From Lachnospirales bacterium (GTDB lineage: Bacteria > Bacillota > Clostridia > Lachnospirales > CAMZNU01), in NCBI GenBank assembly GCA_047973385.1, contig JBKEBX010000024.1, forward strand, positions 5 through 64,004: a DNA stretch of 64,000 nucleotides, given 5' to 3'. Below the pieces are notes generated by a model. The model did not search any database, was not told the DNA's origin, and saw only the letters and a list, made by a program, of their open reading frames with translations. Of the stretch, positions 1-64,000 are shown piece by piece. The number at the start of each line of letters is the position of its first letter. Within the stretch, counting starts at the first letter, position 1. The position numbers were made by a program, and so were the translations under genes.

Positions 1-433
1 CGGAAGTATTATCTTTAAGAATTTCATTAAGCCCCTTTGCAAGTCTATCAATGCCGTACTCTAAATTTGTATCTTTGTGAAATGAACCAGGATGCAAAAC
101 GAGAGATTTTGCTCCACTATCTTCAACTCTTGTTAGTTCTTTTTTCAAAAATTCTATCGAAAAATTCCATTTTTCATCATCTGGATTTCCAAGGTTCACA
201 ATATAAGGAGCATGTACAATTATATTTTCAAGAGGTATATTGTGTTCATTTAAAAGAGCAACCCCCTCTTGTATCTTAAGTTTATCTGTTGGTTTTCTAA
301 TAGTATTTTGAGGTGCTCCCGTATAAAGCATAAGAGCATTTGCATTGTAACTTAACGCCTCTTTAACTGCACCATATATTCCACCACTCATAGAAACATG
401 AGAGCCTATTTTCAACTCATTATTTATATTCAT
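1..433 (-). CDS. nfo: Endonuclease IV (AP endonuclease), N-terminal ~144 codons; 3' end runs off the window
   Basis: Not in the ORF track because it is open at the window edge. Reverse translation from ATG (rc of 431-433) gives MNINNELKIGSHVSMSGGIYGAVKEALSYNANALMLYTGAPQNT...IIVHAPYIVNLGNP...LVLHPGSF. This is the conserved Nfo/YqfS pattern. Confidence 0.9.
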   Translation of the reverse strand, partial: MNINNELKIGSHVSMSGGIYGAVKEALSYNANALMLYTGAPQNTIRKPTDKLKIQEGVALLNEHNIPLENIIVHAPYIVNLGNPDDEKWNFSIEFLKKELTRVEDSGAKSLVLHPGSFHKDTNLEYGIDRLAKGLNEILKDNTS

Positions 434-470
434 TTTATTTACCTTTCTAAGTTTTAGCATTTTACATTTG

Positions 471-780
471 ATTACAATAATCTTAAGTTCTAGCCTTGTT
501 TTCGAGGCTAGGACTTTAGTATATTATATCATAAAGTAATTTCCAAAGGAAATTACAATATTCTTATGTCGTAGCTGTCTTTTGGTAGCTAGGACTTTAG
601 TATATTATATCATAAAGTAATTTCCAAGGAAATTACAATATTCTTATGTCGTAGCTGTCTTTTGGTAGCTAGGACTTTAGTATATTATATCATAAAGTAA
701 TTTCCAAAGGAAATTACAATAATCTTAATGTGTAGCTGTACTTTATGTAGCTACGCATTTAGTTTATTATACCATAAATA
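471..780. repeat. Tandem array A of the 81-bp double-hairpin repeat (about 4 units)
   Basis: Units start at 471, 552, 632 and 713 (period 80-81 bp). Each unit has the palindrome GTAATTTCC-AAA-GGAAATTAC, a second hairpin (490-511 CTAGCCTTG-TTTT-CGAGGCTAG; 572-591 TAGCTGTC-TTTT-GGTAGCTA), and a minus-strand TGATATAAT (e.g. rc of 523-531). The fourth unit is the variant type seen in array C. Confidence 0.9.
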
Positions 781-854
781 ACTTGACAATAAAACTATTT
801 TAATATATTGTTAATATATAAAAGTAAATAAAACAAAAAGGAGAAATATAATAT

Positions 855-1325
855 ATGAATACAGATTTTGTAACACTAGAAATACGCAAAGTTAAAGATA
901 TAGCTTTAATTGCTCACGATAGTAAAAAAGCTGATTTAATAAATTGGTGTATCAAAAATAAAAGCATTTTGGAAAAACACAAATTATATGGAACAGGCAC
1001 AACAGCAAGAATGATAACTGACAAAGTAGGACTTAAAGTTAAAGGATATTCTTCAGGACCACTTGGAGGTGACCAACAAATAGGTGCAAAAATAGTTGAA
1101 AATGTAATAGATTTTGTAATATTTTTTAGCGACCCGCTTACAGCTCAACCACATGACCCTGACGTAAAGGCGCTACTTCGTGTATCTCAAGTTTATGATA
1201 TACCTATCGCAACGAACAAATCAACAGCTGATTTTATGATAACAAGTACATATATGGACGAAATTTATGAACACACTGTTGTAAACTTTAAAAAACAAGT
1301 TGAAGAACGTTCTAAAAATATGTAA
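855..1325 (+). CDS. mgsA: Methylglyoxal synthase
   Basis: 156 aa. IALIAHDSKK...LYGTGTTA...SGPLGGDQQIGA...DPLTAQPHDPDVKALLR matches the MgsA family signature. AGGAG RBS upstream. Confidence 0.95.
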   Translation: MNTDFVTLEIRKVKDIALIAHDSKKADLINWCIKNKSILEKHKLYGTGTTARMITDKVGLKVKGYSSGPLGGDQQIGAKIVENVIDFVIFFSDPLTAQPHDPDVKALLRVSQVYDIPIATNKSTADFMITSTYMDEIYEHTVVNFKKQVEERSKNM

Positions 1326-1330
1326 ATACA

Positions 1331-1515
1331 AGTAAAAATGGCGACCTTGCAAAATATAGAAAAATCCATTTTCATAGCAAAACAACAGCTTTGCGACTTT
1401 GACTAAAATTGTAAAAAGGGCATGTTAATACAGTTCCCGTCGTTTATCAAAAGTATGAAAATTTGGTTTTTATTTTGCAATATGCCATTATTTCGATTTT
1501 CTGGCGTTTCCATAT
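1331..1515 (+). repeat. Dispersed intergenic repeat, copy E1 (long form)
   Basis: Left module AGTAAAAATGGCGACCTTGCAAAATATAGAAAAATCCATTTTCATAGCAAAACA. Right module CAAAAGTATGAAAATTTGGTTTTTATTTTGCAATATGCCATTATTTCGATTTTCTGGCGTTTCCATAT. Related copies lie at 1844, 8008 (rc), 17265, 48745 and 62188. Confidence 0.8.
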
Positions 1516-1547
1516 GAAAGGGTCGAAAAAGTTTTTTTTAAAAAGTG

Positions 1548-1576
1548 TTGACAAAATAGTGAAGATGTTATATACT
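1548..1576 (+). promoter_or_regulatory. Sigma-A-type promoter for tRNA-fMet
   Basis: TTGACA (1548-1553), 17-nt spacer, TATACT (1571-1576), about 48 nt upstream of the tRNA. Confidence 0.5.
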
Positions 1577-1623
1577 AATATAGTACTAATTAACACGTTA
1601 TGTAAGTGTTGATATAATAATAA

Positions 1624-1696
1624 CGCGGGGTGGAGCAGTTGGCAGCTCGTCGGGCTCATAACCCGAAGGTCGCAGGTTCGAGTCCTGCCCCCGCTA
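1624..1696 (+). tRNA. Initiator tRNA-fMet (anticodon CAT)
   Basis: CGCGGGGTGGAGCAGTTGGCAGCTCGTCGGGCTCATAACCCGAAGGTCGCAGGTTCGAGTCCTGCCCCCGCTA. It folds as a cloverleaf with a C1 x T72 mismatch and three G-C pairs (GGG/CCC) closing the CTCATAA anticodon loop, both initiator hallmarks. No CCA is encoded. Confidence 0.95.
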
Positions 1697-1708
1697 TTTT
1701 TTACTAAT

Positions 1709-1771
1709 AAAGCTTATAAAATAGGGATTTCTCAAAACTAGAAAAACTTATTTTATAGGCTTTATTTTTTT
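1709..1771 (+). terminator. Rho-independent terminator after tRNA-fMet
   Basis: 15-bp stem AAAGCTTATAAAATA (1709-1723) / TATTTTATAGGCTTT (1749-1763, one G.U), followed by a T-run at 1764-1771. The loop is unusually long (25 nt). Confidence 0.55.
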
Positions 1772-1843
1772 ACACTGTATTTATGGTTTATAACAATTAG
1801 GTTTATTAACATAACTAAAAATAATTTAACAGAAGTAAAAATG

Positions 1844-1994
1844 GCGACCTTGCAAAATGTAGAAAAATCCATTTTCATAGCAAAACAATGGCTTTGCTGT
1901 GTTTGTCAAAAGTATGAAAATTTGGTTTTTTTGCAATGTGCCATTATTTTAGTTTTCAGACGTTTCCAAATATTAATTTTGCAACGTTTCCATT
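1844..1994 (+). repeat. Dispersed intergenic repeat, copy E2
   Basis: AGTAAAAATGGCGACCTTGCAAAATGTAGAAAAATCCATTTTCATAGCAAAACAATGGCTTTGC...GTCAAAAGTATGAAAATTTGGTTTTTTTGCAATGTGCCATTATTTTAGTTTTCAGACGTTTCCAAAT. Direct copy of E1, lacking about 50 bp of E1's middle. Confidence 0.8.
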
Positions 1995-2170
1995 TATATA
2001 TTTTTATATAGATTGATAAGTAAAAAAGCTATCTGAGTATATTAAAAGATAGTGTTTATTTGTTCTAATCACGTGAAAACTTATCACAAGTTGTTAATAT
2101 TAAAAATACTGAACGCATTGAAAAATATAGGTTTTTAAAAGTTATATATATCTAGTAAATTAAACGAACT

Positions 2171-2262
2171 TATGTTATAATAAACTAAAGTCCTGGCTAC
2201 CAAAAGACAGCTATGACTTAAGCATATAATAATTTTCTTTGAAAATTACTATATGCTATAAC
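2171..2262. repeat. Array B: single unit of the 81-bp double-hairpin repeat (orientation as array D)
   Basis: TATGTTATAATAAACTAAAGTCCTGGCTACCAAAAGACAGCTATGACTTAAGCATATAATAATTTTCTTTGAAAATTACTATATGCTATAAC. The -10-like boxes TGTTATAAT and TGCTATAAC point toward the ORF starting at 2306. Confidence 0.75.
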
Positions 2263-2305
2263 AAATTATAGAAATATTAAAATTAAAATACAAGGAGATT
2301 TCCTT

Positions 2306-3034
2306 ATGTCATATATATTTATTTTTTTTGCCGTAGTTTATATGTTGATTGTAAAAATTTACAGTATACTATTTCAACTTACAGGACTTTCTAAACAAAA
2401 GTCACTTTTTCAAGTAGCTTCTATACTTACAAGTACTGGCTTTACAACAAAGGAAAGCGAAATTATTATTATTGATAATACAAGACGAAAGCTTGTTTTT
2501 TCTCTAATGATTTTTGGATACGCAAGTACAATTATATCCATATCTTTGGTAGTTTTTCTATTATTTCATAACTATTCGGCAACTCAATATATACTTATGT
2601 TTTTGTATATTTCTTTTTTCTATTTAATTGGAAATACTAAGTTTGTTACAATGACTTTAAAAAGCATTGTTAAAAAAGTAGGTAATAAGCATTTTTATGG
2701 AGAAAGTAATAATAGTATATTTGTTTTACTGGACTACGGAAATAAGGTTTTAGCAGAAATAAATATAAATCAATTACCTAAGTCCTTTAATGGTGTTCAA
2801 CTTAAAGATTTAGAAATTTTTCAAAAGTTTGAACTAAATTTATTATCAATACAAAGAAAAAACTTGAATATAACAACGGTAAATGACGACCATATTATTA
2901 AAGTTGGTGACCAACTTATTGTATATGGTGATATTATAAAAATGACCTATGTTTTTCAAACAATGATAAAAAATGATTTAGAAAAAGAAAATCAAGAAAT
3001 AGAAAATCAAGAAATAGAAAAAAAGGATAGTTAG
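2306..3034 (+). CDS. Small membrane protein with C-terminal TrkA-C (RCK_C)-like domain; possible minimal cation channel or regulator
   Basis: 242 aa. The N-terminus reads TM - FQVASILTSTGFTT - TM. The C-terminal half (VLAEININQLP...LKDLEIFQKFELNLLSIQR...IIKVGDQLIVYGD) looks like a TrkA-C/RCK_C fold. The tail has an ENQEI ENQEI repeat. Confidence 0.55.
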   Translation: MSYIFIFFAVVYMLIVKIYSILFQLTGLSKQKSLFQVASILTSTGFTTKESEIIIIDNTRRKLVFSLMIFGYASTIISISLVVFLLFHNYSATQYILMFLYISFFYLIGNTKFVTMTLKSIVKKVGNKHFYGESNNSIFVLLDYGNKVLAEININQLPKSFNGVQLKDLEIFQKFELNLLSIQRKNLNITTVNDDHIIKVGDQLIVYGDIIKMTYVFQTMIKNDLEKENQEIENQEIEKKDS

Positions 3035-3272
3035 TAAAATCCTGAAAAATGTTAGAAAAAAATATACTACACAAAAATTAGCATTCGACTTAGTGATTTG
3101 CAACACAAATCATATAGCCTGTAGCATAAAATAAGCGTTCATACTTCACTGTATTTTATGCAATCTCACTATTTTTGTTTACGTTTACACTACTATAATT
3201 TTTTTCTTTCGGACTTTATCAGCACGTTCCATAGTTAATTAAACAAGCTATCCTTTATGTGTTTCTTTTAAA

Positions 3273-3488
3273 TTATAATTTATTAGAAATCCCCATAGGT
3301 ATTTTAAAATCTGATGTTATTTTATCGTAACAATTTTCACATAATATAAAAGAGTGTATTTCATTATCGTATTTTGATGGATAGTCCCATCTATTTTGAA
3401 CCTTTAAAAAGCTTGTACTATTACAAGACTTACTACACATATTACAAACTTTTTTATGTCCTTTATTTTTAGGATAATATCTACGCAA
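3273..3488 (-). CDS. Hypothetical small Cys-rich (zinc-ribbon-like) protein
   Basis: 71 aa with CNMC...CN and CENC pairs. TTG start preceded by AAGGTGGTGA. No homology recognised. Confidence 0.35.
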   Translation of the reverse strand: MRRYYPKNKGHKKVCNMCSKSCNSTSFLKVQNRWDYPSKYDNEIHSFILCENCYDKITSDFKIPMGISNKL

Positions 3489-3606
3489 AACATCTCACCA
3501 CCTTTTTTACTTTTACGATAAAATTATACACTAATTTACAAGCTTTATCAATATTATGTTCAAAAAATATAACAAATATTCTTCTTTATAAAACTAGGAG
3601 GTTTTA

Positions 3607-4329
3607 ATGAAATTTTTAATAGATAGTCACGTTCATTCCCTTTCAAGCGGCCATGCTTATGCTACAATTTATGAAAATATAATTCATGCTAAAAAATTAG
3701 GTTTAGAAGCAATTGCAATTACCGATCATGCTCCTGAGATGCCAGGAACTTGCCATTTATTCCATTTTAACAATTTAAAAGTAATACCTAAAGTTGTTGA
3801 AGGTGTAAGAGTTTTTACTGGTATAGAGCTTAATATATTAGATGTAAACGGTAAAATTGATGCTCCAGAATATACGCTTAAAATGTTAGATGTTAAAATA
3901 GCTAGTATTCATGAAATTTTAAACGATGTAGATGGAATAGAAAATATTACAAAAACCTATGTAAATACAATTAAAAATAACAATATAAATGTAATAGGTC
4001 ACCCTTGTGATATACGTTACCCTTTTAATATTGAAGAAGTTGTTCTTGCCGCTAAGGAACATAATGTTGCTTTTGAAATAAATAATTGTTCTTTAAATAA
4101 AACTTCATATCGTTATGACCCTGATGAGTCAATAATTGATTTGCTTATGTGTTGCAAAAAACATAATGTGTTTGTAACTTGTGGTTCAGATTCTCACTAC
4201 TTAGACACTTTAGGTAATTTTGATAATACATACGAACTTCTATCTCGTATTGATTTTCCAGAAAAACTTATTTTAAATGCAAATTTACAACTTTTCGAAG
4301 ACTTTGTTCAAAGTCATAAAAATAAATAA
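3607..4329 (+). CDS. PHP-domain phosphatase (YcdX-like)
   Basis: 240 aa. IDSHVHS...GHAY...AITDHAPEMPG...GHP...GSDSH are the metal-ligand motifs of the PHP/YcdX family. AGGAGG RBS. Confidence 0.85.
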   Translation: MKFLIDSHVHSLSSGHAYATIYENIIHAKKLGLEAIAITDHAPEMPGTCHLFHFNNLKVIPKVVEGVRVFTGIELNILDVNGKIDAPEYTLKMLDVKIASIHEILNDVDGIENITKTYVNTIKNNNINVIGHPCDIRYPFNIEEVVLAAKEHNVAFEINNCSLNKTSYRYDPDESIIDLLMCCKKHNVFVTCGSDSHYLDTLGNFDNTYELLSRIDFPEKLILNANLQLFEDFVQSHKNK

Positions 4330-4355
4330 TAATAAATAAACGGGGGATTACTAAA

Positions 4356-4676
4356 ATGTCTGATAATTTAAAGAAGTATAATTATAATGATGAGGATATT
4401 CAAATTTTAGTTGATTTAATTTTATTAATTGATAACGAAGAAGATTGCAAAAAATTTTTAGCAGAGCTACTTAGCAAATCAGAATTTACAAGTATTACTC
4501 AAAGAATTAAAATTGCTCATATGCTCCAAGACGGTAAAAAATATCACGAAATTACAGAAACTACGAAAGCTTCAACTACTACAATAAGTAGAGTTAATAA
4601 AGTTTTATCAACTGAAAATAATATGTTTTATGTTATGTTGAAAAAATTAAATAAAATGAAGAAATTAGATAAATAA
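4356..4676 (+). CDS. TrpR-related YerC/YecD family protein
   Basis: 106 aa. FLAELLSKSEF..ITQRIKIAHML.DG..YHEI...T.ASTTTISRVNK matches the YerC/YecD family. Confidence 0.8.
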   Translation: MSDNLKKYNYNDEDIQILVDLILLIDNEEDCKKFLAELLSKSEFTSITQRIKIAHMLQDGKKYHEITETTKASTTTISRVNKVLSTENNMFYVMLKKLNKMKKLDK

Positions 4677-4686
4677 AGGAGTTTAC

Positions 4687-6879
4687 ATGGATTATTTACA
4701 AGGGTTAAACAAAGAACAAAAACAAGGCGTCTTACAAACCGAAGGCCCTTTACTTATTATAGCTGGTGCAGGTTCTGGAAAAACTCTTGTTCTTACTCAT
4801 AGAATATCCCATCTTATTGAACAAGGGATTATGCCAAGTAATATACTTGCTATAACTTTTACGAATAAAGCAGCTAAAGAAATGAAAGAACGTGCAGTTA
4901 ACTTAAATCCAAAGGCTATTGCTTCAACTATTTGTACCTTTCATTCTTTTTGTGTGCGTGTTTTAAGACGAGAACTTAATATACTAGGTCTTGGTGGAAA
5001 CTTTGTAATATACGATGGTGATGATAGTCTAAAGGTGATAAGAGCAATTTTAAAAGAAAAGGGTATTGAAAAAAACGAGCGAATTAAGCCTAAAAGTGTT
5101 TTATCATATATTTCAGGTCTTAAAAACGATTTTGTAACTCCCGAAGAAGCTATGGCACAAGATAAACACGATTACTATTACGAAATCTTAAGCGAGATTT
5201 ACATGGAGTATGAAAAAGCTTTAATAAAATACAATGCCTTTGATTTTAACGATATACTTCTTAAAGCAGTTCAACTTTTTGATAGCTACCCAAATGTTTT
5301 AGAAAAGTATCAAGAAAAATTTAAATATATTATGGTTGATGAGTATCAAGATACAAATACTGTTCAGTATATGCTTGTTCGACAACTTGCTTTTAAATAT
5401 AAAAATATTTGTGTTGTTGGTGATGATGACCAAAGTATTTATGGTTGGCGTGGTGCGGATATTACTAATATTCTGAATTTTGAAAAGGATTATAGTAATG
5501 CTAAAATGTTAAAACTTGAACAAAACTATCGTTCAACTAATGTTATACTTAAAGCTGCCAATAACTTGATTAAACATAACAAAAATCGTAGAGATAAAAA
5601 TCTTTGGAGCGATAGCACAGACAGTAACCCTATTATTTGTAGAAGCTCTGGAAACGATTTTGAAGAAGCAAGATTTGTAGTTTCAGAAATACAAAAGATT
5701 ACGAAAGATAATAAATTTAACGAAATTGCTATACTATATAGAACTAATAATCAATCACGTCTATTTGAAGATGAATTTATACGTTTAAATATACCATACC
5801 AAATCTATGGGGGCGTAAAGTTTTATGACCGTAAAGAAGTTAAAGATATTTTGGCATATTTAAAATATATTTATAATACTAAAGATGAAATTTCTTTAAA
5901 ACGTATTATTAATGAGCCTAAACGAAGTATTGGAACGGTTACGGTCGGTAAATTGGACAACTATTCAAATATAAATAATACATACATTTTAAATGTTTTA
6001 AAAGATGTTGGAGATATAAAAGAATTTAAAAATTCTAGTAAAAAGCTGACTGAATTTTATAAACTAATTGAATATTTAATTGATTTTTCGAGTAAATCAA
6101 CAGTTAAAGATTTGACTTTAGAAGTTATAAAAGCTACTAAATACGAAGATGAACTTTTACTTGAAAATACTGATGAGGCAAGAACACGTATTTCGAATAT
6201 TTATGAACTTGTAGCAAAGGCTGATGAATTTAACAAGATTTATCCCGACGGAACTCTTGGCGAGTTTTTAGAAGAAGTATCTCTTGTAGCTGATGTGGAT
6301 GCCTATGATGAAAATACACCTAAAGTTGTGCTTATGACACTGCATACATCTAAAGGCTTGGAGTTTGAAAACGTTTTCCTTGTAGGTCTTGAAGAAAACC
6401 TATTCCCAAGTATAAATTCTTCTATTGATTTTGATTTAGATGACGAAAAAATCGAAGAAGAACGCCGTTTAATGTATGTTGGTATAACCCGTGCTAAGAA
6501 AAAGTTATATCTTACAAACGCTAATTGCCGTAGACAGTTTGGTAATATGGTTTATAATAAATCTTCGAGATTTATAGACGAAATACCAAAAGATTTACTT
6601 GACCTACCAAAAGAAATAAAGTCAAAATCTACATCATCACCGTCACTTAAATCTATGCTAAATAGCAGAAAAACTACTTCTCTTAAGGACTATTTTGATG
6701 ATAAGCCAAAAAATAAATCCTTAGATTTTGAAGTTGGTGATAAAGTTCGACATATGAAGTATGGTGTATGTGAAGTTTTAGAAATAACTCCTGCAGGTGC
6801 AGACTTTCAAGTTAAACTTAACACAAAGCTTGGGGAAAAATCTTGTATGGGTATTCTTGCTAGGCTTAAGAAAGCTTAA
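4687..6879 (+). CDS. pcrA: ATP-dependent DNA helicase PcrA (UvrD/Rep family)
   Basis: 730 aa. AGAGSGKT Walker A, VDEYQDTN, YGWRGA, EQNYRST, TLHTSKGLEF and VGITRAK motifs are all present. Confidence 0.95.
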   Translation: MDYLQGLNKEQKQGVLQTEGPLLIIAGAGSGKTLVLTHRISHLIEQGIMPSNILAITFTNKAAKEMKERAVNLNPKAIASTICTFHSFCVRVLRRELNILGLGGNFVIYDGDDSLKVIRAILKEKGIEKNERIKPKSVLSYISGLKNDFVTPEEAMAQDKHDYYYEILSEIYMEYEKALIKYNAFDFNDILLKAVQLFDSYPNVLEKYQEKFKYIMVDEYQDTNTVQYMLVRQLAFKYKNICVVGDDDQSIYGWRGADITNILNFEKDYSNAKMLKLEQNYRSTNVILKAANNLIKHNKNRRDKNLWSDSTDSNPIICRSSGNDFEEARFVVSEIQKITKDNKFNEIAILYRTNNQSRLFEDEFIRLNIPYQIYGGVKFYDRKEVKDILAYLKYIYNTKDEISLKRIINEPKRSIGTVTVGKLDNYSNINNTYILNVLKDVGDIKEFKNSSKKLTEFYKLIEYLIDFSSKSTVKDLTLEVIKATKYEDELLLENTDEARTRISNIYELVAKADEFNKIYPDGTLGEFLEEVSLVADVDAYDENTPKVVLMTLHTSKGLEFENVFLVGLEENLFPSINSSIDFDLDDEKIEEERRLMYVGITRAKKKLYLTNANCRRQFGNMVYNKSSRFIDEIPKDLLDLPKEIKSKSTSSPSLKSMLNSRKTTSLKDYFDDKPKNKSLDFEVGDKVRHMKYGVCEVLEITPAGADFQVKLNTKLGEKSCMGILARLKKA

Positions 6880-6902
6880 TCATCTATTAAACGAGGTTTA
6901 AA

Positions 6903-7973
6903 ATGACACTAGAAACTCTTAAAAAAATTTACCGAAGTAAAAATATAAACAAAGTATATAAAGTTAACAAAATGGAGATAAAAGCAAACTGGCATGAGCT
7001 TTTATATGATTTAATTTTTATAATATTTATAGAAAAAATTATAACTATATATATAACTTCTTCTCATACTGCTGATATTAAGTTTGTTTTTGAAATATTG
7101 TTAATTTCTATGATGATTTTGTGGGTATGGAATGAACGTGTACTTCAAACAAACCATATGTATATACTTGAAAATGAGTTAAATGTTCATATACCCCAAT
7201 ACAAATTTTTGATATATATTGAAATGACTATTTTACTACTTTTACTACACAAGCTTGGTACATACCCCTATATTTACTTTTTTGTTAGTATATTTTTAAT
7301 ATCTGTGGTCTTTGAATTTATCTGTATGGAGTGGATAAGACACAAATTGTTTAGTCGTTATAAAAGAGAGTCTAAGGAAATGTATGATGCTGCTAAATCA
7401 TTTTGGGAAATTCGAACAAATAGTATAAACATTGAACATATACTAGAGCGTTTTGGAGTTTTAACTATTTTGTTTTTAGGCGAAACAATGCGAGAAGTTT
7501 TTTTATCTGATACTCATCAACTTGTTTTAATATTGTTTTGTATAATTCTTTTTAATATATTTGAATCCAGCACAAAACTATCTGATTCCTTAAAAGAACA
7601 ATCTATCAAAGAAAGCACCGTTAAGTATAATGTGTTAACAAGATATTTACGACGTTCACTTATATTACTTTTGTTTTTAATTTTGGCTGTTGCCTATACT
7701 CATAAATATCATGTGGAATACCCAGTAATTTTAATTACTGTTATTCTGTTAAATAAGTTCCACCAAGAATATGCATTATTCAAACTTGGAAAAATCTCAT
7801 TAAATAAGTATGAGATAATGTATTATATATACTTGTTTTTCATTACTCTATATGTGTTGCTAATTAAAAACTATAATATATTCACATTGATACTGATTTC
7901 CGTTTTGGCAATTCTTACTATTTTTAAAGATAGTTATCATACTATTGATATTGGCATTGATTTCAAAGAATAA
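6903..7973 (+). CDS. Polytopic membrane protein, LtrA (low-temperature-requirement A)-like
   Basis: 356 aa, multi-TM. The N-terminal WHELLYDLIFIIFI resembles the LtrA WLELFFDLVFV motif. The true start may be the internal Met in KVNKMEIK. Confidence 0.45.
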   Translation: MTLETLKKIYRSKNINKVYKVNKMEIKANWHELLYDLIFIIFIEKIITIYITSSHTADIKFVFEILLISMMILWVWNERVLQTNHMYILENELNVHIPQYKFLIYIEMTILLLLLHKLGTYPYIYFFVSIFLISVVFEFICMEWIRHKLFSRYKRESKEMYDAAKSFWEIRTNSINIEHILERFGVLTILFLGETMREVFLSDTHQLVLILFCIILFNIFESSTKLSDSLKEQSIKESTVKYNVLTRYLRRSLILLLFLILAVAYTHKYHVEYPVILITVILLNKFHQEYALFKLGKISLNKYEIMYYIYLFFITLYVLLIKNYNIFTLILISVLAILTIFKDSYHTIDIGIDFKE

Positions 7974-7979
7974 AAAAAA

Positions 7980-8007
7980 TGTAAAGGTTAACCCTTTACA
8001 TTTTTTT
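7980..8007 (+). terminator. Rho-independent terminator
   Basis: TGTAAAGG-TTAAC-CCTTTACA (7980-8000) followed by TTTTTTT. Confidence 0.7.
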
Positions 8008-8168
8008 ATTTGGAAACGTTGCAAAAGAAAAAACAAATTTTCATACTTTCGACAAACCAAGGAAATGGCGACAATATGCTATTTCCTTGGTTTGTATCAA
8101 AAGCCACAAAGCCGTTGTTTTGCTATGAAAATGGATTTTTATATATTTTGCAAGGTCGCCATTTTTTT
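8008..8168 (-). repeat. Dispersed intergenic repeat, copy E3 (reverse orientation, with internal hairpin insertion)
   Basis: The reverse complement reads AAAATGGCGACCTTGCAAAATATATAAAAATCCATTTTCATAGCAAAACAACGGCTTTG...TCGAAAGTATGAAAATTTGTTTTTTCTTTTGCAACGTTTCCAAAT. It contains a perfect 14-bp-stem hairpin, CAAACCAAGGAAAT (8053-8066) / ATTTCCTTGGTTTG (8081-8094). Confidence 0.8.
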
Positions 8169-8169
8169 A

Positions 8170-9420
8170 TTAAAAATCAATTTTCACAAAATTTTTCTTA
8201 CCTCTTTTAAGAAGTATAACACCACTTTCTTGGTCTATATCTTTTTCTGTAACAACATATTTAGGGTCTGTAACTTTCTCGCCATTTATAGAAACCCCAC
8301 CCTGAGTTACATTACGTCTACCTTCTGACTTAGTTGGAGCAAGTCCAGCCATTTCAAGTAAGTCAAGTAAACCTACACCTTCATTTAGTAGATTTTTATC
8401 TATTGTATATGATGGTACCGTATCAAGATTTGTATTGCCACTATAAAGAGATTTGATAGCTTTCATAACATCATCAGCTTCAGCTTCTCCATGTACAAGC
8501 TTTGTAATTTCATAAGCCATAGTTTTTTTAGCTTTTATAATATCTGAACCTATAAGTTCCGAAATTACATCAAGGTCAATTCTTGTGAACAACTTCATTA
8601 GCATCTCAACATCATCATCATTTACATTGTAGAAATATTGATAAAAATCAAATGCAGAAGTTTTATCTTTTTCTACCCATAAAGCTCCACTTTCAGTTTT
8701 GCCCATTTTCTTACCATCATTAGTCATAAGAAGTGGACAAGTTAAACCGAATAAATCACCTTCAATAGCAGTATTTTCCGATACATTATTAAGTTTACGG
8801 TTAAGTGTAACACCTGCAACAAGGTTACCCCATTGGTCAGAACCACCTATTTGTATTTTACAACCATATGTTCTGTTAAGATGTACAAAATCATAGGCTT
8901 GCATAAGCATATAGCTCATTTCAAGGAAAGTAAGCCCACCTTCTTCAAGTCTAGTTGAATAGGCATCTGCCGATAACATCTTGTTAACATTAAAATGGAT
9001 ACCAACCTCACGCATAAAATCGATAAAATTGTAAGGAGTTATCCAATCTGCATTATTTGTGATAATTGCAGGATTATCTCCGTCTGTTTTAACAAACTTC
9101 TTAACAATAGTTTTAACTTCTTCAATGTTTTTAGCCACTTGTTCTTTAGTTAAAACTTTACGCATATCTTTTTTACCACTTGGGTCACCAATAAGAGCAG
9201 TTGCTCCACCTATAACGATAATACCTTTATGTCCATGATCTTGGAGATGTCTAAACATCATAAGAGCAAAAAAGTGTCCAATATGGAGGCTATCAGCCGT
9301 AGGATCTATACCAAGATAGTAAGTTGTCGGCTCCCCATTTAAAATATCTTTAATTCTATCAATGTCTGTTGATTGATAAATATAGCCTCTGTCCTTTAAA
9401 GTATCAAATAAGTTACTCAT
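8170..9420 (-). CDS. tyrS: Tyrosyl-tRNA synthetase
   Basis: 416 aa. HIGH motif (LHIGHF), KMSKS-type KMGKT, and a C-terminal S4 domain. Confidence 0.97.
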   Translation of the reverse strand: MSNLFDTLKDRGYIYQSTDIDRIKDILNGEPTTYYLGIDPTADSLHIGHFFALMMFRHLQDHGHKGIIVIGGATALIGDPSGKKDMRKVLTKEQVAKNIEEVKTIVKKFVKTDGDNPAIITNNADWITPYNFIDFMREVGIHFNVNKMLSADAYSTRLEEGGLTFLEMSYMLMQAYDFVHLNRTYGCKIQIGGSDQWGNLVAGVTLNRKLNNVSENTAIEGDLFGLTCPLLMTNDGKKMGKTESGALWVEKDKTSAFDFYQYFYNVNDDDVEMLMKLFTRIDLDVISELIGSDIIKAKKTMAYEITKLVHGEAEADDVMKAIKSLYSGNTNLDTVPSYTIDKNLLNEGVGLLDLLEMAGLAPTKSEGRRNVTQGGVSINGEKVTDPKYVVTEKDIDQESGVILLKRGKKNFVKIDF

Positions 9421-9609
9421 AACATTCTACCTCTTTCATTCAAGTTATTTTAGTATGATAAACATACAGTACTAATTATAATACATATTCTCGTTTTTTT
9501 CAAGTTTTTATAAAAAGTTCTTATAAATAAATTGTAACTTTAGGTAATTTATGCTATAATGTATTTACTCAATAACAAATACACTTAAAAAAAATATGGA
9601 GGATTGATT

Positions 9610-10020
9610 ATGTCAATTATAGAAAATGTTATTAGAATAAATGATAATAATACTCTAAGTTTTGGTAACTACATTGTTAAAGAAAAGCAAAAAGTTTCTG
9701 ATTTTAAATTTGATAATGATTTATACAAATGTAAAACTCATAACGAAGTTACAAGAGTTGAAAAAAATGATTATTTAATTTTTGAATCTGTACCAGGTTC
9801 AACTGTACATAACTTTATGGCAAATGAAGATGAACTTACTTTTTCAATTGAAGGTCATGGCGATACAAAAGTTACAGTAGAATTAGTAGAAAACGAAAAA
9901 TACAATATTACAATAGACGGCGAAAACTTAGGTGTTGAAAAAACAAACTTATCTGGAAAACTTTCTTTTTCATGCGATCTGTTAAATACACCAATAGATA
10001 TAGTTATCACAAAAAAATAA
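9610..10020 (+). CDS. Hypothetical protein (beta-rich, no recognised family)
   Basis: The ORF track starts at TTG 9604. ATG at 9610 lies 6 nt after GGAGGA and is the likelier start. Confidence 0.5.
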   Translation: MSIIENVIRINDNNTLSFGNYIVKEKQKVSDFKFDNDLYKCKTHNEVTRVEKNDYLIFESVPGSTVHNFMANEDELTFSIEGHGDTKVTVELVENEKYNITIDGENLGVEKTNLSGKLSFSCDLLNTPIDIVITKK

Positions 10021-10060
10021 GTTTAAAACTAACTAGCTACATTGCAAAGTATAGAAAAAA

Positions 10061-10105
10061 GTGGGTGTAAGAAACCTCACATAATGTGAGGTTTCTTACA
10101 CCCAC
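10061..10105. terminator. Bidirectional terminator hairpin between convergent genes
   Basis: Perfect 21-bp stem GTGGGTGTAAGAAACCTCACA-TAA-TGTGAGGTTTCTTACACCCAC, with an A-run before and a T-run after. Confidence 0.85.
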
Positions 10106-10132
10106 TGCTTTTATAATTTTAATTATAATATA

Positions 10133-10336
10133 TTACTTACTTGCTAAATATTCATTAATTTTAGAAATTAAATCATCTACGTTTTGTCCATGAACAAAAC
10201 CTGCTTCTTCAAGAGTTTCAGCTTGAGCAGAAGGGCAACCAACACAATGCATCCCTGCTTCCATTAAAAATCTTGCTATTTCTCTATCCACAGTTAAAAT
10301 TTCTGATATAGTCATATCTTTAGTTACTTCAGCCAT
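10133..10336 (-). CDS. DUF1858 / hybrid-cluster-protein-associated redox disulfide domain protein
   Basis: 67 aa. MTISEIL...[23 protein letters not shown] is the typical DUF1858 CxxC motif. Confidence 0.8.
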
Positions 10337-10471
10337 TATTATTCCTCCATAATATTTAAGTTTTTATATAGTTACATAAAATTGATTTTATATTCAACAA
10401 AACCAACTAACATTGTTATTTTAACGCACAATTTCAAAAAAGTCAAGTAATTTACTATGAATTAGATAATT

Positions 10472-11170
10472 TTACTCATTTACTAATAATTTAAAGTTCG
10501 GTAAATATCTAAACAAAGGTTTTGCAACAACATAATCTTCTGGAACATAAGTATTATCCCAAAATCTGCTATCAATAGAATATTCTCTGTTATCTCCTAA
10601 AACAAAGTAATGGTCTTCAGGTACATTATATGGTCCAAAATCTCTTGTATCATTACCTTTAACATATCCTTCTTTAGCTAGACATTTATCATTTATATAA
10701 ACCTCACCATCAATAAGCTCAACAGTTTCACCAGGCATACCTATAACACGCTTTACATAAAGCTTACTAGGGTTATCTGGGAATTTGAAAACAATAATAT
10801 CAAATCGTTCAGGCTCCGAAAAAGTATATGCAAGCCTATTTGCAATAATTCTATCGCCTGTCATTATAGTATTTTCCATAGAGCTTGTGGGAATATCTGC
10901 ATTTACAATGATAAAACTATTAATAAAAAGTGCCACAATCACACAAAAAACAATAGTCTTTATCCAACTTATCACTTCATCTTTAAGTGGTTTTTTAGGC
11001 TCTTTTTCTTCATCTTCAGCTATTTCATCATCACTTTTATATCCATTATTAATTTTCATAATATATTCTTCTTTTAGTTTATTATAATCAACAGTATCTT
11101 TATCTTTATCTATTTCATTATATTCATTATCTATATTAACATTATTACCAATGTAATTTTCTTTATTCAT
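10472..11170 (-). CDS. lepB: Signal peptidase I
   Basis: 232 aa. TM anchor, then SSMENT (catalytic Ser box), VKRVIGMPGE and GDNREYSIDSRFW. Confidence 0.9.
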   Translation of the reverse strand: MNKENYIGNNVNIDNEYNEIDKDKDTVDYNKLKEEYIMKINNGYKSDDEIAEDEEKEPKKPLKDEVISWIKTIVFCVIVALFINSFIIVNADIPTSSMENTIMTGDRIIANRLAYTFSEPERFDIIVFKFPDNPSKLYVKRVIGMPGETVELIDGEVYINDKCLAKEGYVKGNDTRDFGPYNVPEDHYFVLGDNREYSIDSRFWDNTYVPEDYVVAKPLFRYLPNFKLLVNE

Positions 11171-11421
11171 CTATAAAACTTCCTCTCTAAATAATGCAAG
11201 TTTTAGGAAGATTCTTAAAATACTAATCAGAAATTTGAAAAGCATATTTTAATATTAAGTTTTTCTAATACACAATTTAAAAATAATTTCAAATCCGAAA
11301 AATGTTTTGAAACTTCAATTTCTCTATATATCTATATAAATATAGAGAACTCACAATCATACAAGCTATAAACATAGCTATCTATCTAATATATCTAATC
11401 TATCTATTTTATCTATTCAAT

Positions 11422-12012
11422 CTATCTATATATATCTGCATCATAAGTTTCTGTTAACTGATCTTCTTTTTTAGAATAAACATAAAAAGGTTTTGCAACT
11501 ATGTTCTCTCTAGGAACATATGTATTATCCCAAAATCTACTATCATAGGAGTATACCCTATGGTCACCTAAAACAAAATAATGTCCTTCTGGCACATTAT
11601 ACACACCAAAAGTCTTTGTAGGTACACCTTTTATATAATCTTCAACTAATAATTCATCATTTATATATACTTTTCCACTATCTATTTCAACTTTATCTCC
11701 AGGTAATCCAATTACACGTTTTACAAAAAGCGTACTTTCATCATCAGGAAACTTAAAAACAATTATATCCAATCTTTTTGGCTCATCAAAAGTATATGCA
11801 AACTTACTTGCAAAAATTCTATCATCAGTATTTATTGTGTTTTCCATTGAACCTGAAACAACAATTGCGTTTAAAAAAAATACAGTATTAATAAAATAAG
11901 ATATAACAAAACAAATTGTAATAATAAATATCCAATTTAACATTCTTTTCAAATGATTTTTATTATTTTTATTTTCTACATTTATAATTTTGTACTTTTT
12001 TTCACCATACAA
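11422..12012 (-). CDS. lepB: Signal peptidase I (second paralogue)
   Basis: 196 aa. SGSMENT, VKRVIGLPGD and GDHRVYSYDSRFW. Confidence 0.9.
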   Translation of the reverse strand: MYGEKKYKIINVENKNNKNHLKRMLNWIFIITICFVISYFINTVFFLNAIVVSGSMENTINTDDRIFASKFAYTFDEPKRLDIIVFKFPDDESTLFVKRVIGLPGDKVEIDSGKVYINDELLVEDYIKGVPTKTFGVYNVPEGHYFVLGDHRVYSYDSRFWDNTYVPRENIVAKPFYVYSKKEDQLTETYDADIYR

Positions 12013-12750
12013 GGATACCCCTCCAATAAACCATATACTTATAGTATATCATAAATATCGTATTTTTCAACAGTTATGTTGAAAAAAAATAAATAATTTA
12101 TAGTTTTCAACAAAAAAAAACCATGCGAACATAAAAAACACCTATTTTCTTGAATTTCTATTGTTGATAATTTTATAACTTTATCTATTTTACCTGTGGA
12201 TATGTGTATAACTTTGTTAATAACTTAATATTTCAAATTAAGTCCTTACTTTAAGCTATTTGTTATATTTAAGAATTTATATAAATCCCCAAAATAATGT
12301 TAATAACTTTTTACGAAAATATTACAAATGTTTGTCATAAAATTAATATCTAAACTTATTTTCGGTAAAAATCTAATTGATATTGTAAAAATACTATATT
12401 TTTAACGATTTCTTATAATATTGCAACTATTTTTGAAAAAATTTCATTTTTTTTAGCTGAAATTTACCATTCATAAAAGCTTTTGAATGTCAATAACAAA
12501 AAAAAGAAAAGTTATTAACATACCTTTTCTTTTTTAACACAAATATGCCACATTTTCCTGTTAGTAACTATATTAAAATTACTAATATCTTTGTGGATAT
12601 GTTTATAACTTTGTGTATAACTTTCATATTTCATTTTTATATTATAAAAATCTTGTAAAATAGCCCTTAAAAAACTAATTTTTTATTGTTTAATTTCTTA
12701 ATTCATAAAAATTGTTTTAAAAATCTGTTGATAAGTTTTTAATAATTTTT
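12013..12750. promoter_or_regulatory. 738-bp non-coding region with a cluster of DnaA-box-like 9-mers (candidate DnaA-box cluster outside oriC)
   Basis: Matches to TGTGGATAA (rc of TTATCCACA): 12162 TGTTGATAA, 12195 TGTGGATAT, 12203 TGTGTATAA, 12215 TGTTAATAA, 12298 TGTTAATAA, 12488 TGTCAATAA, 12512 TTATTAACA, 12592 TGTGGATAT, 12600 TGTTTATAA, 12612 TGTGTATAA, 12726 TGTTGATAA. Two 32-bp direct repeats (12195-12226 and 12592-12623, 29/32 identical) each carry three abutting boxes. No ORF is present in the track. Confidence 0.5.
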
Positions 12751-13851
12751 TTATTCTAGGTTTATATTTTTAGATGTTACATTATATGCTTTAAAATATC
12801 CCTTTGCAATAATTACACCTACACTAAAACCAATTATATGAGATAAATTACTTACATGTGGGAAGAAAAAACCAATTGATATAAGCATAAGAATACCTGC
12901 TAAAAACAAGTGTAACCCAAAATTTTCAACTTCTTTGTTTACATATAACAAAAGTATTAGCATAGCTCCTGCAAGACCACAAACGCCTGTTGTAGCACCA
13001 ATTGAAACTTTGTCGAGTATCAATAGCGTACTTATATTACCTATAAAAGAACTAAATATAAAGATTATAATAAAAGGCAGTTTACCCATATATCTTTCTA
13101 TTCTTACACCGAAAATAAATAACCATATAATTGTTGTAAAGAAATGTATAAAATCATCATACATTACCATAGGAAACAAGTTAAATAAAGAAAAATATCC
13201 TGTTGTTTCTGTAAAACTACTTTTATATGGCATAAAAAACACATATGCTATAAACAAAAATGCCCCAATTATAAAAGTTACAACTGCATCTTTTGAAACC
13301 ATTTTAAGCTTGGATTTTCTCCTTGCATTTTCTATTAACAAACTTATAGAAACTGGATTTTCTTCTATATAAGTCATATCTTTAATACTCTCAGTAACAA
13401 CTTCATTTAAGTTTAAAATTTTTGATGGTTGTTTATCTCCAATATAAAGCTTAGATATTTGATTTATCTCATCTATATGAACATTCCAATAAAAGTTATT
13501 AACAAAACTATTTGAACTAACTTCTTTACTTATTAAATCTTCTGCACTATTTTTTACATCTAAATCATCTGTTACAAAAATATTTAAAATTATAGTTTGT
13601 TTAAACTTTAAAACCATATGTCCAACATTAACTTGTTTACTTATTTGAGAAGTTACAAGTAAACTATAATCTATACTATTTTTTATATTATTATGAATAA
13701 TAACAATAAACAAATTTGGTCCATATGCTTTTTCTAACATAACAAAATCTGTTTCATTACTAATCATACTATTATCTTGTCCATTATTTAAACTTTTATA
13801 ACCTGTATCTATTAACTTTTCATATACATTTTTAATAAAATTTAAAAACAT
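12751..13851 (-). CDS. Rhomboid-family membrane protein with N-terminal cytoplasmic domain; catalytic Ser position reads Thr
   Basis: 366 aa. The C-terminal 6-TM core has HFFTTIIWLFIFGVRIERYMG (TM2 H...G..E..G), SIGATTGVCGLAGA (the place of GASGAIFG) and SHIIGFSVG (TM6 His). Confidence 0.75.
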   Translation of the reverse strand: MFLNFIKNVYEKLIDTGYKSLNNGQDNSMISNETDFVMLEKAYGPNLFIVIIHNNIKNSIDYSLLVTSQISKQVNVGHMVLKFKQTIILNIFVTDDLDVKNSAEDLISKEVSSNSFVNNFYWNVHIDEINQISKLYIGDKQPSKILNLNEVVTESIKDMTYIEENPVSISLLIENARRKSKLKMVSKDAVVTFIIGAFLFIAYVFFMPYKSSFTETTGYFSLFNLFPMVMYDDFIHFFTTIIWLFIFGVRIERYMGKLPFIIIFIFSSFIGNISTLLILDKVSIGATTGVCGLAGAMLILLLYVNKEVENFGLHLFLAGILMLISIGFFFPHVSNLSHIIGFSVGVIIAKGYFKAYNVTSKNINLE

Positions 13852-14094
13852 TAAATTCTCCTTTTTCTTGTATTTTGTATGTATTTTTATATAGTTTTAT
13901 TTACTTTTCTTTACACATTAAAAACATTTTCACTCTTTTTCAACACACCATATAATATATTATACATCTTTATTTAAAAAATATAAAGTAAATTTTTCTT
14001 TATTTTTATGTCAAAATATATTACAATATGTATATAGGGGTATTTTAAAAGTATATTTATAAACACTTAGTTTAAATATTAAAGGAGATATATT

Positions 14095-15450
14095 ATGAAA
14101 AAAATAATGTCAATAATACTTGCAGCTGGTACTGGTACGAGAATGAACTCTAAAAATCATAAGGTTTTACACAAAATCTTAGACAAAACTTTAATACAAT
14201 ATGTTGTAGAGGCAACAAAGGAAGTTCAATCAGAAAAAGATTGCGTAATTGTTGGTTATATGGCTGACGAAGTAAAATCAAATCTTGAAAAGTATGAAGC
14301 TTTGGAGTTTCCTGTTCAAAGTGAACAAAAAGGTACAGGTCATGCAGTTCTTATGGCAAAAAACTTTATTGATGAAAATTCCGATGTTATAATTTTATGT
14401 GGTGATACACCTCTTTTAAAATCATCAATGCTTAAAAAATTAGTAGAATCTCATCAAAACAATAATAACGATATTACTCTTGCTACTTGTAACCTTGATG
14501 ACCCATCAGGATATGGCAGAATAAACAAAGAAAATGGTAAAATAACTAAAATTGTTGAGCATAAAGATTGTGATGAAAATCAACTTAAAATTACTGAGAT
14601 AAATACTGGTGTTTATATTTTTAAAGGAGATGTTTTATTATCTTTACTTGGTAAAATAAAAAACGATAATGTTAAAGGTGAATACTATCTTACAGATACT
14701 ATCGAAATTGCTTTATCAGAAAACAAAACTGTTGAAAGTATTGTTTTTGATAACCCTGAACAATTTAATGGTATAAATACTAAGTTGCAACTCCACGATG
14801 CTGCTAAACTTATGCGTGAGCGAATTAATAAACAACATATGGAAAATGGTGTTGTTATAGTTGATTCAAACACAACTTATATTAGTAAAGATGTAAAAAT
14901 AGAAAAAGATACGGTTATATATCAAAATTGCCAAATCTTTGGTTCTACAACAATTGGTGAAGATTGCGAAATAGGCCCAAATACAAATATAAATACTATG
15001 AAAATCGGTAATGGTGTTTCTATTTTAAATTCTACTACTAACCAAAGTTCCATTGATGATAACACAACTGTTGGACCATACGCTTATGTAAGACCTAATT
15101 CTGAAATAGGGAAAAACGTTAAAATTGGTGACTTTGTTGAAGTTAAAAAAGCCAAAATTGGTAACAACACTAAAGCTTCCCATTTAACTTATATAGGCGA
15201 TTCAGTAGTTGGTGAAAATGTAAACTTTGGCTGTGGTACTATAACTGTTAACTATGACGGAAAAAACAAATTCCTTACAACTGTTGAAGACAATGTTTTC
15301 ATTGGTAGTAATGTTAACCTTATTGCACCTGTTACTATTGAAAAAAATTCTAAAGTCGCAGCAGGTACAACAGTTACTAAAAAAGTACCATCAAACGCAC
15401 TTGCTATCGGTCGTGTAAAACAAGATAACAAAGAAAACTATGTGAGATAG
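14095..15450 (+). CDS. glmU: Bifunctional GlcNAc-1-P uridyltransferase / GlcN-1-P acetyltransferase
   Basis: 451 aa. LAAGTGTRM, a GDTPLL-like motif and C-terminal hexapeptide repeats. Confidence 0.97.
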   Translation: MKKIMSIILAAGTGTRMNSKNHKVLHKILDKTLIQYVVEATKEVQSEKDCVIVGYMADEVKSNLEKYEALEFPVQSEQKGTGHAVLMAKNFIDENSDVIILCGDTPLLKSSMLKKLVESHQNNNNDITLATCNLDDPSGYGRINKENGKITKIVEHKDCDENQLKITEINTGVYIFKGDVLLSLLGKIKNDNVKGEYYLTDTIEIALSENKTVESIVFDNPEQFNGINTKLQLHDAAKLMRERINKQHMENGVVIVDSNTTYISKDVKIEKDTVIYQNCQIFGSTTIGEDCEIGPNTNINTMKIGNGVSILNSTTNQSSIDDNTTVGPYAYVRPNSEIGKNVKIGDFVEVKKAKIGNNTKASHLTYIGDSVVGENVNFGCGTITVNYDGKNKFLTTVEDNVFIGSNVNLIAPVTIEKNSKVAAGTTVTKKVPSNALAIGRVKQDNKENYVR

Positions 15451-15459
15451 GAGAATTTT

Positions 15460-15852
15460 ATGGATTGTATTTTTTGTAAAATAATAAGTGGTGAATTCAG
15501 TAGCCATAAAGTATATGAAGATGAAGTTTGTATTGGTTTTTTAGACATTAACCCTCTAAATAATGGTCATGTTTTAGTTTTGCCTAAAAAACACTTTATT
15601 GGGATTTTTGATATTGATGAGGAAACTTTAAATCATATTATGAAAGTTGTAAAAACTCTTTCTGCTAAAGTTCAAAAAGCAGTAAATTCTGATGGTATAA
15701 CTATCGTTCAAAACAACGGATTACTTCAAGAGGTTAAACATTTGCATTTTCATATTATACCTACTTTTGAAAATTCCCATGGTATATCATTTAGCAAACT
15801 CGAAAATCCTGAAAATTTTGAAAAAATAGCTAATAAAATTAAATCTTTATAA
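15460..15852 (+). CDS. HIT-family (histidine triad) protein
   Basis: 130 aa. CIFCKI... and the HLHFHIIP histidine triad. Confidence 0.9.
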   Translation: MDCIFCKIISGEFSSHKVYEDEVCIGFLDINPLNNGHVLVLPKKHFIGIFDIDEETLNHIMKVVKTLSAKVQKAVNSDGITIVQNNGLLQEVKHLHFHIIPTFENSHGISFSKLENPENFEKIANKIKSL

Positions 15853-15857
15853 AATCA

Positions 15858-15912
15858 AAGGGACTTTAAAGCCAATCTCTAAGATGAGATTTTTAAAGTC
15901 CCTTTATTTTTT
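15858..15912 (+). terminator. Rho-independent terminator
   Basis: AAAGGGACTTTAAA ... TTTAAAGTCCCTTT stem followed by ATTTTTT. Confidence 0.8.
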
Positions 15913-16021
15913 AATATAAGTCATTTTGACTAAAAAAAACTAATCTATTTGTTATATATAGTAGTTAACAAGCCTCATATTTAATGCACTTACAATATTT
16001 CAAAATTTTTTTATATTTATG

Positions 16022-16050
16022 TTGACAAATAAGTTCTTATAAGGTATACT
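16022..16050 (+). promoter_or_regulatory. Sigma-A-type promoter for tRNA-Ser
   Basis: TTGACA (16022-16027), 17-nt spacer, TATACT (16045-16050). Confidence 0.55.
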
Positions 16051-16065
16051 ATACTAGTAGCTTAT

Positions 16066-16153
16066 GGAGAAGTACTCAAGTGGCTGAAGAGGTGCCCCTG
16101 CTAAGGGTATAGGTCGTTTACGCGGCGCGAGGGTTCAAATCCCTCTTTCTCCG
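16066..16153 (+). tRNA. tRNA-Ser (anticodon GCT)
   Basis: GGAGAAGTACTCAAGTGGCTGAAGAGGTGCCCCTGCTAAGGGTATAGGTCGTTTACGCGGCGCGAGGGTTCAAATCCCTCTTTCTCCG. Long variable arm, CTGCTAA anticodon loop. Confidence 0.95.
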
Positions 16154-16162
16154 TAAAAAAAA

Positions 16163-16190
16163 AGTCTAGTTTAACTAGACTTTTTTTATT
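16163..16190 (+). terminator. Rho-independent terminator after tRNA-Ser
   Basis: AGTCTAGTT-TA-AACTAGACT hairpin followed by TTTTTTT. Confidence 0.75.
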
Positions 16191-16204
16191 GCCAAAAATA
16201 TTCA

Positions 16205-17206
16205 TTAAACTATATAATCATCAACAAAATTCCAAATATTTTCCCAATATTTATATTTCAAAGTTGCCCATGATTTTCCATGACCAGCACCTTCAACGAT
16301 AATTAAATCTTTTGGTGCATCTAAAGCCTCATATACCTTATATACCATTTCATAAGGTACAAAAGTGTCATCAGTTCCATGAATAAATAGGGTAGGTGTT
16401 TTTGATTTCCTCACTTGGCTAACTGCATTTGCTTCTTCAAGAGAAAATCCTGCTTTAACTTTTGATACAAGTGATGCTGCGTGTAATACAGGGAAAGATG
16501 GCAATCCGTATGTAGCTTTTAACTGATATGCAAACTCTTCCCATGTACTACTATATCCACAATCTTCAACAATTACTTTAACATTTTCAGGTAAATCTTC
16601 ACCCGAAACCATCATAACCGTTGCTCCACCCATAGAAACACCATATAACATGATTTGTACATCGCTACCTTTTGCTTCAATAATTTTGTTAATCCAATCA
16701 ACTATATCAAGTCTATCATGCCAACCCATACCAATATAGTCCCCTTCACTTTGTCCATGGGCTCTAGCACTTGGCAAAAGCACATTAAAACCTTTATCGT
16801 GGAACTTTTTGGCATATCTTAACATACCCTTTCCACTTTCATAATATCCATGACAAAGGATAACCCACTTATTGCTATTTTCTTTTACAATTTCTTCTCC
16901 ATGTAAAAAAAGATTGTCATGGCTATAAATACCTCTATCGTTAATTTCAACGTTTTCAAGCCAATTTTGATATTTTTTTTCTTTTTCCTCTTTTTCTTTT
17001 AGTTCACTATCACTTTCAATACCTTTTTCATCGCTTTCCATTTTATTGTGGTCAGCATTAAAAACTTTACTCTTGTCTGTTTTTGGATCAAGAGCAAATT
17101 TATAAAAGTAAACACCAATACAAATAAATATAGCAATGGGAATAAAAACAATAGCGAGTAAAATTAAAAGATTTTTACATTTTTTACACATAGTTTCTCC
17201 TTTCAA
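16205..17206 (-). CDS. Membrane-anchored alpha/beta-fold hydrolase
   Basis: 333 aa. N-terminal TM helix, GVSMGG nucleophile elbow (GxSxG), and downstream D and H (FIHGTDD..., GAGHG). Confidence 0.8.
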   Translation of the reverse strand: MKGETMCKKCKNLLILLAIVFIPIAIFICIGVYFYKFALDPKTDKSKVFNADHNKMESDEKGIESDSELKEKEEKEKKYQNWLENVEINDRGIYSHDNLFLHGEEIVKENSNKWVILCHGYYESGKGMLRYAKKFHDKGFNVLLPSARAHGQSEGDYIGMGWHDRLDIVDWINKIIEAKGSDVQIMLYGVSMGGATVMMVSGEDLPENVKVIVEDCGYSSTWEEFAYQLKATYGLPSFPVLHAASLVSKVKAGFSLEEANAVSQVRKSKTPTLFIHGTDDTFVPYEMVYKVYEALDAPKDLIIVEGAGHGKSWATLKYKYWENIWNFVDDYIV

Positions 17207-17264
17207 AATACAATTTTCTTAAAAATATTATAATCTTTATCTCTTTAATAGTCAAGTGTCTTTA

Positions 17265-17366
17265 TTGCAAAATATAGAAAAATCCATTTTCATAGCAAAA
17301 CAACGGTTACTTGTGAGAAAAAAAGTAGAAATGGCATATCGCCACTATTTTCTGGCATTTACAAAT
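17265..17366 (+). repeat. Dispersed intergenic repeat, copy E4 (partial)
   Basis: TTGCAAAATATAGAAAAATCCATTTTCATAGCAAAACAACGG ... GCCACTATTTTCTGGCATTTACAAAT. It lacks the ATGGCGACC start. Confidence 0.6.
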
Positions 17367-17422
17367 AAAAAAGACTAGAAATCTTAAAACTTTCTAATCT
17401 TTTAAAAATCTATATTTACAAT

Positions 17423-18436
17423 CTAAATTATACCAATCTTGTTTTTAACTTTATCAACTACTTCTGTTCCTTTAATAATTGCTTTTTCTTCACCAATTTT
17501 ATAAATTTTTTCTAAGTAATCTGGATTATTTAAAAGCTCAATTCTTTTTTCTTGTACAGGTCTAAGGGTTTCAACGATTGCCTCTGCAACTTCTTTTTTA
17601 AAAGTACCGTAGTTTGCACCTTCAAAATGAGCTAATGCATTTTCAATTGATGTGTTTGTAAGGGAAGTATAAATATTTAAAAGGTTTTTAACACCTAATT
17701 GTTCATCATTGTATGCTACAACCCCCATTGTATCTGTAACAGCTTTTTTAATCTTTTTTACAATCGTATCAGGTTCATCTATAACTAAAATATAACTATT
17801 TTTACTAACACTTGCATCTTGGTCAGACTTTGACATTTTCTTTGTAGGATTTGATAAATCCATAATTTTTGCACCTGTTTTACTAATTATAGGTTCAGGT
17901 ACAACAAATGTATCTCCATAATGATTATTAAATCTTATAGCAATATCACGAGCAAGTTCAACATGTTGTTTTTGGTCAACACCAACAGGTACAACATTTG
18001 TATCATACAATAATATATCTGCTGCCATAAGTATAGGATATGAAAATACACCAACACCTATGTTTTGGTTTTTACTAATCTTTGCAACCTTATCTTTGTA
18101 TTGGGTCATACGGTTAAGTTCCCCCATATAACTGTTGCAAGTAAGAAGCCATGAAAGTTCTGTATGTTGTGGTACTCTTGACTGAATAAACAAAGTGCAT
18201 TTTTCAGGGTCAATACCTGAAGCAATATAAGTTGCTAAAACATCAAGAGTTCTGTTTCTAAGGTTTTCGCTATCTTGTCTTTCTGTAATAGCATGAAGAT
18301 TTACAACAGGAAAAAAACAGTTATATTCATCAATCATCTTTTGCCAAGAATTAATCGCTCCAATGTAATTTCCAAGAGTTAAATCACCTGTTGGCTTAAT
18401 TCCGCTTAATAAATTTTTCTTTTCCATTTTAATCAC
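17423..18436 (-). CDS. trpS: Tryptophanyl-tRNA synthetase
   Basis: 337 aa. The GDLTLGNYIGA region (HIGH-class motif) and KMSKS are present. Confidence 0.97.
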   Translation of the reverse strand: MIKMEKKNLLSGIKPTGDLTLGNYIGAINSWQKMIDEYNCFFPVVNLHAITERQDSENLRNRTLDVLATYIASGIDPEKCTLFIQSRVPQHTELSWLLTCNSYMGELNRMTQYKDKVAKISKNQNIGVGVFSYPILMAADILLYDTNVVPVGVDQKQHVELARDIAIRFNNHYGDTFVVPEPIISKTGAKIMDLSNPTKKMSKSDQDASVSKNSYILVIDEPDTIVKKIKKAVTDTMGVVAYNDEQLGVKNLLNIYTSLTNTSIENALAHFEGANYGTFKKEVAEAIVETLRPVQEKRIELLNNPDYLEKIYKIGEEKAIIKGTEVVDKVKNKIGII

Positions 18437-18481
18437 CTCTATTTTATTTTTTTCATGCTATCTTAGTTGTTAAGTAATTAA

Positions 18482-19255
18482 TCAACAACTTAAATTAACA
18501 TCTATGACAATGGTATACTTTTCTCCAACTTTATCAACTTTATAATTGGCAATTTCTCTACCTTCATTTAAAAACTCCATAGCCTCATCAAGTGTATCTG
18601 TAAGTAGTGAAATATCTCTAAAATTTCTATGTATACTAAAGTTTTCGTTAAAGTTTTCAACTAACTTATCAAACTCATAAAAACTCATGTTTTTAAATAA
18701 CGCAATTTCTAAAAGTTCAAGTTGTTTTTTCTCATCATCAACTTTTAGTATAACTTTTCCATATTGCTCTGTCAAGTTATTTGTTATTAAAAAATTTTTT
18801 ATTTTGTCTTTTAAAGTTAATAATCTAAGTTTTTCAAAAAGTATATTTTTACTTAAACCCACTTTTTCTGCAAGTTCTTGAACTGTTAAATTTTGCTGTT
18901 TCATAAGCTTAACATAACATTCAGCTTCATCAAAATAGTTTAAATCACATTTTTGAATATTTTCTATAAAAGACAACATAGCTGAATCTTCATCACTACT
19001 ATTTACGATTATTGTTGGAATATATGTAAGCCCTATAAGTTTACATGCTTTAAGGCGTCTTTCTCCAGCTACAAGTTCAAATTTACCATCACATACTCTA
19101 ACAGTTATAGGTTGCAAAATACCGTTTTCTTTTATTGATTTAGCAAGACTATATAAATTATCTTTATCAAATTGCTTTCTTGGTTGGTATTTGTTTGGTA
19201 ATATACTTTCAATTTTCAAACTAACAATTTCTTTTTCAAATTTTAAACTTCCCAT
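18482..19255 (-). CDS. ParB/Noc-family DNA-binding protein (Spo0J paralogue)
   Basis: 257 aa. ParB N-terminal box QPRK.F, the GERRLKA (GERRxRA) motif and an HTH region. It occupies the position next to rsmG where noc sits in Bacillus. It ends with TGA, the only TGA terminator I found in the window. Confidence 0.8.
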   Translation of the reverse strand: MGSLKFEKEIVSLKIESILPNKYQPRKQFDKDNLYSLAKSIKENGILQPITVRVCDGKFELVAGERRLKACKLIGLTYIPTIIVNSSDEDSAMLSFIENIQKCDLNYFDEAECYVKLMKQQNLTVQELAEKVGLSKNILFEKLRLLTLKDKIKNFLITNNLTEQYGKVILKVDDEKKQLELLEIALFKNMSFYEFDKLVENFNENFSIHRNFRDISLLTDTLDEAMEFLNEGREIANYKVDKVGEKYTIVIDVNLSC

Positions 19256-19379
19256 AGTTTTAGCCCCTTTTTTATATAAATTTGTTCTCTTTTGTATATG
19301 GAAAGTATAACATAAATTTACTTAAAACCTTAAATTCAAAATTGAATAAAAACGACAAACAACGCTAAAATCCACGTTT

Positions 19380-20099
19380 TTATAACGGCTTCTTCGTAAC
19401 AATACCTGCTTTTCTAGGGTACTTTGTCGAAATATTCGATATTTTTCTTAAACTTACAATAAAATGTTTAATTTCTGTTGTAGGTAAAACAACACTTACA
19501 ACCTTTTCAAACTCTAATTTTGTTTCACTAAAAGCATTTTTGGCATCAAATATCTCATCTTCATAAGCTCTACCTTTTAGAGCAATAAACTTACCATCAA
19601 CTCTTATAAATGGTGAACAAAACTCGCTTAAAACCCTGAAGTTCGCAACAGCACGAGCTACACAAATATCATAATTTTCTCTATACTGTTCATCTTTTGC
19701 TAAATCCTCAACTCTGCTATGAACCGTTTCTATATTTTTGAGTTCTAAAAGTTCTATAACTTCATCTAAAAATTTAACTCGTTTGTTTAAACTATCTACA
19801 AGAGTAAAATGCACATTTGGAAGTAAAATTTTAAGAGGAATACTTGGAAAACCTGCCCCTGTTCCTACATCAATAACTTTATCCCTATCTTTAAAATCAT
19901 AAGCCTTAAGTAGTGATATACTATCACAAAAATGCTTTATAATAACCTCTTTTTCTTCTGTTATAGCCGTTAAATTCATATGTTTATTTTTTTCAATAAG
20001 CAAATAAAAATATTTCTCAAATTTATTTAGACTTTCATCACTTACTTCAATATTCATTTGTAGGTCATTTATACAGTTTCTTAAAAATTCCTTATTCAT
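19380..20099 (-). CDS. rsmG: 16S rRNA (guanine527-N7)-methyltransferase RsmG (GidB)
   Basis: NLTAI...HF.DS...DVGTGAGFPSIPLKI motifs. The ORF track starts at 20120; the internal ATG at 20099 (MNKEFL...) fits the family length better. Start uncertain. Confidence 0.93.
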   Translation of the reverse strand: MNKEFLRNCINDLQMNIEVSDESLNKFEKYFYLLIEKNKHMNLTAITEEKEVIIKHFCDSISLLKAYDFKDRDKVIDVGTGAGFPSIPLKILLPNVHFTLVDSLNKRVKFLDEVIELLELKNIETVHSRVEDLAKDEQYRENYDICVARAVANFRVLSEFCSPFIRVDGKFIALKGRAYEDEIFDAKNAFSETKLEFEKVVSVVLPTTEIKHFIVSLRKISNISTKYPRKAGIVTKKPL

Positions 20100-20178
20100 A
20101 AAACCTCTATTTCTATACATTTATAGTTAAAAATTTACCATTACCTTTATTGTAGCATAAGATAATTATCCATGATTA

Positions 20179-20433
20179 TTATACCATAAAGTAATTTTCA
20201 TAGAAAATTACAATAATCTTAATGTGTAGCTGTATTTATGTAGCTATGCATTTAGTTTATTATACCTTAAAGTAATTTTCATAGAAAATTACAATAATCT
20301 TAATGTGTAGCTGTATTTATGTAGCTACGCATTTAGTTTATTATACCATAAAGTAATTTTCATAGAAAATTACAATAATCTTAATGTGTAGCTGTATTTA
20401 TGTAGCTACGCATTTAGTTTATTATACCATATA
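20179..20433. repeat. Tandem array C of the 81-bp double-hairpin repeat (3 units plus a partial one; orientation as array A)
   Basis: TTATACC unit starts at 20179, 20260, 20341 and 20422 (period exactly 81). Hairpin 1 variant GTAATTTTC-ATA-GAAAATTAC (e.g. 20191-20211). Hairpin 2 variant GTAGCTGTA-TTTA-TGTAGCTA(C/T). Minus-strand TGGTATAAT boxes (e.g. rc of 20178-20186). Confidence 0.9.
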
Positions 20434-20507
20434 AATAATATTTTTGTATAATAAAACTTGATACTTTTGCGTATATATTGTAAAATAGATATATTACATA
20501 AAGGAAG

Positions 20508-21971
20508 ATGATTATTATGATTAAAATAAATAAAAAGATTTTTGCTTTTTCAATATTTTTAACAACTCTAAATTTGTATCCTACACAAGTTAAAGCTAGT
20601 TCTGAAATTTTCATACCTAAATTCGAAGAAAATAACTTGAATTTTAATAATGAAAATAATTCTAGTTACAATGATAACAATAACACTTTTGTAAATACAA
20701 CAAATAAAGAAAATAATGAAATTGAACCTATAAACAATGATAATTCAACAATTCTTAACTCTAATGTTGAAAACAATTTAGAAAGCTCAATTGAAAATAC
20801 AGTTATAGAAAACCAAATTACTGAAGAAGTTACAGAAGTAAAATCAGAAGTTAACAATATAAATGATGAAGAAATAACTGAAGACTTATCAGAAATTAAC
20901 TCTGAAATTACTAAAACAACTGAAAACAGTGAAGAAATAGTAGAGGAAGTAACAAAAGAAACACCTAAAAAAATTGACATTGAAAATATGGAAAAAACAG
21001 TTGTTGTTCATGACGCAACAGGAATTGAAGTAAATTATATAAGTAAAAACAATTATCCCGATATAATACCTAATGAGATGAACGATATTATAATAGCTAT
21101 GTACCATGGAGTTTCTGCCGATATAAAAGATAATGATTCTGTACATAGAAGTATAAAAGGTTTTAAAGAAGATTTAGAACTTATGTATCAAAATGGTTAT
21201 AGACCTATTTCTATGGAAGACTTAATGAGCAATAACATATCTATTGAGGCTGGTTTAACCCCTATTGTTATAACTTTTGATGACGGTCTTAGTTCAACTT
21301 TTTCTCTTACTAAAGACGAAAACGGTAACTTTATACCTGTTACAGATACTGCTGTTGACATTTTAGAAAAATTTAACGAAAGCCACTCTGATTTTGGAAC
21401 TTTTGGCATGTTTTATCTGTACACTTCCCAACGACCTTTTAAAGGAGAAGGAACTGTTTTAGATGCTATAAACTATTTAACTGATAAAGGTTATGAGATT
21501 GGTAACCATACATATAGTCACCCTTTTTTAACAAAACTATCTGCCTCAGAAATCCAAAAAGAAATGGCTTTATCAACTAAATACATACACGAAAACTCAA
21601 ATGGTATAACTACAAAATATGTAGCTTATCCATATGGCGAAATACCAGATAACTGGCTTGATAAATACCTTTTAAATGGTGAATATGATGGATATTCATA
21701 TAACTTCCATTCAGGAGTTTTAGCTACTCCAAATATGTCAACTTCCACTTTAGTTTATTCAAATAAATTTGATAAATACAAAGTTGGTAGATATAGAGGT
21801 ACAAATAACTCTGTTTATGATTTAAATTGGAAGATACAAAAAGATTTAACTAATAATAGCCAATTTATATCCGATGGCGACCCTGATACTATAACTATTT
21901 TAGATGAGGATTTTCATAAGATAAACCTAAATACAGTCAAAGATAAAACATTAGTAGTAATTACTGATTAA
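20508..21971 (+). CDS. Secreted polysaccharide deacetylase (NodB homology domain) with Asn/Glu-rich low-complexity linker
   Basis: 487 aa. Signal peptide (...LYPTQVKASS), then ITFDDGLSS and GNHTYSHP NodB motifs. ATG at 20517 is better spaced from AAGGAAG than 20508. Confidence 0.85.
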   Translation: MIIMIKINKKIFAFSIFLTTLNLYPTQVKASSEIFIPKFEENNLNFNNENNSSYNDNNNTFVNTTNKENNEIEPINNDNSTILNSNVENNLESSIENTVIENQITEEVTEVKSEVNNINDEEITEDLSEINSEITKTTENSEEIVEEVTKETPKKIDIENMEKTVVVHDATGIEVNYISKNNYPDIIPNEMNDIIIAMYHGVSADIKDNDSVHRSIKGFKEDLELMYQNGYRPISMEDLMSNNISIEAGLTPIVITFDDGLSSTFSLTKDENGNFIPVTDTAVDILEKFNESHSDFGTFGMFYLYTSQRPFKGEGTVLDAINYLTDKGYEIGNHTYSHPFLTKLSASEIQKEMALSTKYIHENSNGITTKYVAYPYGEIPDNWLDKYLLNGEYDGYSYNFHSGVLATPNMSTSTLVYSNKFDKYKVGRYRGTNNSVYDLNWKIQKDLTNNSQFISDGDPDTITILDEDFHKINLNTVKDKTLVVITD

Positions 21972-21974
21972 AAA

Positions 21975-22010
21975 AACCCCTAAAGTTTTAATAAACTTTA
22001 GGGGTTTTTA
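21975..22010 (+). terminator. Rho-independent terminator
   Basis: AACCCCTAAAGTTT-TAA-TAAACTTTAGGGGTT followed by TTTTA. Confidence 0.85.
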
Positions 22011-22050
22011 TTAATTGTGGCATCACCCACAAAGTGTAATTATTCGACGA

Positions 22051-22105
22051 CTTCAAAAGCAATAACACAGAAAAAACAAATTTTGAAATGTTGCCATTTG
22101 TTTTT
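22051..22105 (-). repeat. Possible degenerate copy (E7) of the dispersed repeat
   Basis: AGAAAAAACAAATTTT is shared with E3, and ...GAAATGTTGCCATTTG resembles the GCAAGGTCGCCATTT end. The match is weak and partial. Confidence 0.3.
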
Positions 22106-24010
22106 TTACAACTTTCTTTCAAGGTGTATAAGTAACACGCTTATATCTGCTGGTGAAACTCCTGTTATACGACTTGCATGACCTATATTTTCAGGCTTTA
22201 ACTTATTTAACTTTTGCTTTGCCTCTATTCTTAAACCTTCAATTAAATCATAGTCCATATCTTTGGATAATTTCTTATTTTCAAGTCTTTTAAACTCTTT
22301 AACATGTTTAAGTTGTTTTTCTATATATCCATGATATTTAAGTTGTATATTTACTTGTTCTTTTACATCGAAAGATAATTCTTTTTTATCTTCTGATTTA
22401 TCAAGTTCAATTAATTTGTCATAGGATAACTCTGGACGTCTAATTAAATCAATAAGTTTTACACCTGTTGTAATAGGTGTACTATTGTTTTTCTCTAACA
22501 CCTCTATAACTTCCTTAGATGGTGGGATATTAACATTAGAAATTCTCTCAATTTCATTATCTATATCTCTTTGTTTTTGAACTACACTATTATACCTATC
22601 TTCTGATATAAGGGTATTTGGGGCAAGTTTATACATATGTCTTGTAAGTCTAAGGTCTGCGTTATCTTGTCTTAATAATAGTCTGTATTCTGCACGTGAT
22701 GTCATCATACGATAAGGCTCATTTGTACCCTTTGTAACTAAATCATCAATAAGTACGCCTATATATCCCATTGACCTATCTATAATAAGTGGTGGCTTGT
22801 TAAGGCATGATAGCCCTGCATTTATACCTGCAACAAGACCTTGACAACCTGCTTCTTCATATCCACTACTACCGTTAAACTGACCTGCACAATAGAGACC
22901 TGATATATTTTTAAGCTCAAGTGTAAGCTTTAAACTTGTAGCGTCTATACAGTCATATTCTATTGCATAAGCAGGACGTGTAAATTCGCAATTTTCAAGA
23001 CCTTCTATACTTCTGTACATAGCAACTTGCACATCCAAAGGAAGTGATGAACTCATACCTTGTATGTAATATTCCTGTGTACCAAGTCCTTCAGGTTCAA
23101 TAAAAACTTGATGCCTTTCCTTATCGGCAAATCTTTTTATCTTATCTTCGATAGAAGGACAATATCTTGCACCAGTACCTTCTATAACTCCTGTATACAT
23201 AGGGCTTCTCTCTATATTATCAGATATAATTTTATGAGTTTCTTTATTTGTATAAGTTAAATAACACTTGATTTGGTCAATTTGAATATCTTCTCTATTT
23301 GTTGTAAAAGAAAATGGGGTAATTATCTCATCACCAAGTTGTTCTTCCATCTTAGAAAAATCAATACTGTTTTTATGAACTCTTGCAGGGGTTCCCGTTT
23401 TAAAGCGTAATAAATCTAGTCCAAATTCATTTAAACTATTTGAAAGTTCTTTAGAATTACGAAGTCCATTAGGCCCACTATTTATAATAGTTTCACCATA
23501 CAAACATCTCGAGTTTAAATAAGTACCCGTTGAAATAATCGCTTTTTTACATTTTGTAACAGAGCCGTCTTCTAAAACAACTCCTACAACTTGATTATTA
23601 TCTGTTAAAATTTCTTTAACTTCCATTTGAACAACTTTTAGATTATCTTGATTTTCAAGTACTTTAAGCATTTCTTTTGTATATTTATACTTATCTACTT
23701 GCACTCTAAGGGAATGTACAGCAGGACCTTTTCCAGTGTTTAACATTCTACTTTGTATAAAAGTTTTATCAGTAAGTTTACCCATTTCCCCACCAAGTGC
23801 GTCAATTTCCTTAACTAAATGACCTTTAGAACTTCCTCCAACGTTAGGGTTACATGGCATCATAGCCACATTATCAATATTTAAAGTATATAGAACAGTT
23901 TTAAGACCAAGTCTAGCACTTGCAAGACTTGCCTCACAACCGGCATGACCTCCACCTATAACACAAATATCCACATTATCCATAACAAATCTATCTTTTA
24001 AAAACTCCAT
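22106..24010 (-). CDS. mnmG: tRNA uridine-5-carboxymethylaminomethyl modification enzyme MnmG (GidA)
   Basis: 634 aa. [14 protein letters not shown] motif with family-wide conservation throughout. Confidence 0.97.
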
Positions 24011-24020
24011 TTATTTACAC

Positions 24021-25394
24021 CTACTTACCTAAACAAAATTCAGAGAAAATCTTATCAATTATATCTTCATCTAAATTTACACCTAAAATCTCACCTAAAT
24101 ATTCATAACTACTTGTTATATCAATAACTATTAAATCTTCTGTCATACCCATATCAATTCCCTCTATACAGTTTTTAAGAGATTTTAAAGAGTTTTCTAA
24201 TAAGTTTTTATGTCTTGAATTAGTTATTATAATATTATCTTTATCTGAGGATATATCACCTGATAAAAATCTGTCCTTTATGATTTTATATAGTTTTTCT
24301 ATACCTATATCTTCTTTTGCTGATATTTCTACAATACTATTTCCAAGTTTTTTTTCTAAAACATCTTTTTCGATAACCATATTTAAATCTATTTTATTAA
24401 TTATTGTAATAACTTTTTTATCTTTTATATTTTCAATAATTTCATAATCTTCATCACTAAGTTTTTCACTTCCGTCAACAACATATAAAACTAAATCTGC
24501 TTCTTTATATGCAAGTATACTACGTTCTACACCTATTTTTTCAACTAAATCATCGGTTTTACGAATACCTGCTGTATCTATAATTTTAAGAGGTATATCA
24601 TTTATATTTACATATTCACTTATAATATCTCGTGTTGTTCCTGCAACATTTGTAACAATAGCTTTTTCTTCTCCAACAAATATATTTAAAATACTAGATT
24701 TTCCTACATTTGCCTGTCCTATTATAGCTGTGTTTAAACCTTCTTTTAAAATTTTGCCATTTTTAAAACTTTCTATAAGTTTTGTTATATCTTGAATTAT
24801 ACTTACACTTTGCTCTTTTATCTCATTAAAATTTGTTTCTTCCATATCATGTTCAGGGTAATCAATAGAGGCTTCAATGTTTGCAATCATAAGAATTAAT
24901 TTTTCTCGAAGTCCTTCAATTTTATTTTTAAGTTTACCATTTAAGTTATTTGTTGCAACTTCAAGGTTTTTATCAGTAACAGCTTCTATAACTTCTTTTA
25001 TAGCTTCAGCTTCACTTAAATCTATTCTACCATTTAAAAAAGCTCTTTTAGTAAACTCTCCTTTTTCAGCAATTCTTGCACCATTTTTAAGTACTAGGTC
25101 TAAAACTTTTTGAGTTACTTTCATACCACCATGACAATTTATTTCAACAACATCTTCACAAGTATAAGTTTTTTTACCAAGCATAATACTAACTAAAACT
25201 TCATCTACAAGAATATTTTCATCATAAATATGGCCATAATAAATTTTATGACTTTTAAAGCTTTTAGATTTTGTTTTAAAAATCTTTTTTAGTATGTTTA
25301 AACTTTCATTACCACTTAATCTTATAATACTAATACCACCACTACCAATAGGTGTGGATATAGCACATATTGTTTCGGACATTGATTTTATCAT
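24021..25394 (-). CDS. mnmE: tRNA modification GTPase MnmE (TrmE)
   Basis: TICAISTP.GSGGISIIRLSG, G-domain GQANVGKSS / DTAG / NKID, and C-terminal CLGK. The ORF track starts at GTG 25403; ATG at 25394 follows AAAGGTGA. Confidence 0.97.
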   Translation of the reverse strand: MIKSMSETICAISTPIGSGGISIIRLSGNESLNILKKIFKTKSKSFKSHKIYYGHIYDENILVDEVLVSIMLGKKTYTCEDVVEINCHGGMKVTQKVLDLVLKNGARIAEKGEFTKRAFLNGRIDLSEAEAIKEVIEAVTDKNLEVATNNLNGKLKNKIEGLREKLILMIANIEASIDYPEHDMEETNFNEIKEQSVSIIQDITKLIESFKNGKILKEGLNTAIIGQANVGKSSILNIFVGEEKAIVTNVAGTTRDIISEYVNINDIPLKIIDTAGIRKTDDLVEKIGVERSILAYKEADLVLYVVDGSEKLSDEDYEIIENIKDKKVITIINKIDLNMVIEKDVLEKKLGNSIVEISAKEDIGIEKLYKIIKDRFLSGDISSDKDNIIITNSRHKNLLENSLKSLKNCIEGIDMGMTEDLIVIDITSSYEYLGEILGVNLDEDIIDKIFSEFCLGK

Positions 25395-25544
25395 ATTTTT
25401 CACCTTTATTTTTACAAAGTTTTAAGTTACTTACATCTAAGAATTATATCATTAAATCAGCTAAAATTCAATATAGAACTATTGCCTTTTAAATAAAAAT
25501 GCAAAGAGGCATCTTCCCTTTGCATTTTTTATATTACATATGGT

Positions 25545-26162
25545 TTATTTCTTCTTAAGACTTATAATAATATGTCTATTACCGTCTTTACCTTCACTAT
25601 GTGTGTGAATATCCTTTGCATCTTGTAATGCACTATGAATAATTCTACGCTCATATGAACTCATAGGTTCAAGATATACACTTTTCTTAGTATCACGAAC
25701 TTTTTTAGCTAAGTTTCTAGCAAGTTTTTCAAGAGTTACTCGTCTTTTAGAACGATAGTTTTCACAATCTAAAATTATGTTAACATATTGAGCCTTACCT
25801 TTATTAACTGTAAGTGATGTAAGATGTTGTATACTATCAAGAGTTTGGCCATGTTTACCTATAAGTATTCCTAGATTTTCACCAACAAGGTTTACATTTA
25901 AAGTGTTTTCTTTTTCAGTTATTTCAACATCTACTAAAATATCCATAGCTATTGTAATTTCTTTTATAAAATCTGTAATAATTTTTTTAGGTTCAAACTT
26001 AACTTTAGCTTCTACAACTGCTTCTTTAGCACCGAAACCTAAAAAACCTTTACTTCCTTCAGTTACAACATTTATTTCAAGTTCTGATTTATCCTTAACA
26101 TTTAGATTTTTTATAGCAAGACTAATTGCTTCGTCTAATGTTTTACCAGTAAATTTTTCCAT
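25545..26162 (-). CDS. jag: Jag/KhpB RNA-binding protein (Jag_N + KH + R3H)
   Basis: 205 aa. C-terminal R3H (ERRIIHSAL) and a KH-like core (GKHGQTLDSIQ). Conserved position downstream of yidC. Confidence 0.9.
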   Translation of the reverse strand: MEKFTGKTLDEAISLAIKNLNVKDKSELEINVVTEGSKGFLGFGAKEAVVEAKVKFEPKKIITDFIKEITIAMDILVDVEITEKENTLNVNLVGENLGILIGKHGQTLDSIQHLTSLTVNKGKAQYVNIILDCENYRSKRRVTLEKLARNLAKKVRDTKKSVYLEPMSSYERRIIHSALQDAKDIHTHSEGKDGNRHIIISLKKK

Positions 26163-26176
26163 TTATCTTTCCCCCT

Positions 26177-27361
26177 TTATTTTTTTCCGTCTTTTGGACT
26201 ATTTTTCTTATGCGTATTCTTAAAGTTGAAATCTTGATAATCCTTATGACCTTTACCCTTGTTCATACTTCGATTTGGGTGGCCATATCTATTTGCATGT
26301 TTTTCTTTTGGTTGCTCTAGTTGTGGTAAAGGTTTTTTTGCATTTTTTTCATCATGTTTTTCTTCAATCTCAAATTTTTCATCAGCTTTTGACTTTATAT
26401 TTAAGAAAACTTGTTGACCAATTTGGAAAATAGAAGAAGTTATCCAATACACACCAACACCTGCTGTAAGTCCTACTGTCATAAAAAACATCATAATAGG
26501 CATAACATACATCATACTTTTCATTTGTGCATTTTGAGCTGAGCTTGATTGTCGCATTGACACAAAAGAAGTTAAGAAAGTTGTAAATGCAACTAAAATA
26601 GGAATCAATATACCTGGAAACGCCCAACCTGCTGCATTTGTAAGGTCTATACCAACAAAACTTTCAATAGTCGCTTTTTGTTCAAAAAAAGCTGTAACTG
26701 GTTGCTGAAGTTCTGGTAAAGCAGTTGTTAAAGTTGTCCAACTTTCTGTTGACATTTTATTTACTACTTTTAAAACACTATCAATTGTGTTTATATCAAA
26801 ATTCTCAGCACCTCTTTGTAACATAGGTGTTGCAATTTCTGAAAGTGTTGTTGCATAATTTGGTATTTCCATAATTTTTTCAGCCATAGCATTATAAATA
26901 TCACCTATTGTATGTACATAACGATAAGTGTTGTTCATCAAAAAGTTAAGTGCGATGAATATAGGCATTTGAATAAATAATGGTAAACAACCTGCAAGTG
27001 GATTTACTTTATGTTTTGCATATAGTTGTTGAATTTCCTGATTCATTAAAGCTTGTTTTTCTGTATCACCCTTTGGTATTTCTCCATATTTTGCCTTTAT
27101 CTTTTCCATTTCAGGTGTAAGTTTTTGCATAGCTTGCATAGACTTTTGACTTTTAAGTGCAAGTGGCAACATAATTATACGAACTAAAATAGTAAGCATA
27201 ATTATACTTACTCCTAAAGATTGGGCTGGAGACATGTTGTATACTATATTAAAAATAAAGTTAAATACAACACCTAAAAGACTTGTTATTGGCCCAACAA
27301 TAACACCTGGGTCATTTTGAATTATATTGGACAAGAAAATTTGTGTCAAAATTATCACCAT
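26177..27361 (-). CDS. yidC: Membrane protein insertase YidC/SpoIIIJ family with long basic C-terminal tail
   Basis: 394 aa. NPLAGCLPLFIQMPIF core motif, multiple TM segments, Lys/His-rich tail. The exact start is uncertain because no close RBS is present. Confidence 0.9.
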   Translation of the reverse strand: MVIILTQIFLSNIIQNDPGVIVGPITSLLGVVFNFIFNIVYNMSPAQSLGVSIIMLTILVRIIMLPLALKSQKSMQAMQKLTPEMEKIKAKYGEIPKGDTEKQALMNQEIQQLYAKHKVNPLAGCLPLFIQMPIFIALNFLMNNTYRYVHTIGDIYNAMAEKIMEIPNYATTLSEIATPMLQRGAENFDINTIDSVLKVVNKMSTESWTTLTTALPELQQPVTAFFEQKATIESFVGIDLTNAAGWAFPGILIPILVAFTTFLTSFVSMRQSSSAQNAQMKSMMYVMPIMMFFMTVGLTAGVGVYWITSSIFQIGQQVFLNIKSKADEKFEIEEKHDEKNAKKPLPQLEQPKEKHANRYGHPNRSMNKGKGHKDYQDFNFKNTHKKNSPKDGKK

Positions 27362-27399
27362 AGAATATTGTTTAATATTCTATTCCTTTCTTTATTGTT

Positions 27400-27612
27400 T
27401 TATGGGACAAAATCTATTCCACCTGGGTGAAAAGGATGACATTTTAAAATCCTTTTAACACTCAAAAAACCACCTTTTATAACTCCATGTTTTTCTACTG
27501 CCTCAAGGGCATAAGCAGAACAAGTAGGATAAAATCTACATCTAGGTGGAAAAAGTGGAGATATACCTTTCCTATAAAATTTAATTAAATATAGTAACAT
27601 CTTTTTTATCAT
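27400..27612 (-). CDS. yidD: Membrane protein insertion efficiency factor YidD
   Basis: [27 protein letters not shown] motif. The ORF track start at 27648 is probably too long; MIKKML at 27612 is likelier. Confidence 0.9.
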
Positions 27613-27704
27613 AACTACTCCTTTAAAGTTAACTATTAAAATAGTCATCGGTTTAAAAGTTAGTAACTAAATATACGTTTATAAATTTATTATAGTTCTC
27701 TTAT

Positions 27705-28043
27705 TTATTTTGAATACAAATTTTGTTTTTTTAACAAATGCATCATACTTTTTTCAGTTTTAAAATAATTTAGTCCTACCATAGAGTTTCTAGCTATAAA
27801 TATAATGTCATAACCAACAAGTATGTTATCATCATTCAAACGGTAACTTTCTCTTATAAGTCTTGTTATTCTACTCCTAACAACAGAGTTTCCAACTTTT
27901 TTACTCACAGAAATACCTATACGATTATAACTTTTTTTATTCGGTAAAAAGTACATAACAAGTTGTCTATTTGCAATAGACTTTCCTCTGTTATATACTT
28001 TTCTAAAATCATTACTTTTCTTTAGAGATTCCCAGTTTTTCAA
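27705..28043 (-). CDS. rnpA: Ribonuclease P protein component
   Basis: 112 aa. FRKVY.RGKS, the GISVSKKVGNSVVRSR motif (the RNR motif), and its position after rpmH. Confidence 0.9.
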   Translation of the reverse strand: MKNWESLKKSNDFRKVYNRGKSIANRQLVMYFLPNKKSYNRIGISVSKKVGNSVVRSRITRLIRESYRLNDDNILVGYDIIFIARNSMVGLNYFKTEKSMMHLLKKQNLYSK

Positions 28044-28171
28044 AAGTAATATACTCCTTTAATTTACAAATAAGTGGCACGATGCCAAATATCTTAAAAC
28101 TCTAAATAGTAGAAAAGACCATTTTAATGGTCTTTATATCTTAAAACTTTAAGTTAAATTTTTTAAAAAAA

Positions 28172-28309
28172 TTATGCTGTTAAAGATTTTCTACCTCTTT
28201 TACGGCGTCTAGCGATTATACTTCTTCCACTAGCTGTGCTCATTCTTTTTCTAAAACCATGTACTTTACTTCTATGTCTTTTTTTAGGTTGAAATGTTCT
28301 TTTACTCAT
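28172..28309 (-). CDS. rpmH: 50S ribosomal protein L34
   Basis: Below the ORF-track size cutoff. The reverse complement translates to [45 protein letters not shown] (45 aa). AAGGAGGTG RBS upstream. Confidence 0.95.
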
Positions 28310-28546
28310 TAACTACACCTCCTTGGTCTATATACTATATAATCTCACTTTATGAATAAGTAAAATCATAAAAATTTTAATTTCATAAACGTACCTATAT
28401 ATTTTATTATAAAATGACGGATTTGTCAATATATTATTGTAAATTCCTATAAAAACTTATGTATACCTCTAAAAACTAGCTTTTCATAAAATTTATATAA
28501 AATTTACAAAAATTTTTGAGGATGGAGTTTTCAGAGATTCCCTTAT

Positions 28547-29326
28547 CTATCTATATAACCCAAAATCATTTTTTATAATCAAATATTTTGTTAAGAAAAA
28601 TAATACAATAGCTTCAACAGCATAAAAAGTAAAATTAAAAATACTAGGTTTTATCATAACATCTGATGTTAAAATAAAACTATCTATAAACTCTAGAACA
28701 AAATTAAATGCATTAAAATTTATAATTTTAAAAATAATATAAATACTAAAAAGTCCTAGACAAAAAATTAAACTTGTTTTAGATGAATATCTAAAAACTA
28801 TAAAAGCTACAAACATTCCTAACAATGTATTTACATTTAAAACTAATAAAATGTATAATGTATTTATTAATGAAAAACTTAAAAATAAAGTGTGTACTGC
28901 TGTTAAAACAATAGTTGTAATCACATTCATTATAAAAAATGCTATAAAAATATTTTTCCAAAAACATTTTCTACTTTTACTACATAAAAAATAATCAGTA
29001 CCGAAGTCATAAGAATATACCCACCCTTGTATAAAAGTTACAAATATTGTAACACCAAATATACTCTTATAAAAATTGAAAGTATATTCTTCATTTCCGA
29101 GATAACTTATAGAAATTGTTATTAAATGTATAAAATTTTCTATAGGATTATTTCCTGTTAAAACTTCTCTAAAACTTTCATTTTCTATAAATGTAGCACT
29201 TGAATAAGAACATAAGAAACTTAAAAAAATCAAACCTATAATAGGCATAAAAATATACATAAAAAACAAAGTAATTAACCAGTTTTTATTTATTTCTTTA
29301 ATCGTGTTTTTTAAACTATAAGTCAT
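28547..29326 (-). CDS. Polytopic membrane protein, probable permease partner of the adjacent ABC ATPase
   Basis: 259 aa, at least 6 hydrophobic segments. It overlaps the ATPase gene end by 11 nt, which suggests operon coupling. No family recognised. Confidence 0.5.
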   Translation of the reverse strand: MTYSLKNTIKEINKNWLITLFFMYIFMPIIGLIFLSFLCSYSSATFIENESFREVLTGNNPIENFIHLITISISYLGNEEYTFNFYKSIFGVTIFVTFIQGWVYSYDFGTDYFLCSKSRKCFWKNIFIAFFIMNVITTIVLTAVHTLFLSFSLINTLYILLVLNVNTLLGMFVAFIVFRYSSKTSLIFCLGLFSIYIIFKIINFNAFNFVLEFIDSFILTSDVMIKPSIFNFTFYAVEAIVLFFLTKYLIIKNDFGLYR

Positions 29327-30209
29327 AATTTTCCCCCTTTTTTATTATCTGCATAAAAGTTTCTTGAAGTGATACATTTTCTATCTTGTAAAGTTTTTTA
29401 TTAATTTCAATATTATCAAAATTTTCATTTTTTGTATTTATAACATACAACTTATTTTTTTCAAAACTTATAACATTAAATTTATCTTTTATTGCTTTAA
29501 GGTTTTCTTCTTCTCCCCTTATAACATAAGTATTATTTATAATCTTATCAGCTTCGCACTCATACATTTTCCTACCTTCATGAACAATAACGATATACTC
29601 TAAAATTGGTGAAACTTCTTCAATAAGATGTGTTGATAAAATAATTGTGTTATTTAATTCCTCATATTTTTCAAGTAACAACTTATAAAACAATTCTCTA
29701 TGGTTTACGTCCATACCTGAAACTGGTTCATCAAATAACATAATCTCTGCATTTGATGATAGGTTTAAAATATCTAAAAAAATAGTTTTATAACCAGAAG
29801 ATAAAGTGTTAAACCTTTTATTAACATCAACACCAAAAGTATCTATAAGCTTATTACAATATTCTATATCAAAATCTTTACGAATTCTTAAAATTCTTTC
29901 AATTATTTTTTTTAATTTTGTTTCATTTAGTCCGATTATCTTTTCCGTAGAATAAAAAAGTTTTTCAAGTACATCATCGTTTTCATAAACCGATTTTCCA
30001 TTATAAAATATTTCACCATTATTAGCATATTTACGATTTGCAAATATATCTAAAAAAGTTGTTTTACCTGCACTATTTCTGCCCATTAAACCGTTTATAG
30101 CATTTTTCTTAAAATTAGCATTAAAATCATCTAATGCCTTTGTATTACCAAAAGATTTACTTAAATTTTTGACTTCAATATAATCAAAATCATTGTTTAA
30201 ATTATTCAT
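29316..30209 (-). CDS. ABC transporter ATP-binding protein
   Basis: Walker A GRNSAGKTT, signature LSSGYKT, Walker B MLFDEP. The likely start is the ATG at 30209 inside ...TTTAATGAATAA of the gntR stop, preceded by GAGGAAGGTGAG. The ORF track gives 30227. Confidence 0.85.
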   Translation of the reverse strand: MNNLNNDFDYIEVKNLSKSFGNTKALDDFNANFKKNAINGLMGRNSAGKTTFLDIFANRKYANNGEIFYNGKSVYENDDVLEKLFYSTEKIIGLNETKLKKIIERILRIRKDFDIEYCNKLIDTFGVDVNKRFNTLSSGYKTIFLDILNLSSNAEIMLFDEPVSGMDVNHRELFYKLLLEKYEELNNTIILSTHLIEEVSPILEYIVIVHEGRKMYECEADKIINNTYVIRGEEENLKAIKDKFNVISFEKNKLYVINTKNENFDNIEINKKLYKIENVSLQETFMQIIKKGENYDL

Positions 30210-30570
30210 TAAACTCACCTTCCTCAATAAATTTGATAAGTGTTTCTTTATCTACTTCAATTTTTTCAGCTTCTTCAACTAATTCTTTAACTTTTTTTTC
30301 AAAAAAATCTTTTTGTCTGTTTTTTATTATTTTTTCCCTTGCACCCTTTGATACAAACATACCTATACCTCTTTGTTTATATAAAATTCCTTCATCTACT
30401 AAAATAGTAAATCCTTTTCTTGCTGTTGCTGGGTTTATTTTGTATTCTACTGAAAATTCTGTTGTTGATGGTATCTTTTCTTCTTCTTTGTATACATAAA
30501 TAAGTATATTATCTTTTATATATTCTGCAACTTGTATAAATATTGGATATTCATTATTTATATTCAACAA
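30202..30570 (-). CDS. GntR-family transcriptional regulator, YtrA subfamily
   Basis: 122 aa. N-terminal wHTH (LPS..EFSVEYKINPATARKGF..L..EGILY..RG.G.FV) with a short C-terminal helix, typical of the YtrA type. First gene of a GntR-ABC-permease operon. Confidence 0.85.
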   Translation of the reverse strand: MLNINNEYPIFIQVAEYIKDNILIYVYKEEEKIPSTTEFSVEYKINPATARKGFTILVDEGILYKQRGIGMFVSKGAREKIIKNRQKDFFEKKVKELVEEAEKIEVDKETLIKFIEEGEFNE

Positions 30571-31691
30571 AAACCCTCCTTCGTTAGTTTAACAGTTAGT
30601 TACTCAAGTAATTAACTAAATAATATCATAAAAACTAATTGTTGTCAATATCTAAATTTAAGGGAATATCTAAAAACTTGATTTTAAAAAAATTTTAGAT
30701 ATTCCTTTGTAAAGTTTTCCACAGATTTTTTTACAATAATAACTTTTTTTCAAGTAAAATGTTAAAAATTATATAGTAAAATAAAGTTTATGTATTTTTT
30801 GTTAAATTTCTATTAAGATTTTTTGTTAAACTACACTTTTCAACAAAAAATAATCCTTTAAAATCATAGTTATTAACAAAGTTACTAACATTGTGTTAAT
30901 AACTTTGTATTTCTCATATTATAGCCATTTAGTAGAGTTTTAAAAAGATTTGTGTATAAATATTGATTTTTATAAAAAAACCTTTATTATAGCCATTTTT
31001 TCTTGTGATAACTTGTTTATAACTTTTTAATTTAAAAATAAGTTATTATTGTTGTTGATAACTATATTTTAAACATTTTTATTTATATTGATATACCTAA
31101 AATATTAAATATATATTTTTTCAACAAAAAGTTATAAACATCTTTGTTAATATTTTTAATGTTTAAAACTATTAGTTTTTTAGCTATAAAATCATAAAAA
31201 ATCTGATGTTTGTGCATAAAATTCACTTGTTAACATAGTCATTTGAAAGTTTTACACAGGACTTTACCTTATTATGAGTATATTATATATATAAATTGTT
31301 AATAAATATTTTCCACAGGAGTTTTTTTTTTAGATTTTTAAAAATAGCCTGTCTATTAATATATTAATATTTTTTATTTATTTTATATTATTTATATATT
31401 TATTATTAATAATTAATTATAAGATAAAAATATAAATTGGTGGAAGAAATATATAAAAAACTATTTACAATATGGCGAAAAACATTTAAAATATATATAG
31501 AGTTAATTGTAAGAAAATATAATTTCTTGTAATAATTAAATATAGTTAAGTAAATTAATATAAATTATCATAAATTTTTATTGTAATAAAATGTTAAAAA
31601 TTTAATAAAAGACAATATAATTTATGATGTTTTTTTTAATATATATTTTAATAATATTTTTCATTTATAAATTTAAAATAATATTTTAATA
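30571..31691. other. Chromosomal replication origin region (oriC): DnaA-box cluster plus AT-rich unwinding region
   Basis: Forward boxes: TTTTCCACA at 30715-30723 and 31309-31317, TTTTACACA at 31250-31258, TTATAAACA at 31132. Reverse boxes: TGTTAATAA at 30894 and 31297, TGTGTATAA at 30951, TGTTTATAA at 31014, TGTTGATAA at 31054, TGTGCATAA at 31211. The region lies between the minus-strand rpmH block and plus-strand dnaA, where gene orientation switches. Confidence 0.8.
31321..31691. other. Extreme-AT tract, candidate DNA unwinding element
   Basis: About 370 bp almost devoid of G/C (e.g. TATTAATATATTAATATTTTTTATTTATTTTATATTATTTATATATTTATTATTAATAATTAATTATAAG), immediately right of the last TTTTCCACA box and abutting dnaA. 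Confidence 0.55.
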
Positions 31692-32903
31692 TTGTATACT
31701 GAAAAAAACAAAGACAAAGATTTTATAATGCATAGAAAAAAAGATATTGTTTTAGATACAATTAAATCTATAAATCCTGTTATTCTTGATTTTAAGATAA
31801 ATACAGTTTTAGACGATAGTTTAAATGATAAAAATTCAATAAATAATACACAATTTATAGATATTGATAAAGCTAAAAGTATGGCAAACTTGCAACCTAG
31901 ATATACTTTTGAAAATTTTGTAAAAGGTGATTGTAATGATTATGCTTTTAATATTTCAAAAGTTGTAGCAAAAGAACCTGGTCAAATAGATACAAATCCT
32001 TTGTTTTTTTATGGTGGAGTTGGTCTTGGTAAAACCCATCTTATGCAATCTATTGGTAATAGAGTTTTAGAAAATAGTGTTACAAAAAAAGTTTTATATA
32101 CTTCTTTTGATACTTTTTTTAATGAATATACTGATTCACTTAGTTATAAAGATAGTGCTGTTTTTAGACAAAAATATAGTGAACTTAATATTTTACTTAT
32201 TGATGATATACAGTTTATTGCTAAAAAAGAAAAAGCTCAAGATGAACTTTTTCATATATTTGAGTTTTTAAGAAACAGTAATGTACAAATTGTGTTTACA
32301 TCAGATAGACCACCTAAGGAAATCGAAAATCTTACTGATAGACTTTCTTCAAGATTTTCTAACTGTATGATTGATATTACTAAACCTGACCTTGAAACTA
32401 GAATAGCTATTATTAAAAATAAGGCATCTATTAAAAATGTGCATTTTGAAAACGATATAGTTAATTATATCGCTCAAAATATTAATACTAATGTACGTGA
32501 ACTTGAAGCTGCTTTTAATAAAGTTGTCCAATTTGAAAAATTTTCAGGTAAAAAAGTTGATTTAGACATTGTAAAAGAGATTTTAACACCTTATATTCAA
32601 GGTGAAAATAGAAAAGCTATTACTGTTGAATTTATTATTGATGTTACTTCAAAATATTATAATGTTAGTGTTTCTGATATTTTAGGTAAAACAAGAAAGG
32701 CTGATATTGTTTATCCAAGACAAATGGCAATGTATTTATCTAGAAAACTTACTGATAAATCTTTACCACTTATTGGCGAAAAATTTAATCGTGATCATAC
32801 TACTGTTTTATCTTCAATAAATCGTATTGACGAGTATATTAGAAATAAAACTGGAACAACACAAGAAATAACTGACCTTGAAAATAATATTAGAGTAAAT
32901 TAA
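31692..32903 (+). CDS. dnaA: Chromosomal replication initiator protein DnaA (short, atypical N-terminus)
   Basis: PRYTFENFV, Walker A GGVGLGKTHL, Walker B LLIDDIQF, VRELEAAF, and domain IV (YPRQMAMYL...DHTTV). The start is uncertain: TTG 31692 (ORF track) or ATG 31728, neither with a clear SD. Confidence 0.95.
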   Translation: MYTEKNKDKDFIMHRKKDIVLDTIKSINPVILDFKINTVLDDSLNDKNSINNTQFIDIDKAKSMANLQPRYTFENFVKGDCNDYAFNISKVVAKEPGQIDTNPLFFYGGVGLGKTHLMQSIGNRVLENSVTKKVLYTSFDTFFNEYTDSLSYKDSAVFRQKYSELNILLIDDIQFIAKKEKAQDELFHIFEFLRNSNVQIVFTSDRPPKEIENLTDRLSSRFSNCMIDITKPDLETRIAIIKNKASIKNVHFENDIVNYIAQNINTNVRELEAAFNKVVQFEKFSGKKVDLDIVKEILTPYIQGENRKAITVEFIIDVTSKYYNVSVSDILGKTRKADIVYPRQMAMYLSRKLTDKSLPLIGEKFNRDHTTVLSSINRIDEYIRNKTGTTQEITDLENNIRVN

Positions 32904-32913
32904 GGGGTAAAAA

Positions 32914-34011
32914 ATGAAAATACAAATAGATAGAGATTTATTACAAAATAATATTAATCTTGTTATGAAAGCCGTTGCTTCTAAAGGCTCAATGCCTATT
33001 TTAGAATATATTTTGTTAACAGCAAATAGTAGTGGTTTAAAACTTTTAGGTAACGATTTGAAAATTGCCATTGAAACAAATTATATTGATTGCCAAATTG
33101 ATGAAATGGGTATAATTGCTTTAGAAGCTAAGTTTTTCTTTGAAGCTATTAGAAAATTACCTAGTGGTGTATTAAGTTTAGAGAGTGACGATAATAATGT
33201 GACTTTAAAGTCTGGTAAAGCTAAAATTACTTTTAAAGGCTTAAAAGGTGATGACTTTCCAAGTATTCAAGAAGTTGAAGAACAAAATAAACTAAATCTT
33301 AATATTAAAGAATTTACGCAGATTATAAGTAAAACTAAATTTGCAGTTTCAAAAGACGATAGCAAAGCTATTTTAACTGGTGAACTTTTTGAAGTTGCTG
33401 ATAATAAACTTAAAGTTGTGGCTATTGATGGTTTTAGAATTTCTTATGGTGAAAAATCAGTTGATGATGATAGAGAATTTAGTGTTATTATACCAATTAA
33501 GGCTTTAGAAGATGTTGTTAAAATTTTAAGTTCTTCATCAAATGACGAATTTGATATGATTTTTAGTGATAATTTTGTAAAATTTGTTACAGAAGATTGT
33601 ATCATTGTATCTCGCTTAATTTCAGGTGATTTTATAAAATATAACCAACTTTTCATTGAAGATTATAAAACTAAAATTACTTGTAATAGATCAGATTTAA
33701 AAGATTCTCTTGAAAGAACTTTACTTGTTTCTACTGATTCTAAACGTGTACCTGTAAAGTTTGAAATTAATGAAAATGTTACTATTATTACTTCAAATAC
33801 TGAAAATGGTAATTCATATGAAGAAATTCCTATTGTTTTTGAAGGTGAAGATATTACAATTGGATTTAATCCTAAATTTATTATCGATGTTTTAAATGCA
33901 ATAGAATGTGAAGAAGTTTCTTTAACTTTTACAAATAACTTATCACCTTGTATTATACGAGGTATAAGTAATGATGAGTATAAATATATAGTTTTACCTC
34001 TTAGAATATAA
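32914..34011 (+). CDS. dnaN: DNA polymerase III beta subunit (sliding clamp)
   Basis: 365 aa, MKIQIDRDLL...PILEYILL..., three-domain length. It starts 10 nt after the dnaA stop. Confidence 0.95.
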   Translation: MKIQIDRDLLQNNINLVMKAVASKGSMPILEYILLTANSSGLKLLGNDLKIAIETNYIDCQIDEMGIIALEAKFFFEAIRKLPSGVLSLESDDNNVTLKSGKAKITFKGLKGDDFPSIQEVEEQNKLNLNIKEFTQIISKTKFAVSKDDSKAILTGELFEVADNKLKVVAIDGFRISYGEKSVDDDREFSVIIPIKALEDVVKILSSSSNDEFDMIFSDNFVKFVTEDCIIVSRLISGDFIKYNQLFIEDYKTKITCNRSDLKDSLERTLLVSTDSKRVPVKFEINENVTIITSNTENGNSYEEIPIVFEGEDITIGFNPKFIIDVLNAIECEEVSLTFTNNLSPCIIRGISNDEYKYIVLPLRI

Positions 34012-34033
34012 TAATAAAGGTGGATAAAAAAAT

Positions 34034-34240
34034 ATGGATATTAAAATATCAACAGAATTTATAAAACTTCAACAACTTTTAAAACTAGCTAATATTTTAG
34101 ACAGTGGTTCTGATATAAAATACTATCTTGAACAATCTATTGTATCAGTAAATGGTGAAACTGCAACTCAACGTGGTAAAAAGATTTATCCTGGCGATGT
34201 TGTGGAAGTGGAAGGATTTGAACAAATAATTGTTTGTTAA
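34034..34240 (+). CDS. yaaA: S4-domain RNA-binding protein YaaA
   Basis: 68 aa. IKLQQLLKLANILDSGSDIKYYLEQSIVSVNGE..TQRGKKIYPGDVV. Conserved position between dnaN and recF. Confidence 0.85.
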   Translation: MDIKISTEFIKLQQLLKLANILDSGSDIKYYLEQSIVSVNGETATQRGKKIYPGDVVEVEGFEQIIVC

Positions 34241-35318
34241 AAAATTGTATCTTAATAATTTTAGAAATTTACAAAATCTTGATATAGAATTATCCCAAAA
34301 TGTTAATATTTTCATGGGTGATAATGGTCAAGGTAAAACAAATGTACTTGAAAGTATATATGTTTCTTCAATTGGTAAAAGTTTTAGAACTTTTTCTGAT
34401 AAGGAGCTAGTAAACTTTAATATGGATTTTACTTTTGGTAGCGTGGATATTTATGATGATAATTCCTATGACAAGATAGATTTTTATATTGATAAAATAG
34501 GTAAAAAAAGATTTTCTTTAAATAAATGTCATATAAAAAAAAACGGTGACCTTTTAGGTAATTTATATACTATTACTTTTACTCCAAAAGATTTAAACAT
34601 TATAAAACTTGGACCATCTGAACGAAGAAATTTTATTAATACTGAACTTTGTCAAATTTCTAATATTTATTTAAATAATTTAAAACAATATAATATTATA
34701 CTTAAACAAAGAAATAATTTACTTAAACAAATTCAAAAAAATAGTAAACTTGAAGACCAGCTTTTTATGTGGGATTCTCAACTTATTGAGTTTGGAAAAA
34801 AGATTTTTGAAAGTCGTAAAAAATTTATTGATAGTATAAACGTATATGCTGTTGATTTACATAATAAAATTACAGATAATAAGGAATCTTTAAATATAAT
34901 TTATAAATTTAATGTTAATTCTGATGAGTTTGAAGAAAAACTTGATAAGTCAAGAAAAAAAGATATTTTCACAGGTTCTACAAATGTCGGTATACACAAA
35001 GACGATATTGTTTTTTTAGTTGATGACAAAGATGTTAGAGTTTTTGGAAGCCAAGGACAACAAAGAACTGTTGCACTTGCTATAAAACTTGCAGAAATAT
35101 ATTTAATAAAAAAAATTAAAAATAAGAAACCTGTTCTTTTACTTGATGATATATTGTCTGAACTTGATAAAAAAAGACAAAATTTTTTACTTGAAGAAAT
35201 TGATGATTTGCAAGTTATTTTAACTTGTACGGGTGTTGAAGATTTTGTTAATTTTTTTAAAGATAAAGAGAACACTAAAATTTTTAAAGTTAATGAGGGT
35301 AATGTTATTGATATATAG
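34230..35318 (+). CDS. recF: DNA replication and repair protein RecF
   Basis: 362 aa. L.L.NFRN, Walker A GDNGQGKTNVLES, signature GSQGQQRT, Walker B LLLDDILSELD. Confidence 0.93.
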   Translation: MFVKKLYLNNFRNLQNLDIELSQNVNIFMGDNGQGKTNVLESIYVSSIGKSFRTFSDKELVNFNMDFTFGSVDIYDDNSYDKIDFYIDKIGKKRFSLNKCHIKKNGDLLGNLYTITFTPKDLNIIKLGPSERRNFINTELCQISNIYLNNLKQYNIILKQRNNLLKQIQKNSKLEDQLFMWDSQLIEFGKKIFESRKKFIDSINVYAVDLHNKITDNKESLNIIYKFNVNSDEFEEKLDKSRKKDIFTGSTNVGIHKDDIVFLVDDKDVRVFGSQGQQRTVALAIKLAEIYLIKKIKNKKPVLLLDDILSELDKKRQNFLLEEIDDLQVILTCTGVEDFVNFFKDKENTKIFKVNEGNVIDI

Positions 35319-35473
35319 TTACTGTATGTAATATGCTTATTTTCTTTAAAAACCTATTTAATTCTTCGTTTATATATTTTTTAATAGAAACTATTGATTA
35401 AAAAGTTTTATTGATATTTAGATAGTTTTTTTATTAAATTTATTAAATGTAAATATATGGTTATTTTAAAATT

Positions 35474-35516
35474 CTAAGACATTTAATAACGTTACTAAAT
35501 GTCTTGGATTTTTTTT
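35474..35516 (+). terminator. Rho-independent terminator after recF
   Basis: CTAAGACATTTA-ATAACGTTAC-TAAATGTCTTGG followed by ATTTTTTTT. Confidence 0.8.
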
Positions 35517-35558
35517 ATTGTATTATATGGTTATTTACTATTTTTTTATTTTAATTTA

Positions 35559-35812
35559 TATGGTATAATATACTAAAGTCCTAGCTACCAAAAGACAGCT
35601 ACGACTTAAGAATATTGTAATTTCCTTTGGAAATTACTTTATGGTATAATAAACTAAAGTCCTAGCTACCAAAAGACAGCTACGACTTAAGAATAGAGTA
35701 ATTTCCAAAGGAAATTACTCTATGGTATAATAAACTAAAGTCTTAGCTACCAAAAGATAGCTACGACTTAAGAATATTGTAATTTCCTTTGGAAATTACT
35801 CTATGGTATAAT
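35559..35812. repeat. Tandem array D of the 81-bp double-hairpin repeat (3 units plus a terminal -10 box), inverted relative to arrays A and C
   Basis: TATGGTATAAT at 35559, 35640, 35721 and 35802 (period exactly 81). Each unit is TGGTATAAT + TAGCTACC-AAAA-GACAGCTA + GTAATTTCC-(TTT/AAA)-GGAAATTAC. The last -10-like box lies 95 bp upstream of the soj GTG. Confidence 0.9.
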
Positions 35813-35906
35813 ATAATTAAATGTTTTTTATTTTTTATAAATGATTTTATCAACTTTAATATTTATAAAAAAAGTTTTAAAGTGAAAATGAAAGGAGTAT
35901 TTCCTT

Positions 35907-36689
35907 GTGAGTAAAGTTATTGTTGTTGCAAATCAAAAGGGTGGAGTTGGTAAAACTACAACTGCCGTAAATTTAGCATCTGAACTTGCTACTTTAGGTA
36001 AAAAAGTTTTAGCAGTGGATTGTGACCCTCAAGGTAATTTAACAAGTGGTTTTGGTATTGATAAATATAATTTAGAATACACTTTGTATGATGTTTTACT
36101 TGGAGGTTGTAATGTTTCTGATGCACTTATAAAGCATGATATTGAAAATTTATGGGTGTTTCCATCTAATGTAGATTTAGCAGGTGCTGAAATTGAACTT
36201 ATATCTATTGATAAAAGAGAATATTTGTTAAAAATCATAATTAACAATTTGAAAGATTTATATGACTATATTATTATTGATTGTCCACCTTCGTTAAACA
36301 TTTTAACTTTAAATGCTTTTTGTGTAGCTGATTCTGTACTTATACCAGTACAATGCGAATATTATGCTCTTGAGGGTTTATCTCAACTTATGAGTACGAT
36401 TAAATTAGTTCGTAAAAATCTAAATAAGGATTTACTAATTGAAGGAATATTGTTTACAATGTTTGATAGAAGAACTAATTTATCAATTGAAGTTATTGAT
36501 GAAGTTAAAAATTTCTTTAAAGGATATATTTTTAGTACATTTATTCCTAGAAATGTTAGACTTTCTGAAGCTCCAAGCCATGGTATTCCGATTAATCTTT
36601 ATGACGCAAAATCTAAAGGAGCAGAAGCCTACAAAGATTTAGCTATTGAGTTAGTTGAAAAAAATATTAATAGGGAAGATGAGGTGTAA
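35907..36689 (+). CDS. soj: Chromosome partitioning ATPase ParA/Soj
   Basis: 260 aa. Deviant Walker [12 protein letters not shown] and DCPPS. GTG start after AAAGGAG. Confidence 0.93.
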
Positions 36690-36691
36690 TT

Positions 36692-37576
36692 TTGGCTAGA
36701 AAAAAAGGATTAGGTAGAGGTGTAGGTGCTCTTATACCTGTTGATATTGTGGATGAATTTGATATAAATAGTAATGATAATGGCGAAAAAATTATTAATA
36801 TTGATATTAATTTAGTTGCACCTAACAAAAATCAGCCTCGTAAATTTTTCGATAAAGAACAACTTGAGGAACTTGCTAATTCTATAAAAGAAAAAGGTGT
36901 AATCCAGCCTATTTTAGTTGTTAAAAAAGGCGAAGGTTATATTATTGTTGCAGGTGAAAGACGTTATAGAGCTTCTAAAATCGCAGAACTTAAAAATATT
37001 CCTGCTATTGTTAAAGATTTTTCTGAAGTTGAAATTATGGAAATTGCTTTAATTGAAAACTTACAAAGACAGGATTTAAACGCTGTTGAGGAAGCATTAG
37101 GATATAAAAGATTAAATGATGAATTTTTACTTAGTTTTGATGATATTTCAAAAAGAGTAGGTAGAAGTAAAGGTTCGATTTCAAATTCTTTATCTTTACT
37201 TAAACTAGCTACTAAAGTTCAAGATTTAATTTACATTGGAAAATTAAATGCAAGTCAAGGCAGAATTTTACTTAAAGTAGAAGATGAAAAATTACAATGT
37301 GAGTTAGCAGAAGAAGCAATTGAACGAGATTTATCTGCTCATATGCTTGATGAATTTATTGATATATATTTTATTACTAAAGAAAAAGAATTAGAAAAAA
37401 ATTATAGGAAAAATTATAATGAGTATAGCTCAATAATAAATGAATTTGAAAATGATTTACAAAATTTTTTAGGCTTAAAAGTAAAAATTAATGATAAAAA
37501 TAAAAAAGGTAAGTTAGAAATAGCTTATACAAATCATGATGAATTAGAAAATTTAATAAAAATGCTTAAGAGATAA
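36692..37576 (+). CDS. spo0J: Chromosome partitioning protein ParB/Spo0J
   Basis: 294 aa. MARKKGLGRG...PN.NQPRK.F, GERRYRAS, an HTH and a C-terminal dimerisation region. TTG start 2 nt after the soj stop. Confidence 0.93.
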   Translation: MARKKGLGRGVGALIPVDIVDEFDINSNDNGEKIINIDINLVAPNKNQPRKFFDKEQLEELANSIKEKGVIQPILVVKKGEGYIIVAGERRYRASKIAELKNIPAIVKDFSEVEIMEIALIENLQRQDLNAVEEALGYKRLNDEFLLSFDDISKRVGRSKGSISNSLSLLKLATKVQDLIYIGKLNASQGRILLKVEDEKLQCELAEEAIERDLSAHMLDEFIDIYFITKEKELEKNYRKNYNEYSSIINEFENDLQNFLGLKVKINDKNKKGKLEIAYTNHDELENLIKMLKR

Positions 37577-37722
37577 TAAGGTAACTTTAAAATTCAATTT
37601 ATTCTTGTTTGAAAAATTAAGATAATAGAATTTTAAGAGATGTTAATAAAAGTATTTTTTAATAATATAGAGTTTAACTCTATATTATGTTCAATTATTG
37701 AACGATATTATAGGAGGAAAAA

Positions 37723-39123
37723 ATGAAAATAAGATTAGATTACAACAATATGTTAAGTAAATTTGTAGGTAAATATGGTTTAAAAGAAGATGCAATTACT
37801 AATATAGAAAAAGTTGCAAAGTCTTGCCATAAGTCTATGATTGAAAAAAGAGAAAATGGAAAAATGGATTGGAGAGATTTACCTCATAATCAAAATGATA
37901 TAGTTGAAGATATTATCTCTTATGTAAATGAAATTAAAGATGATTTTGAAGCTTTTGTAGTTTTAGGTATAGGTGGATCAGCACTAGGACCTATGAGTGT
38001 TCAACAAGCTATAAATCACCCTTTTTATAATGAATTATCTAGAGAAAAAAGAAAGGGTTTTCCAAAGCTTTATATACTAGATAATGTTGACCCAGAGAAA
38101 ATTGAAGGTTTACTTGATATTGTTGATATAGAAAAATGTTTATTTAATGTTATATCAAAATCTGGTTCGACTTCAGAAACTATGAGCCAATTTATGATAA
38201 TTAGAGAAATGTTATCAAAAAAATTAGGAGAAGGTAATTTCTCTAAAAATATAGTTTGTACTACTGATAAAGTTAATGGTAATCTTATAAAAATAGCAAA
38301 AGAAGAGGGTTATAAAACTTTTTATGTTCCAAGTGGTGTAGGTGGAAGATTTTCAGAACTTTCTCCAGTTGGTTTACTTCCTGCTTGTGCTTGTGGTATA
38401 GATATTAAAGAAATTTTAAAAGGTGCAGCTGAAATGGATGAAATTTGTAATAATGAAAATTATAAAGAAAATCCTGCATATATGTTTGCAATTCTTAGTT
38501 TTTTAGCAATGAAAAATGGCGTTAATATTTCAGTAGTAATGCCTTATGCAGATAGTTTAAAATATATTTCTGATTGGTTTGCACAACTTTGGGCTGAAAG
38601 TTTAGGAAAAAAATATGATAATGAAGGTAATGAAGTTTTTGTAGGACAAACTCCTGTAAAAGCTCTTGGTGCAACTGATCAACATTCACAAGTTCAGTTA
38701 TATGCTGAAGGTCCATTTGATAAAATGATTGTTTTACTTGGTGTTGATGAATATAAAAATACACTTGAAATACCTAAAACTTATGGTGATATACCTTCAC
38801 TTGGTTTTTTAGGTGGCACAACTCAAAATAAACTTATAAAAGTTGAACAGGAGGCAACAGAATACGCTTTAATGAAAGCTGGTAAAATGAATATGACAAT
38901 TACTTTACCTAAGGTTAACGAAAATACTATTGGACAAATTTTATATATGTTTGAAGTTGCAACAGGTTTTTGTGGTGAACTTATGAATATTGATGCATTT
39001 AATCAACCTGGTGTAGAAGAAGGGAAAAATGCAACTTATGCAATGTTTGGTAGACCTGGATATGAAGAAAAGAAAGAAGAACTTTTAAGTAAGCCAGAAA
39101 AAGAAGATAAATTTATTATATAA
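37723..39123 (+). CDS. pgi: Glucose-6-phosphate isomerase
   Basis: 466 aa. GIGGSALGP, SKSGSTSET and the Firmicute-type short PGI length. Confidence 0.95.
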   Translation: MKIRLDYNNMLSKFVGKYGLKEDAITNIEKVAKSCHKSMIEKRENGKMDWRDLPHNQNDIVEDIISYVNEIKDDFEAFVVLGIGGSALGPMSVQQAINHPFYNELSREKRKGFPKLYILDNVDPEKIEGLLDIVDIEKCLFNVISKSGSTSETMSQFMIIREMLSKKLGEGNFSKNIVCTTDKVNGNLIKIAKEEGYKTFYVPSGVGGRFSELSPVGLLPACACGIDIKEILKGAAEMDEICNNENYKENPAYMFAILSFLAMKNGVNISVVMPYADSLKYISDWFAQLWAESLGKKYDNEGNEVFVGQTPVKALGATDQHSQVQLYAEGPFDKMIVLLGVDEYKNTLEIPKTYGDIPSLGFLGGTTQNKLIKVEQEATEYALMKAGKMNMTITLPKVNENTIGQILYMFEVATGFCGELMNIDAFNQPGVEEGKNATYAMFGRPGYEEKKEELLSKPEKEDKFII

Positions 39124-39223
39124 TTAAGTTAACTAGGTAGTAATTCATTTTAAATTCAAATAATCTAAGGAATAAAATTTGAATTTGTGTTTTACTACCT
39201 TTGATTTTAATATAGGAGAAAAT

Positions 39224-40027
39224 ATGTACAAATTAATAGCTTTAGATATTGATGGAACATTGTTAAATAGTAAAAGAGAAATATCAAAAAAAACTAAAGA
39301 ATATATGAAAAAAGCATATGAAAAAGGTGTCAAGTTTGTTTTAATTTCAGGTAGATCAACAGCTACAATGATAGAAATTGCCAAAGAAACTGGAATTGAT
39401 AAAATGGGTGGTTACATAATTGGATGTAATGGTGGTGTTTGTTTAAATCTTGTAAATAATGAAATTATATACGAAAAAAGTATACCTAATAAATATCTAA
39501 AAGATATATATGAATTTGCAGAAAAAAAAGATGTACCAATGCTAGTTTATAAAGATGAAGAATTTTATTTAACAAGAAATAAAGAAAATTATATATTACT
39601 AACAGAAAGATTTCCTTATAAAAAAAATATAATTGAAACTAAAGATTTTTTAGATGAAGTTAAATTTGATTTTAACAAAGCTTTGTTAGTTGACAGTCCT
39701 GAAAAAATATTAGAATGTGAAAAAGAGGCATTAAAAGAATTTCCTAATTACGAACTAACTAGATCAGAACCTATTTTTTTAGAATTTAGCCCAAATGGTG
39801 TACATAAAGCAATTGGTATTTCTAAGATTATGGAAATTATGAATATAAAAATTGATGAAGTAATAGCAGTAGGTGATTCTTACAATGACTTAACTATGAT
39901 AGAGTTTGCAGGGCTTGGTGTTGCAATGGGAAATGCACATAAAGAAGTAAAAGAAATAGCTGATTATGTTACTTTATCTAATGATGAAGAAGGTATAAGT
40001 CATATAATAGAAAAATTTATTTTATAA
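39224..40027 (+). CDS. Cof-type HAD-IIB family hydrolase (sugar phosphatase)
   Basis: MYKLIALDIDGTLL (DxDGT motif), SGRS and GDSYNDL. ATG at 39224 follows AGGAGA; the ORF-track start at 39179 is probably spurious. Confidence 0.85.
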   Translation: MYKLIALDIDGTLLNSKREISKKTKEYMKKAYEKGVKFVLISGRSTATMIEIAKETGIDKMGGYIIGCNGGVCLNLVNNEIIYEKSIPNKYLKDIYEFAEKKDVPMLVYKDEEFYLTRNKENYILLTERFPYKKNIIETKDFLDEVKFDFNKALLVDSPEKILECEKEALKEFPNYELTRSEPIFLEFSPNGVHKAIGISKIMEIMNIKIDEVIAVGDSYNDLTMIEFAGLGVAMGNAHKEVKEIADYVTLSNDEEGISHIIEKFIL

Positions 40028-40040
40028 AATAGGAGGTTAT

Positions 40041-41630
40041 ATGAGTTTAGAAAGAAAAAGTGGAATACTAGCACATCCAACATCTTTTCCATCAAATTGG
40101 GGAATAGGTGATTTAGGTTATGGCACATATAATTTTATAGATTTTTTATCAAAGAGTAATCAAAAACTTTGGCAAATTTTACCCCTTGGTCCTACAAGTT
40201 TTGGTGATTCTCCTTATCAATGTTTTTCAACATTTGCAGGTAATCATTATTTAATTTCTTTAGATGAATTAATAAATGAAGGTATTTTAACATTAGAAGA
40301 ACTTTCTTTTTATCCAAAATTAAATGATAAAAAAGTTGAATATGGTGATACAATAGAAAATAAAAACAAAGCACTTGAAATTGCTTATAATAATTTTAAA
40401 AATAAAGGTCTATTTGAAAGTGATGAAAATTATAAAAAATTTGTTAAAAATTCAAAATGGTGGCTAGATGATTATTGTTTATTTATGGCTATAAAATACT
40501 ATTTAATTTCTGAAAGAGATGGAGAGTTTGAACCAGAAGAATGGCATAAATATAAAGAAGACAAAAAAGATTATTTAAGTAATGATGAGATAAACGCATT
40601 TTTCTATGGTGCAGTTTGGAATTCATGGCCAAGTGATATTGCTAATAGAGAAGAAAAAGCAGTAAAAAAATGGGCTGAAAAATTAGAAAATGAAATAAAT
40701 TTACATAAGTTTTTACAATATAAATTTTTTACTCAATGGTCAAATGTAAAAAAATATGCAAATGCTAGAAATATAGAAATAATAGGCGATATACCTATAT
40801 TTGTTGCTCTGGATAGTTCTGATGTATGGGCTAATAAGGAGTTATTCCATATAGATAAAGAGGGCAATCCAACATCAGTTGCAGGAGTTCCACCTGATTA
40901 TTTTAGTACAACAGGTCAGTTATGGGGTAATCCATTATATAAATGGGATACTCATAGTAAACTTGGCTATAAATGGTGGATAAAACGCATAAGTAGTATG
41001 TTAAATTTAGTTGATACAATTAGAATTGACCATTTTAGAGGTTTTGATGAATATTGGTCAGTACCTTATGGTTCAGAAACAGCTATAAATGGCAAATGGA
41101 TACAGGGACCTAGAAAAGAGCTATTTTATGCATTAGAAAAAGAATTAGGGAATTTACCTATAATAGCGGAAGATTTAGGTATATTGACTAAAACTGTTGA
41201 GGAATTAAGAGATGAATTGGGTTTACCTGGTATGAAAATTTTACAGTTTGCTTTTGATTTGTCTGATGGTAACTTTTATATACCTCATAACTATAAAAAT
41301 AGTAATTGTATTGTATATAGTGGGACACATGATAATGATACAACTGTTGGATGGTATAATGGAACAACAGAAGAACAGAGAGATGCTTGTAGAAGATATA
41401 TGAATGTATCAGGTGAAGATATAGCTTGGGATTTTATAAGACTTGCTTGGTCAACAACAGCAAGTTATTCTATTGCACCAATTCAAGATTTGTTTTCATT
41501 AGGTAGTGAACATAGAATGAATACTCCTGGTGTAAGTGTAGGTAATTGGCAGTTTAGATATACTTATGATATGTTAAATGATGAAATAGCTAATAGGCTT
41601 ACTTATTTAACTAAACTGTTTGAAAGATAA
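40041..41630 (+). CDS. malQ: 4-alpha-glucanotransferase (amylomaltase, GH77)
   Basis: 529 aa. SGILAHPTS, GIGDLG, PLGPT...SPYQ, RIDHFRGF, AEDLG and GTHDN motifs. Confidence 0.95.
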   Translation: MSLERKSGILAHPTSFPSNWGIGDLGYGTYNFIDFLSKSNQKLWQILPLGPTSFGDSPYQCFSTFAGNHYLISLDELINEGILTLEELSFYPKLNDKKVEYGDTIENKNKALEIAYNNFKNKGLFESDENYKKFVKNSKWWLDDYCLFMAIKYYLISERDGEFEPEEWHKYKEDKKDYLSNDEINAFFYGAVWNSWPSDIANREEKAVKKWAEKLENEINLHKFLQYKFFTQWSNVKKYANARNIEIIGDIPIFVALDSSDVWANKELFHIDKEGNPTSVAGVPPDYFSTTGQLWGNPLYKWDTHSKLGYKWWIKRISSMLNLVDTIRIDHFRGFDEYWSVPYGSETAINGKWIQGPRKELFYALEKELGNLPIIAEDLGILTKTVEELRDELGLPGMKILQFAFDLSDGNFYIPHNYKNSNCIVYSGTHDNDTTVGWYNGTTEEQRDACRRYMNVSGEDIAWDFIRLAWSTTASYSIAPIQDLFSLGSEHRMNTPGVSVGNWQFRYTYDMLNDEIANRLTYLTKLFER

Positions 41631-41641
41631 AAAGAATCTAA

Positions 41642-41700
41642 AAAACTCTCTAAAAACTCTATTTGTTTTAAACTACAGAGTTTTAGAGAGTTTTTATTTT
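41642..41700. terminator. Bidirectional terminator between convergent genes
   Basis: AAAACTCTCTAAAAACTCT ... AGAGTTTTAGAGAGTTTT (one bulged A), followed by TATTTT. Confidence 0.8.
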
Positions 41701-41747
41701 ATAATAAAGTATGTAATATTCTTACATTTTTTTAAAGTGTTATTGTA

Positions 41748-42053
41748 TTAAAGTAAAACATACATACCTTCTGAAATTTTTTTAGCATTTAGTTCATCTA
41801 AAGTTTCACTATGTATTACTGTGGTTGACTCAATATTAAGTAAATTATTCTTTTTCTCAATTAATTCAAATCTATCAAAAGTTTTATTGTTTCTTGTAAC
41901 TTTTTCAAAAAACATATTATATTCTCTAATCCAAAACTTTGAAGTATTATCTAAAGGCATATAAATAACATATTTTATGTTATTATCAATACATTCACCT
42001 AAAACTTCGTAAACATTACCTTTAAAATGTTTATATATTCCTGTTTGCACCAT
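41748..42053 (-). CDS. DUF1653-domain protein
   Basis: 101 aa. The N-terminal GIYKHFKGNVYEV....D......V.Y is the DUF1653 signature. Confidence 0.75.
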   Translation of the reverse strand: MVQTGIYKHFKGNVYEVLGECIDNNIKYVIYMPLDNTSKFWIREYNMFFEKVTRNNKTFDRFELIEKKNNLLNIESTTVIHSETLDELNAKKISEGMYVLL

Positions 42054-42114
42054 TTTGTAACTCCTTACATTTAAAAATAAAGAGCCGTAAATTTTTCACA
42101 GCTCTTTAAATATA

Positions 42115-43845
42115 TTATTTTGTAGCATCATCAAAAATTTTAGTTATACTTTCTTTGAAATTATCGAGTTTTTTTGTAGATAATTCTAATGTTTTATCTA
42201 CAACACCATAATATAATTTAATTTTAGGTTCAGTACCACTTGGTCTTACACAACACCATGAATTATCTTCAAGTTCAAAGTATAAAACATTAGATTTAAC
42301 AAAATCTAAATCAGATGTATTATTATCTAAGTAATTGTAGCGTTTTTTCTCAAAATAGTCTCGCATAGCAATAACTTTTTGATTGTTTATAACTTTTGGT
42401 GGATTATTGCGTAGGTTATTCATAGCTTTTTTCATCACTTCAAGACCGTCAATACCTTTTAAATTAACTGATACTAAATCTTCCAAATAATAACCATATT
42501 TATTATAAATTTCATTTAAGCCGTCATAAATTGATATATTTTGATTTTTATAATATGCAGCAAGTTCTGAAAAAATAACACTTGCAACAACAGCGTCCTT
42601 ATCACGAGCATATGTGCCAACAAGATATCCAAAACTTTCCTCAAAACCAAATACATAATCATTTGAACCAGTGTTTTCAAAGTCTAAAATCTTTTCACCT
42701 ATATACTTAAATCCGGTTAAAGTTTCAAAATAATCTAAATTATAATCGTTTGCTATAACACGTGCTAAATTAGTAGAAACAATAGTAGAAACAATTGCAC
42801 CTTTAGGTGATAAAGTACCAAAACGTAGTTTTTGTGAACAAATATATTCGGCTAAAAGAATACCAATTGTGTTACCTTTTAGAGTAATATAATTTCCATC
42901 ATTGTCTTTAATAACTGCACCCATACGGTCTGAATCAGGGTCAGTACCAAGTATAACATCAGCATTAACTTCTTTAGCAAGTTCGATTGCAAGTTTAAAA
43001 ACTTTAGGGTCTTCAGGATTAGGATAACCAACAGTTGTAAAATTACCGTCAGGTTCTGCTTGTTCTTCAACTATATGAACATTAGTAAAACCAGCTTGTT
43101 TAAGGGCATTTTTAACGGGAATATAACCACTACCATGAATTGGCGTATAAACTATTGAAATATCGTTATTTTCTTTAATAAGAGTAGGGTTTACAACTTG
43201 TGAAACAACCTCATTTATGTAACTAACATCAAGTGATTTATCAATAATATTAATTAAACCATTCTCTATACCTTTGCCATAATCTAAAGTATCAACATCA
43301 AAATAGTTTTCTATTGCGTTAACTTCATTAATAATTTCTTCATCTCGAGGGAAAGGAACTTGAGCACCGTCACACCAATAAACTTTATAACCGTTATACT
43401 CAGGTGGATTATGAGAAGCAGTTATAACTATTCCTGCAACGCAATTTAAAGCTCTAACAGCATATGAAAGTTGTGGGGTAGGGCGAAGAGATTCATACAA
43501 ATGAACTTTAATACCATTCCCAGCAAAAACTTCACTTGCATACTTAGCAAATTCAGGTGAAAAGTTACGGCTATCATAAGCAATAGCTATTCCATCTTTA
43601 CCTTCAATTTGATTTTTCTTTATATAATTAGCAAGACCTTGAGATGCTTTATTTACGGTATATTTATTAAGTCTATTATCGCCAGCACCAATAATTCCAC
43701 GTAGACCACCAGTACCAAATTCAAGATTTTTATAAAATCTATCCTCAAGTTCTTTTTCATCAGTAATAGCTAATAATTCCTCTTTAGTATCAGCATCAAA
43801 AAAGTCAGATTCTAACCAAATTTTACATTTTTCTTTATAATTCAA
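42115..43845 (-). CDS. pgcA: Phosphoglucomutase / phosphomannomutase family (PgcA-like)
   Basis: 576 aa. FGTGGLRG, catalytic TASHNPPEYNGYK, the metal loop GTDPDSDR and the GFEESFG (GEES-type) motif. Confidence 0.93.
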   Translation of the reverse strand: MNYKEKCKIWLESDFFDADTKEELLAITDEKELEDRFYKNLEFGTGGLRGIIGAGDNRLNKYTVNKASQGLANYIKKNQIEGKDGIAIAYDSRNFSPEFAKYASEVFAGNGIKVHLYESLRPTPQLSYAVRALNCVAGIVITASHNPPEYNGYKVYWCDGAQVPFPRDEEIINEVNAIENYFDVDTLDYGKGIENGLINIIDKSLDVSYINEVVSQVVNPTLIKENNDISIVYTPIHGSGYIPVKNALKQAGFTNVHIVEEQAEPDGNFTTVGYPNPEDPKVFKLAIELAKEVNADVILGTDPDSDRMGAVIKDNDGNYITLKGNTIGILLAEYICSQKLRFGTLSPKGAIVSTIVSTNLARVIANDYNLDYFETLTGFKYIGEKILDFENTGSNDYVFGFEESFGYLVGTYARDKDAVVASVIFSELAAYYKNQNISIYDGLNEIYNKYGYYLEDLVSVNLKGIDGLEVMKKAMNNLRNNPPKVINNQKVIAMRDYFEKKRYNYLDNNTSDLDFVKSNVLYFELEDNSWCCVRPSGTEPKIKLYYGVVDKTLELSTKKLDNFKESITKIFDDATK

Positions 43846-44040
43846 AGTAACACCTCTTTCTACTATAATATATTAATTATACCTAATTATTTAGATATAA
43901 TCAATAGTAAAAATTACTATAAAAATATTAAAGAAAAAAGCAAAGATAGTTGTTATAAGTAAAATAGTAATAGTTGTTTGTAAATGTAACTATACTGTGA
44001 TATACTTATATAGCATAGAAAATTTAGAAAAGAGAATAAA

Positions 44041-44973
44041 ATGTCGAATAGAAAAAAAGCAATATTTTTACTTATTTTAACTTCATTATGTTTTGCATTA
44101 ATGTCAACATTTATGAAACTTGCAACTGATATACCATCGCTTGAGAAAGCTTTTTTTAGGAATGTAATAAGTTTTATTATTGCATCTTTCTTATTTATAA
44201 AATATGTAAAAGGTGAAGTTGAAAGTCGAGCTAAAGAAGAAAATAAAAGTAAAAGGGAATTGATAAAAGAGATAGCATCACCAAAGTCGCCAAAACTTTT
44301 GTTTGCTAGAGCTGTTGCAGGGACATTAGGTGTAACGCTTAACTATCAAGCTATTGATTATTTGCCCTTAGCTGATTCATCAGTTTTACAAAAATTATCT
44401 CCTTTTTATACTATAATATTTTCTTATTTTTTGCTAAAAGAAAATATTACTAGAAAACAAATTGTATGTATAGCCTTTGCTTTTATAGGCTGTGTTATTG
44501 CAGTAGGTCCACAGTTTAGTTCATCATCAGGACCATATATGATGGGTATTTTAGGGGCAGGAGCAGCAGGTCTTGCATATACTTTTATAAGAATGTTAGG
44601 ACTTCGTGGAGAGAATGGAAAATTAATTATTTTAACTTTTTCATTTTTATCATTAGTGTTTATATTTCCGATGATGATTGGTAATTATGTGCCATTAGTT
44701 GGAGTAAATCTATTATATGTTGTACTTGGGTCACTTTGTGCAACAGGGGCTCAGTTATCACTTACAAAAGCCTATTCTTTAGCACCATCAAAAGAGATAT
44801 CAATATATGAATATACACAACCATTGTTTGCTGCAGTTTTAGGTCTGGTTTTCTTTGGGACATTACCTACAATGATTAATATAATAGGATTTATTATAAT
44901 AATAGGTTCGGCTATCATGTTATATGTTGACATACCATTTTTGAAAAAAGATAAAGAAAACAAGGTAATATAA
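44041..44973 (+). CDS. EamA/DMT-superfamily transporter
   Basis: 310 aa, about 10 TM segments, with two EamA-like halves. Confidence 0.85.
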   Translation: MSNRKKAIFLLILTSLCFALMSTFMKLATDIPSLEKAFFRNVISFIIASFLFIKYVKGEVESRAKEENKSKRELIKEIASPKSPKLLFARAVAGTLGVTLNYQAIDYLPLADSSVLQKLSPFYTIIFSYFLLKENITRKQIVCIAFAFIGCVIAVGPQFSSSSGPYMMGILGAGAAGLAYTFIRMLGLRGENGKLIILTFSFLSLVFIFPMMIGNYVPLVGVNLLYVVLGSLCATGAQLSLTKAYSLAPSKEISIYEYTQPLFAAVLGLVFFGTLPTMINIIGFIIIIGSAIMLYVDIPFLKKDKENKVI

Positions 44974-45020
44974 AGGCAATACTATGAAAATTTAATAATA
45001 AAAGTATTATAAGTCAACTA

Positions 45021-45093
45021 TTTAGATATTCATCTAAATAATTATTGACTTATAATTTTTTTTGTAGTATAATTTAATTAGATAAGTATCTAA
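45021..45093 (+). promoter_or_regulatory. Promoter with two TTAGAT...ATCTAA operator-like palindromes upstream of the ArsR/SdpR-like gene
   Basis: TTTAGAT-ATTC-ATCTAAA (45021-45038). TTGACT (45045-45050), 17 nt, TATAAT (45068-45073). TTAGATA-AGT-ATCTAA (45078-45093). Confidence 0.5.
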
Positions 45094-45119
45094 ATAGTAT
45101 ATTAAGGAGGTTGTGTGAT

Positions 45120-45410
45120 ATGTCAATTCAAAAAACATTTAAAGTTTTAGCTGACCCTGTAAGACGTGAAATTTTAATATTGTTAAAGCATGGTAAACTG
45201 ACAGCAGGAGAAATTTCAAATAACTTTGAAATGACAAATGCAACTATATCATACCATTTACAAAAATTAAAAGAAGCTGATTTACTTATAGAAAGTAAAT
45301 ATAAGAATTATATATACTATGAGTTAAATACATCTGTATTTGAAGATGTTATGTTATGGGTATCCCAGTTTTATGAAGTAAAAGATGGAGGAGATAGTGA
45401 TGAAAAATAA
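45120..45410 (+). CDS. ArsR-family autorepressor, SdpR-like
   Basis: LADPVRREILILL..GKLTAGEI......NATISYHLQKLKEADLL. ATG at 45120 lies downstream of AAGGAGG. Confidence 0.8.
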   Translation: MSIQKTFKVLADPVRREILILLKHGKLTAGEISNNFEMTNATISYHLQKLKEADLLIESKYKNYIYYELNTSVFEDVMLWVSQFYEVKDGGDSDEK

Positions 45411-46053
45411 AGAAGATAGAAAGTTTTTATTAAGTTCGCTGTTGGGTCTAATCCCCTTATTTATTGGATTGGTTTTTTACAATAGTCTACCTGATACACT
45501 GCCTACACACTTTAATTTTGCAGGTGAACCTGATGATTATTCAAGTAAAATTTTTGCTGTAATAGGCTTACCAATATTTATGATGGCAATGGATTTATTT
45601 GTAAAATTTATTTTAATTAAAGACCCTAAAGAAAAGGGACATTCAAAGAAGCTTAAAATATTTTTTAGTTTTTTTATACCAATACTTACTTTGGTAATAG
45701 TATGTATCACTATTGCAATTGGTTTAGGTAAAAATATAAATCCTACAAAACTAATAACTATATTAATTTCAATAACATTTATTGTAATTGGTAACTATAT
45801 ACCTAAATGTAAACAAAACTACACAATGGGCGTAAAAACACCTTGGACTTTAGCAGATGAAGAAATATGGACAAAGACACATAGATTAGCAGGTCCTATA
45901 TTTGTAATAGGTGGTATAATTTTACTTTTAAGTAGTATGTTCACACCTTTAGACACATTACAAAGTGCTATATTTTTTGGTGTGTTTATAGCAATAATTT
46001 GTGTTCCTTCTATATATTCTTATTTATTGTTTAAAAAGAAAAATGAAAGTTAG
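45400..46053 (+). CDS. SdpI-family membrane immunity/signal-transduction protein (DUF1648 + SdpI)
   Basis: LPDTLPTHFNFAGEPDDYSSK (DUF1648) and NYTMGVKTPWTL.DEEIW.KTHR (SdpI/YhfL). The start overlaps the sdpR-like stop (GGAGGAG RBS). Confidence 0.8.
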   Translation: MKNKEDRKFLLSSLLGLIPLFIGLVFYNSLPDTLPTHFNFAGEPDDYSSKIFAVIGLPIFMMAMDLFVKFILIKDPKEKGHSKKLKIFFSFFIPILTLVIVCITIAIGLGKNINPTKLITILISITFIVIGNYIPKCKQNYTMGVKTPWTLADEEIWTKTHRLAGPIFVIGGIILLLSSMFTPLDTLQSAIFFGVFIAIICVPSIYSYLLFKKKNES

Positions 46054-46054
46054 C

Positions 46055-46621
46055 TTACAATTTAACAGAATTGATGTTTATTATAGCAGGAGGGCTTTTT
46101 ATATGCTCTCCTATAATTTTCTCCATGTAAATCATGTTATACCAACTATCAAACTTATAACCACAGTTGTTAAATTCTCCGATAACTTTATAACCTCTAT
46201 ATTTATGAAAATCCATACTGTTATTTGTTAAAAAAGGATTGTTTTCTTTTGAATAGGCAATGCAGGCATATATGTTACAAATACCCATTGCTTTTAAAAT
46301 ATTCTCAAGAGTATCCATAAGTTTTCCACCAATACCGATATTTTTTTTATTTACATCAATATATATGGTGCTTTCAACAGACCAATCATAAGCTTTACGA
46401 TTTACAAACTCCTTTGCATATGCATAGCCCACAATATGATTATCATGAATTGCTACAATATAGGGATATTTTTTTTGTATATTTTCCATACGATTTTCAA
46501 ATTCTAAAATTGTAGGTGGTTCTATTTCAAATGTAATAGCAGTATTTAGAACATAGTGTGTGTATATTTTGAGTAATAGAGGTATATCATTTTTCGTAGC
46601 AAATCTAATTTTTATATCCAT
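46055..46621 (-). CDS. GNAT-family N-acetyltransferase (phosphinothricin acetyltransferase-like)
   Basis: 188 aa. IRFATKNDIP.LL.IY...V.NTAITFE..PP. This is the PAT/YwnH-like architecture. Confidence 0.85.
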   Translation of the reverse strand: MDIKIRFATKNDIPLLLKIYTHYVLNTAITFEIEPPTILEFENRMENIQKKYPYIVAIHDNHIVGYAYAKEFVNRKAYDWSVESTIYIDVNKKNIGIGGKLMDTLENILKAMGICNIYACIAYSKENNPFLTNNSMDFHKYRGYKVIGEFNNCGYKFDSWYNMIYMEKIIGEHIKSPPAIININSVKL

Positions 46622-46721
46622 AACAAACCTTTCTTTTGTAACAATGACATATTGCCAAAATAAAGGGACTGAATAAAACCAAGCTTAGAGGTTTTTACAG
46701 TCCCTTAAAATTTATAAAAAT

Positions 46722-47729
46722 TTATAGTAATTTAATTTTTGAAAGTTCACATGCTTCAACAGTTTCTTTGTCCCAAAGAGATGATTGTACTTCACCAATA
46801 TGAGCCTTACCAAGTATAAGCATACAAGTTCGACTTTGTCCTATACCTCCACCTATTGTAAGAGGTAGTTTATCATTTAAAATCATTTGGTGGAATTCAT
46901 ATTTACGTCTATCATCACAGCCTGATACTTTTAGCTGATCGTCCATAGATTTAGCATCAACACGAATACCCATTGATGAAATTTCAATAGCACAATCTAA
47001 AACATCGCTCCAAAAAAGTAAATCACCATTTAAAGACCAATCATCATAGTCAGGTGCACGTCCGTCATGAGGTTTACCACTTTTTAAAACTCCACCAACT
47101 TGTGTAACAAAAACAGTTTTATGAAGTTCTGTTATTTTGTGTTCGCGATCTTTAGGCAAAAGGTCAGGGTACATATCTTCAAGTTCTTGAGAAGTTACAA
47201 AAAATACATTATTTGATAAAACTATGTCAACAACAGGATAGTTAAGTTTAACACGTTCTGATGTACGAACTATACAATTAACTATACTTTGAACAGTAGC
47301 TTTTAAAGTTGCCTCTGTTCTAGTTGCTTTAGTTAAAACTTTTTCCCAGTCCCATTGGTCTACATAAATAGAGTGGAGGTTATCAAGTTCCTCATCACGT
47401 CTAATTGCGTTCATATCAGTATATATACCTTTGCCAGGTATGAAATCATATTTATATAGAGCCATACGTTTCCATTTAGCAAGGGAATGTACTACTTGAC
47501 CTTCAGAGTTAGTAGCTGGTATATCAAAAGAAACAGGTCGCTCAACGCCATTTAAATTATCATTAAGACCGCTTTCCTCGGATAAAAATAATGGGGCAGT
47601 TGCACGTACTAAATTAAGTTCTCGGCGAATCTCTTCTTGAAATGTGCTTTTTAAAATATCGATTGCCTTTTGTGTTTGATACAAAGTCAGCTTTGACTCA
47701 TAGCCTGTAGGTATATAAGTTTTACTCAT
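46722..47729 (-). CDS. asnA: Aspartate--ammonia ligase (asparagine synthetase A)
   Basis: 335 aa. Full-length match to the AsnA pattern (L.L.RATAPLF, QWDWEKV, GGGIGQSR). Confidence 0.95.
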   Translation of the reverse strand: MSKTYIPTGYESKLTLYQTQKAIDILKSTFQEEIRRELNLVRATAPLFLSEESGLNDNLNGVERPVSFDIPATNSEGQVVHSLAKWKRMALYKYDFIPGKGIYTDMNAIRRDEELDNLHSIYVDQWDWEKVLTKATRTEATLKATVQSIVNCIVRTSERVKLNYPVVDIVLSNNVFFVTSQELEDMYPDLLPKDREHKITELHKTVFVTQVGGVLKSGKPHDGRAPDYDDWSLNGDLLFWSDVLDCAIEISSMGIRVDAKSMDDQLKVSGCDDRRKYEFHQMILNDKLPLTIGGGIGQSRTCMLILGKAHIGEVQSSLWDKETVEACELSKIKLL

Positions 47730-47955
47730 AATACTAGCTCCTTTCTTGAAAAATAATATTTAGTCGTTTTTGAACTTGTTAAATTAGTTTCAAAATCAAC
47801 TCTGAATTTATTATAAACTATTACTTCACTTTTGTCAAATAAAGTTTTTGTAAAATTATACAATGTGCATATATAAGTAAATGAAATATGTAAGATTTAT
47901 ACAATTTATTTATGTAAATGTGTAAGAATAATTTAAAAAATGAAATTTTACAAAT

Positions 47956-48684
47956 CTAATCTATCAATTCAATATCAAAAATGTTAGTTTGTTGATTGAT
48001 TTCGTCAATACTTTTATGAATAGCATCTATATCTGGAGAATTTACAACTATATAACTTTCTGCAATTTCATTTTTTACAATTTCGTCACTTAAATTATCT
48101 AAAATAACATCATCATTTATTTTTTTAGTATAATATTCAATAGTTCTAACTTTATTCTTTTTGAAAATATAAGTTATTGAAGTTGTTACAAAATCTCTAT
48201 CTAAATGTCTAACTTTAAGTTTGTATTTTTTATTTTTTCTTAGCATTAATCTTTCAAAAATTGAGAAAGCCATAAGAACGAACCAAAGAGAAATAGATAC
48301 TGTAAAGGATAAGAGGTAAAAACCAGCACCAATACAAATACCGATTATGGCAACAGTCCATACAGTTGCCGCAGTTGTTAAACCTTTTATGTTAGTTCCA
48401 TATTTCATAATCGTACCAGCACCTAAAAAACCAATACCACTTACAACTTGTGCAGATAACCTGTTAGGGTCAATAAGTTGATTGTAGTTTACATAATAAT
48501 ATTCGTGAAGTTTTATAGATAATAGCATAATCGCCATCGAACCCATACAAACAACTATATGAGTTCTAAGACCTGCAGGTCTGCCTCTATGTTCACGTTC
48601 CATACCAATTAAACCGCCACAAATTATAACGAATAAAATTTTTACAAATATTTCTTGTAAATAAAATATACTATATACTTCCAT
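47956..48684 (-). CDS. mgtC: MgtC/SapB-family membrane protein
   Basis: 242 aa. GLIGMEREHRGRPAGLRTHIVV and GIGFLGAGTI motifs with a C-terminal soluble domain. Confidence 0.9.
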   Translation of the reverse strand: MEVYSIFYLQEIFVKILFVIICGGLIGMEREHRGRPAGLRTHIVVCMGSMAIMLLSIKLHEYYYVNYNQLIDPNRLSAQVVSGIGFLGAGTIMKYGTNIKGLTTAATVWTVAIIGICIGAGFYLLSFTVSISLWFVLMAFSIFERLMLRKNKKYKLKVRHLDRDFVTTSITYIFKKNKVRTIEYYTKKINDDVILDNLSDEIVKNEIAESYIVVNSPDIDAIHKSIDEINQQTNIFDIELID

Positions 48685-48744
48685 AAAATCACCTCAATAT
48701 AAGTATAGCATATAAATAGTTTTTTTAAAACATACAAAAAATAT

Positions 48745-48823
48745 ATGGAGACTTTGCAAAAGTATGAAAATTTGGTTTTTATTTGCAAGGTGCCATTATT
48801 TTAGTTTTATAGCGTTTCCATAT
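48745..48823 (+). repeat. Dispersed intergenic repeat, copy E5 (short form)
   Basis: ATGGAGACTTTGCAAAAGTATGAAAATTTGGTTTTTATTTGCAAGGTGCCATTATTTTAGTTTTATAGCGTTTCCATAT. The left-module start is fused directly to the right module. Confidence 0.75.
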
Positions 48824-48978
48824 GTCGAGCTTCAATTTTTGTGTAGTATAATTTTTTTCTAACTTTTTTCTACACTTTCTGTCAATTTCCATAATCTTAG
48901 TTTTTTTACTTGATATATTTTTAAATAAAATGTATAATTTAATTATATATTTAAAGAACAAAAAGGAGCGAAAAATTT

Positions 48979-50127
48979 ATGAATTTAGTAGATGACTTTA
49001 AAAAGATTTTTGGGGATACTGAGAATGTAATTGAGATTGAATCACCAGCAAGAGTTAATATAATAGGTGAGCATACAGATTATAACGGTGGTTATGTTTT
49101 CCCCTGTGCTTTAGATTTTGGAACATATGGTGTTGCAAGAAAACGTGAAGACAATAAAATAAGACTTTGTTCTTTAACTTTTGAAAAAATATTTGAGTTA
49201 TCCTTAGATGACTTATCGTTTAAAGAAGAAGATTCATGGACAAATTATGCAAAGGGTGTAATTGTTGAAATAATAAAACTTGGACACAATATAGAAGGTT
49301 TTGAGTTAGTTATAGATAGTAATATGCCTTTATCTTCAGGTTTATCTTCCTCGGCAAGTTTAGAAGTTTTAGTTGCCGTTACTTTAAATGAGTTGTTTAA
49401 TCTCGAAATATCAGGAAAAGATATAGCCGTTCTTTGTAGACGTGCTGAAAATGACTTTATGGGGTTACAATGTGGTATAATGGACCAGTTTGTAATTGCA
49501 AATGCCAAGGAAAATAGTGCTATGTTGCTTAAATGTAGTACATTAGAATATAAACAATATAATGTTGATCTTTTAGATAATCGTTTTGTAATTTGTAATA
49601 CTAAAAAACCTCGTAAACTTGTAGAATCTAAGTATAATGAGAGATTAGAAGAATGCCAAAAAGGTCTTGATATACTGAAAAAATATATTGATATAGATAC
49701 ACTTGCAGAGCTTTCTATATCTGATTTTGAAAACCTAAAAAAATATATTAATGATGAAATAGTTTTAAATAGAGTAAAACACGTTATTTATGAAACAAAA
49801 AGAACTCTAGATTGTGCAAAGGCATTAGAAGATAAGAATTTTGATGAAGTTGGCAAACTTCTTGTTAAGTCTCATGAATCACTTAGAGATTTATATGAAG
49901 TTACAGGTTTTGAACTTGATACAATGGTTGATGAAGCTTTGAAACTTGAGGGTGTTTGGGGTGCAAGAATGACAGGTGCAGGTTTTGGTGGCTGTGTTAT
50001 AGCTCTTGTTAATAATAAAAATATTGATGAGTTCATAGAAAAGCTTACAAAAGCATATAGTGAAAAGACTAATTTGCAACCAGAAATGTACATAGCAAAT
50101 ATAAGTGGTGGAGCGAAAGTACTATAA
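48979..50127 (+). CDS. galK: Galactokinase
   Basis: 382 aa. PARVNIIGEHTDYNGG, GLSSSASLEV and GAGFGGC motifs. Confidence 0.96.
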   Translation: MNLVDDFKKIFGDTENVIEIESPARVNIIGEHTDYNGGYVFPCALDFGTYGVARKREDNKIRLCSLTFEKIFELSLDDLSFKEEDSWTNYAKGVIVEIIKLGHNIEGFELVIDSNMPLSSGLSSSASLEVLVAVTLNELFNLEISGKDIAVLCRRAENDFMGLQCGIMDQFVIANAKENSAMLLKCSTLEYKQYNVDLLDNRFVICNTKKPRKLVESKYNERLEECQKGLDILKKYIDIDTLAELSISDFENLKKYINDEIVLNRVKHVIYETKRTLDCAKALEDKNFDEVGKLLVKSHESLRDLYEVTGFELDTMVDEALKLEGVWGARMTGAGFGGCVIALVNNKNIDEFIEKLTKAYSEKTNLQPEMYIANISGGAKVL

Positions 50128-50140
50128 AATAGGAGAAGTT

Positions 50141-51658
50141 ATGGATATTTATAATGAAATAGAAAGATTAATAAGTTTTGGGGTACAAAAACATCTGATT
50201 GAAGATAGTGATATTATTTATATACGAAATTATTTGTTTGATTTGCTACAAGTTGAGCCTAAAAATGTTAGTATAAAAATAAATGAAAGCTTAGATACAG
50301 CAACATCAATATTAGATAAAATAAGTATATATGCAATTGAAAAAGGTTTTATAGAAGATAGTATAGTAGAAAAAGATTTGTTTGAGTGTAAGGTTATGGG
50401 TATGCTTATGCCAAGACCTTCTGAAGTTATAAAAAAATTTAATAAGCTTTATGACAAAGAAAAAAGCCATGCAACAGACTATTTGTATGACATAAGCAAA
50501 AGCTCAAACTATATTATGGTTGATAGAGTTGAAAAAAATATTGAATGGGATTATAAGTCAGACTATGGTACATATAAAATAACTATAAATGTATCTAAGC
50601 CTGAAAAAGACCCAAAAGATATTGCTAAAGCTAAAAATATGAAAAACTCAGATTATCCAACTTGCGTACTTTGTAAAGAAAACATAGGTTTTGCAGGTAA
50701 CTTTAATCGTGCGGCACGTCAGACTATTAGAACCGTTCCATTAAATTTAGATGGGGAAATATGGAATTTGCAATATTCACCCTATGTATATTATAATGAA
50801 CATTGTATAGTTTTTAAAGATGAACATACACCTATGACAGGTTCAAATAAAGCATATACAAGATTGTTTGACTTTTTAGATATTTTGCCTCACTATTTTA
50901 TAGGTTCAAATGCAGGTAAACCTATAGTAGGTGGTTCTATTTTATCCCATGACCATTTTCAAGGTGGGAACCAGCAATTGCCGTTAGTTTTTGCAAAAGA
51001 CAAAATAGGTTTTAAAAGTGATAAATATAGAGATGTTAAGATTTCTATATTAAAGTGGCAAATGTCTGTTGTGCGTCTTTCTAGTAAATCTAGAGAAAGC
51101 CTTGTTGCAATATGCAAGGATATTCAAAGGGTATGGGAGGATTTTAATTCAGAAATTTGTGAAATACAAAGTCATACAGGTGATGAATCTCATAACGCTA
51201 TAACACCAATTTCTAGAATAAATAATATTGGTGATTATGAGATAGATATAGTACTTAGAAATAATCTCACAAGTGAAAAACACCCTATGGGTATTTTTCA
51301 CCCACATGAAGATGTTCATCATATAAAGAAAGAAAATATTGGACTTATTGAAGTTGCAGGTCTTGGAGTTCTTCCAAAACGCTTAGTTGATGAGCTTGAG
51401 TATGTTAAAGAATTTTTAATTAGTGATAACAAGGATATACAAGATGCAAAAGAGTCTATTCATTATAATTGGATTTGTGACCTTGTAGAAAGATTTGGAC
51501 AAAACAACTCTTTTGAAAAAGCTACAGATATTGTTAAAAATGGTGTTGGAGAAAAGTTTGAAAGATGCCTTGCAGATTGTGGAGTTTTTAAAGATAATGA
51601 AACTTCAGATAATGAGTTTAAAAGATTTTTAGAAATGGTTGGTATAGTAGAAAAGTAG
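50141..51658 (+). CDS. galT: UDP-glucose--hexose-1-phosphate uridylyltransferase (type 2 GalT)
   Basis: About 505 aa, Firmicute-type long GalT (CVLC....G, ILSHDHFQGG). ATG at 50141 follows AGGAGA; the ORF-track start at 50105 overlaps galK. Confidence 0.93.
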   Translation: MDIYNEIERLISFGVQKHLIEDSDIIYIRNYLFDLLQVEPKNVSIKINESLDTATSILDKISIYAIEKGFIEDSIVEKDLFECKVMGMLMPRPSEVIKKFNKLYDKEKSHATDYLYDISKSSNYIMVDRVEKNIEWDYKSDYGTYKITINVSKPEKDPKDIAKAKNMKNSDYPTCVLCKENIGFAGNFNRAARQTIRTVPLNLDGEIWNLQYSPYVYYNEHCIVFKDEHTPMTGSNKAYTRLFDFLDILPHYFIGSNAGKPIVGGSILSHDHFQGGNQQLPLVFAKDKIGFKSDKYRDVKISILKWQMSVVRLSSKSRESLVAICKDIQRVWEDFNSEICEIQSHTGDESHNAITPISRINNIGDYEIDIVLRNNLTSEKHPMGIFHPHEDVHHIKKENIGLIEVAGLGVLPKRLVDELEYVKEFLISDNKDIQDAKESIHYNWICDLVERFGQNNSFEKATDIVKNGVGEKFERCLADCGVFKDNETSDNEFKRFLEMVGIVEK

Positions 51659-51667
51659 AGGCTATAT

Positions 51668-52345
51668 ATGTTTAAAACTAATAATGATTGGGATTTGTTA
51701 CTTGAAGAAGAATGTAAACTAGAGTATTTTAAAAATTTGTGGAGTTTTGTTGAAGATGAATATAAAAACAAAGTGATTTATCCACCAAAAGAGCTTATTT
51801 TTAATGCTTTAGAAAAAACTTCTTTTAAAGATACAAATGTTGTTATTTTAGGGCAAGACCCATATATAAGAGAAAATCAAGCTATGGGATTGTCTTTTTC
51901 AGTTCCAAAGGGTGAGAAAGTCCCACCGTCACTTAAAAATGTTTTTAAAGAAATGCAAAATGATTTGAATATTGATTTTGATATAAATAAATCAGGTGAT
52001 TTAAGTAATTGGGCAAAAGAAGGTGTACTTCTTTTAAACAGTACACTAACTGTTGAAGAAGGAAAAAGTGGTTCACATAAAAATAAGGGTTGGGAAAAAT
52101 TTACCGATGAGATAGTTAGACTTTTAAGCGAAAAAGATACACCTATTGTGTTTATGCTATGGGGTAACTACGCTAAGGAAAAAGGTAAGATTATTTCTAA
52201 AAACAGTGATATTAAACATTTAATACTAGAAGCATCCCACCCAAGTCCATTAGCTCGTGGTGCATATTTTGGCTCAAAACATTTTTCGAAGGCAAACAAT
52301 TTTTTAAAAGATAATGATTTAGAACCTATTAATTGGGAGATTTAG
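51668..52345 (+). CDS. ung: Uracil-DNA glycosylase
   Basis: 225 aa. ILGQDPY, GVLLLN and HPSPLA motifs. Confidence 0.96.
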   Translation: MFKTNNDWDLLLEEECKLEYFKNLWSFVEDEYKNKVIYPPKELIFNALEKTSFKDTNVVILGQDPYIRENQAMGLSFSVPKGEKVPPSLKNVFKEMQNDLNIDFDINKSGDLSNWAKEGVLLLNSTLTVEEGKSGSHKNKGWEKFTDEIVRLLSEKDTPIVFMLWGNYAKEKGKIISKNSDIKHLILEASHPSPLARGAYFGSKHFSKANNFLKDNDLEPINWEI

Positions 52346-52353
52346 GAGGATAT

Positions 52354-52806
52354 ATGGACACTTTTATTTTTAACATAGATGAATTTAACTTTAAGGTAAG
52401 TATATGTGATAAAGTTGTTCATTTTCTTGAGATTACTAATGAACCTACAACTAAAATTCCAAAAAATTATAAATGGTTTGTAAATAGAATGGAAAATTAT
52501 TTTATTGGAAAAGATACTTTATCAGATATAGAGGTTTATCAAGAAGGTACGGTCTTTCAAAAAAAAGTATGGGACACCCTTAGGACAATTCCCTATGGTG
52601 AGGTTATAACATATAAGGAATTAGCTATAAAGTATGGAAATGTAAAAGCAACTCGTGCTGTTGCAAATGCCAATGGCAAAAACAAAATATCAATACTTGT
52701 GCCATGACATAGGGTTATTGCAAGTGATGGATCACTTGGTGGGTTCTCGGCGATTGGTGGTATAAAAACAAAGGCAAGATTATTAGAAATAGAAAAAAAT
52801 AAATAA
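52354..52806 (+). CDS. ogt: Methylated-DNA--protein-cysteine methyltransferase (Ogt/MGMT) with in-frame TGA (52705-52707) at the catalytic Cys codon: candidate selenoprotein, or a pseudogene
   Basis: The upstream part ends ...TRAVANANGKNKISILVP-TGA. The same frame continues HRVIASDGSLGGFSAIGGIKTKARLLEIEKNK-TAA (52804-52806). Together these reproduce the PCHRV active-site region with TGA in place of Cys. ATG at 52354 follows TAGGAGGA. Confidence 0.85.
52721..52738 (+). promoter_or_regulatory. Candidate bacterial SECIS hairpin
   Basis: CAAGTGA-TGGA-TCACTTG: perfect 7-bp stem, 4-nt loop containing GG, starting 13 nt after the TGA. Confidence 0.3.
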
Positions 52807-52826
52807 ATAAAGATTGAGGTGAATGT

Positions 52827-54920
52827 ATGGATAAAGACTATTTAGAAGCAAGAGATATAAGTTGGCTAAGATTTAATGAAAGAGTTTTAGAAGAAGCTTT
52901 TGATGAGAAAAAACCCATTGCAGAAAGGCTTAAATACATATCCATTTTCTACTCAAATCTAGATGAATTTTATATGGTGCGTATTGCAACACTAAAACTT
53001 TTAAAAGGAAAAAAAGATAATTTAACTGGAAGAAGTTATGATAAAATTTTAAAAGAGTCTTTAGCATTTATACAAAATGTTCTTGTAAAAGCTGACTATG
53101 TATATAGTTATTTAATAAAAAACCCACTAATTAAAAATGATGATTTTGGTCTATTTAAAATTGATGAGCTTAATAGTGTTCAAATAAGTATAATAGACAA
53201 TTATTATGAAGAGTCTTTAAAAGATGAAATAAAATTTAAGGAAAACACAATTCCAAAGTTAACGAATAAAAGGTTATATTTAGCTTTAATTGACAAAGAT
53301 TCCACAGTTAAAGTTGCTTCATATTCTTTAAAACATGATAGAATATATGAGTTTGAAAAAAATAAATTTATTTTAGTTGAGGACATAGTAAAGTATAATA
53401 TGCTTAAAGACTATGAAAATGATGATTATGGTATATGTAGTTTTAGAGTTGTTAGAGAGGCACATAACCCTATAACTTATAACGATACTGATGATATAGA
53501 AATGCTTACTATAAATATTATGCAACAACTTGAAAAACGTGACAAAGGTCAAGTGTCTTATATACAAATAGAAGCTCTAGACAATAACGCTCACAAGATT
53601 GTTGTTGAAAAAATAAAAGAAAAGCTTTTACTTGACAATTTAAATGTACATGAGTTTACAAATACTCCTATTGAAACATCTTTTATATTTGGTTATGTTG
53701 ATAAAATAGCCAAATATGATAAATCATTAGTCTTTAAGGAACATGATATAAAATATCCCGTTACTTTTTCAAGAGAAAGCTCACTGTTTTCTCAAATTAG
53801 CGAAAAGGATAGAGTTGTATTTTTCCCAAATGAGTCCTTTGAAGATTCTGTATTACAATTTTTGAAAGAGTCTTGCGAAGATGAGTTTTCAACAGAAATT
53901 TTTATAACAATTTATAGAATAAAACGAAATTCCGACCTTATGAAATATCTTGTTATCGCTGCTGAAAAGGGTAAGAAAATAAATGTAATTGTTGAGTTTA
54001 AAGCAAGGTTTGATGAACAGCACAACATAGAAACAGCGAATATTTTAAAAGAACTTAACTGTAATGTTTATACAACACAACATTCTATGAAAGTTCATGC
54101 TAAAATTTTAATGGTTAAAAGGCTTGTAAATGATATAGTTAGTTATTATAGTTTTTTAAGTACAGGAAACTTCCACGAGGGTACGGCAAAGCTTTATACA
54201 GACCTTGGGGTTTTTACAGCTAACACAACTATTGGTCAAGATGTGGAATGTTTTTTCCATGCAGTTGATAATCAGCTACCAACAGTACCTTTATCAACTC
54301 TTTATGCATCACCAAAAAACTTAAAAACAAAAATTGTTAACTTAATAGAGCAAGAAATAATATTCCATAAATTATATGATAATGGTAGAATTATATTAAA
54401 AATGAATTCTTTGTATAATGAGGAAATTATTGATAGGCTTGTTCAAGCATCAAAAGCAGGTGTAAAAATAGACTTAATATGTCGTGGTATTTGTGGTGTT
54501 GTACCAGACCACCCTAGTACAAGCAACATTAGGGTTGTAAGCCTTGTTGGTAGATACTTAGAACATTCAAGAGTATATTATTTTAATAACAACAACAACA
54601 AAAAAGTATATATTTCATCGGCAGATTTATTAGATAGAAATCTTGACCATAGATATGAATTATTTACTCCTATAAAGGATAAAGACGTAGCTGAAATTTT
54701 GTATCAATATCTACTTATGTCCTTAAATGATAACACAAATATGTATGTTGAACAGTCTAATCGAAGTTATACAAAGGTTAAAGCAAAATCTGGCTTTGTA
54801 GATGTTCAAATGGATACCATAGAGATTTTAGAAAATCATAAAGAGAGATTTATAAAAGAAAAGCCTAAAAGCGAAGATAAGAGCTTTGTTAAAAATTTAA
54901 AAACAATGTTTTCAAAGTAA
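52827..54920 (+). CDS. ppk: Polyphosphate kinase 1
   Basis: 697 aa. SWLRFNERVLEEA at the N-terminus and two PLD-like HKD-type regions (KVHAKILMV, LEHSRVYYF). Confidence 0.95.
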   Translation: MDKDYLEARDISWLRFNERVLEEAFDEKKPIAERLKYISIFYSNLDEFYMVRIATLKLLKGKKDNLTGRSYDKILKESLAFIQNVLVKADYVYSYLIKNPLIKNDDFGLFKIDELNSVQISIIDNYYEESLKDEIKFKENTIPKLTNKRLYLALIDKDSTVKVASYSLKHDRIYEFEKNKFILVEDIVKYNMLKDYENDDYGICSFRVVREAHNPITYNDTDDIEMLTINIMQQLEKRDKGQVSYIQIEALDNNAHKIVVEKIKEKLLLDNLNVHEFTNTPIETSFIFGYVDKIAKYDKSLVFKEHDIKYPVTFSRESSLFSQISEKDRVVFFPNESFEDSVLQFLKESCEDEFSTEIFITIYRIKRNSDLMKYLVIAAEKGKKINVIVEFKARFDEQHNIETANILKELNCNVYTTQHSMKVHAKILMVKRLVNDIVSYYSFLSTGNFHEGTAKLYTDLGVFTANTTIGQDVECFFHAVDNQLPTVPLSTLYASPKNLKTKIVNLIEQEIIFHKLYDNGRIILKMNSLYNEEIIDRLVQASKAGVKIDLICRGICGVVPDHPSTSNIRVVSLVGRYLEHSRVYYFNNNNNKKVYISSADLLDRNLDHRYELFTPIKDKDVAEILYQYLLMSLNDNTNMYVEQSNRSYTKVKAKSGFVDVQMDTIEILENHKERFIKEKPKSEDKSFVKNLKTMFSK

Positions 54921-54995
54921 TATGTTTTGATTTAAGGTAAAACAAGGGAGTTTCTAGAGATTAGCATTGATAATTTTTTTGTAAGGAGAAATTTT

Positions 54996-55697
54996 ATGTT
55001 GTTTGAAACAAAAGATATTATAAGAGAATATAAAAGTGGAGAAGGTAAATTATTAGCTTTAAACAAAGTTAATGTGGTAATTGAAGAAGGCGAGATTACA
55101 ACAATTTTAGGCCCAAGTGGAAGTGGCAAGACAACTTTGTTAAACAATTTAAGTGGATTAGATAAAATAAATAGTGGGGAAATTTTGTTTCAAGGTCAAG
55201 ATATTGCGAAATTTAACCAAGATAAACTAACTACATATAGACGAGAAAACACAGGGTTTATATTTCAAAACTACAACCTTGTATCTACATTGACGGCGAG
55301 GGAAAATGTAGCTCTTGGAGCCTATTTAAGCGATAACGCCTTAGACGTAGATGAAATAATAAAAGAAGTAGGCTTAGAAGAACATGGTAACAAATTTCCT
55401 CATCAACTAAGTGGAGGACAACAACAACGTATTGCCATAGCAAGAGTGTTAGTTAAAAACCCAAAAGTTATTTTTTGTGATGAACCAACAGGTGCATTAG
55501 ATGAAGAAAGTGGAAGGGTTGTACTACAACTATTACAAAATTTGAATAAAAAATATAAAACATCTATAATTATGGTCACACATAACCCTAATATTGCCAA
55601 TATGTCTCATAAAGTTATTTATTTTAAAAATGGAAAAATTGATAAAGTTATGAACAATGAAAGTATTGTGGATGCTTTTTCAATAGATTGGAGTTAA
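54996..55697 (+). CDS. ABC transporter ATP-binding protein (MacB/LolD-type)
   Basis: 233 aa. GPSGSGKTTLLN, LSGGQQQRIAIAR and IFCDEPTGALD. Confidence 0.9.
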   Translation: MLFETKDIIREYKSGEGKLLALNKVNVVIEEGEITTILGPSGSGKTTLLNNLSGLDKINSGEILFQGQDIAKFNQDKLTTYRRENTGFIFQNYNLVSTLTARENVALGAYLSDNALDVDEIIKEVGLEEHGNKFPHQLSGGQQQRIAIARVLVKNPKVIFCDEPTGALDEESGRVVLQLLQNLNKKYKTSIIMVTHNPNIANMSHKVIYFKNGKIDKVMNNESIVDAFSIDWS

Positions 55698-55699
55698 TT

Positions 55700-58150
55700 A
55701 TGATTTTTAAAATAATTCGTAGAAGTCTATTGAAAAAAAGAACTCTTTTTATTACTATTTGTTTTTTGTTTATAATATTTTCAACTATGTTTAGTGCAAG
55801 AGAGCTAACCTTTGGAACTATTAAAGAAAATTTTAAAGAACTTACGAAAAACGCAAATGTAGAAGATTTTAGGCTATATGGTTCTTATAAATATGATGAT
55901 TATTATACTGAAGATTTTATCAATAATATAGAAGAGAGCTATGATATAACCATAGAACGAGAAAATTATATAAAGATAATAAGTGATAATATCTATTATA
56001 GTGTATATGAAACAGAAAATGATAATAAAATCAATATTCCAGTTTTAAATGAAGGTGACTTTGCTGTAAATGCTGGAGAAATAAATGTGTTACCAGGGTT
56101 TTTGAAAGAAAAAGATTTAAAACTTGGAGATGAACTTTCGGTAAATGATAAAAGTTACAAAATAGTTGGTACAGTTTTTCCTCAAGATCAAATTGAGCCA
56201 ATAGAATATACAGATACTAATATAAGTAGTAAAGATTATAATATTTTTGCTCCAATTTACATGAATAAAATAGATTTTAAAAGCTTATATGAAGAACATT
56301 TTGATGAGTCCATTGTTTTTTTTAAAGGCATTTATAATGAACGTCTAGGGCGTAATAAAGATAGTATAGATTCAACTAGAAAATTATATTTTGAAGATAT
56401 ATTAGATGATTCAGAAGATAACTTTGATGTTGATACAGAAATGAATATGGAATATGTTTCAGATAAAGATTTTTACACGTATACAGATACAATGGTTGAT
56501 GAGATAATTGCCAAAAGTTATATAGATAAGTCACCTTTATTTGTTGACTATGTTCCAGCATATTCTAACTCTAGTATAATCGGTGCGACAGACCTTGCTA
56601 ATTCCCAATACACATTATTTTCGATTTTTGTTTTTATACTTTTAGCTATGACCCTAATAATGATTTGCGTTTTGACAACTACAAGTTTTAAATCTTGTAG
56701 GAAAGATATTGGCATATTAAAAGCAGAAGGTGTAAAAAAACGTGAAATATCTAGGAAAGTTTTGTTATTTTATACAGTTGTTTATTTTGTAGCAACAGTT
56801 GTTGGTTTTATACTTTCTATCTTGATAAGTAAGTTTTTCTTATCTTTTTTCATCAATAGCTATGAAGGACCTTTTGGTTTTTCAATGTTTAGTAGTATTT
56901 CGGCAACTTTCAAATTATTTATTTATTTTCTTATTTTGATATTATTTATAGTATATATTTCTTTTAATAAGATTTTTTCTAAAAGACCTATAAACTTAAT
57001 AAAAAATATAGATAAAGAAACTTTGCCGAAACATAGCTATGGTAAAGGTTTTAGTAAATTAAAATTCACCACACAATATCAAATTTCTATTTTACTCAGA
57101 AATTATAAAAGGTCATTATTGCTAGTTTTAGGCATTATGATTTCGGGAACTCTATTTATATTTAGCACAGTTTTTATAGATCAAATTATTCAAATGGCAA
57201 CGGGTGTATTTGATGGAGATTTAACATATAAATATAAAGTTACATCAGTTATAAATGAGTATTTGCCTAGTGAAGATACTTCTATTGAAGCATTAACTAA
57301 AATCAAAAGTATAAATGGTAAAGAGGTAAATGATGTAGAGTTTCTTGTAACAGGACTTAACTACAATAATCCATATATGAATGTTTATAATATAAATGGT
57401 GAAAAAGTAAGTACAACAGATGGCATAGGTATAACTGACGATTTTGCTAAAACTTATGAAATTGGGTTAGGGGATAAAATTACCTTTTATAATCCTTTTG
57501 TAAGTGATGACACAGTAGATGTTGAAGTTACAGAAATTGTAAAGGGTACAGTAGTTCCGACTTTGTATATGTCAACAAGTTTTATGCAAGAAAAGTTTGG
57601 TCTTGAGTCTGATTTTGCAAACACTAAATATTTTGATGAAGAATTAACTCCAGGTGTGCAAAATAAAATTTTAGAAAAAGATCCTAATGCTAAAATAAGT
57701 AAACTTACACCATTATCCGATGAGTTAAAAAGTGGAGCAGGTTCAGTGTATGCACAAATAGGTATGATTATTTTCTTTGCAATTCTTATAGCTTTCTTTA
57801 CACTTTTTAGTATTACAAATATTGTTGTAGATTCAAATAGAAAGACTATTTCTATAATGAAAGTTTTAGGATATAGAGATAAAGAAATTAAAAAAATGAC
57901 CATTGATGCATATAAATGGGTAGCTTTAGTTACTTTTTTGATTTTAGTACCAATTATAAAAATGCTTTTGTTCCAGTCTGAAGGAGTAGGTCAAGACGGG
58001 GGTCAAGTAACTTTACCGTCAAGACTTAATCCGTTACTTATAGGTATTAGTTTTATAGTTATGGCTACAATTTATTATGTTAGTGCAAAGTTATCATATA
58101 ATTCTGTGAAAGATATAAATCCAGCAGAAAGTTTAAAAATTGAAGACTAA
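55700..58150 (+). CDS. ABC transporter permease, FtsX/MacB-like with two FtsX domains
   Basis: About 816 aa. Two 4-TM FtsX-type modules (ILKAEGVKKREI..., IMKVLGYRDKEIKKM) separated by large extracytoplasmic domains. Confidence 0.85.
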   Translation: MIFKIIRRSLLKKRTLFITICFLFIIFSTMFSARELTFGTIKENFKELTKNANVEDFRLYGSYKYDDYYTEDFINNIEESYDITIERENYIKIISDNIYYSVYETENDNKINIPVLNEGDFAVNAGEINVLPGFLKEKDLKLGDELSVNDKSYKIVGTVFPQDQIEPIEYTDTNISSKDYNIFAPIYMNKIDFKSLYEEHFDESIVFFKGIYNERLGRNKDSIDSTRKLYFEDILDDSEDNFDVDTEMNMEYVSDKDFYTYTDTMVDEIIAKSYIDKSPLFVDYVPAYSNSSIIGATDLANSQYTLFSIFVFILLAMTLIMICVLTTTSFKSCRKDIGILKAEGVKKREISRKVLLFYTVVYFVATVVGFILSILISKFFLSFFINSYEGPFGFSMFSSISATFKLFIYFLILILFIVYISFNKIFSKRPINLIKNIDKETLPKHSYGKGFSKLKFTTQYQISILLRNYKRSLLLVLGIMISGTLFIFSTVFIDQIIQMATGVFDGDLTYKYKVTSVINEYLPSEDTSIEALTKIKSINGKEVNDVEFLVTGLNYNNPYMNVYNINGEKVSTTDGIGITDDFAKTYEIGLGDKITFYNPFVSDDTVDVEVTEIVKGTVVPTLYMSTSFMQEKFGLESDFANTKYFDEELTPGVQNKILEKDPNAKISKLTPLSDELKSGAGSVYAQIGMIIFFAILIAFFTLFSITNIVVDSNRKTISIMKVLGYRDKEIKKMTIDAYKWVALVTFLILVPIIKMLLFQSEGVGQDGGQVTLPSRLNPLLIGISFIVMATIYYVSAKLSYNSVKDINPAESLKIED

Positions 58151-58174
58151 AGGTCAACTCTAAAATATTAAAAT

Positions 58175-58224
58175 GGAGCTGTAAGAAATCTCATATTATG
58201 TGAGTTTCCTTACAGTCCTTTTTT
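58175..58224. terminator. Imperfect bidirectional terminator hairpin
   Basis: GGAGCTGTAAGAAATCTCATAT-TATG-TGAGTTTCCTTACAGTCC followed by TTTTTTG. The core is about 85% identical to the hairpin at 10061-10105. Confidence 0.6.
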
Positions 58225-58225
58225 G

Positions 58226-60295
58226 TTACTCACTTGTAACAATTACATTAAATTTGCTTACAACTTCAGGGCTATCCGATAAATACATTTTATATAATGT
58301 ATAGTTTGATTTATAAATTTCATCTTCAACCTTTAGAATTTTTTTAGAAATATTGTTAAAATATACAAAACTTGCAATTGCCTCATCGGAAATTATTTTA
58401 CTAATATTGTCTATATCGCCAGTATCACTCGCAAATTTTCCACTTAAATCAATGTTTAGTGTATAGTTTATTTTATTATCCGTTAATTCAACTCTATCTT
58501 TTTTAGAATAATCTTTTATAATAAAATCATTATCAATAACTAAATCTTTTTGAATATTTTTATCCCCCTCTATAAACATATACCCTCTTGTATATTTTTC
58601 ATCACTTTCTAGAACATGATTATTATTTATAAATATATTTCCTGTATCTGATATAAAGGTATCATCATCTACTTTTATATTATTTAAGATGAAAAAGTCA
58701 TAGTTACTTTGGTTATATAAAAGCTCAGACACATTACTTGAAAAGGCAAGTTTTTCAATGGTAAAGCCCTTTGATATAATTGTTTTTATATTTTCAAAAT
58801 TATAATCACAAGTGTATATATTACTTTTACGGCTAAGTTCAGTATTGTTATAAAATAAATCTATAAGTTCATTTACATGAGTTTCATTTTTGTAAAAATT
58901 CTCTCCAAGTATAAGAGTTTTTGTATGACTGAAATCTAAAGTGCTAGTTGTTTTGTTATCAAGTAGCTTTATAGCTTCTATAATGGAACTACCCTCTGCT
59001 GTAATTATATTAGCTTCATTTTCTTGTTCATTTTTAACATAGGCATCAAGGGGTGCAGTGAATAAATGTAAGGTGTATTTGTTATCTTCATAGGTTATAT
59101 ATAGACTTTCTACAAAGTCACGGCTACTAATGTTTGCTTTAGTACATGAACTTAAAAGTATAGAGGATATACAAAGAGTAATTACACTAAGTTTAATTTT
59201 ATTTTTATTTCTAAAAATTTTTCTTATAAAAAAAATAAATATGCAAACAAAAGGTATACATAGTAAAAAAAATAAGTTAAAAGAAAAAATTATAATACCT
59301 ACAAGTTTAATGTTTAAGTATTTATTAATAAATAAAGTAATAAGAAAGGTTGTAATAACTAAGATTTCATCAATTTTAACTTTAGATGAGCTTTTTATAT
59401 TTTTAAACAAAATAGAAGAATAGAAAAGCCCGGCTGAAATTGTAAAAACACTGCCAACTATCCATAAAGAAAAAACAAGAGCATCTTGACGTTCTATAAA
59501 ATCAAAGGGTAAAGTTATTGAATTTAAAATCATAAGAACAGGATAGTTTTCTTCTAACATTTGTTTGTTAAAAACGATTATAGTTATTAAAGTTGTTATA
59601 GATGTAAAAATAGTTGTAGCCATAACAGTATAAAGAGAAGCTTTTTGAAATTCGTCCTTGTTTTTTAAAAATGGTATCAATATATATATATATTCAAGTC
59701 CAGAAAAAGCCATAAGTCCAAAATATATAGAATATGATAGGTTTTTGTTATTGTTATTGAGGTTTATTCCTATGGGGAAAATATTTGTATAGTCTGCATC
59801 AAAACTTACAATAATAAAAAAAATAGCGAAAACTATAAGTAGTATAATAGCTAAAAATTCAGCAAGTCGACCTCTTGTTTCGATACCTTTTTTTGAGAAG
59901 TAATAACAAAAGGAAATCACTAATATATAAATTACAATTTTTGATGATTTAGGTAGTAAAATACTTGTAACTAAAGTTGTAAAATAACTTAGTTCATAGG
60001 ATATAAAAAGTATATTTTTAATTATAAATAACCAGATTATAATGCTACTTATTTTGCCAAAATATCCTTGTAAAAAACCAAGATATGAGTAACAATCATC
60101 TTTTTTATATAAAAACAAATAGGTAGAAAGAGCAAGGTAAACTATAAGTCCTGAAATGAAAACTATAATCCAACTATCTTGTTTTGTATAGTTATATAAA
60201 ATACTAGGTAATGCTAAAAAAGAAGTACTAAATATTTCTAAAACTAAAATACATATAAGCTGATGCATTGATATTTTTTTATTAGATAAATTCAT
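58226..60295 (-). CDS. Spore germination receptor GerAB-like permease fused in-frame to a GerAC-like lipoprotein domain
   Basis: 689 aa. Residues 1 to ~360 form a 10-TM GerAB/APC-type permease. They are followed by ...RNKNKIKLSVITLCISSILLSSC(384)TKANISSRDF..., a signal-peptide/lipobox-like segment, and then a ~300-aa GerAC-type domain. Confidence 0.8.
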   Translation of the reverse strand: MNLSNKKISMHQLICILVLEIFSTSFLALPSILYNYTKQDSWIIVFISGLIVYLALSTYLFLYKKDDCYSYLGFLQGYFGKISSIIIWLFIIKNILFISYELSYFTTLVTSILLPKSSKIVIYILVISFCYYFSKKGIETRGRLAEFLAIILLIVFAIFFIIVSFDADYTNIFPIGINLNNNNKNLSYSIYFGLMAFSGLEYIYILIPFLKNKDEFQKASLYTVMATTIFTSITTLITIIVFNKQMLEENYPVLMILNSITLPFDFIERQDALVFSLWIVGSVFTISAGLFYSSILFKNIKSSSKVKIDEILVITTFLITLFINKYLNIKLVGIIIFSFNLFFLLCIPFVCIFIFFIRKIFRNKNKIKLSVITLCISSILLSSCTKANISSRDFVESLYITYEDNKYTLHLFTAPLDAYVKNEQENEANIITAEGSSIIEAIKLLDNKTTSTLDFSHTKTLILGENFYKNETHVNELIDLFYNNTELSRKSNIYTCDYNFENIKTIISKGFTIEKLAFSSNVSELLYNQSNYDFFILNNIKVDDDTFISDTGNIFINNNHVLESDEKYTRGYMFIEGDKNIQKDLVIDNDFIIKDYSKKDRVELTDNKINYTLNIDLSGKFASDTGDIDNISKIISDEAIASFVYFNNISKKILKVEDEIYKSNYTLYKMYLSDSPEVVSKFNVIVTSE

Positions 60296-60296
60296 T

Positions 60297-61790
60297 TTAA
60301 AACTCCTTTTTTTGTCTAGTTTTTTGACTATCCTTAGCGAAGATAGGGCGTTTAATCATTTTTGTAAAAGGCATTCTTATAAGAGTGTCTTGGTGAGGCT
60401 CAAAATCATTGTTAGAACTTACAAAAGGATACATGTAAGGTATTCCAAAACTGTTAAGTGACATTAAATGAATTAAAAGGGTTAGCATTGATAAAGTTAA
60501 CCCTAAAAAACCAAACAAACCACTCATTATTGTTATAAAGTATTTTACAAGTCTTATTCCGTTAGTTAGGGCAATACTTGGTATAGCAAAGGTTGAAATT
60601 GCAGTTAAAGCCACAACTATAACAACTGTAGGTGAAGTAAGTCCAGCCTCAACAGCTGATTGACCTATTATAAGTCCTCCAACAATTCCAAGAGTTCCAC
60701 CTACTCGACTAGGCAGCCTAAGCCCTGCTTCACGAAGAAGTTCAAAAGCAAGTTCCATAACTAACATTTCAACAAGTGGCGTAAAGGGTACAGTTGTTCT
60801 TGTTCCAGCAATTTTAAACATTAAATCTCGACTTATAAGAGATGGGTGAAAGATGGTTATAGCAAGGAAAATACCAGGTAGTCCAATAGATATAATAAAG
60901 GCTAAAAATCTAAGTATTCTAAGTGATGAAGAAAGGAAAAAGTTATCATAATAATCCTCACTACTTTGAAAAAATACTGAAAAGATTGTAGGTAAAATCA
61001 TTACTTGAGGAGTATTATCCATTATAAGTACAATTCTGCCTTCTAAAAGTGCCGAACTTGCTTTATCAGGTCTTTCAGTTTTTTGTACTTGAGGAAAGGG
61101 GCTTTTGTTCCTACCAAACAAAAGTTCCTCAAAGTAGCATAAGTCCAAAACTGCATCAATATTTAAGCTTTCAATCATTTGTATGATTTTATCTACTAAT
61201 TCCTTATAAGCAATATCTTCTATATACATTACACCAATATCAGTTTTACTTCTTCTACCAACCTTAGTTTGATAAATCTTAAGTCTAGTATCTTTTATTC
61301 TACGGCGAATTAAAACGGAGTTAAACCTAAAGACTTCTGAAAAACTTTCTCTTGAACCCTCAAGAACAACTTCGTTTTCAGCTGATTGTATTCCCCTATT
61401 AGGAAAACCCTTTGTAGATATAATAAGTGCCCTTGTAGAATTTTCAACTAAAACAAGTGTATCTCCTGATAAAATGGCATCTAAAACTTTATCAAGATTT
61501 GTTTCCTCTACATAATCAACTGTTGTAATCCCTTGTTTTTTTACAAGGTCATATATGTTTTTATCATCTTTGTCAAGAAAGGTAAGAGCTTCTTTCATTC
61601 CAATTACAATAGATTCAACAACAGAATGTTCAATAAGTTTTCTATCTGTCATTAAATCAAAGTAACATAAATATACTTTTATATCGTGGTTTTTTCCAAC
61701 AAATAATTCTTTTTCAACTAAATCATTACAGTCAATAAGTTTATCACGTAGAAAATTAATATTACAATTTATTTCACTAGATACATTCAT
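60297..61790 (-). CDS. Spore germination protein, GerAA/GerKA family
   Basis: 497 aa. Soluble N-domain plus C-terminal TM bundle (PLVEMLVMELAFELLREAGLRLP, GIVGGLIIGQ). One nucleotide separates it from the downstream gene. Confidence 0.9.
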   Translation of the reverse strand: MNVSSEINCNINFLRDKLIDCNDLVEKELFVGKNHDIKVYLCYFDLMTDRKLIEHSVVESIVIGMKEALTFLDKDDKNIYDLVKKQGITTVDYVEETNLDKVLDAILSGDTLVLVENSTRALIISTKGFPNRGIQSAENEVVLEGSRESFSEVFRFNSVLIRRRIKDTRLKIYQTKVGRRSKTDIGVMYIEDIAYKELVDKIIQMIESLNIDAVLDLCYFEELLFGRNKSPFPQVQKTERPDKASSALLEGRIVLIMDNTPQVMILPTIFSVFFQSSEDYYDNFFLSSSLRILRFLAFIISIGLPGIFLAITIFHPSLISRDLMFKIAGTRTTVPFTPLVEMLVMELAFELLREAGLRLPSRVGGTLGIVGGLIIGQSAVEAGLTSPTVVIVVALTAISTFAIPSIALTNGIRLVKYFITIMSGLFGFLGLTLSMLTLLIHLMSLNSFGIPYMYPFVSSNNDFEPHQDTLIRMPFTKMIKRPIFAKDSQKTRQKKEF

Positions 61791-61901
61791 TTTTTATCCT
61801 CCTAATGATAAAAGTATAGTCTATAAAACATGGGTTTAAACAGCAAAAATGTTAAATTTTTCAACTCAATAAATTTATTTGCAATTTTTTTGCAAAAACC
61901 C

Positions 61902-61930
61902 TTGACAAAAAAGCCGTTATTTGTTAATAT
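61902..61930 (+). promoter_or_regulatory. Sigma-A-type promoter for the tRNA-Glu/tRNA-Cys pair
   Basis: TTGACA (61902-61907), 17-nt spacer, TAATAT (61925-61930). Confidence 0.55.
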
Positions 61931-61965
61931 ATAAAAGTACTTTATAAAAAGTATGACTATTTTAC

Positions 61966-62038
61966 GGCCCGTTGGTCAAGGGGTTTAAGACACCGCCCTT
62001 TCACGGCGGTAACATGGGTTCGAATCCCATACGGGTCA
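61966..62038 (+). tRNA. tRNA-Glu (anticodon TTC)
   Basis: GGCCCGTTGGTCAAGGGGTTTAAGACACCGCCCTTTCACGGCGGTAACATGGGTTCGAATCCCATACGGGTCA. CTTTCAC anticodon loop. Confidence 0.95.
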
Positions 62039-62050
62039 TTTTTTTAAATT

Positions 62051-62121
62051 GGCGCCATAGCCAAGGGGTAAGGCACGGGTCTGCAACACCCTTATCCCCA
62101 GTTCAAATCTGGGTGGCGCCT
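62051..62121 (+). tRNA. tRNA-Cys (anticodon GCA)
   Basis: GGCGCCATAGCCAAGGGGTAAGGCACGGGTCTGCAACACCCTTATCCCCAGTTCAAATCTGGGTGGCGCCT. CTGCAAC anticodon loop. Confidence 0.93.
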
Positions 62122-62131
62122 TAAAACATAA

Positions 62132-62164
62132 AATTCCTTTATTTTTGATAAAGGAATTTTTTTA
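62132..62164 (+). terminator. Rho-independent terminator after the tRNA pair
   Basis: AATTCCTTTAT-TTTTG-ATAAAGGAATT followed by TTTTTTT. Confidence 0.8.
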
Positions 62165-62187
62165 TTATATTTTATTGTAAAGGTATA

Positions 62188-62266
62188 TTTGGCGACTTTG
62201 CAAAAGTATGAAAATTTGGTTTTTCTTTTGCAATGTACCGTTGTTTCAATTTTCTGGCGTTTACAT
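62188..62266 (+). repeat. Dispersed intergenic repeat, copy E6 (short form)
   Basis: TTTGGCGACTTTGCAAAAGTATGAAAATTTGGTTTTTCTTTTGCAATGTACCGTTGTTTCAATTTTCTGGCGTTTACAT. Confidence 0.75.
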
Positions 62267-62396
62267 TTTTATAGTTTACGTTGTTTGAAACAGGATAATT
62301 GTAAAAAATTTATTATTTATCTAGTAAATTATTATAAATTATGATACAATGAAAAACGAGTGAGTTATAAAGATATAGATTTAATGAGGTGGTTTT

Positions 62397-63239
62397 TTGA
62401 TAAAAAGTGAAAACTTAACTTTCGAATATGTAAAAGAGACTTTAGAAGGAAATACTGAAGTAACTAAAGCATTAAAATCCGTAAGTATAAATATAGAAGA
62501 GGGTGAATTTGTTGCTATTTTAGGACATAATGGTAGTGGTAAATCTACCTTTGCAAAATGTTTAAATGGATTACTTCTAGTAAAAGATGGTGTTCTGTTT
62601 GTAAATGGGCTAAACGCTAGAAATGAAGAAGATGTATGGGATATACGTCAAAAGGTTGGCATGGTTTTTCAAAACCCAGATAATCAAATTGTAGCTACGA
62701 TTGTTGAAGATGATGTTGCTTTTGGTTGTGAAAACTTAGGTATAGAAAGTGATGAAATACGAGAACGTGTTGACAATGCACTTAACTGGGTTGGTATGTA
62801 TGAGCATAAAAACAAAGCTCCAAACCTTTTATCTGGTGGACAAAAACAAAGAGTTGCCATAGCAGGAATACTTGCTATGAAACCAAAATGTATAATATTT
62901 GACGAATCAACGGCTATGCTTGACCCAAAGGGCAGAAAAGATATTTTGAGTGTTATGCATAGACTTAATAAAGAAGAAGATATTACAATAATTTTAATTA
63001 CTCATTATATGGATGAAGTTGTAAATGCCGATAGGGTCTATGTTATGAACGAGGGTGAAGTTGCTCTAAAGGGTACTCCTAAGGAGATTTTTTCAGAATA
63101 TGATAAAATAACTGAACTTGGTCTTGAAGTTCCTATAGTTGCAAAAATTGCCCATGAACTTAGAAAAAAGGGCATTGATATTCCAAAGGATGTTTTAGAA
63201 ATAGATGAAATGGTGGAGTTTTTATGTCAATACAAATAG
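62397..63239 (+). CDS. ecfA1: Energy-coupling factor (ECF) transporter ATPase EcfA1
   Basis: 280 aa. GHNGSGKST, LSGGQKQRVAIAG and IFDESTAMLDP. It is followed by a second ATPase, as in ecfA1-ecfA2-ecfT operons. TTG start. Confidence 0.9.
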   Translation: MIKSENLTFEYVKETLEGNTEVTKALKSVSINIEEGEFVAILGHNGSGKSTFAKCLNGLLLVKDGVLFVNGLNARNEEDVWDIRQKVGMVFQNPDNQIVATIVEDDVAFGCENLGIESDEIRERVDNALNWVGMYEHKNKAPNLLSGGQKQRVAIAGILAMKPKCIIFDESTAMLDPKGRKDILSVMHRLNKEEDITIILITHYMDEVVNADRVYVMNEGEVALKGTPKEIFSEYDKITELGLEVPIVAKIAHELRKKGIDIPKDVLEIDEMVEFLCQYK

Positions 63240-64000
63240 AAAATTTACAACACATATATAATCAGGGAACACCTTTTGAAAGTGTTGCCTTAAAAGATAT
63301 TAATTTGGAAATTGAGCATAATGATTTTGTTGCAATTATAGGTTCAACAGGTTCAGGTAAATCCACTTTAATACAGCATTTAAATGGACTTTTAAAAGCT
63401 ACAAATTCTGATTGTAAAATAAATATTTATGGTAAGGACTTATATAAAGATAAGTTATCTTTAAAGGAAATTAGACGTAAAGTAGGTATAGTTTTTCAAT
63501 ATCCAGAACATCAACTTTTTGAAACAACAGTTTTTAAAGATGTTGCTTTTGGTCCAAAAAACATTGGATTTTCAGAAGATGAAGTTGAAAAAAGTGTAAA
63601 ATATGCCTTAAGTCTTGTAGGAATAGGTGAGGAGTTTTACGAGAAATCTCCTTTTGAATTATCTGGAGGACAAAAAAGAAAGGTTGCAATAGCAGGTGTT
63701 ATAGCTATGAAACCTGAAGTTTTAGTTTTAGATGAGCCTGTTGCAGGACTTGACCCAAAGTCTAAAAATGATTTATTCAACACTATTAGACAAATGAAAA
63801 AAGAACTTAATATTACTATTATATTGGTATCTCATAGTATGGATGATGTTTCAGAAATTGCAGATAAAGTTATTGTTATGGATAAAGGTACTGTAGTTAT
63901 TTATGATGAGATGAAAAAAGTTTTTTCTCAAAAAGAGAAACTTAAAGAGATAGATTTGGATATTCCAGAGGCTACTAAACTGCTTAGTGCTTTAAAGAAT
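63224..64000 (+). CDS. ecfA2: ECF transporter ATPase EcfA2 (partial, runs off the window)
   Basis: Not in the ORF track because it is open-ended. ATG at 63224 gives MSIQIENLQHIYNQGTPFESVALKDINLEIEHNDFVAIIGSTGSGKSTLIQHLNGL...LSGGQKRKVAIAGV...LVLDEPVAGLDP. Confidence 0.88.
   Translation, partial: MSIQIENLQHIYNQGTPFESVALKDINLEIEHNDFVAIIGSTGSGKSTLIQHLNGLLKATNSDCKINIYGKDLYKDKLSLKEIRRKVGIVFQYPEHQLFETTVFKDVAFGPKNIGFSEDEVEKSVKYALSLVGIGEEFYEKSPFELSGGQKRKVAIAGVIAMKPEVLVLDEPVAGLDPKSKNDLFNTIRQMKKELNITIILVSHSMDDVSEIADKVIVMDKGTVVIYDEMKKVFSQKEKLKEIDLDIPEATKLLSALKN

Follow-up and report, generated by a model that had tools for sequence, protein, structure and literature searches.

A predicted selenocysteine form of O6-alkylguanine-DNA alkyltransferase, with UGA at the catalytic codon, in a Lachnospirales assembly

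[quoted passage not shown] Members of this family (Sec-MGMT) were subsequently listed in the selenoproteome of an Olavius symbiont (PMC1976440) and in that of the GOS data, with one Sec form against 2,879 Cys forms (PMC2398784). Prokaryotic selenoprotein reviews of 2022 and 2026 class Sec-MGMT as "predicted with high confidence" (PMC9312934; PMC13188914), a wording that matches our finding no selenium incorporation experiment on a natural member in the literature cited here. That a selenolate can act as a single-turnover alkyl acceptor is already established in principle through engineered human AGT: Sec145, introduced at a UAG codon by an EF-Tu-dependent route, protects Escherichia coli from MNNG and tolerates N137A, a substitution that kills the Cys enzyme (PMC4150793).

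Here, we describe an ogt gene with an in-frame TGA at the codon of the alkyl-acceptor residue. It lies in a 64-kb stretch of DNA (herein the window, meaning the whole stretch that was analyzed) from a metagenome-assembled genome (MAG) labeled Lachnospirales, and it takes up nearly all of its contig of 64,435 bp. An earlier note on this DNA presented such a Cys-to-Sec exchange as possibly new, which overstated its novelty: catalogues have included Sec-containing MGMT since 2005 (PMC1287953, PMC1976440, PMC2398784, PMC13188914), and Sec at this position works in the engineered human protein. What the locus adds is more modest, namely a small clade of Clostridia in which the UGA is apparently fixed, the N-terminal region is divergent, and the ung-ogt gene order is conserved, together with TGA forms spread across Fusobacteriaceae, among which the cultured Propionigenium maris DSM 9537 would be tractable for biochemistry.

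Reading frame and surroundings of the ogt gene

The gene and its immediate neighbors are as follows.

51668 to 52345, + strand: ung (uracil-DNA glycosylase; Pfam PF03167), 5' neighbor of ogt
52344 to 52349, + strand: Shine-Dalgarno sequence AGGAGG, 4 nt 5' of the ATG at 52354, read from the sequence
52354 to 52806, + strand: ogt/MGMT coding sequence, 150 codons including the UGA, ending in TAA at 52804-52806; predicted selenoprotein form of methylated-DNA--protein-cysteine methyltransferase
52705 to 52707, + strand: in-frame UGA at the catalytic alkyl-acceptor position of P-C-H-R-V, the inferred Sec codon
52708 to 52803, + strand: post-UGA segment of 32 codons, HRVIASDGSLGGFSAIGGIKTKARLLEIEKNK, the C-terminal part of the active-site domain
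52827 to 54920, + strand: ppk1 (polyphosphate kinase; Pfam PP_kinase domains), 20 nt 3' of the ogt stop

Before the TGA the frame ends ...ANGKNKISILVP (the same stretch is also given as ...RAVANANGKNKISILVP), and after it HRVIASDGSLGGFSAIGGIKTKARLLEIEKNK runs on in frame to the TAA; the segment from 52708 to 52803 is made into protein only if the UGA is decoded. With Cys put in for the TGA, the product matches Pfam PF01035 (DNA_binding_1; E = 8.9e-32, 109.2 bits, cut-off 27) and NCBIfam TIGR00589 (ogt; E = 3.2e-31, 107.2 bits, cut-off 46.4). It is also matched by phmmer to the structures of Mycobacterium tuberculosis OGT (MtOGT; 4bhb and 4wxc) at ~1e-26 over residues 25 through 149, with the TGA falling on the catalytic Cys. 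Alignment to MtOGT identifies the motif LVP-[UGA]-HRV, the Arg finger (R101-A-V), and N110 of ANGxN. Judged by sequence, the family call is unambiguous: the protein with Cys in place of the stop reads as an O6-alkylguanine-DNA alkyltransferase. These results, together with the coordinates, which are all correct, bear out the proposal of the earlier note that a TGA stands at the catalytic Cys of (I/V)PCHRV in an otherwise intact frame of ~150 residues. The placement of the TGA exactly on the catalytic codon is highly nonrandom.

Most homologs also have PF02870 (Methyltransf_1N), for which the window protein gives no match at E ≤ 0.001; its N-terminal domain is likely to have diverged, as the MtOGT alignment begins at residue 25. 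The PF02870 domain is not essential for membership of the Ogt/MGMT family.

The gene belongs to a same-strand run, galK-galT-ung-ogt-ppk1. The best promoter-like site is at 48910-48938, 5' of galK, and from 48.9 to 55 kb the + strand has no terminator-like site; based on strand and on these two observations, the five genes are probably co-transcribed. The window has a GC content of ~27% and a GC-skew switch with dnaA-dnaN-recF near 31-35 kb, and its GerA-type germination genes indicate that the host is a spore-forming Firmicute. An Rfam scan of the window returned four tRNAs only. In the NCBI annotation GalK is MFV0440982.1, and Ung, Ppk1, and an ABC ATPase carry the numbers ...984, ...986, and ...987. 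The number ...985 is thereby left for the gene between ung and ppk1, for which a protein record appears to exist rather than a PGAP pseudogene call; the numbering is a weak pointer to a nonpseudogene annotation. Exact look-up of the 117-residue, 124-residue, and Cys versions in a collection of 15 billion proteins gave no match.

TGA forms in other genomes and the hairpin 3' of the UGA

The identical TGA is present in an independent Logan assembly (L001, from SRR30067236), which is set apart from the window by a single SNP within the gene, a synonymous one, and by an intergenic indel of 8 bp. When 185,579 species genomes were scanned with the pattern ...NGxN-x6-P-TGA-HRV, 22 matches were obtained; 17 of them are genuine MGMT genes in which TGA stands at the Cys codon and the frame beyond it is intact. 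Seven are from Fusobacteriaceae, including P. maris DSM 9537 (L011) and Psychrilyobacter, and six from Desulfobacterota-type MAGs; the other four are an Oscillospiraceae MAG, a Planctomycetota MAG, Gillisia hiemivivida (L010), and Lachnospirales bacterium VLC_046 (L015). The TGA forms are scattered among Cys forms in several phyla.

The L015 gene is far closer to that of the window than are other homologs. Its product is 53% identical to the window protein from end to end, the unusual N-terminal region included, and ung is again adjacent to ogt, with galT 5' of the pair. When 1.84 billion cluster representatives were searched exhaustively by HMMER, with the 117 residues before the TGA as query, only two further proteins matched the whole N-terminal region: P0127 (117 residues) and P0128 (121 residues; the L015 protein). 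These nearest nonself representatives both stop exactly at ...VP. The contig of P0127 (L144) again has ung-ogt, TGA at the Cys codon, and the conserved continuation HRVIGSDGSLKGFTSIGGVKTKEKLIALERKHKDDLLK followed by a stop. The earlier note had proposed asking whether the TGA recurs in orthologs; it does so in both L015 and L144, and in 16 other species too. The window, L015, and L144 proteins are ~50% identical and have the unusual N-terminal region in common, and the search of 1.84 billion representatives yielded no member of the clade with Cys. The clade is seemingly fixed for UGA at the catalytic codon.

Two other searches were made around the N-terminal region. Queried with the N-terminal 96 residues, a word-indexed protein search recovered P0001 alone, a database protein that is discussed below, and a search of metagenome contigs with patterns from the window and L015 alignment (N-terminal patterns were chosen) confirmed no relative. 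We also retrieved 117 metagenomic homologs with the flanking motif as in the window and any TGN codon at the site. The codon is TGC in 81, TGT in 35, TGA in one, and TGG in none, and the UGA of the window is paired with the conserved Cys of the homologs (a Sec/Cys pair).

Downstream of the UGA lies a candidate bacterial SECIS (bSECIS) element.

52721 to 52738, + strand: putative bSECIS upper stem-loop, CAAGUGA (52721-52727) pairing with UCACUUG (52732-52738), loop UGGA (52728-52731)

The perfect 7-bp stem begins 13 nt, and the loop 20 nt, after the UGA. Folded with RNAfold, the 45 nt that follow it have an energy of -9.5 kcal/mol, and the centroid structure is the 7-bp hairpin. [quoted passage not shown] The window hairpin (loop 4 nt, stem 7 bp, G at position 2, 20 nt, -9.5 kcal/mol) agrees with all of these published constraints. 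The coordinates likewise bear out the 7-bp CAAGTGA/TCACTTG stem, UGGA loop, and bacterial SECIS geometry described in the earlier note.

On energy alone, the idea that the hairpin is exceptional does not hold. Its stability is not better than chance when the 60 nt that follow the TGA are compared with their dinucleotide shuffles (z = +0.76). Against 5,000 synonymous recodings of the peptide the result is marginal: 4.7% have an equal or better hairpin of SECIS geometry and 14.7% do so by MFE. The hairpin is convincing only through comparison of TGA with Cys forms. For this comparison we required an ungapped stem of 5 bp or more, G within the first two positions of the loop, and a loop start 18-25 nt after the codon. 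A qualifying hairpin is present in 17 of 19 TGA forms and in 7 of 116 Cys forms (Fisher 3e-14, with sequences that are not independent of one another). The TGA forms make up ~8 lineages, 6 of which pass the hairpin criterion. At least six different stem sequences occupy the equivalent place across the TGA forms; the stem arms are as follows.

Window: CAAGUGA/UCACUUG
L144: UAGUGA/UCACUA
L015: GUGACG/CGUUGC
Oscillospiraceae: CCGAUG/CAUCGG
Fusobacteriaceae: GUAAGU/ACUUAC
Desulfo types: CGACGGG/CUCGUCG
Planctomycetota: a 9-bp GC stem

Between the window and L144 the hairpin is in the same register, with a compensatory change from A18-U33 to U18-A33, both at third codon positions. A Desulfovibrionaceae form (L005) fails the ungapped criterion and still folds into a hairpin with a bulge, its UGGA loop lying 20 nt past the UGA. 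G. hiemivivida is the sole TGA form without such a hairpin; other motif positions also differ, and it may be a plain nonsense mutant, to judge from its sequence. Rfam finds neither SECIS nor any other family at the hairpin site, as expected given that bacterial SECIS elements are heterogeneous.

Decoding of the UGA

The window gene very probably encodes a functional alkyltransferase with selenocysteine as its alkyl acceptor. In the mechanism that we propose, the UGA at 52705-52707 would be read through rather than serve as a stop. The hairpin 13 nt 3' of it would be bound by SelB carrying Sec-tRNA(Sec), and Sec would be put in at the UGA, after which the last 32 residues of the active-site domain could be completed. 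Such a protein, with the motif P-U-H-R-V, would flip O6-alkylguanine out and pass the alkyl group irreversibly to the selenolate. We infer that Sec, and not Cys or Trp, is inserted; the genome would then be expected to have selA, selB, selC, and selD, and the protein to repair DNA. Neither selA, selB, selD, tRNA-Sec, nor a second selenoprotein gene is present within the 64-kb window, which counts against the Sec reading, and ARAGORN detected no tRNA-Sec in the window or in the 17 TGA-form loci, which at 8 kb or less are too short for the absence to be informative. The core of the earlier proposal, a Cys-to-Sec swap served by a bSECIS element, is strengthened by the independently assembled TGA, by the syntenic orthologs under purifying selection, and by the enrichment of hairpins in TGA forms.

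A UGA that is decoded as something other than Sec is the most durable of the alternatives, although improbable. The codon could be read as Trp by a near-cognate or suppressor tRNA, giving a PWHRV sensor of the alkyltransferase-like (ATL) kind, or as Cys, or it could be an emerging sense codon. For the Cys option, either a tRNA that reads UGA or SelB-dependent insertion of Cys might be responsible. A C directly after UGA makes for a weak termination context, and the site has this context. Consistent with the same reading, TAA closes 32 and TAG 13 of the 46 genes of the window and TGA only one, a ParB-like gene at 18482 in which TAA comes four codons later; this count agrees with the remark in the earlier note that TGA is almost unused as a terminator, and that it ends only this gene. 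The 1/46 is itself only borderline (p ~0.05 at a TGA-stop background of 10% for low-GC Clostridia, which is an assumed rather than a measured figure). In addition, a code-4 gene caller gave the PWHRV protein P0001, and purifying selection on the downstream codons, described below, is evidence for translation and not for the identity of the inserted residue.

Against this reading stands the codon usage of the window. Its 46 genes hold 16,664 codons with zero in-frame TGA apart from that of ogt, and all 96 Trp codons (96/96) are TGG, which argues against general reassignment. On the same counts, translation under code 4 (TGA = Trp) or code 25 (TGA = Gly) is ruled out. TGG occurs at the site in none of the 117 motif-matched homologs. 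The SECIS-geometry hairpin is specific to TGA forms, and a simple suppressor would not need one. P0001, which is 99% identical to the window protein and has Trp (PWHRV) at the site, is already in a public protein collection; its DNA (L001) has TGA, which marks the W as an artifact of the code-4 gene caller.

A pseudogene, in which a nonsense mutation from TGT or TGC to TGA in a Cys-type ogt leaves only a 117-residue fragment to be made, is very improbable. One transversion would suffice for it, and the hairpin-less TGA form of G. hiemivivida looks like such a case. Against a pseudogene, over the 30 codons after the TGA of the window gene and its orthologs, the three pairwise comparisons of the window, L015, and L144 give amino acid identities of 63-70%, pS of 0.77-0.83 (saturated), pN of 0.18-0.19, and pN/pS of 0.23-0.24; the pre-TGA part of ogt has a pN/pS of 0.55 as a whole, and its C-domain portion one of 0.32. 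The post-TGA part is therefore constrained at least as strongly as the pre-TGA part, and none of the three genes has a frameshift or a further stop, with stop positions that are similar. The low pN/pS implies that the post-TGA sequence was translated throughout the divergence of the clade. Moreover, the TGA is common to three orthologs in which ~50% of residues differ and synonymous sites have reached saturation, and the two nearest representatives among 1.84 billion proteins end at the TGA codon. Random inactivation would rarely fall on 1 codon of 150, and not three times.

A sequencing or assembly error at 52705-52707, conceivable in that single-base errors occur and the source is a MAG contig, has a negligible probability, since the same TGA is found in the independent assembly L001 (which differs elsewhere), in L015, and in L144.

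Among the alternatives that the earlier note had itself raised, sequencing error, a recent nonsense mutation, and Trp under code 4 are therefore rejected (by L001, by pN/pS, and by 96/96 TGG, respectively), and decoding as another residue keeps the small weight given above. With selenocysteine as the favored reading, 52354-52806 is most likely a 150-residue selenoprotein gene, and should be annotated as such, rather than as a 117-residue fragment, a pseudogene, or a PWHRV protein.

Comparison with known alkyltransferases

The window protein belongs by sequence to the same fold family as the Cys-type Ogt, Ada-C, and MGMT proteins (MtOGT, 4BHB; E. coli Ada-C, 1SFE; human AGT, 1EH6). It keeps the motifs IPYG, RAV, ANGxN (in which Asn corresponds to hAGT N137), and P-x-HRV and the C-terminal LLExE, and it differs from the Cys-type proteins in the UGA codon of the nucleophile and in a Phe at the position of hAGT Tyr158 and MtOGT Tyr139. 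Its best match in the PDB is the MtOGT Y139F mutant (4WXC). Phe is found at this position in all of the hairpin-bearing TGA forms (18/18, from at least seven lineages), whereas the Cys forms have Tyr in 92 of 118 and Phe in 26 of 118 (22%). From this alignment, the Phe of the hairpin-bearing TGA forms may reflect co-adaptation or merely shared ancestry. It is a tentative and rather unlikely suggestion that natural Sec-MGMTs go beyond plain Cys-to-Sec swaps and are a co-adapted active-site variant that has arisen repeatedly. If this were true, the selenolate form may have changed in the substrates it accepts, in its kinetics, or in how well it withstands oxidative or nitrosative inactivation, and the three-member clade of Clostridia would offer a natural system in which to ask why a suicide protein pays for selenocysteine.

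ATL proteins, such as E. coli YbaZ/eAtl and Schizosaccharomyces pombe Atl1, have the motif PWHRV. The window protein has the same domain, and UGA read as Trp would give this motif. Unlike ATL proteins, it keeps an N-terminal domain; its nearest relatives are all Cys or TGA forms, with TGG in 0/117. An ATL protein with Trp encoded at the Cys position is ruled out by the codon itself, which is TGA in a window with 0 other in-frame TGA and 96 TGG.

The closest described system is the Sec-MGMT family of CHY0809, with which, going by its published description, the window gene has in common the PF01035 domain, a UGA in place of the active-site Cys codon, and a stem-loop just 3' of the UGA. Rarity is alike as well: one Sec form against 2,879 Cys forms in GOS, and one TGA among 117 metagenome matches here. 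The window gene differs in coming from a 27% GC, spore-forming Clostridia MAG labeled Lachnospirales and in its membership of the small clade of the window, L015, and L144, in which the N-terminal region is divergent and scores below PF02870 and the ung-ogt adjacency is conserved. In relation to engineered human AGT, Sec would occupy the alkyl-acceptor position in both proteins. The C145U variant is artificial, made with UAG and EF-Tu and without a SECIS, and its repair of O6-methylguanine in vivo was demonstrated (PMC4150793); the window gene would arrive at the same residue by the natural route of UGA, SECIS, and SelB.

Use of TGA and a tryptophan-containing protein

Among the 46 genes of the window, TGA serves as a terminator once, in the ParB/Noc-like gene (18482-19255, minus strand), where a TAA lies four codons beyond it; the remaining stops are TAA (32 genes) and TAG (13 genes). 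This count of 1/46 is only borderline low against the expectation for a Firmicute of 27% GC, and no sign of TGA reassignment was seen across these 46 genes.

The ogt/MGMT gene is also present in an independent assembly (L001):

Logan SRR30067236_10586, 870-1322: ogt/MGMT, the source DNA of database protein P0001

In the public protein collection, P0001 is the L001 gene with TGA rendered as Trp, because the gene caller applied code 4 to a short, low-GC contig. Its reading as a “PWHRV” protein of the alkyltransferase-like (ATL) kind is spurious, a product of code-4 translation of the TGA.

Origin region and other genes of the window

Two clusters of DnaA-box-like 9-mers (1 mismatch) were located:

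30570-31692: five 9-mers, in the gap upstream of dnaA (very AT-rich, 19% GC)
12160-12735: six 9-mers, flanked by genes for a signal peptidase and a rhomboid protein

The total count of such 9-mers in the window is only marginally greater than in shuffles. The sign of the GC skew switches in the gap upstream of dnaA, which is the likely oriC. Elsewhere, one ORF joins two domains:

58226-60295, minus strand: 689-aa ORF with Spore_permease (GerAB-type) and GerAC N-terminal domains

This ORF, which adjoins a GerA gene (60297-61790), is an apparent GerAB-GerAC fusion. Three ORFs, of 356 (6903-7973, plus strand), 138 (9604-10020, plus strand), and 259 residues (28547-29326, minus strand), match no Pfam family at E ≤ 1e-5; the last neighbors ABC ATPase and GntR regulator genes and probably encodes a membrane partner of that ATPase.

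Breadth and gene order of TGA-form MGMTs

Four further cluster representatives (P0135, P0172, P0178, and P0180) have their C terminus exactly at the ...(I/V)P preceding the Cys codon, with the motif variants ANNKN and ANHRN among them; the diversity of TGA-form MGMTs therefore exceeds the 17 genomes from the DNA pattern scan. Gene order was compared with L015, a diverged orthologous locus:

Window 3607-6879, plus strand; L015 4446-7690, minus strand: PHP-domain, TrpR-like (YerC-type), and PcrA-UvrD helicase trio

The trio directly adjoins ogt in L015 but lies ∼46 kb distant in the window, and the ung-ogt pair has thus been retained through rearrangement.

Phenylalanine at the active-site tyrosine position

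The MGMT gene of a flavobacterium, Gillisia hiemivivida (L010), has TGA at the position of the Cys codon and provides a useful negative contrast to the hairpin-bearing forms:

NZ_VORY01000010.1, match 7821-7864, minus strand: TGA in place of the Cys codon of MGMT
Window 52744-52746: Phe131 of ogt/MGMT, aligned with hAGT Tyr158 and MtOGT Tyr139

No SECIS-geometry hairpin was found after the Gillisia TGA, the motif is changed (LWIVSP*HRV), and Tyr is retained at the Tyr158 position; this TGA is probably an ordinary nonsense mutation. All 18 hairpin-bearing TGA-form MGMTs have Phe there (loci compared besides the window: L002-L021, L076, and L144), and the Cys forms (n = 118) have Tyr in 92 and Phe in 26. 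The substitution in the hairpin-bearing forms could reflect co-adaptation to a selenolate, or else shared ancestry. The top PDB match for the window protein is itself a Tyr-to-Phe variant at this position, the Y139F mutant of MtOGT.
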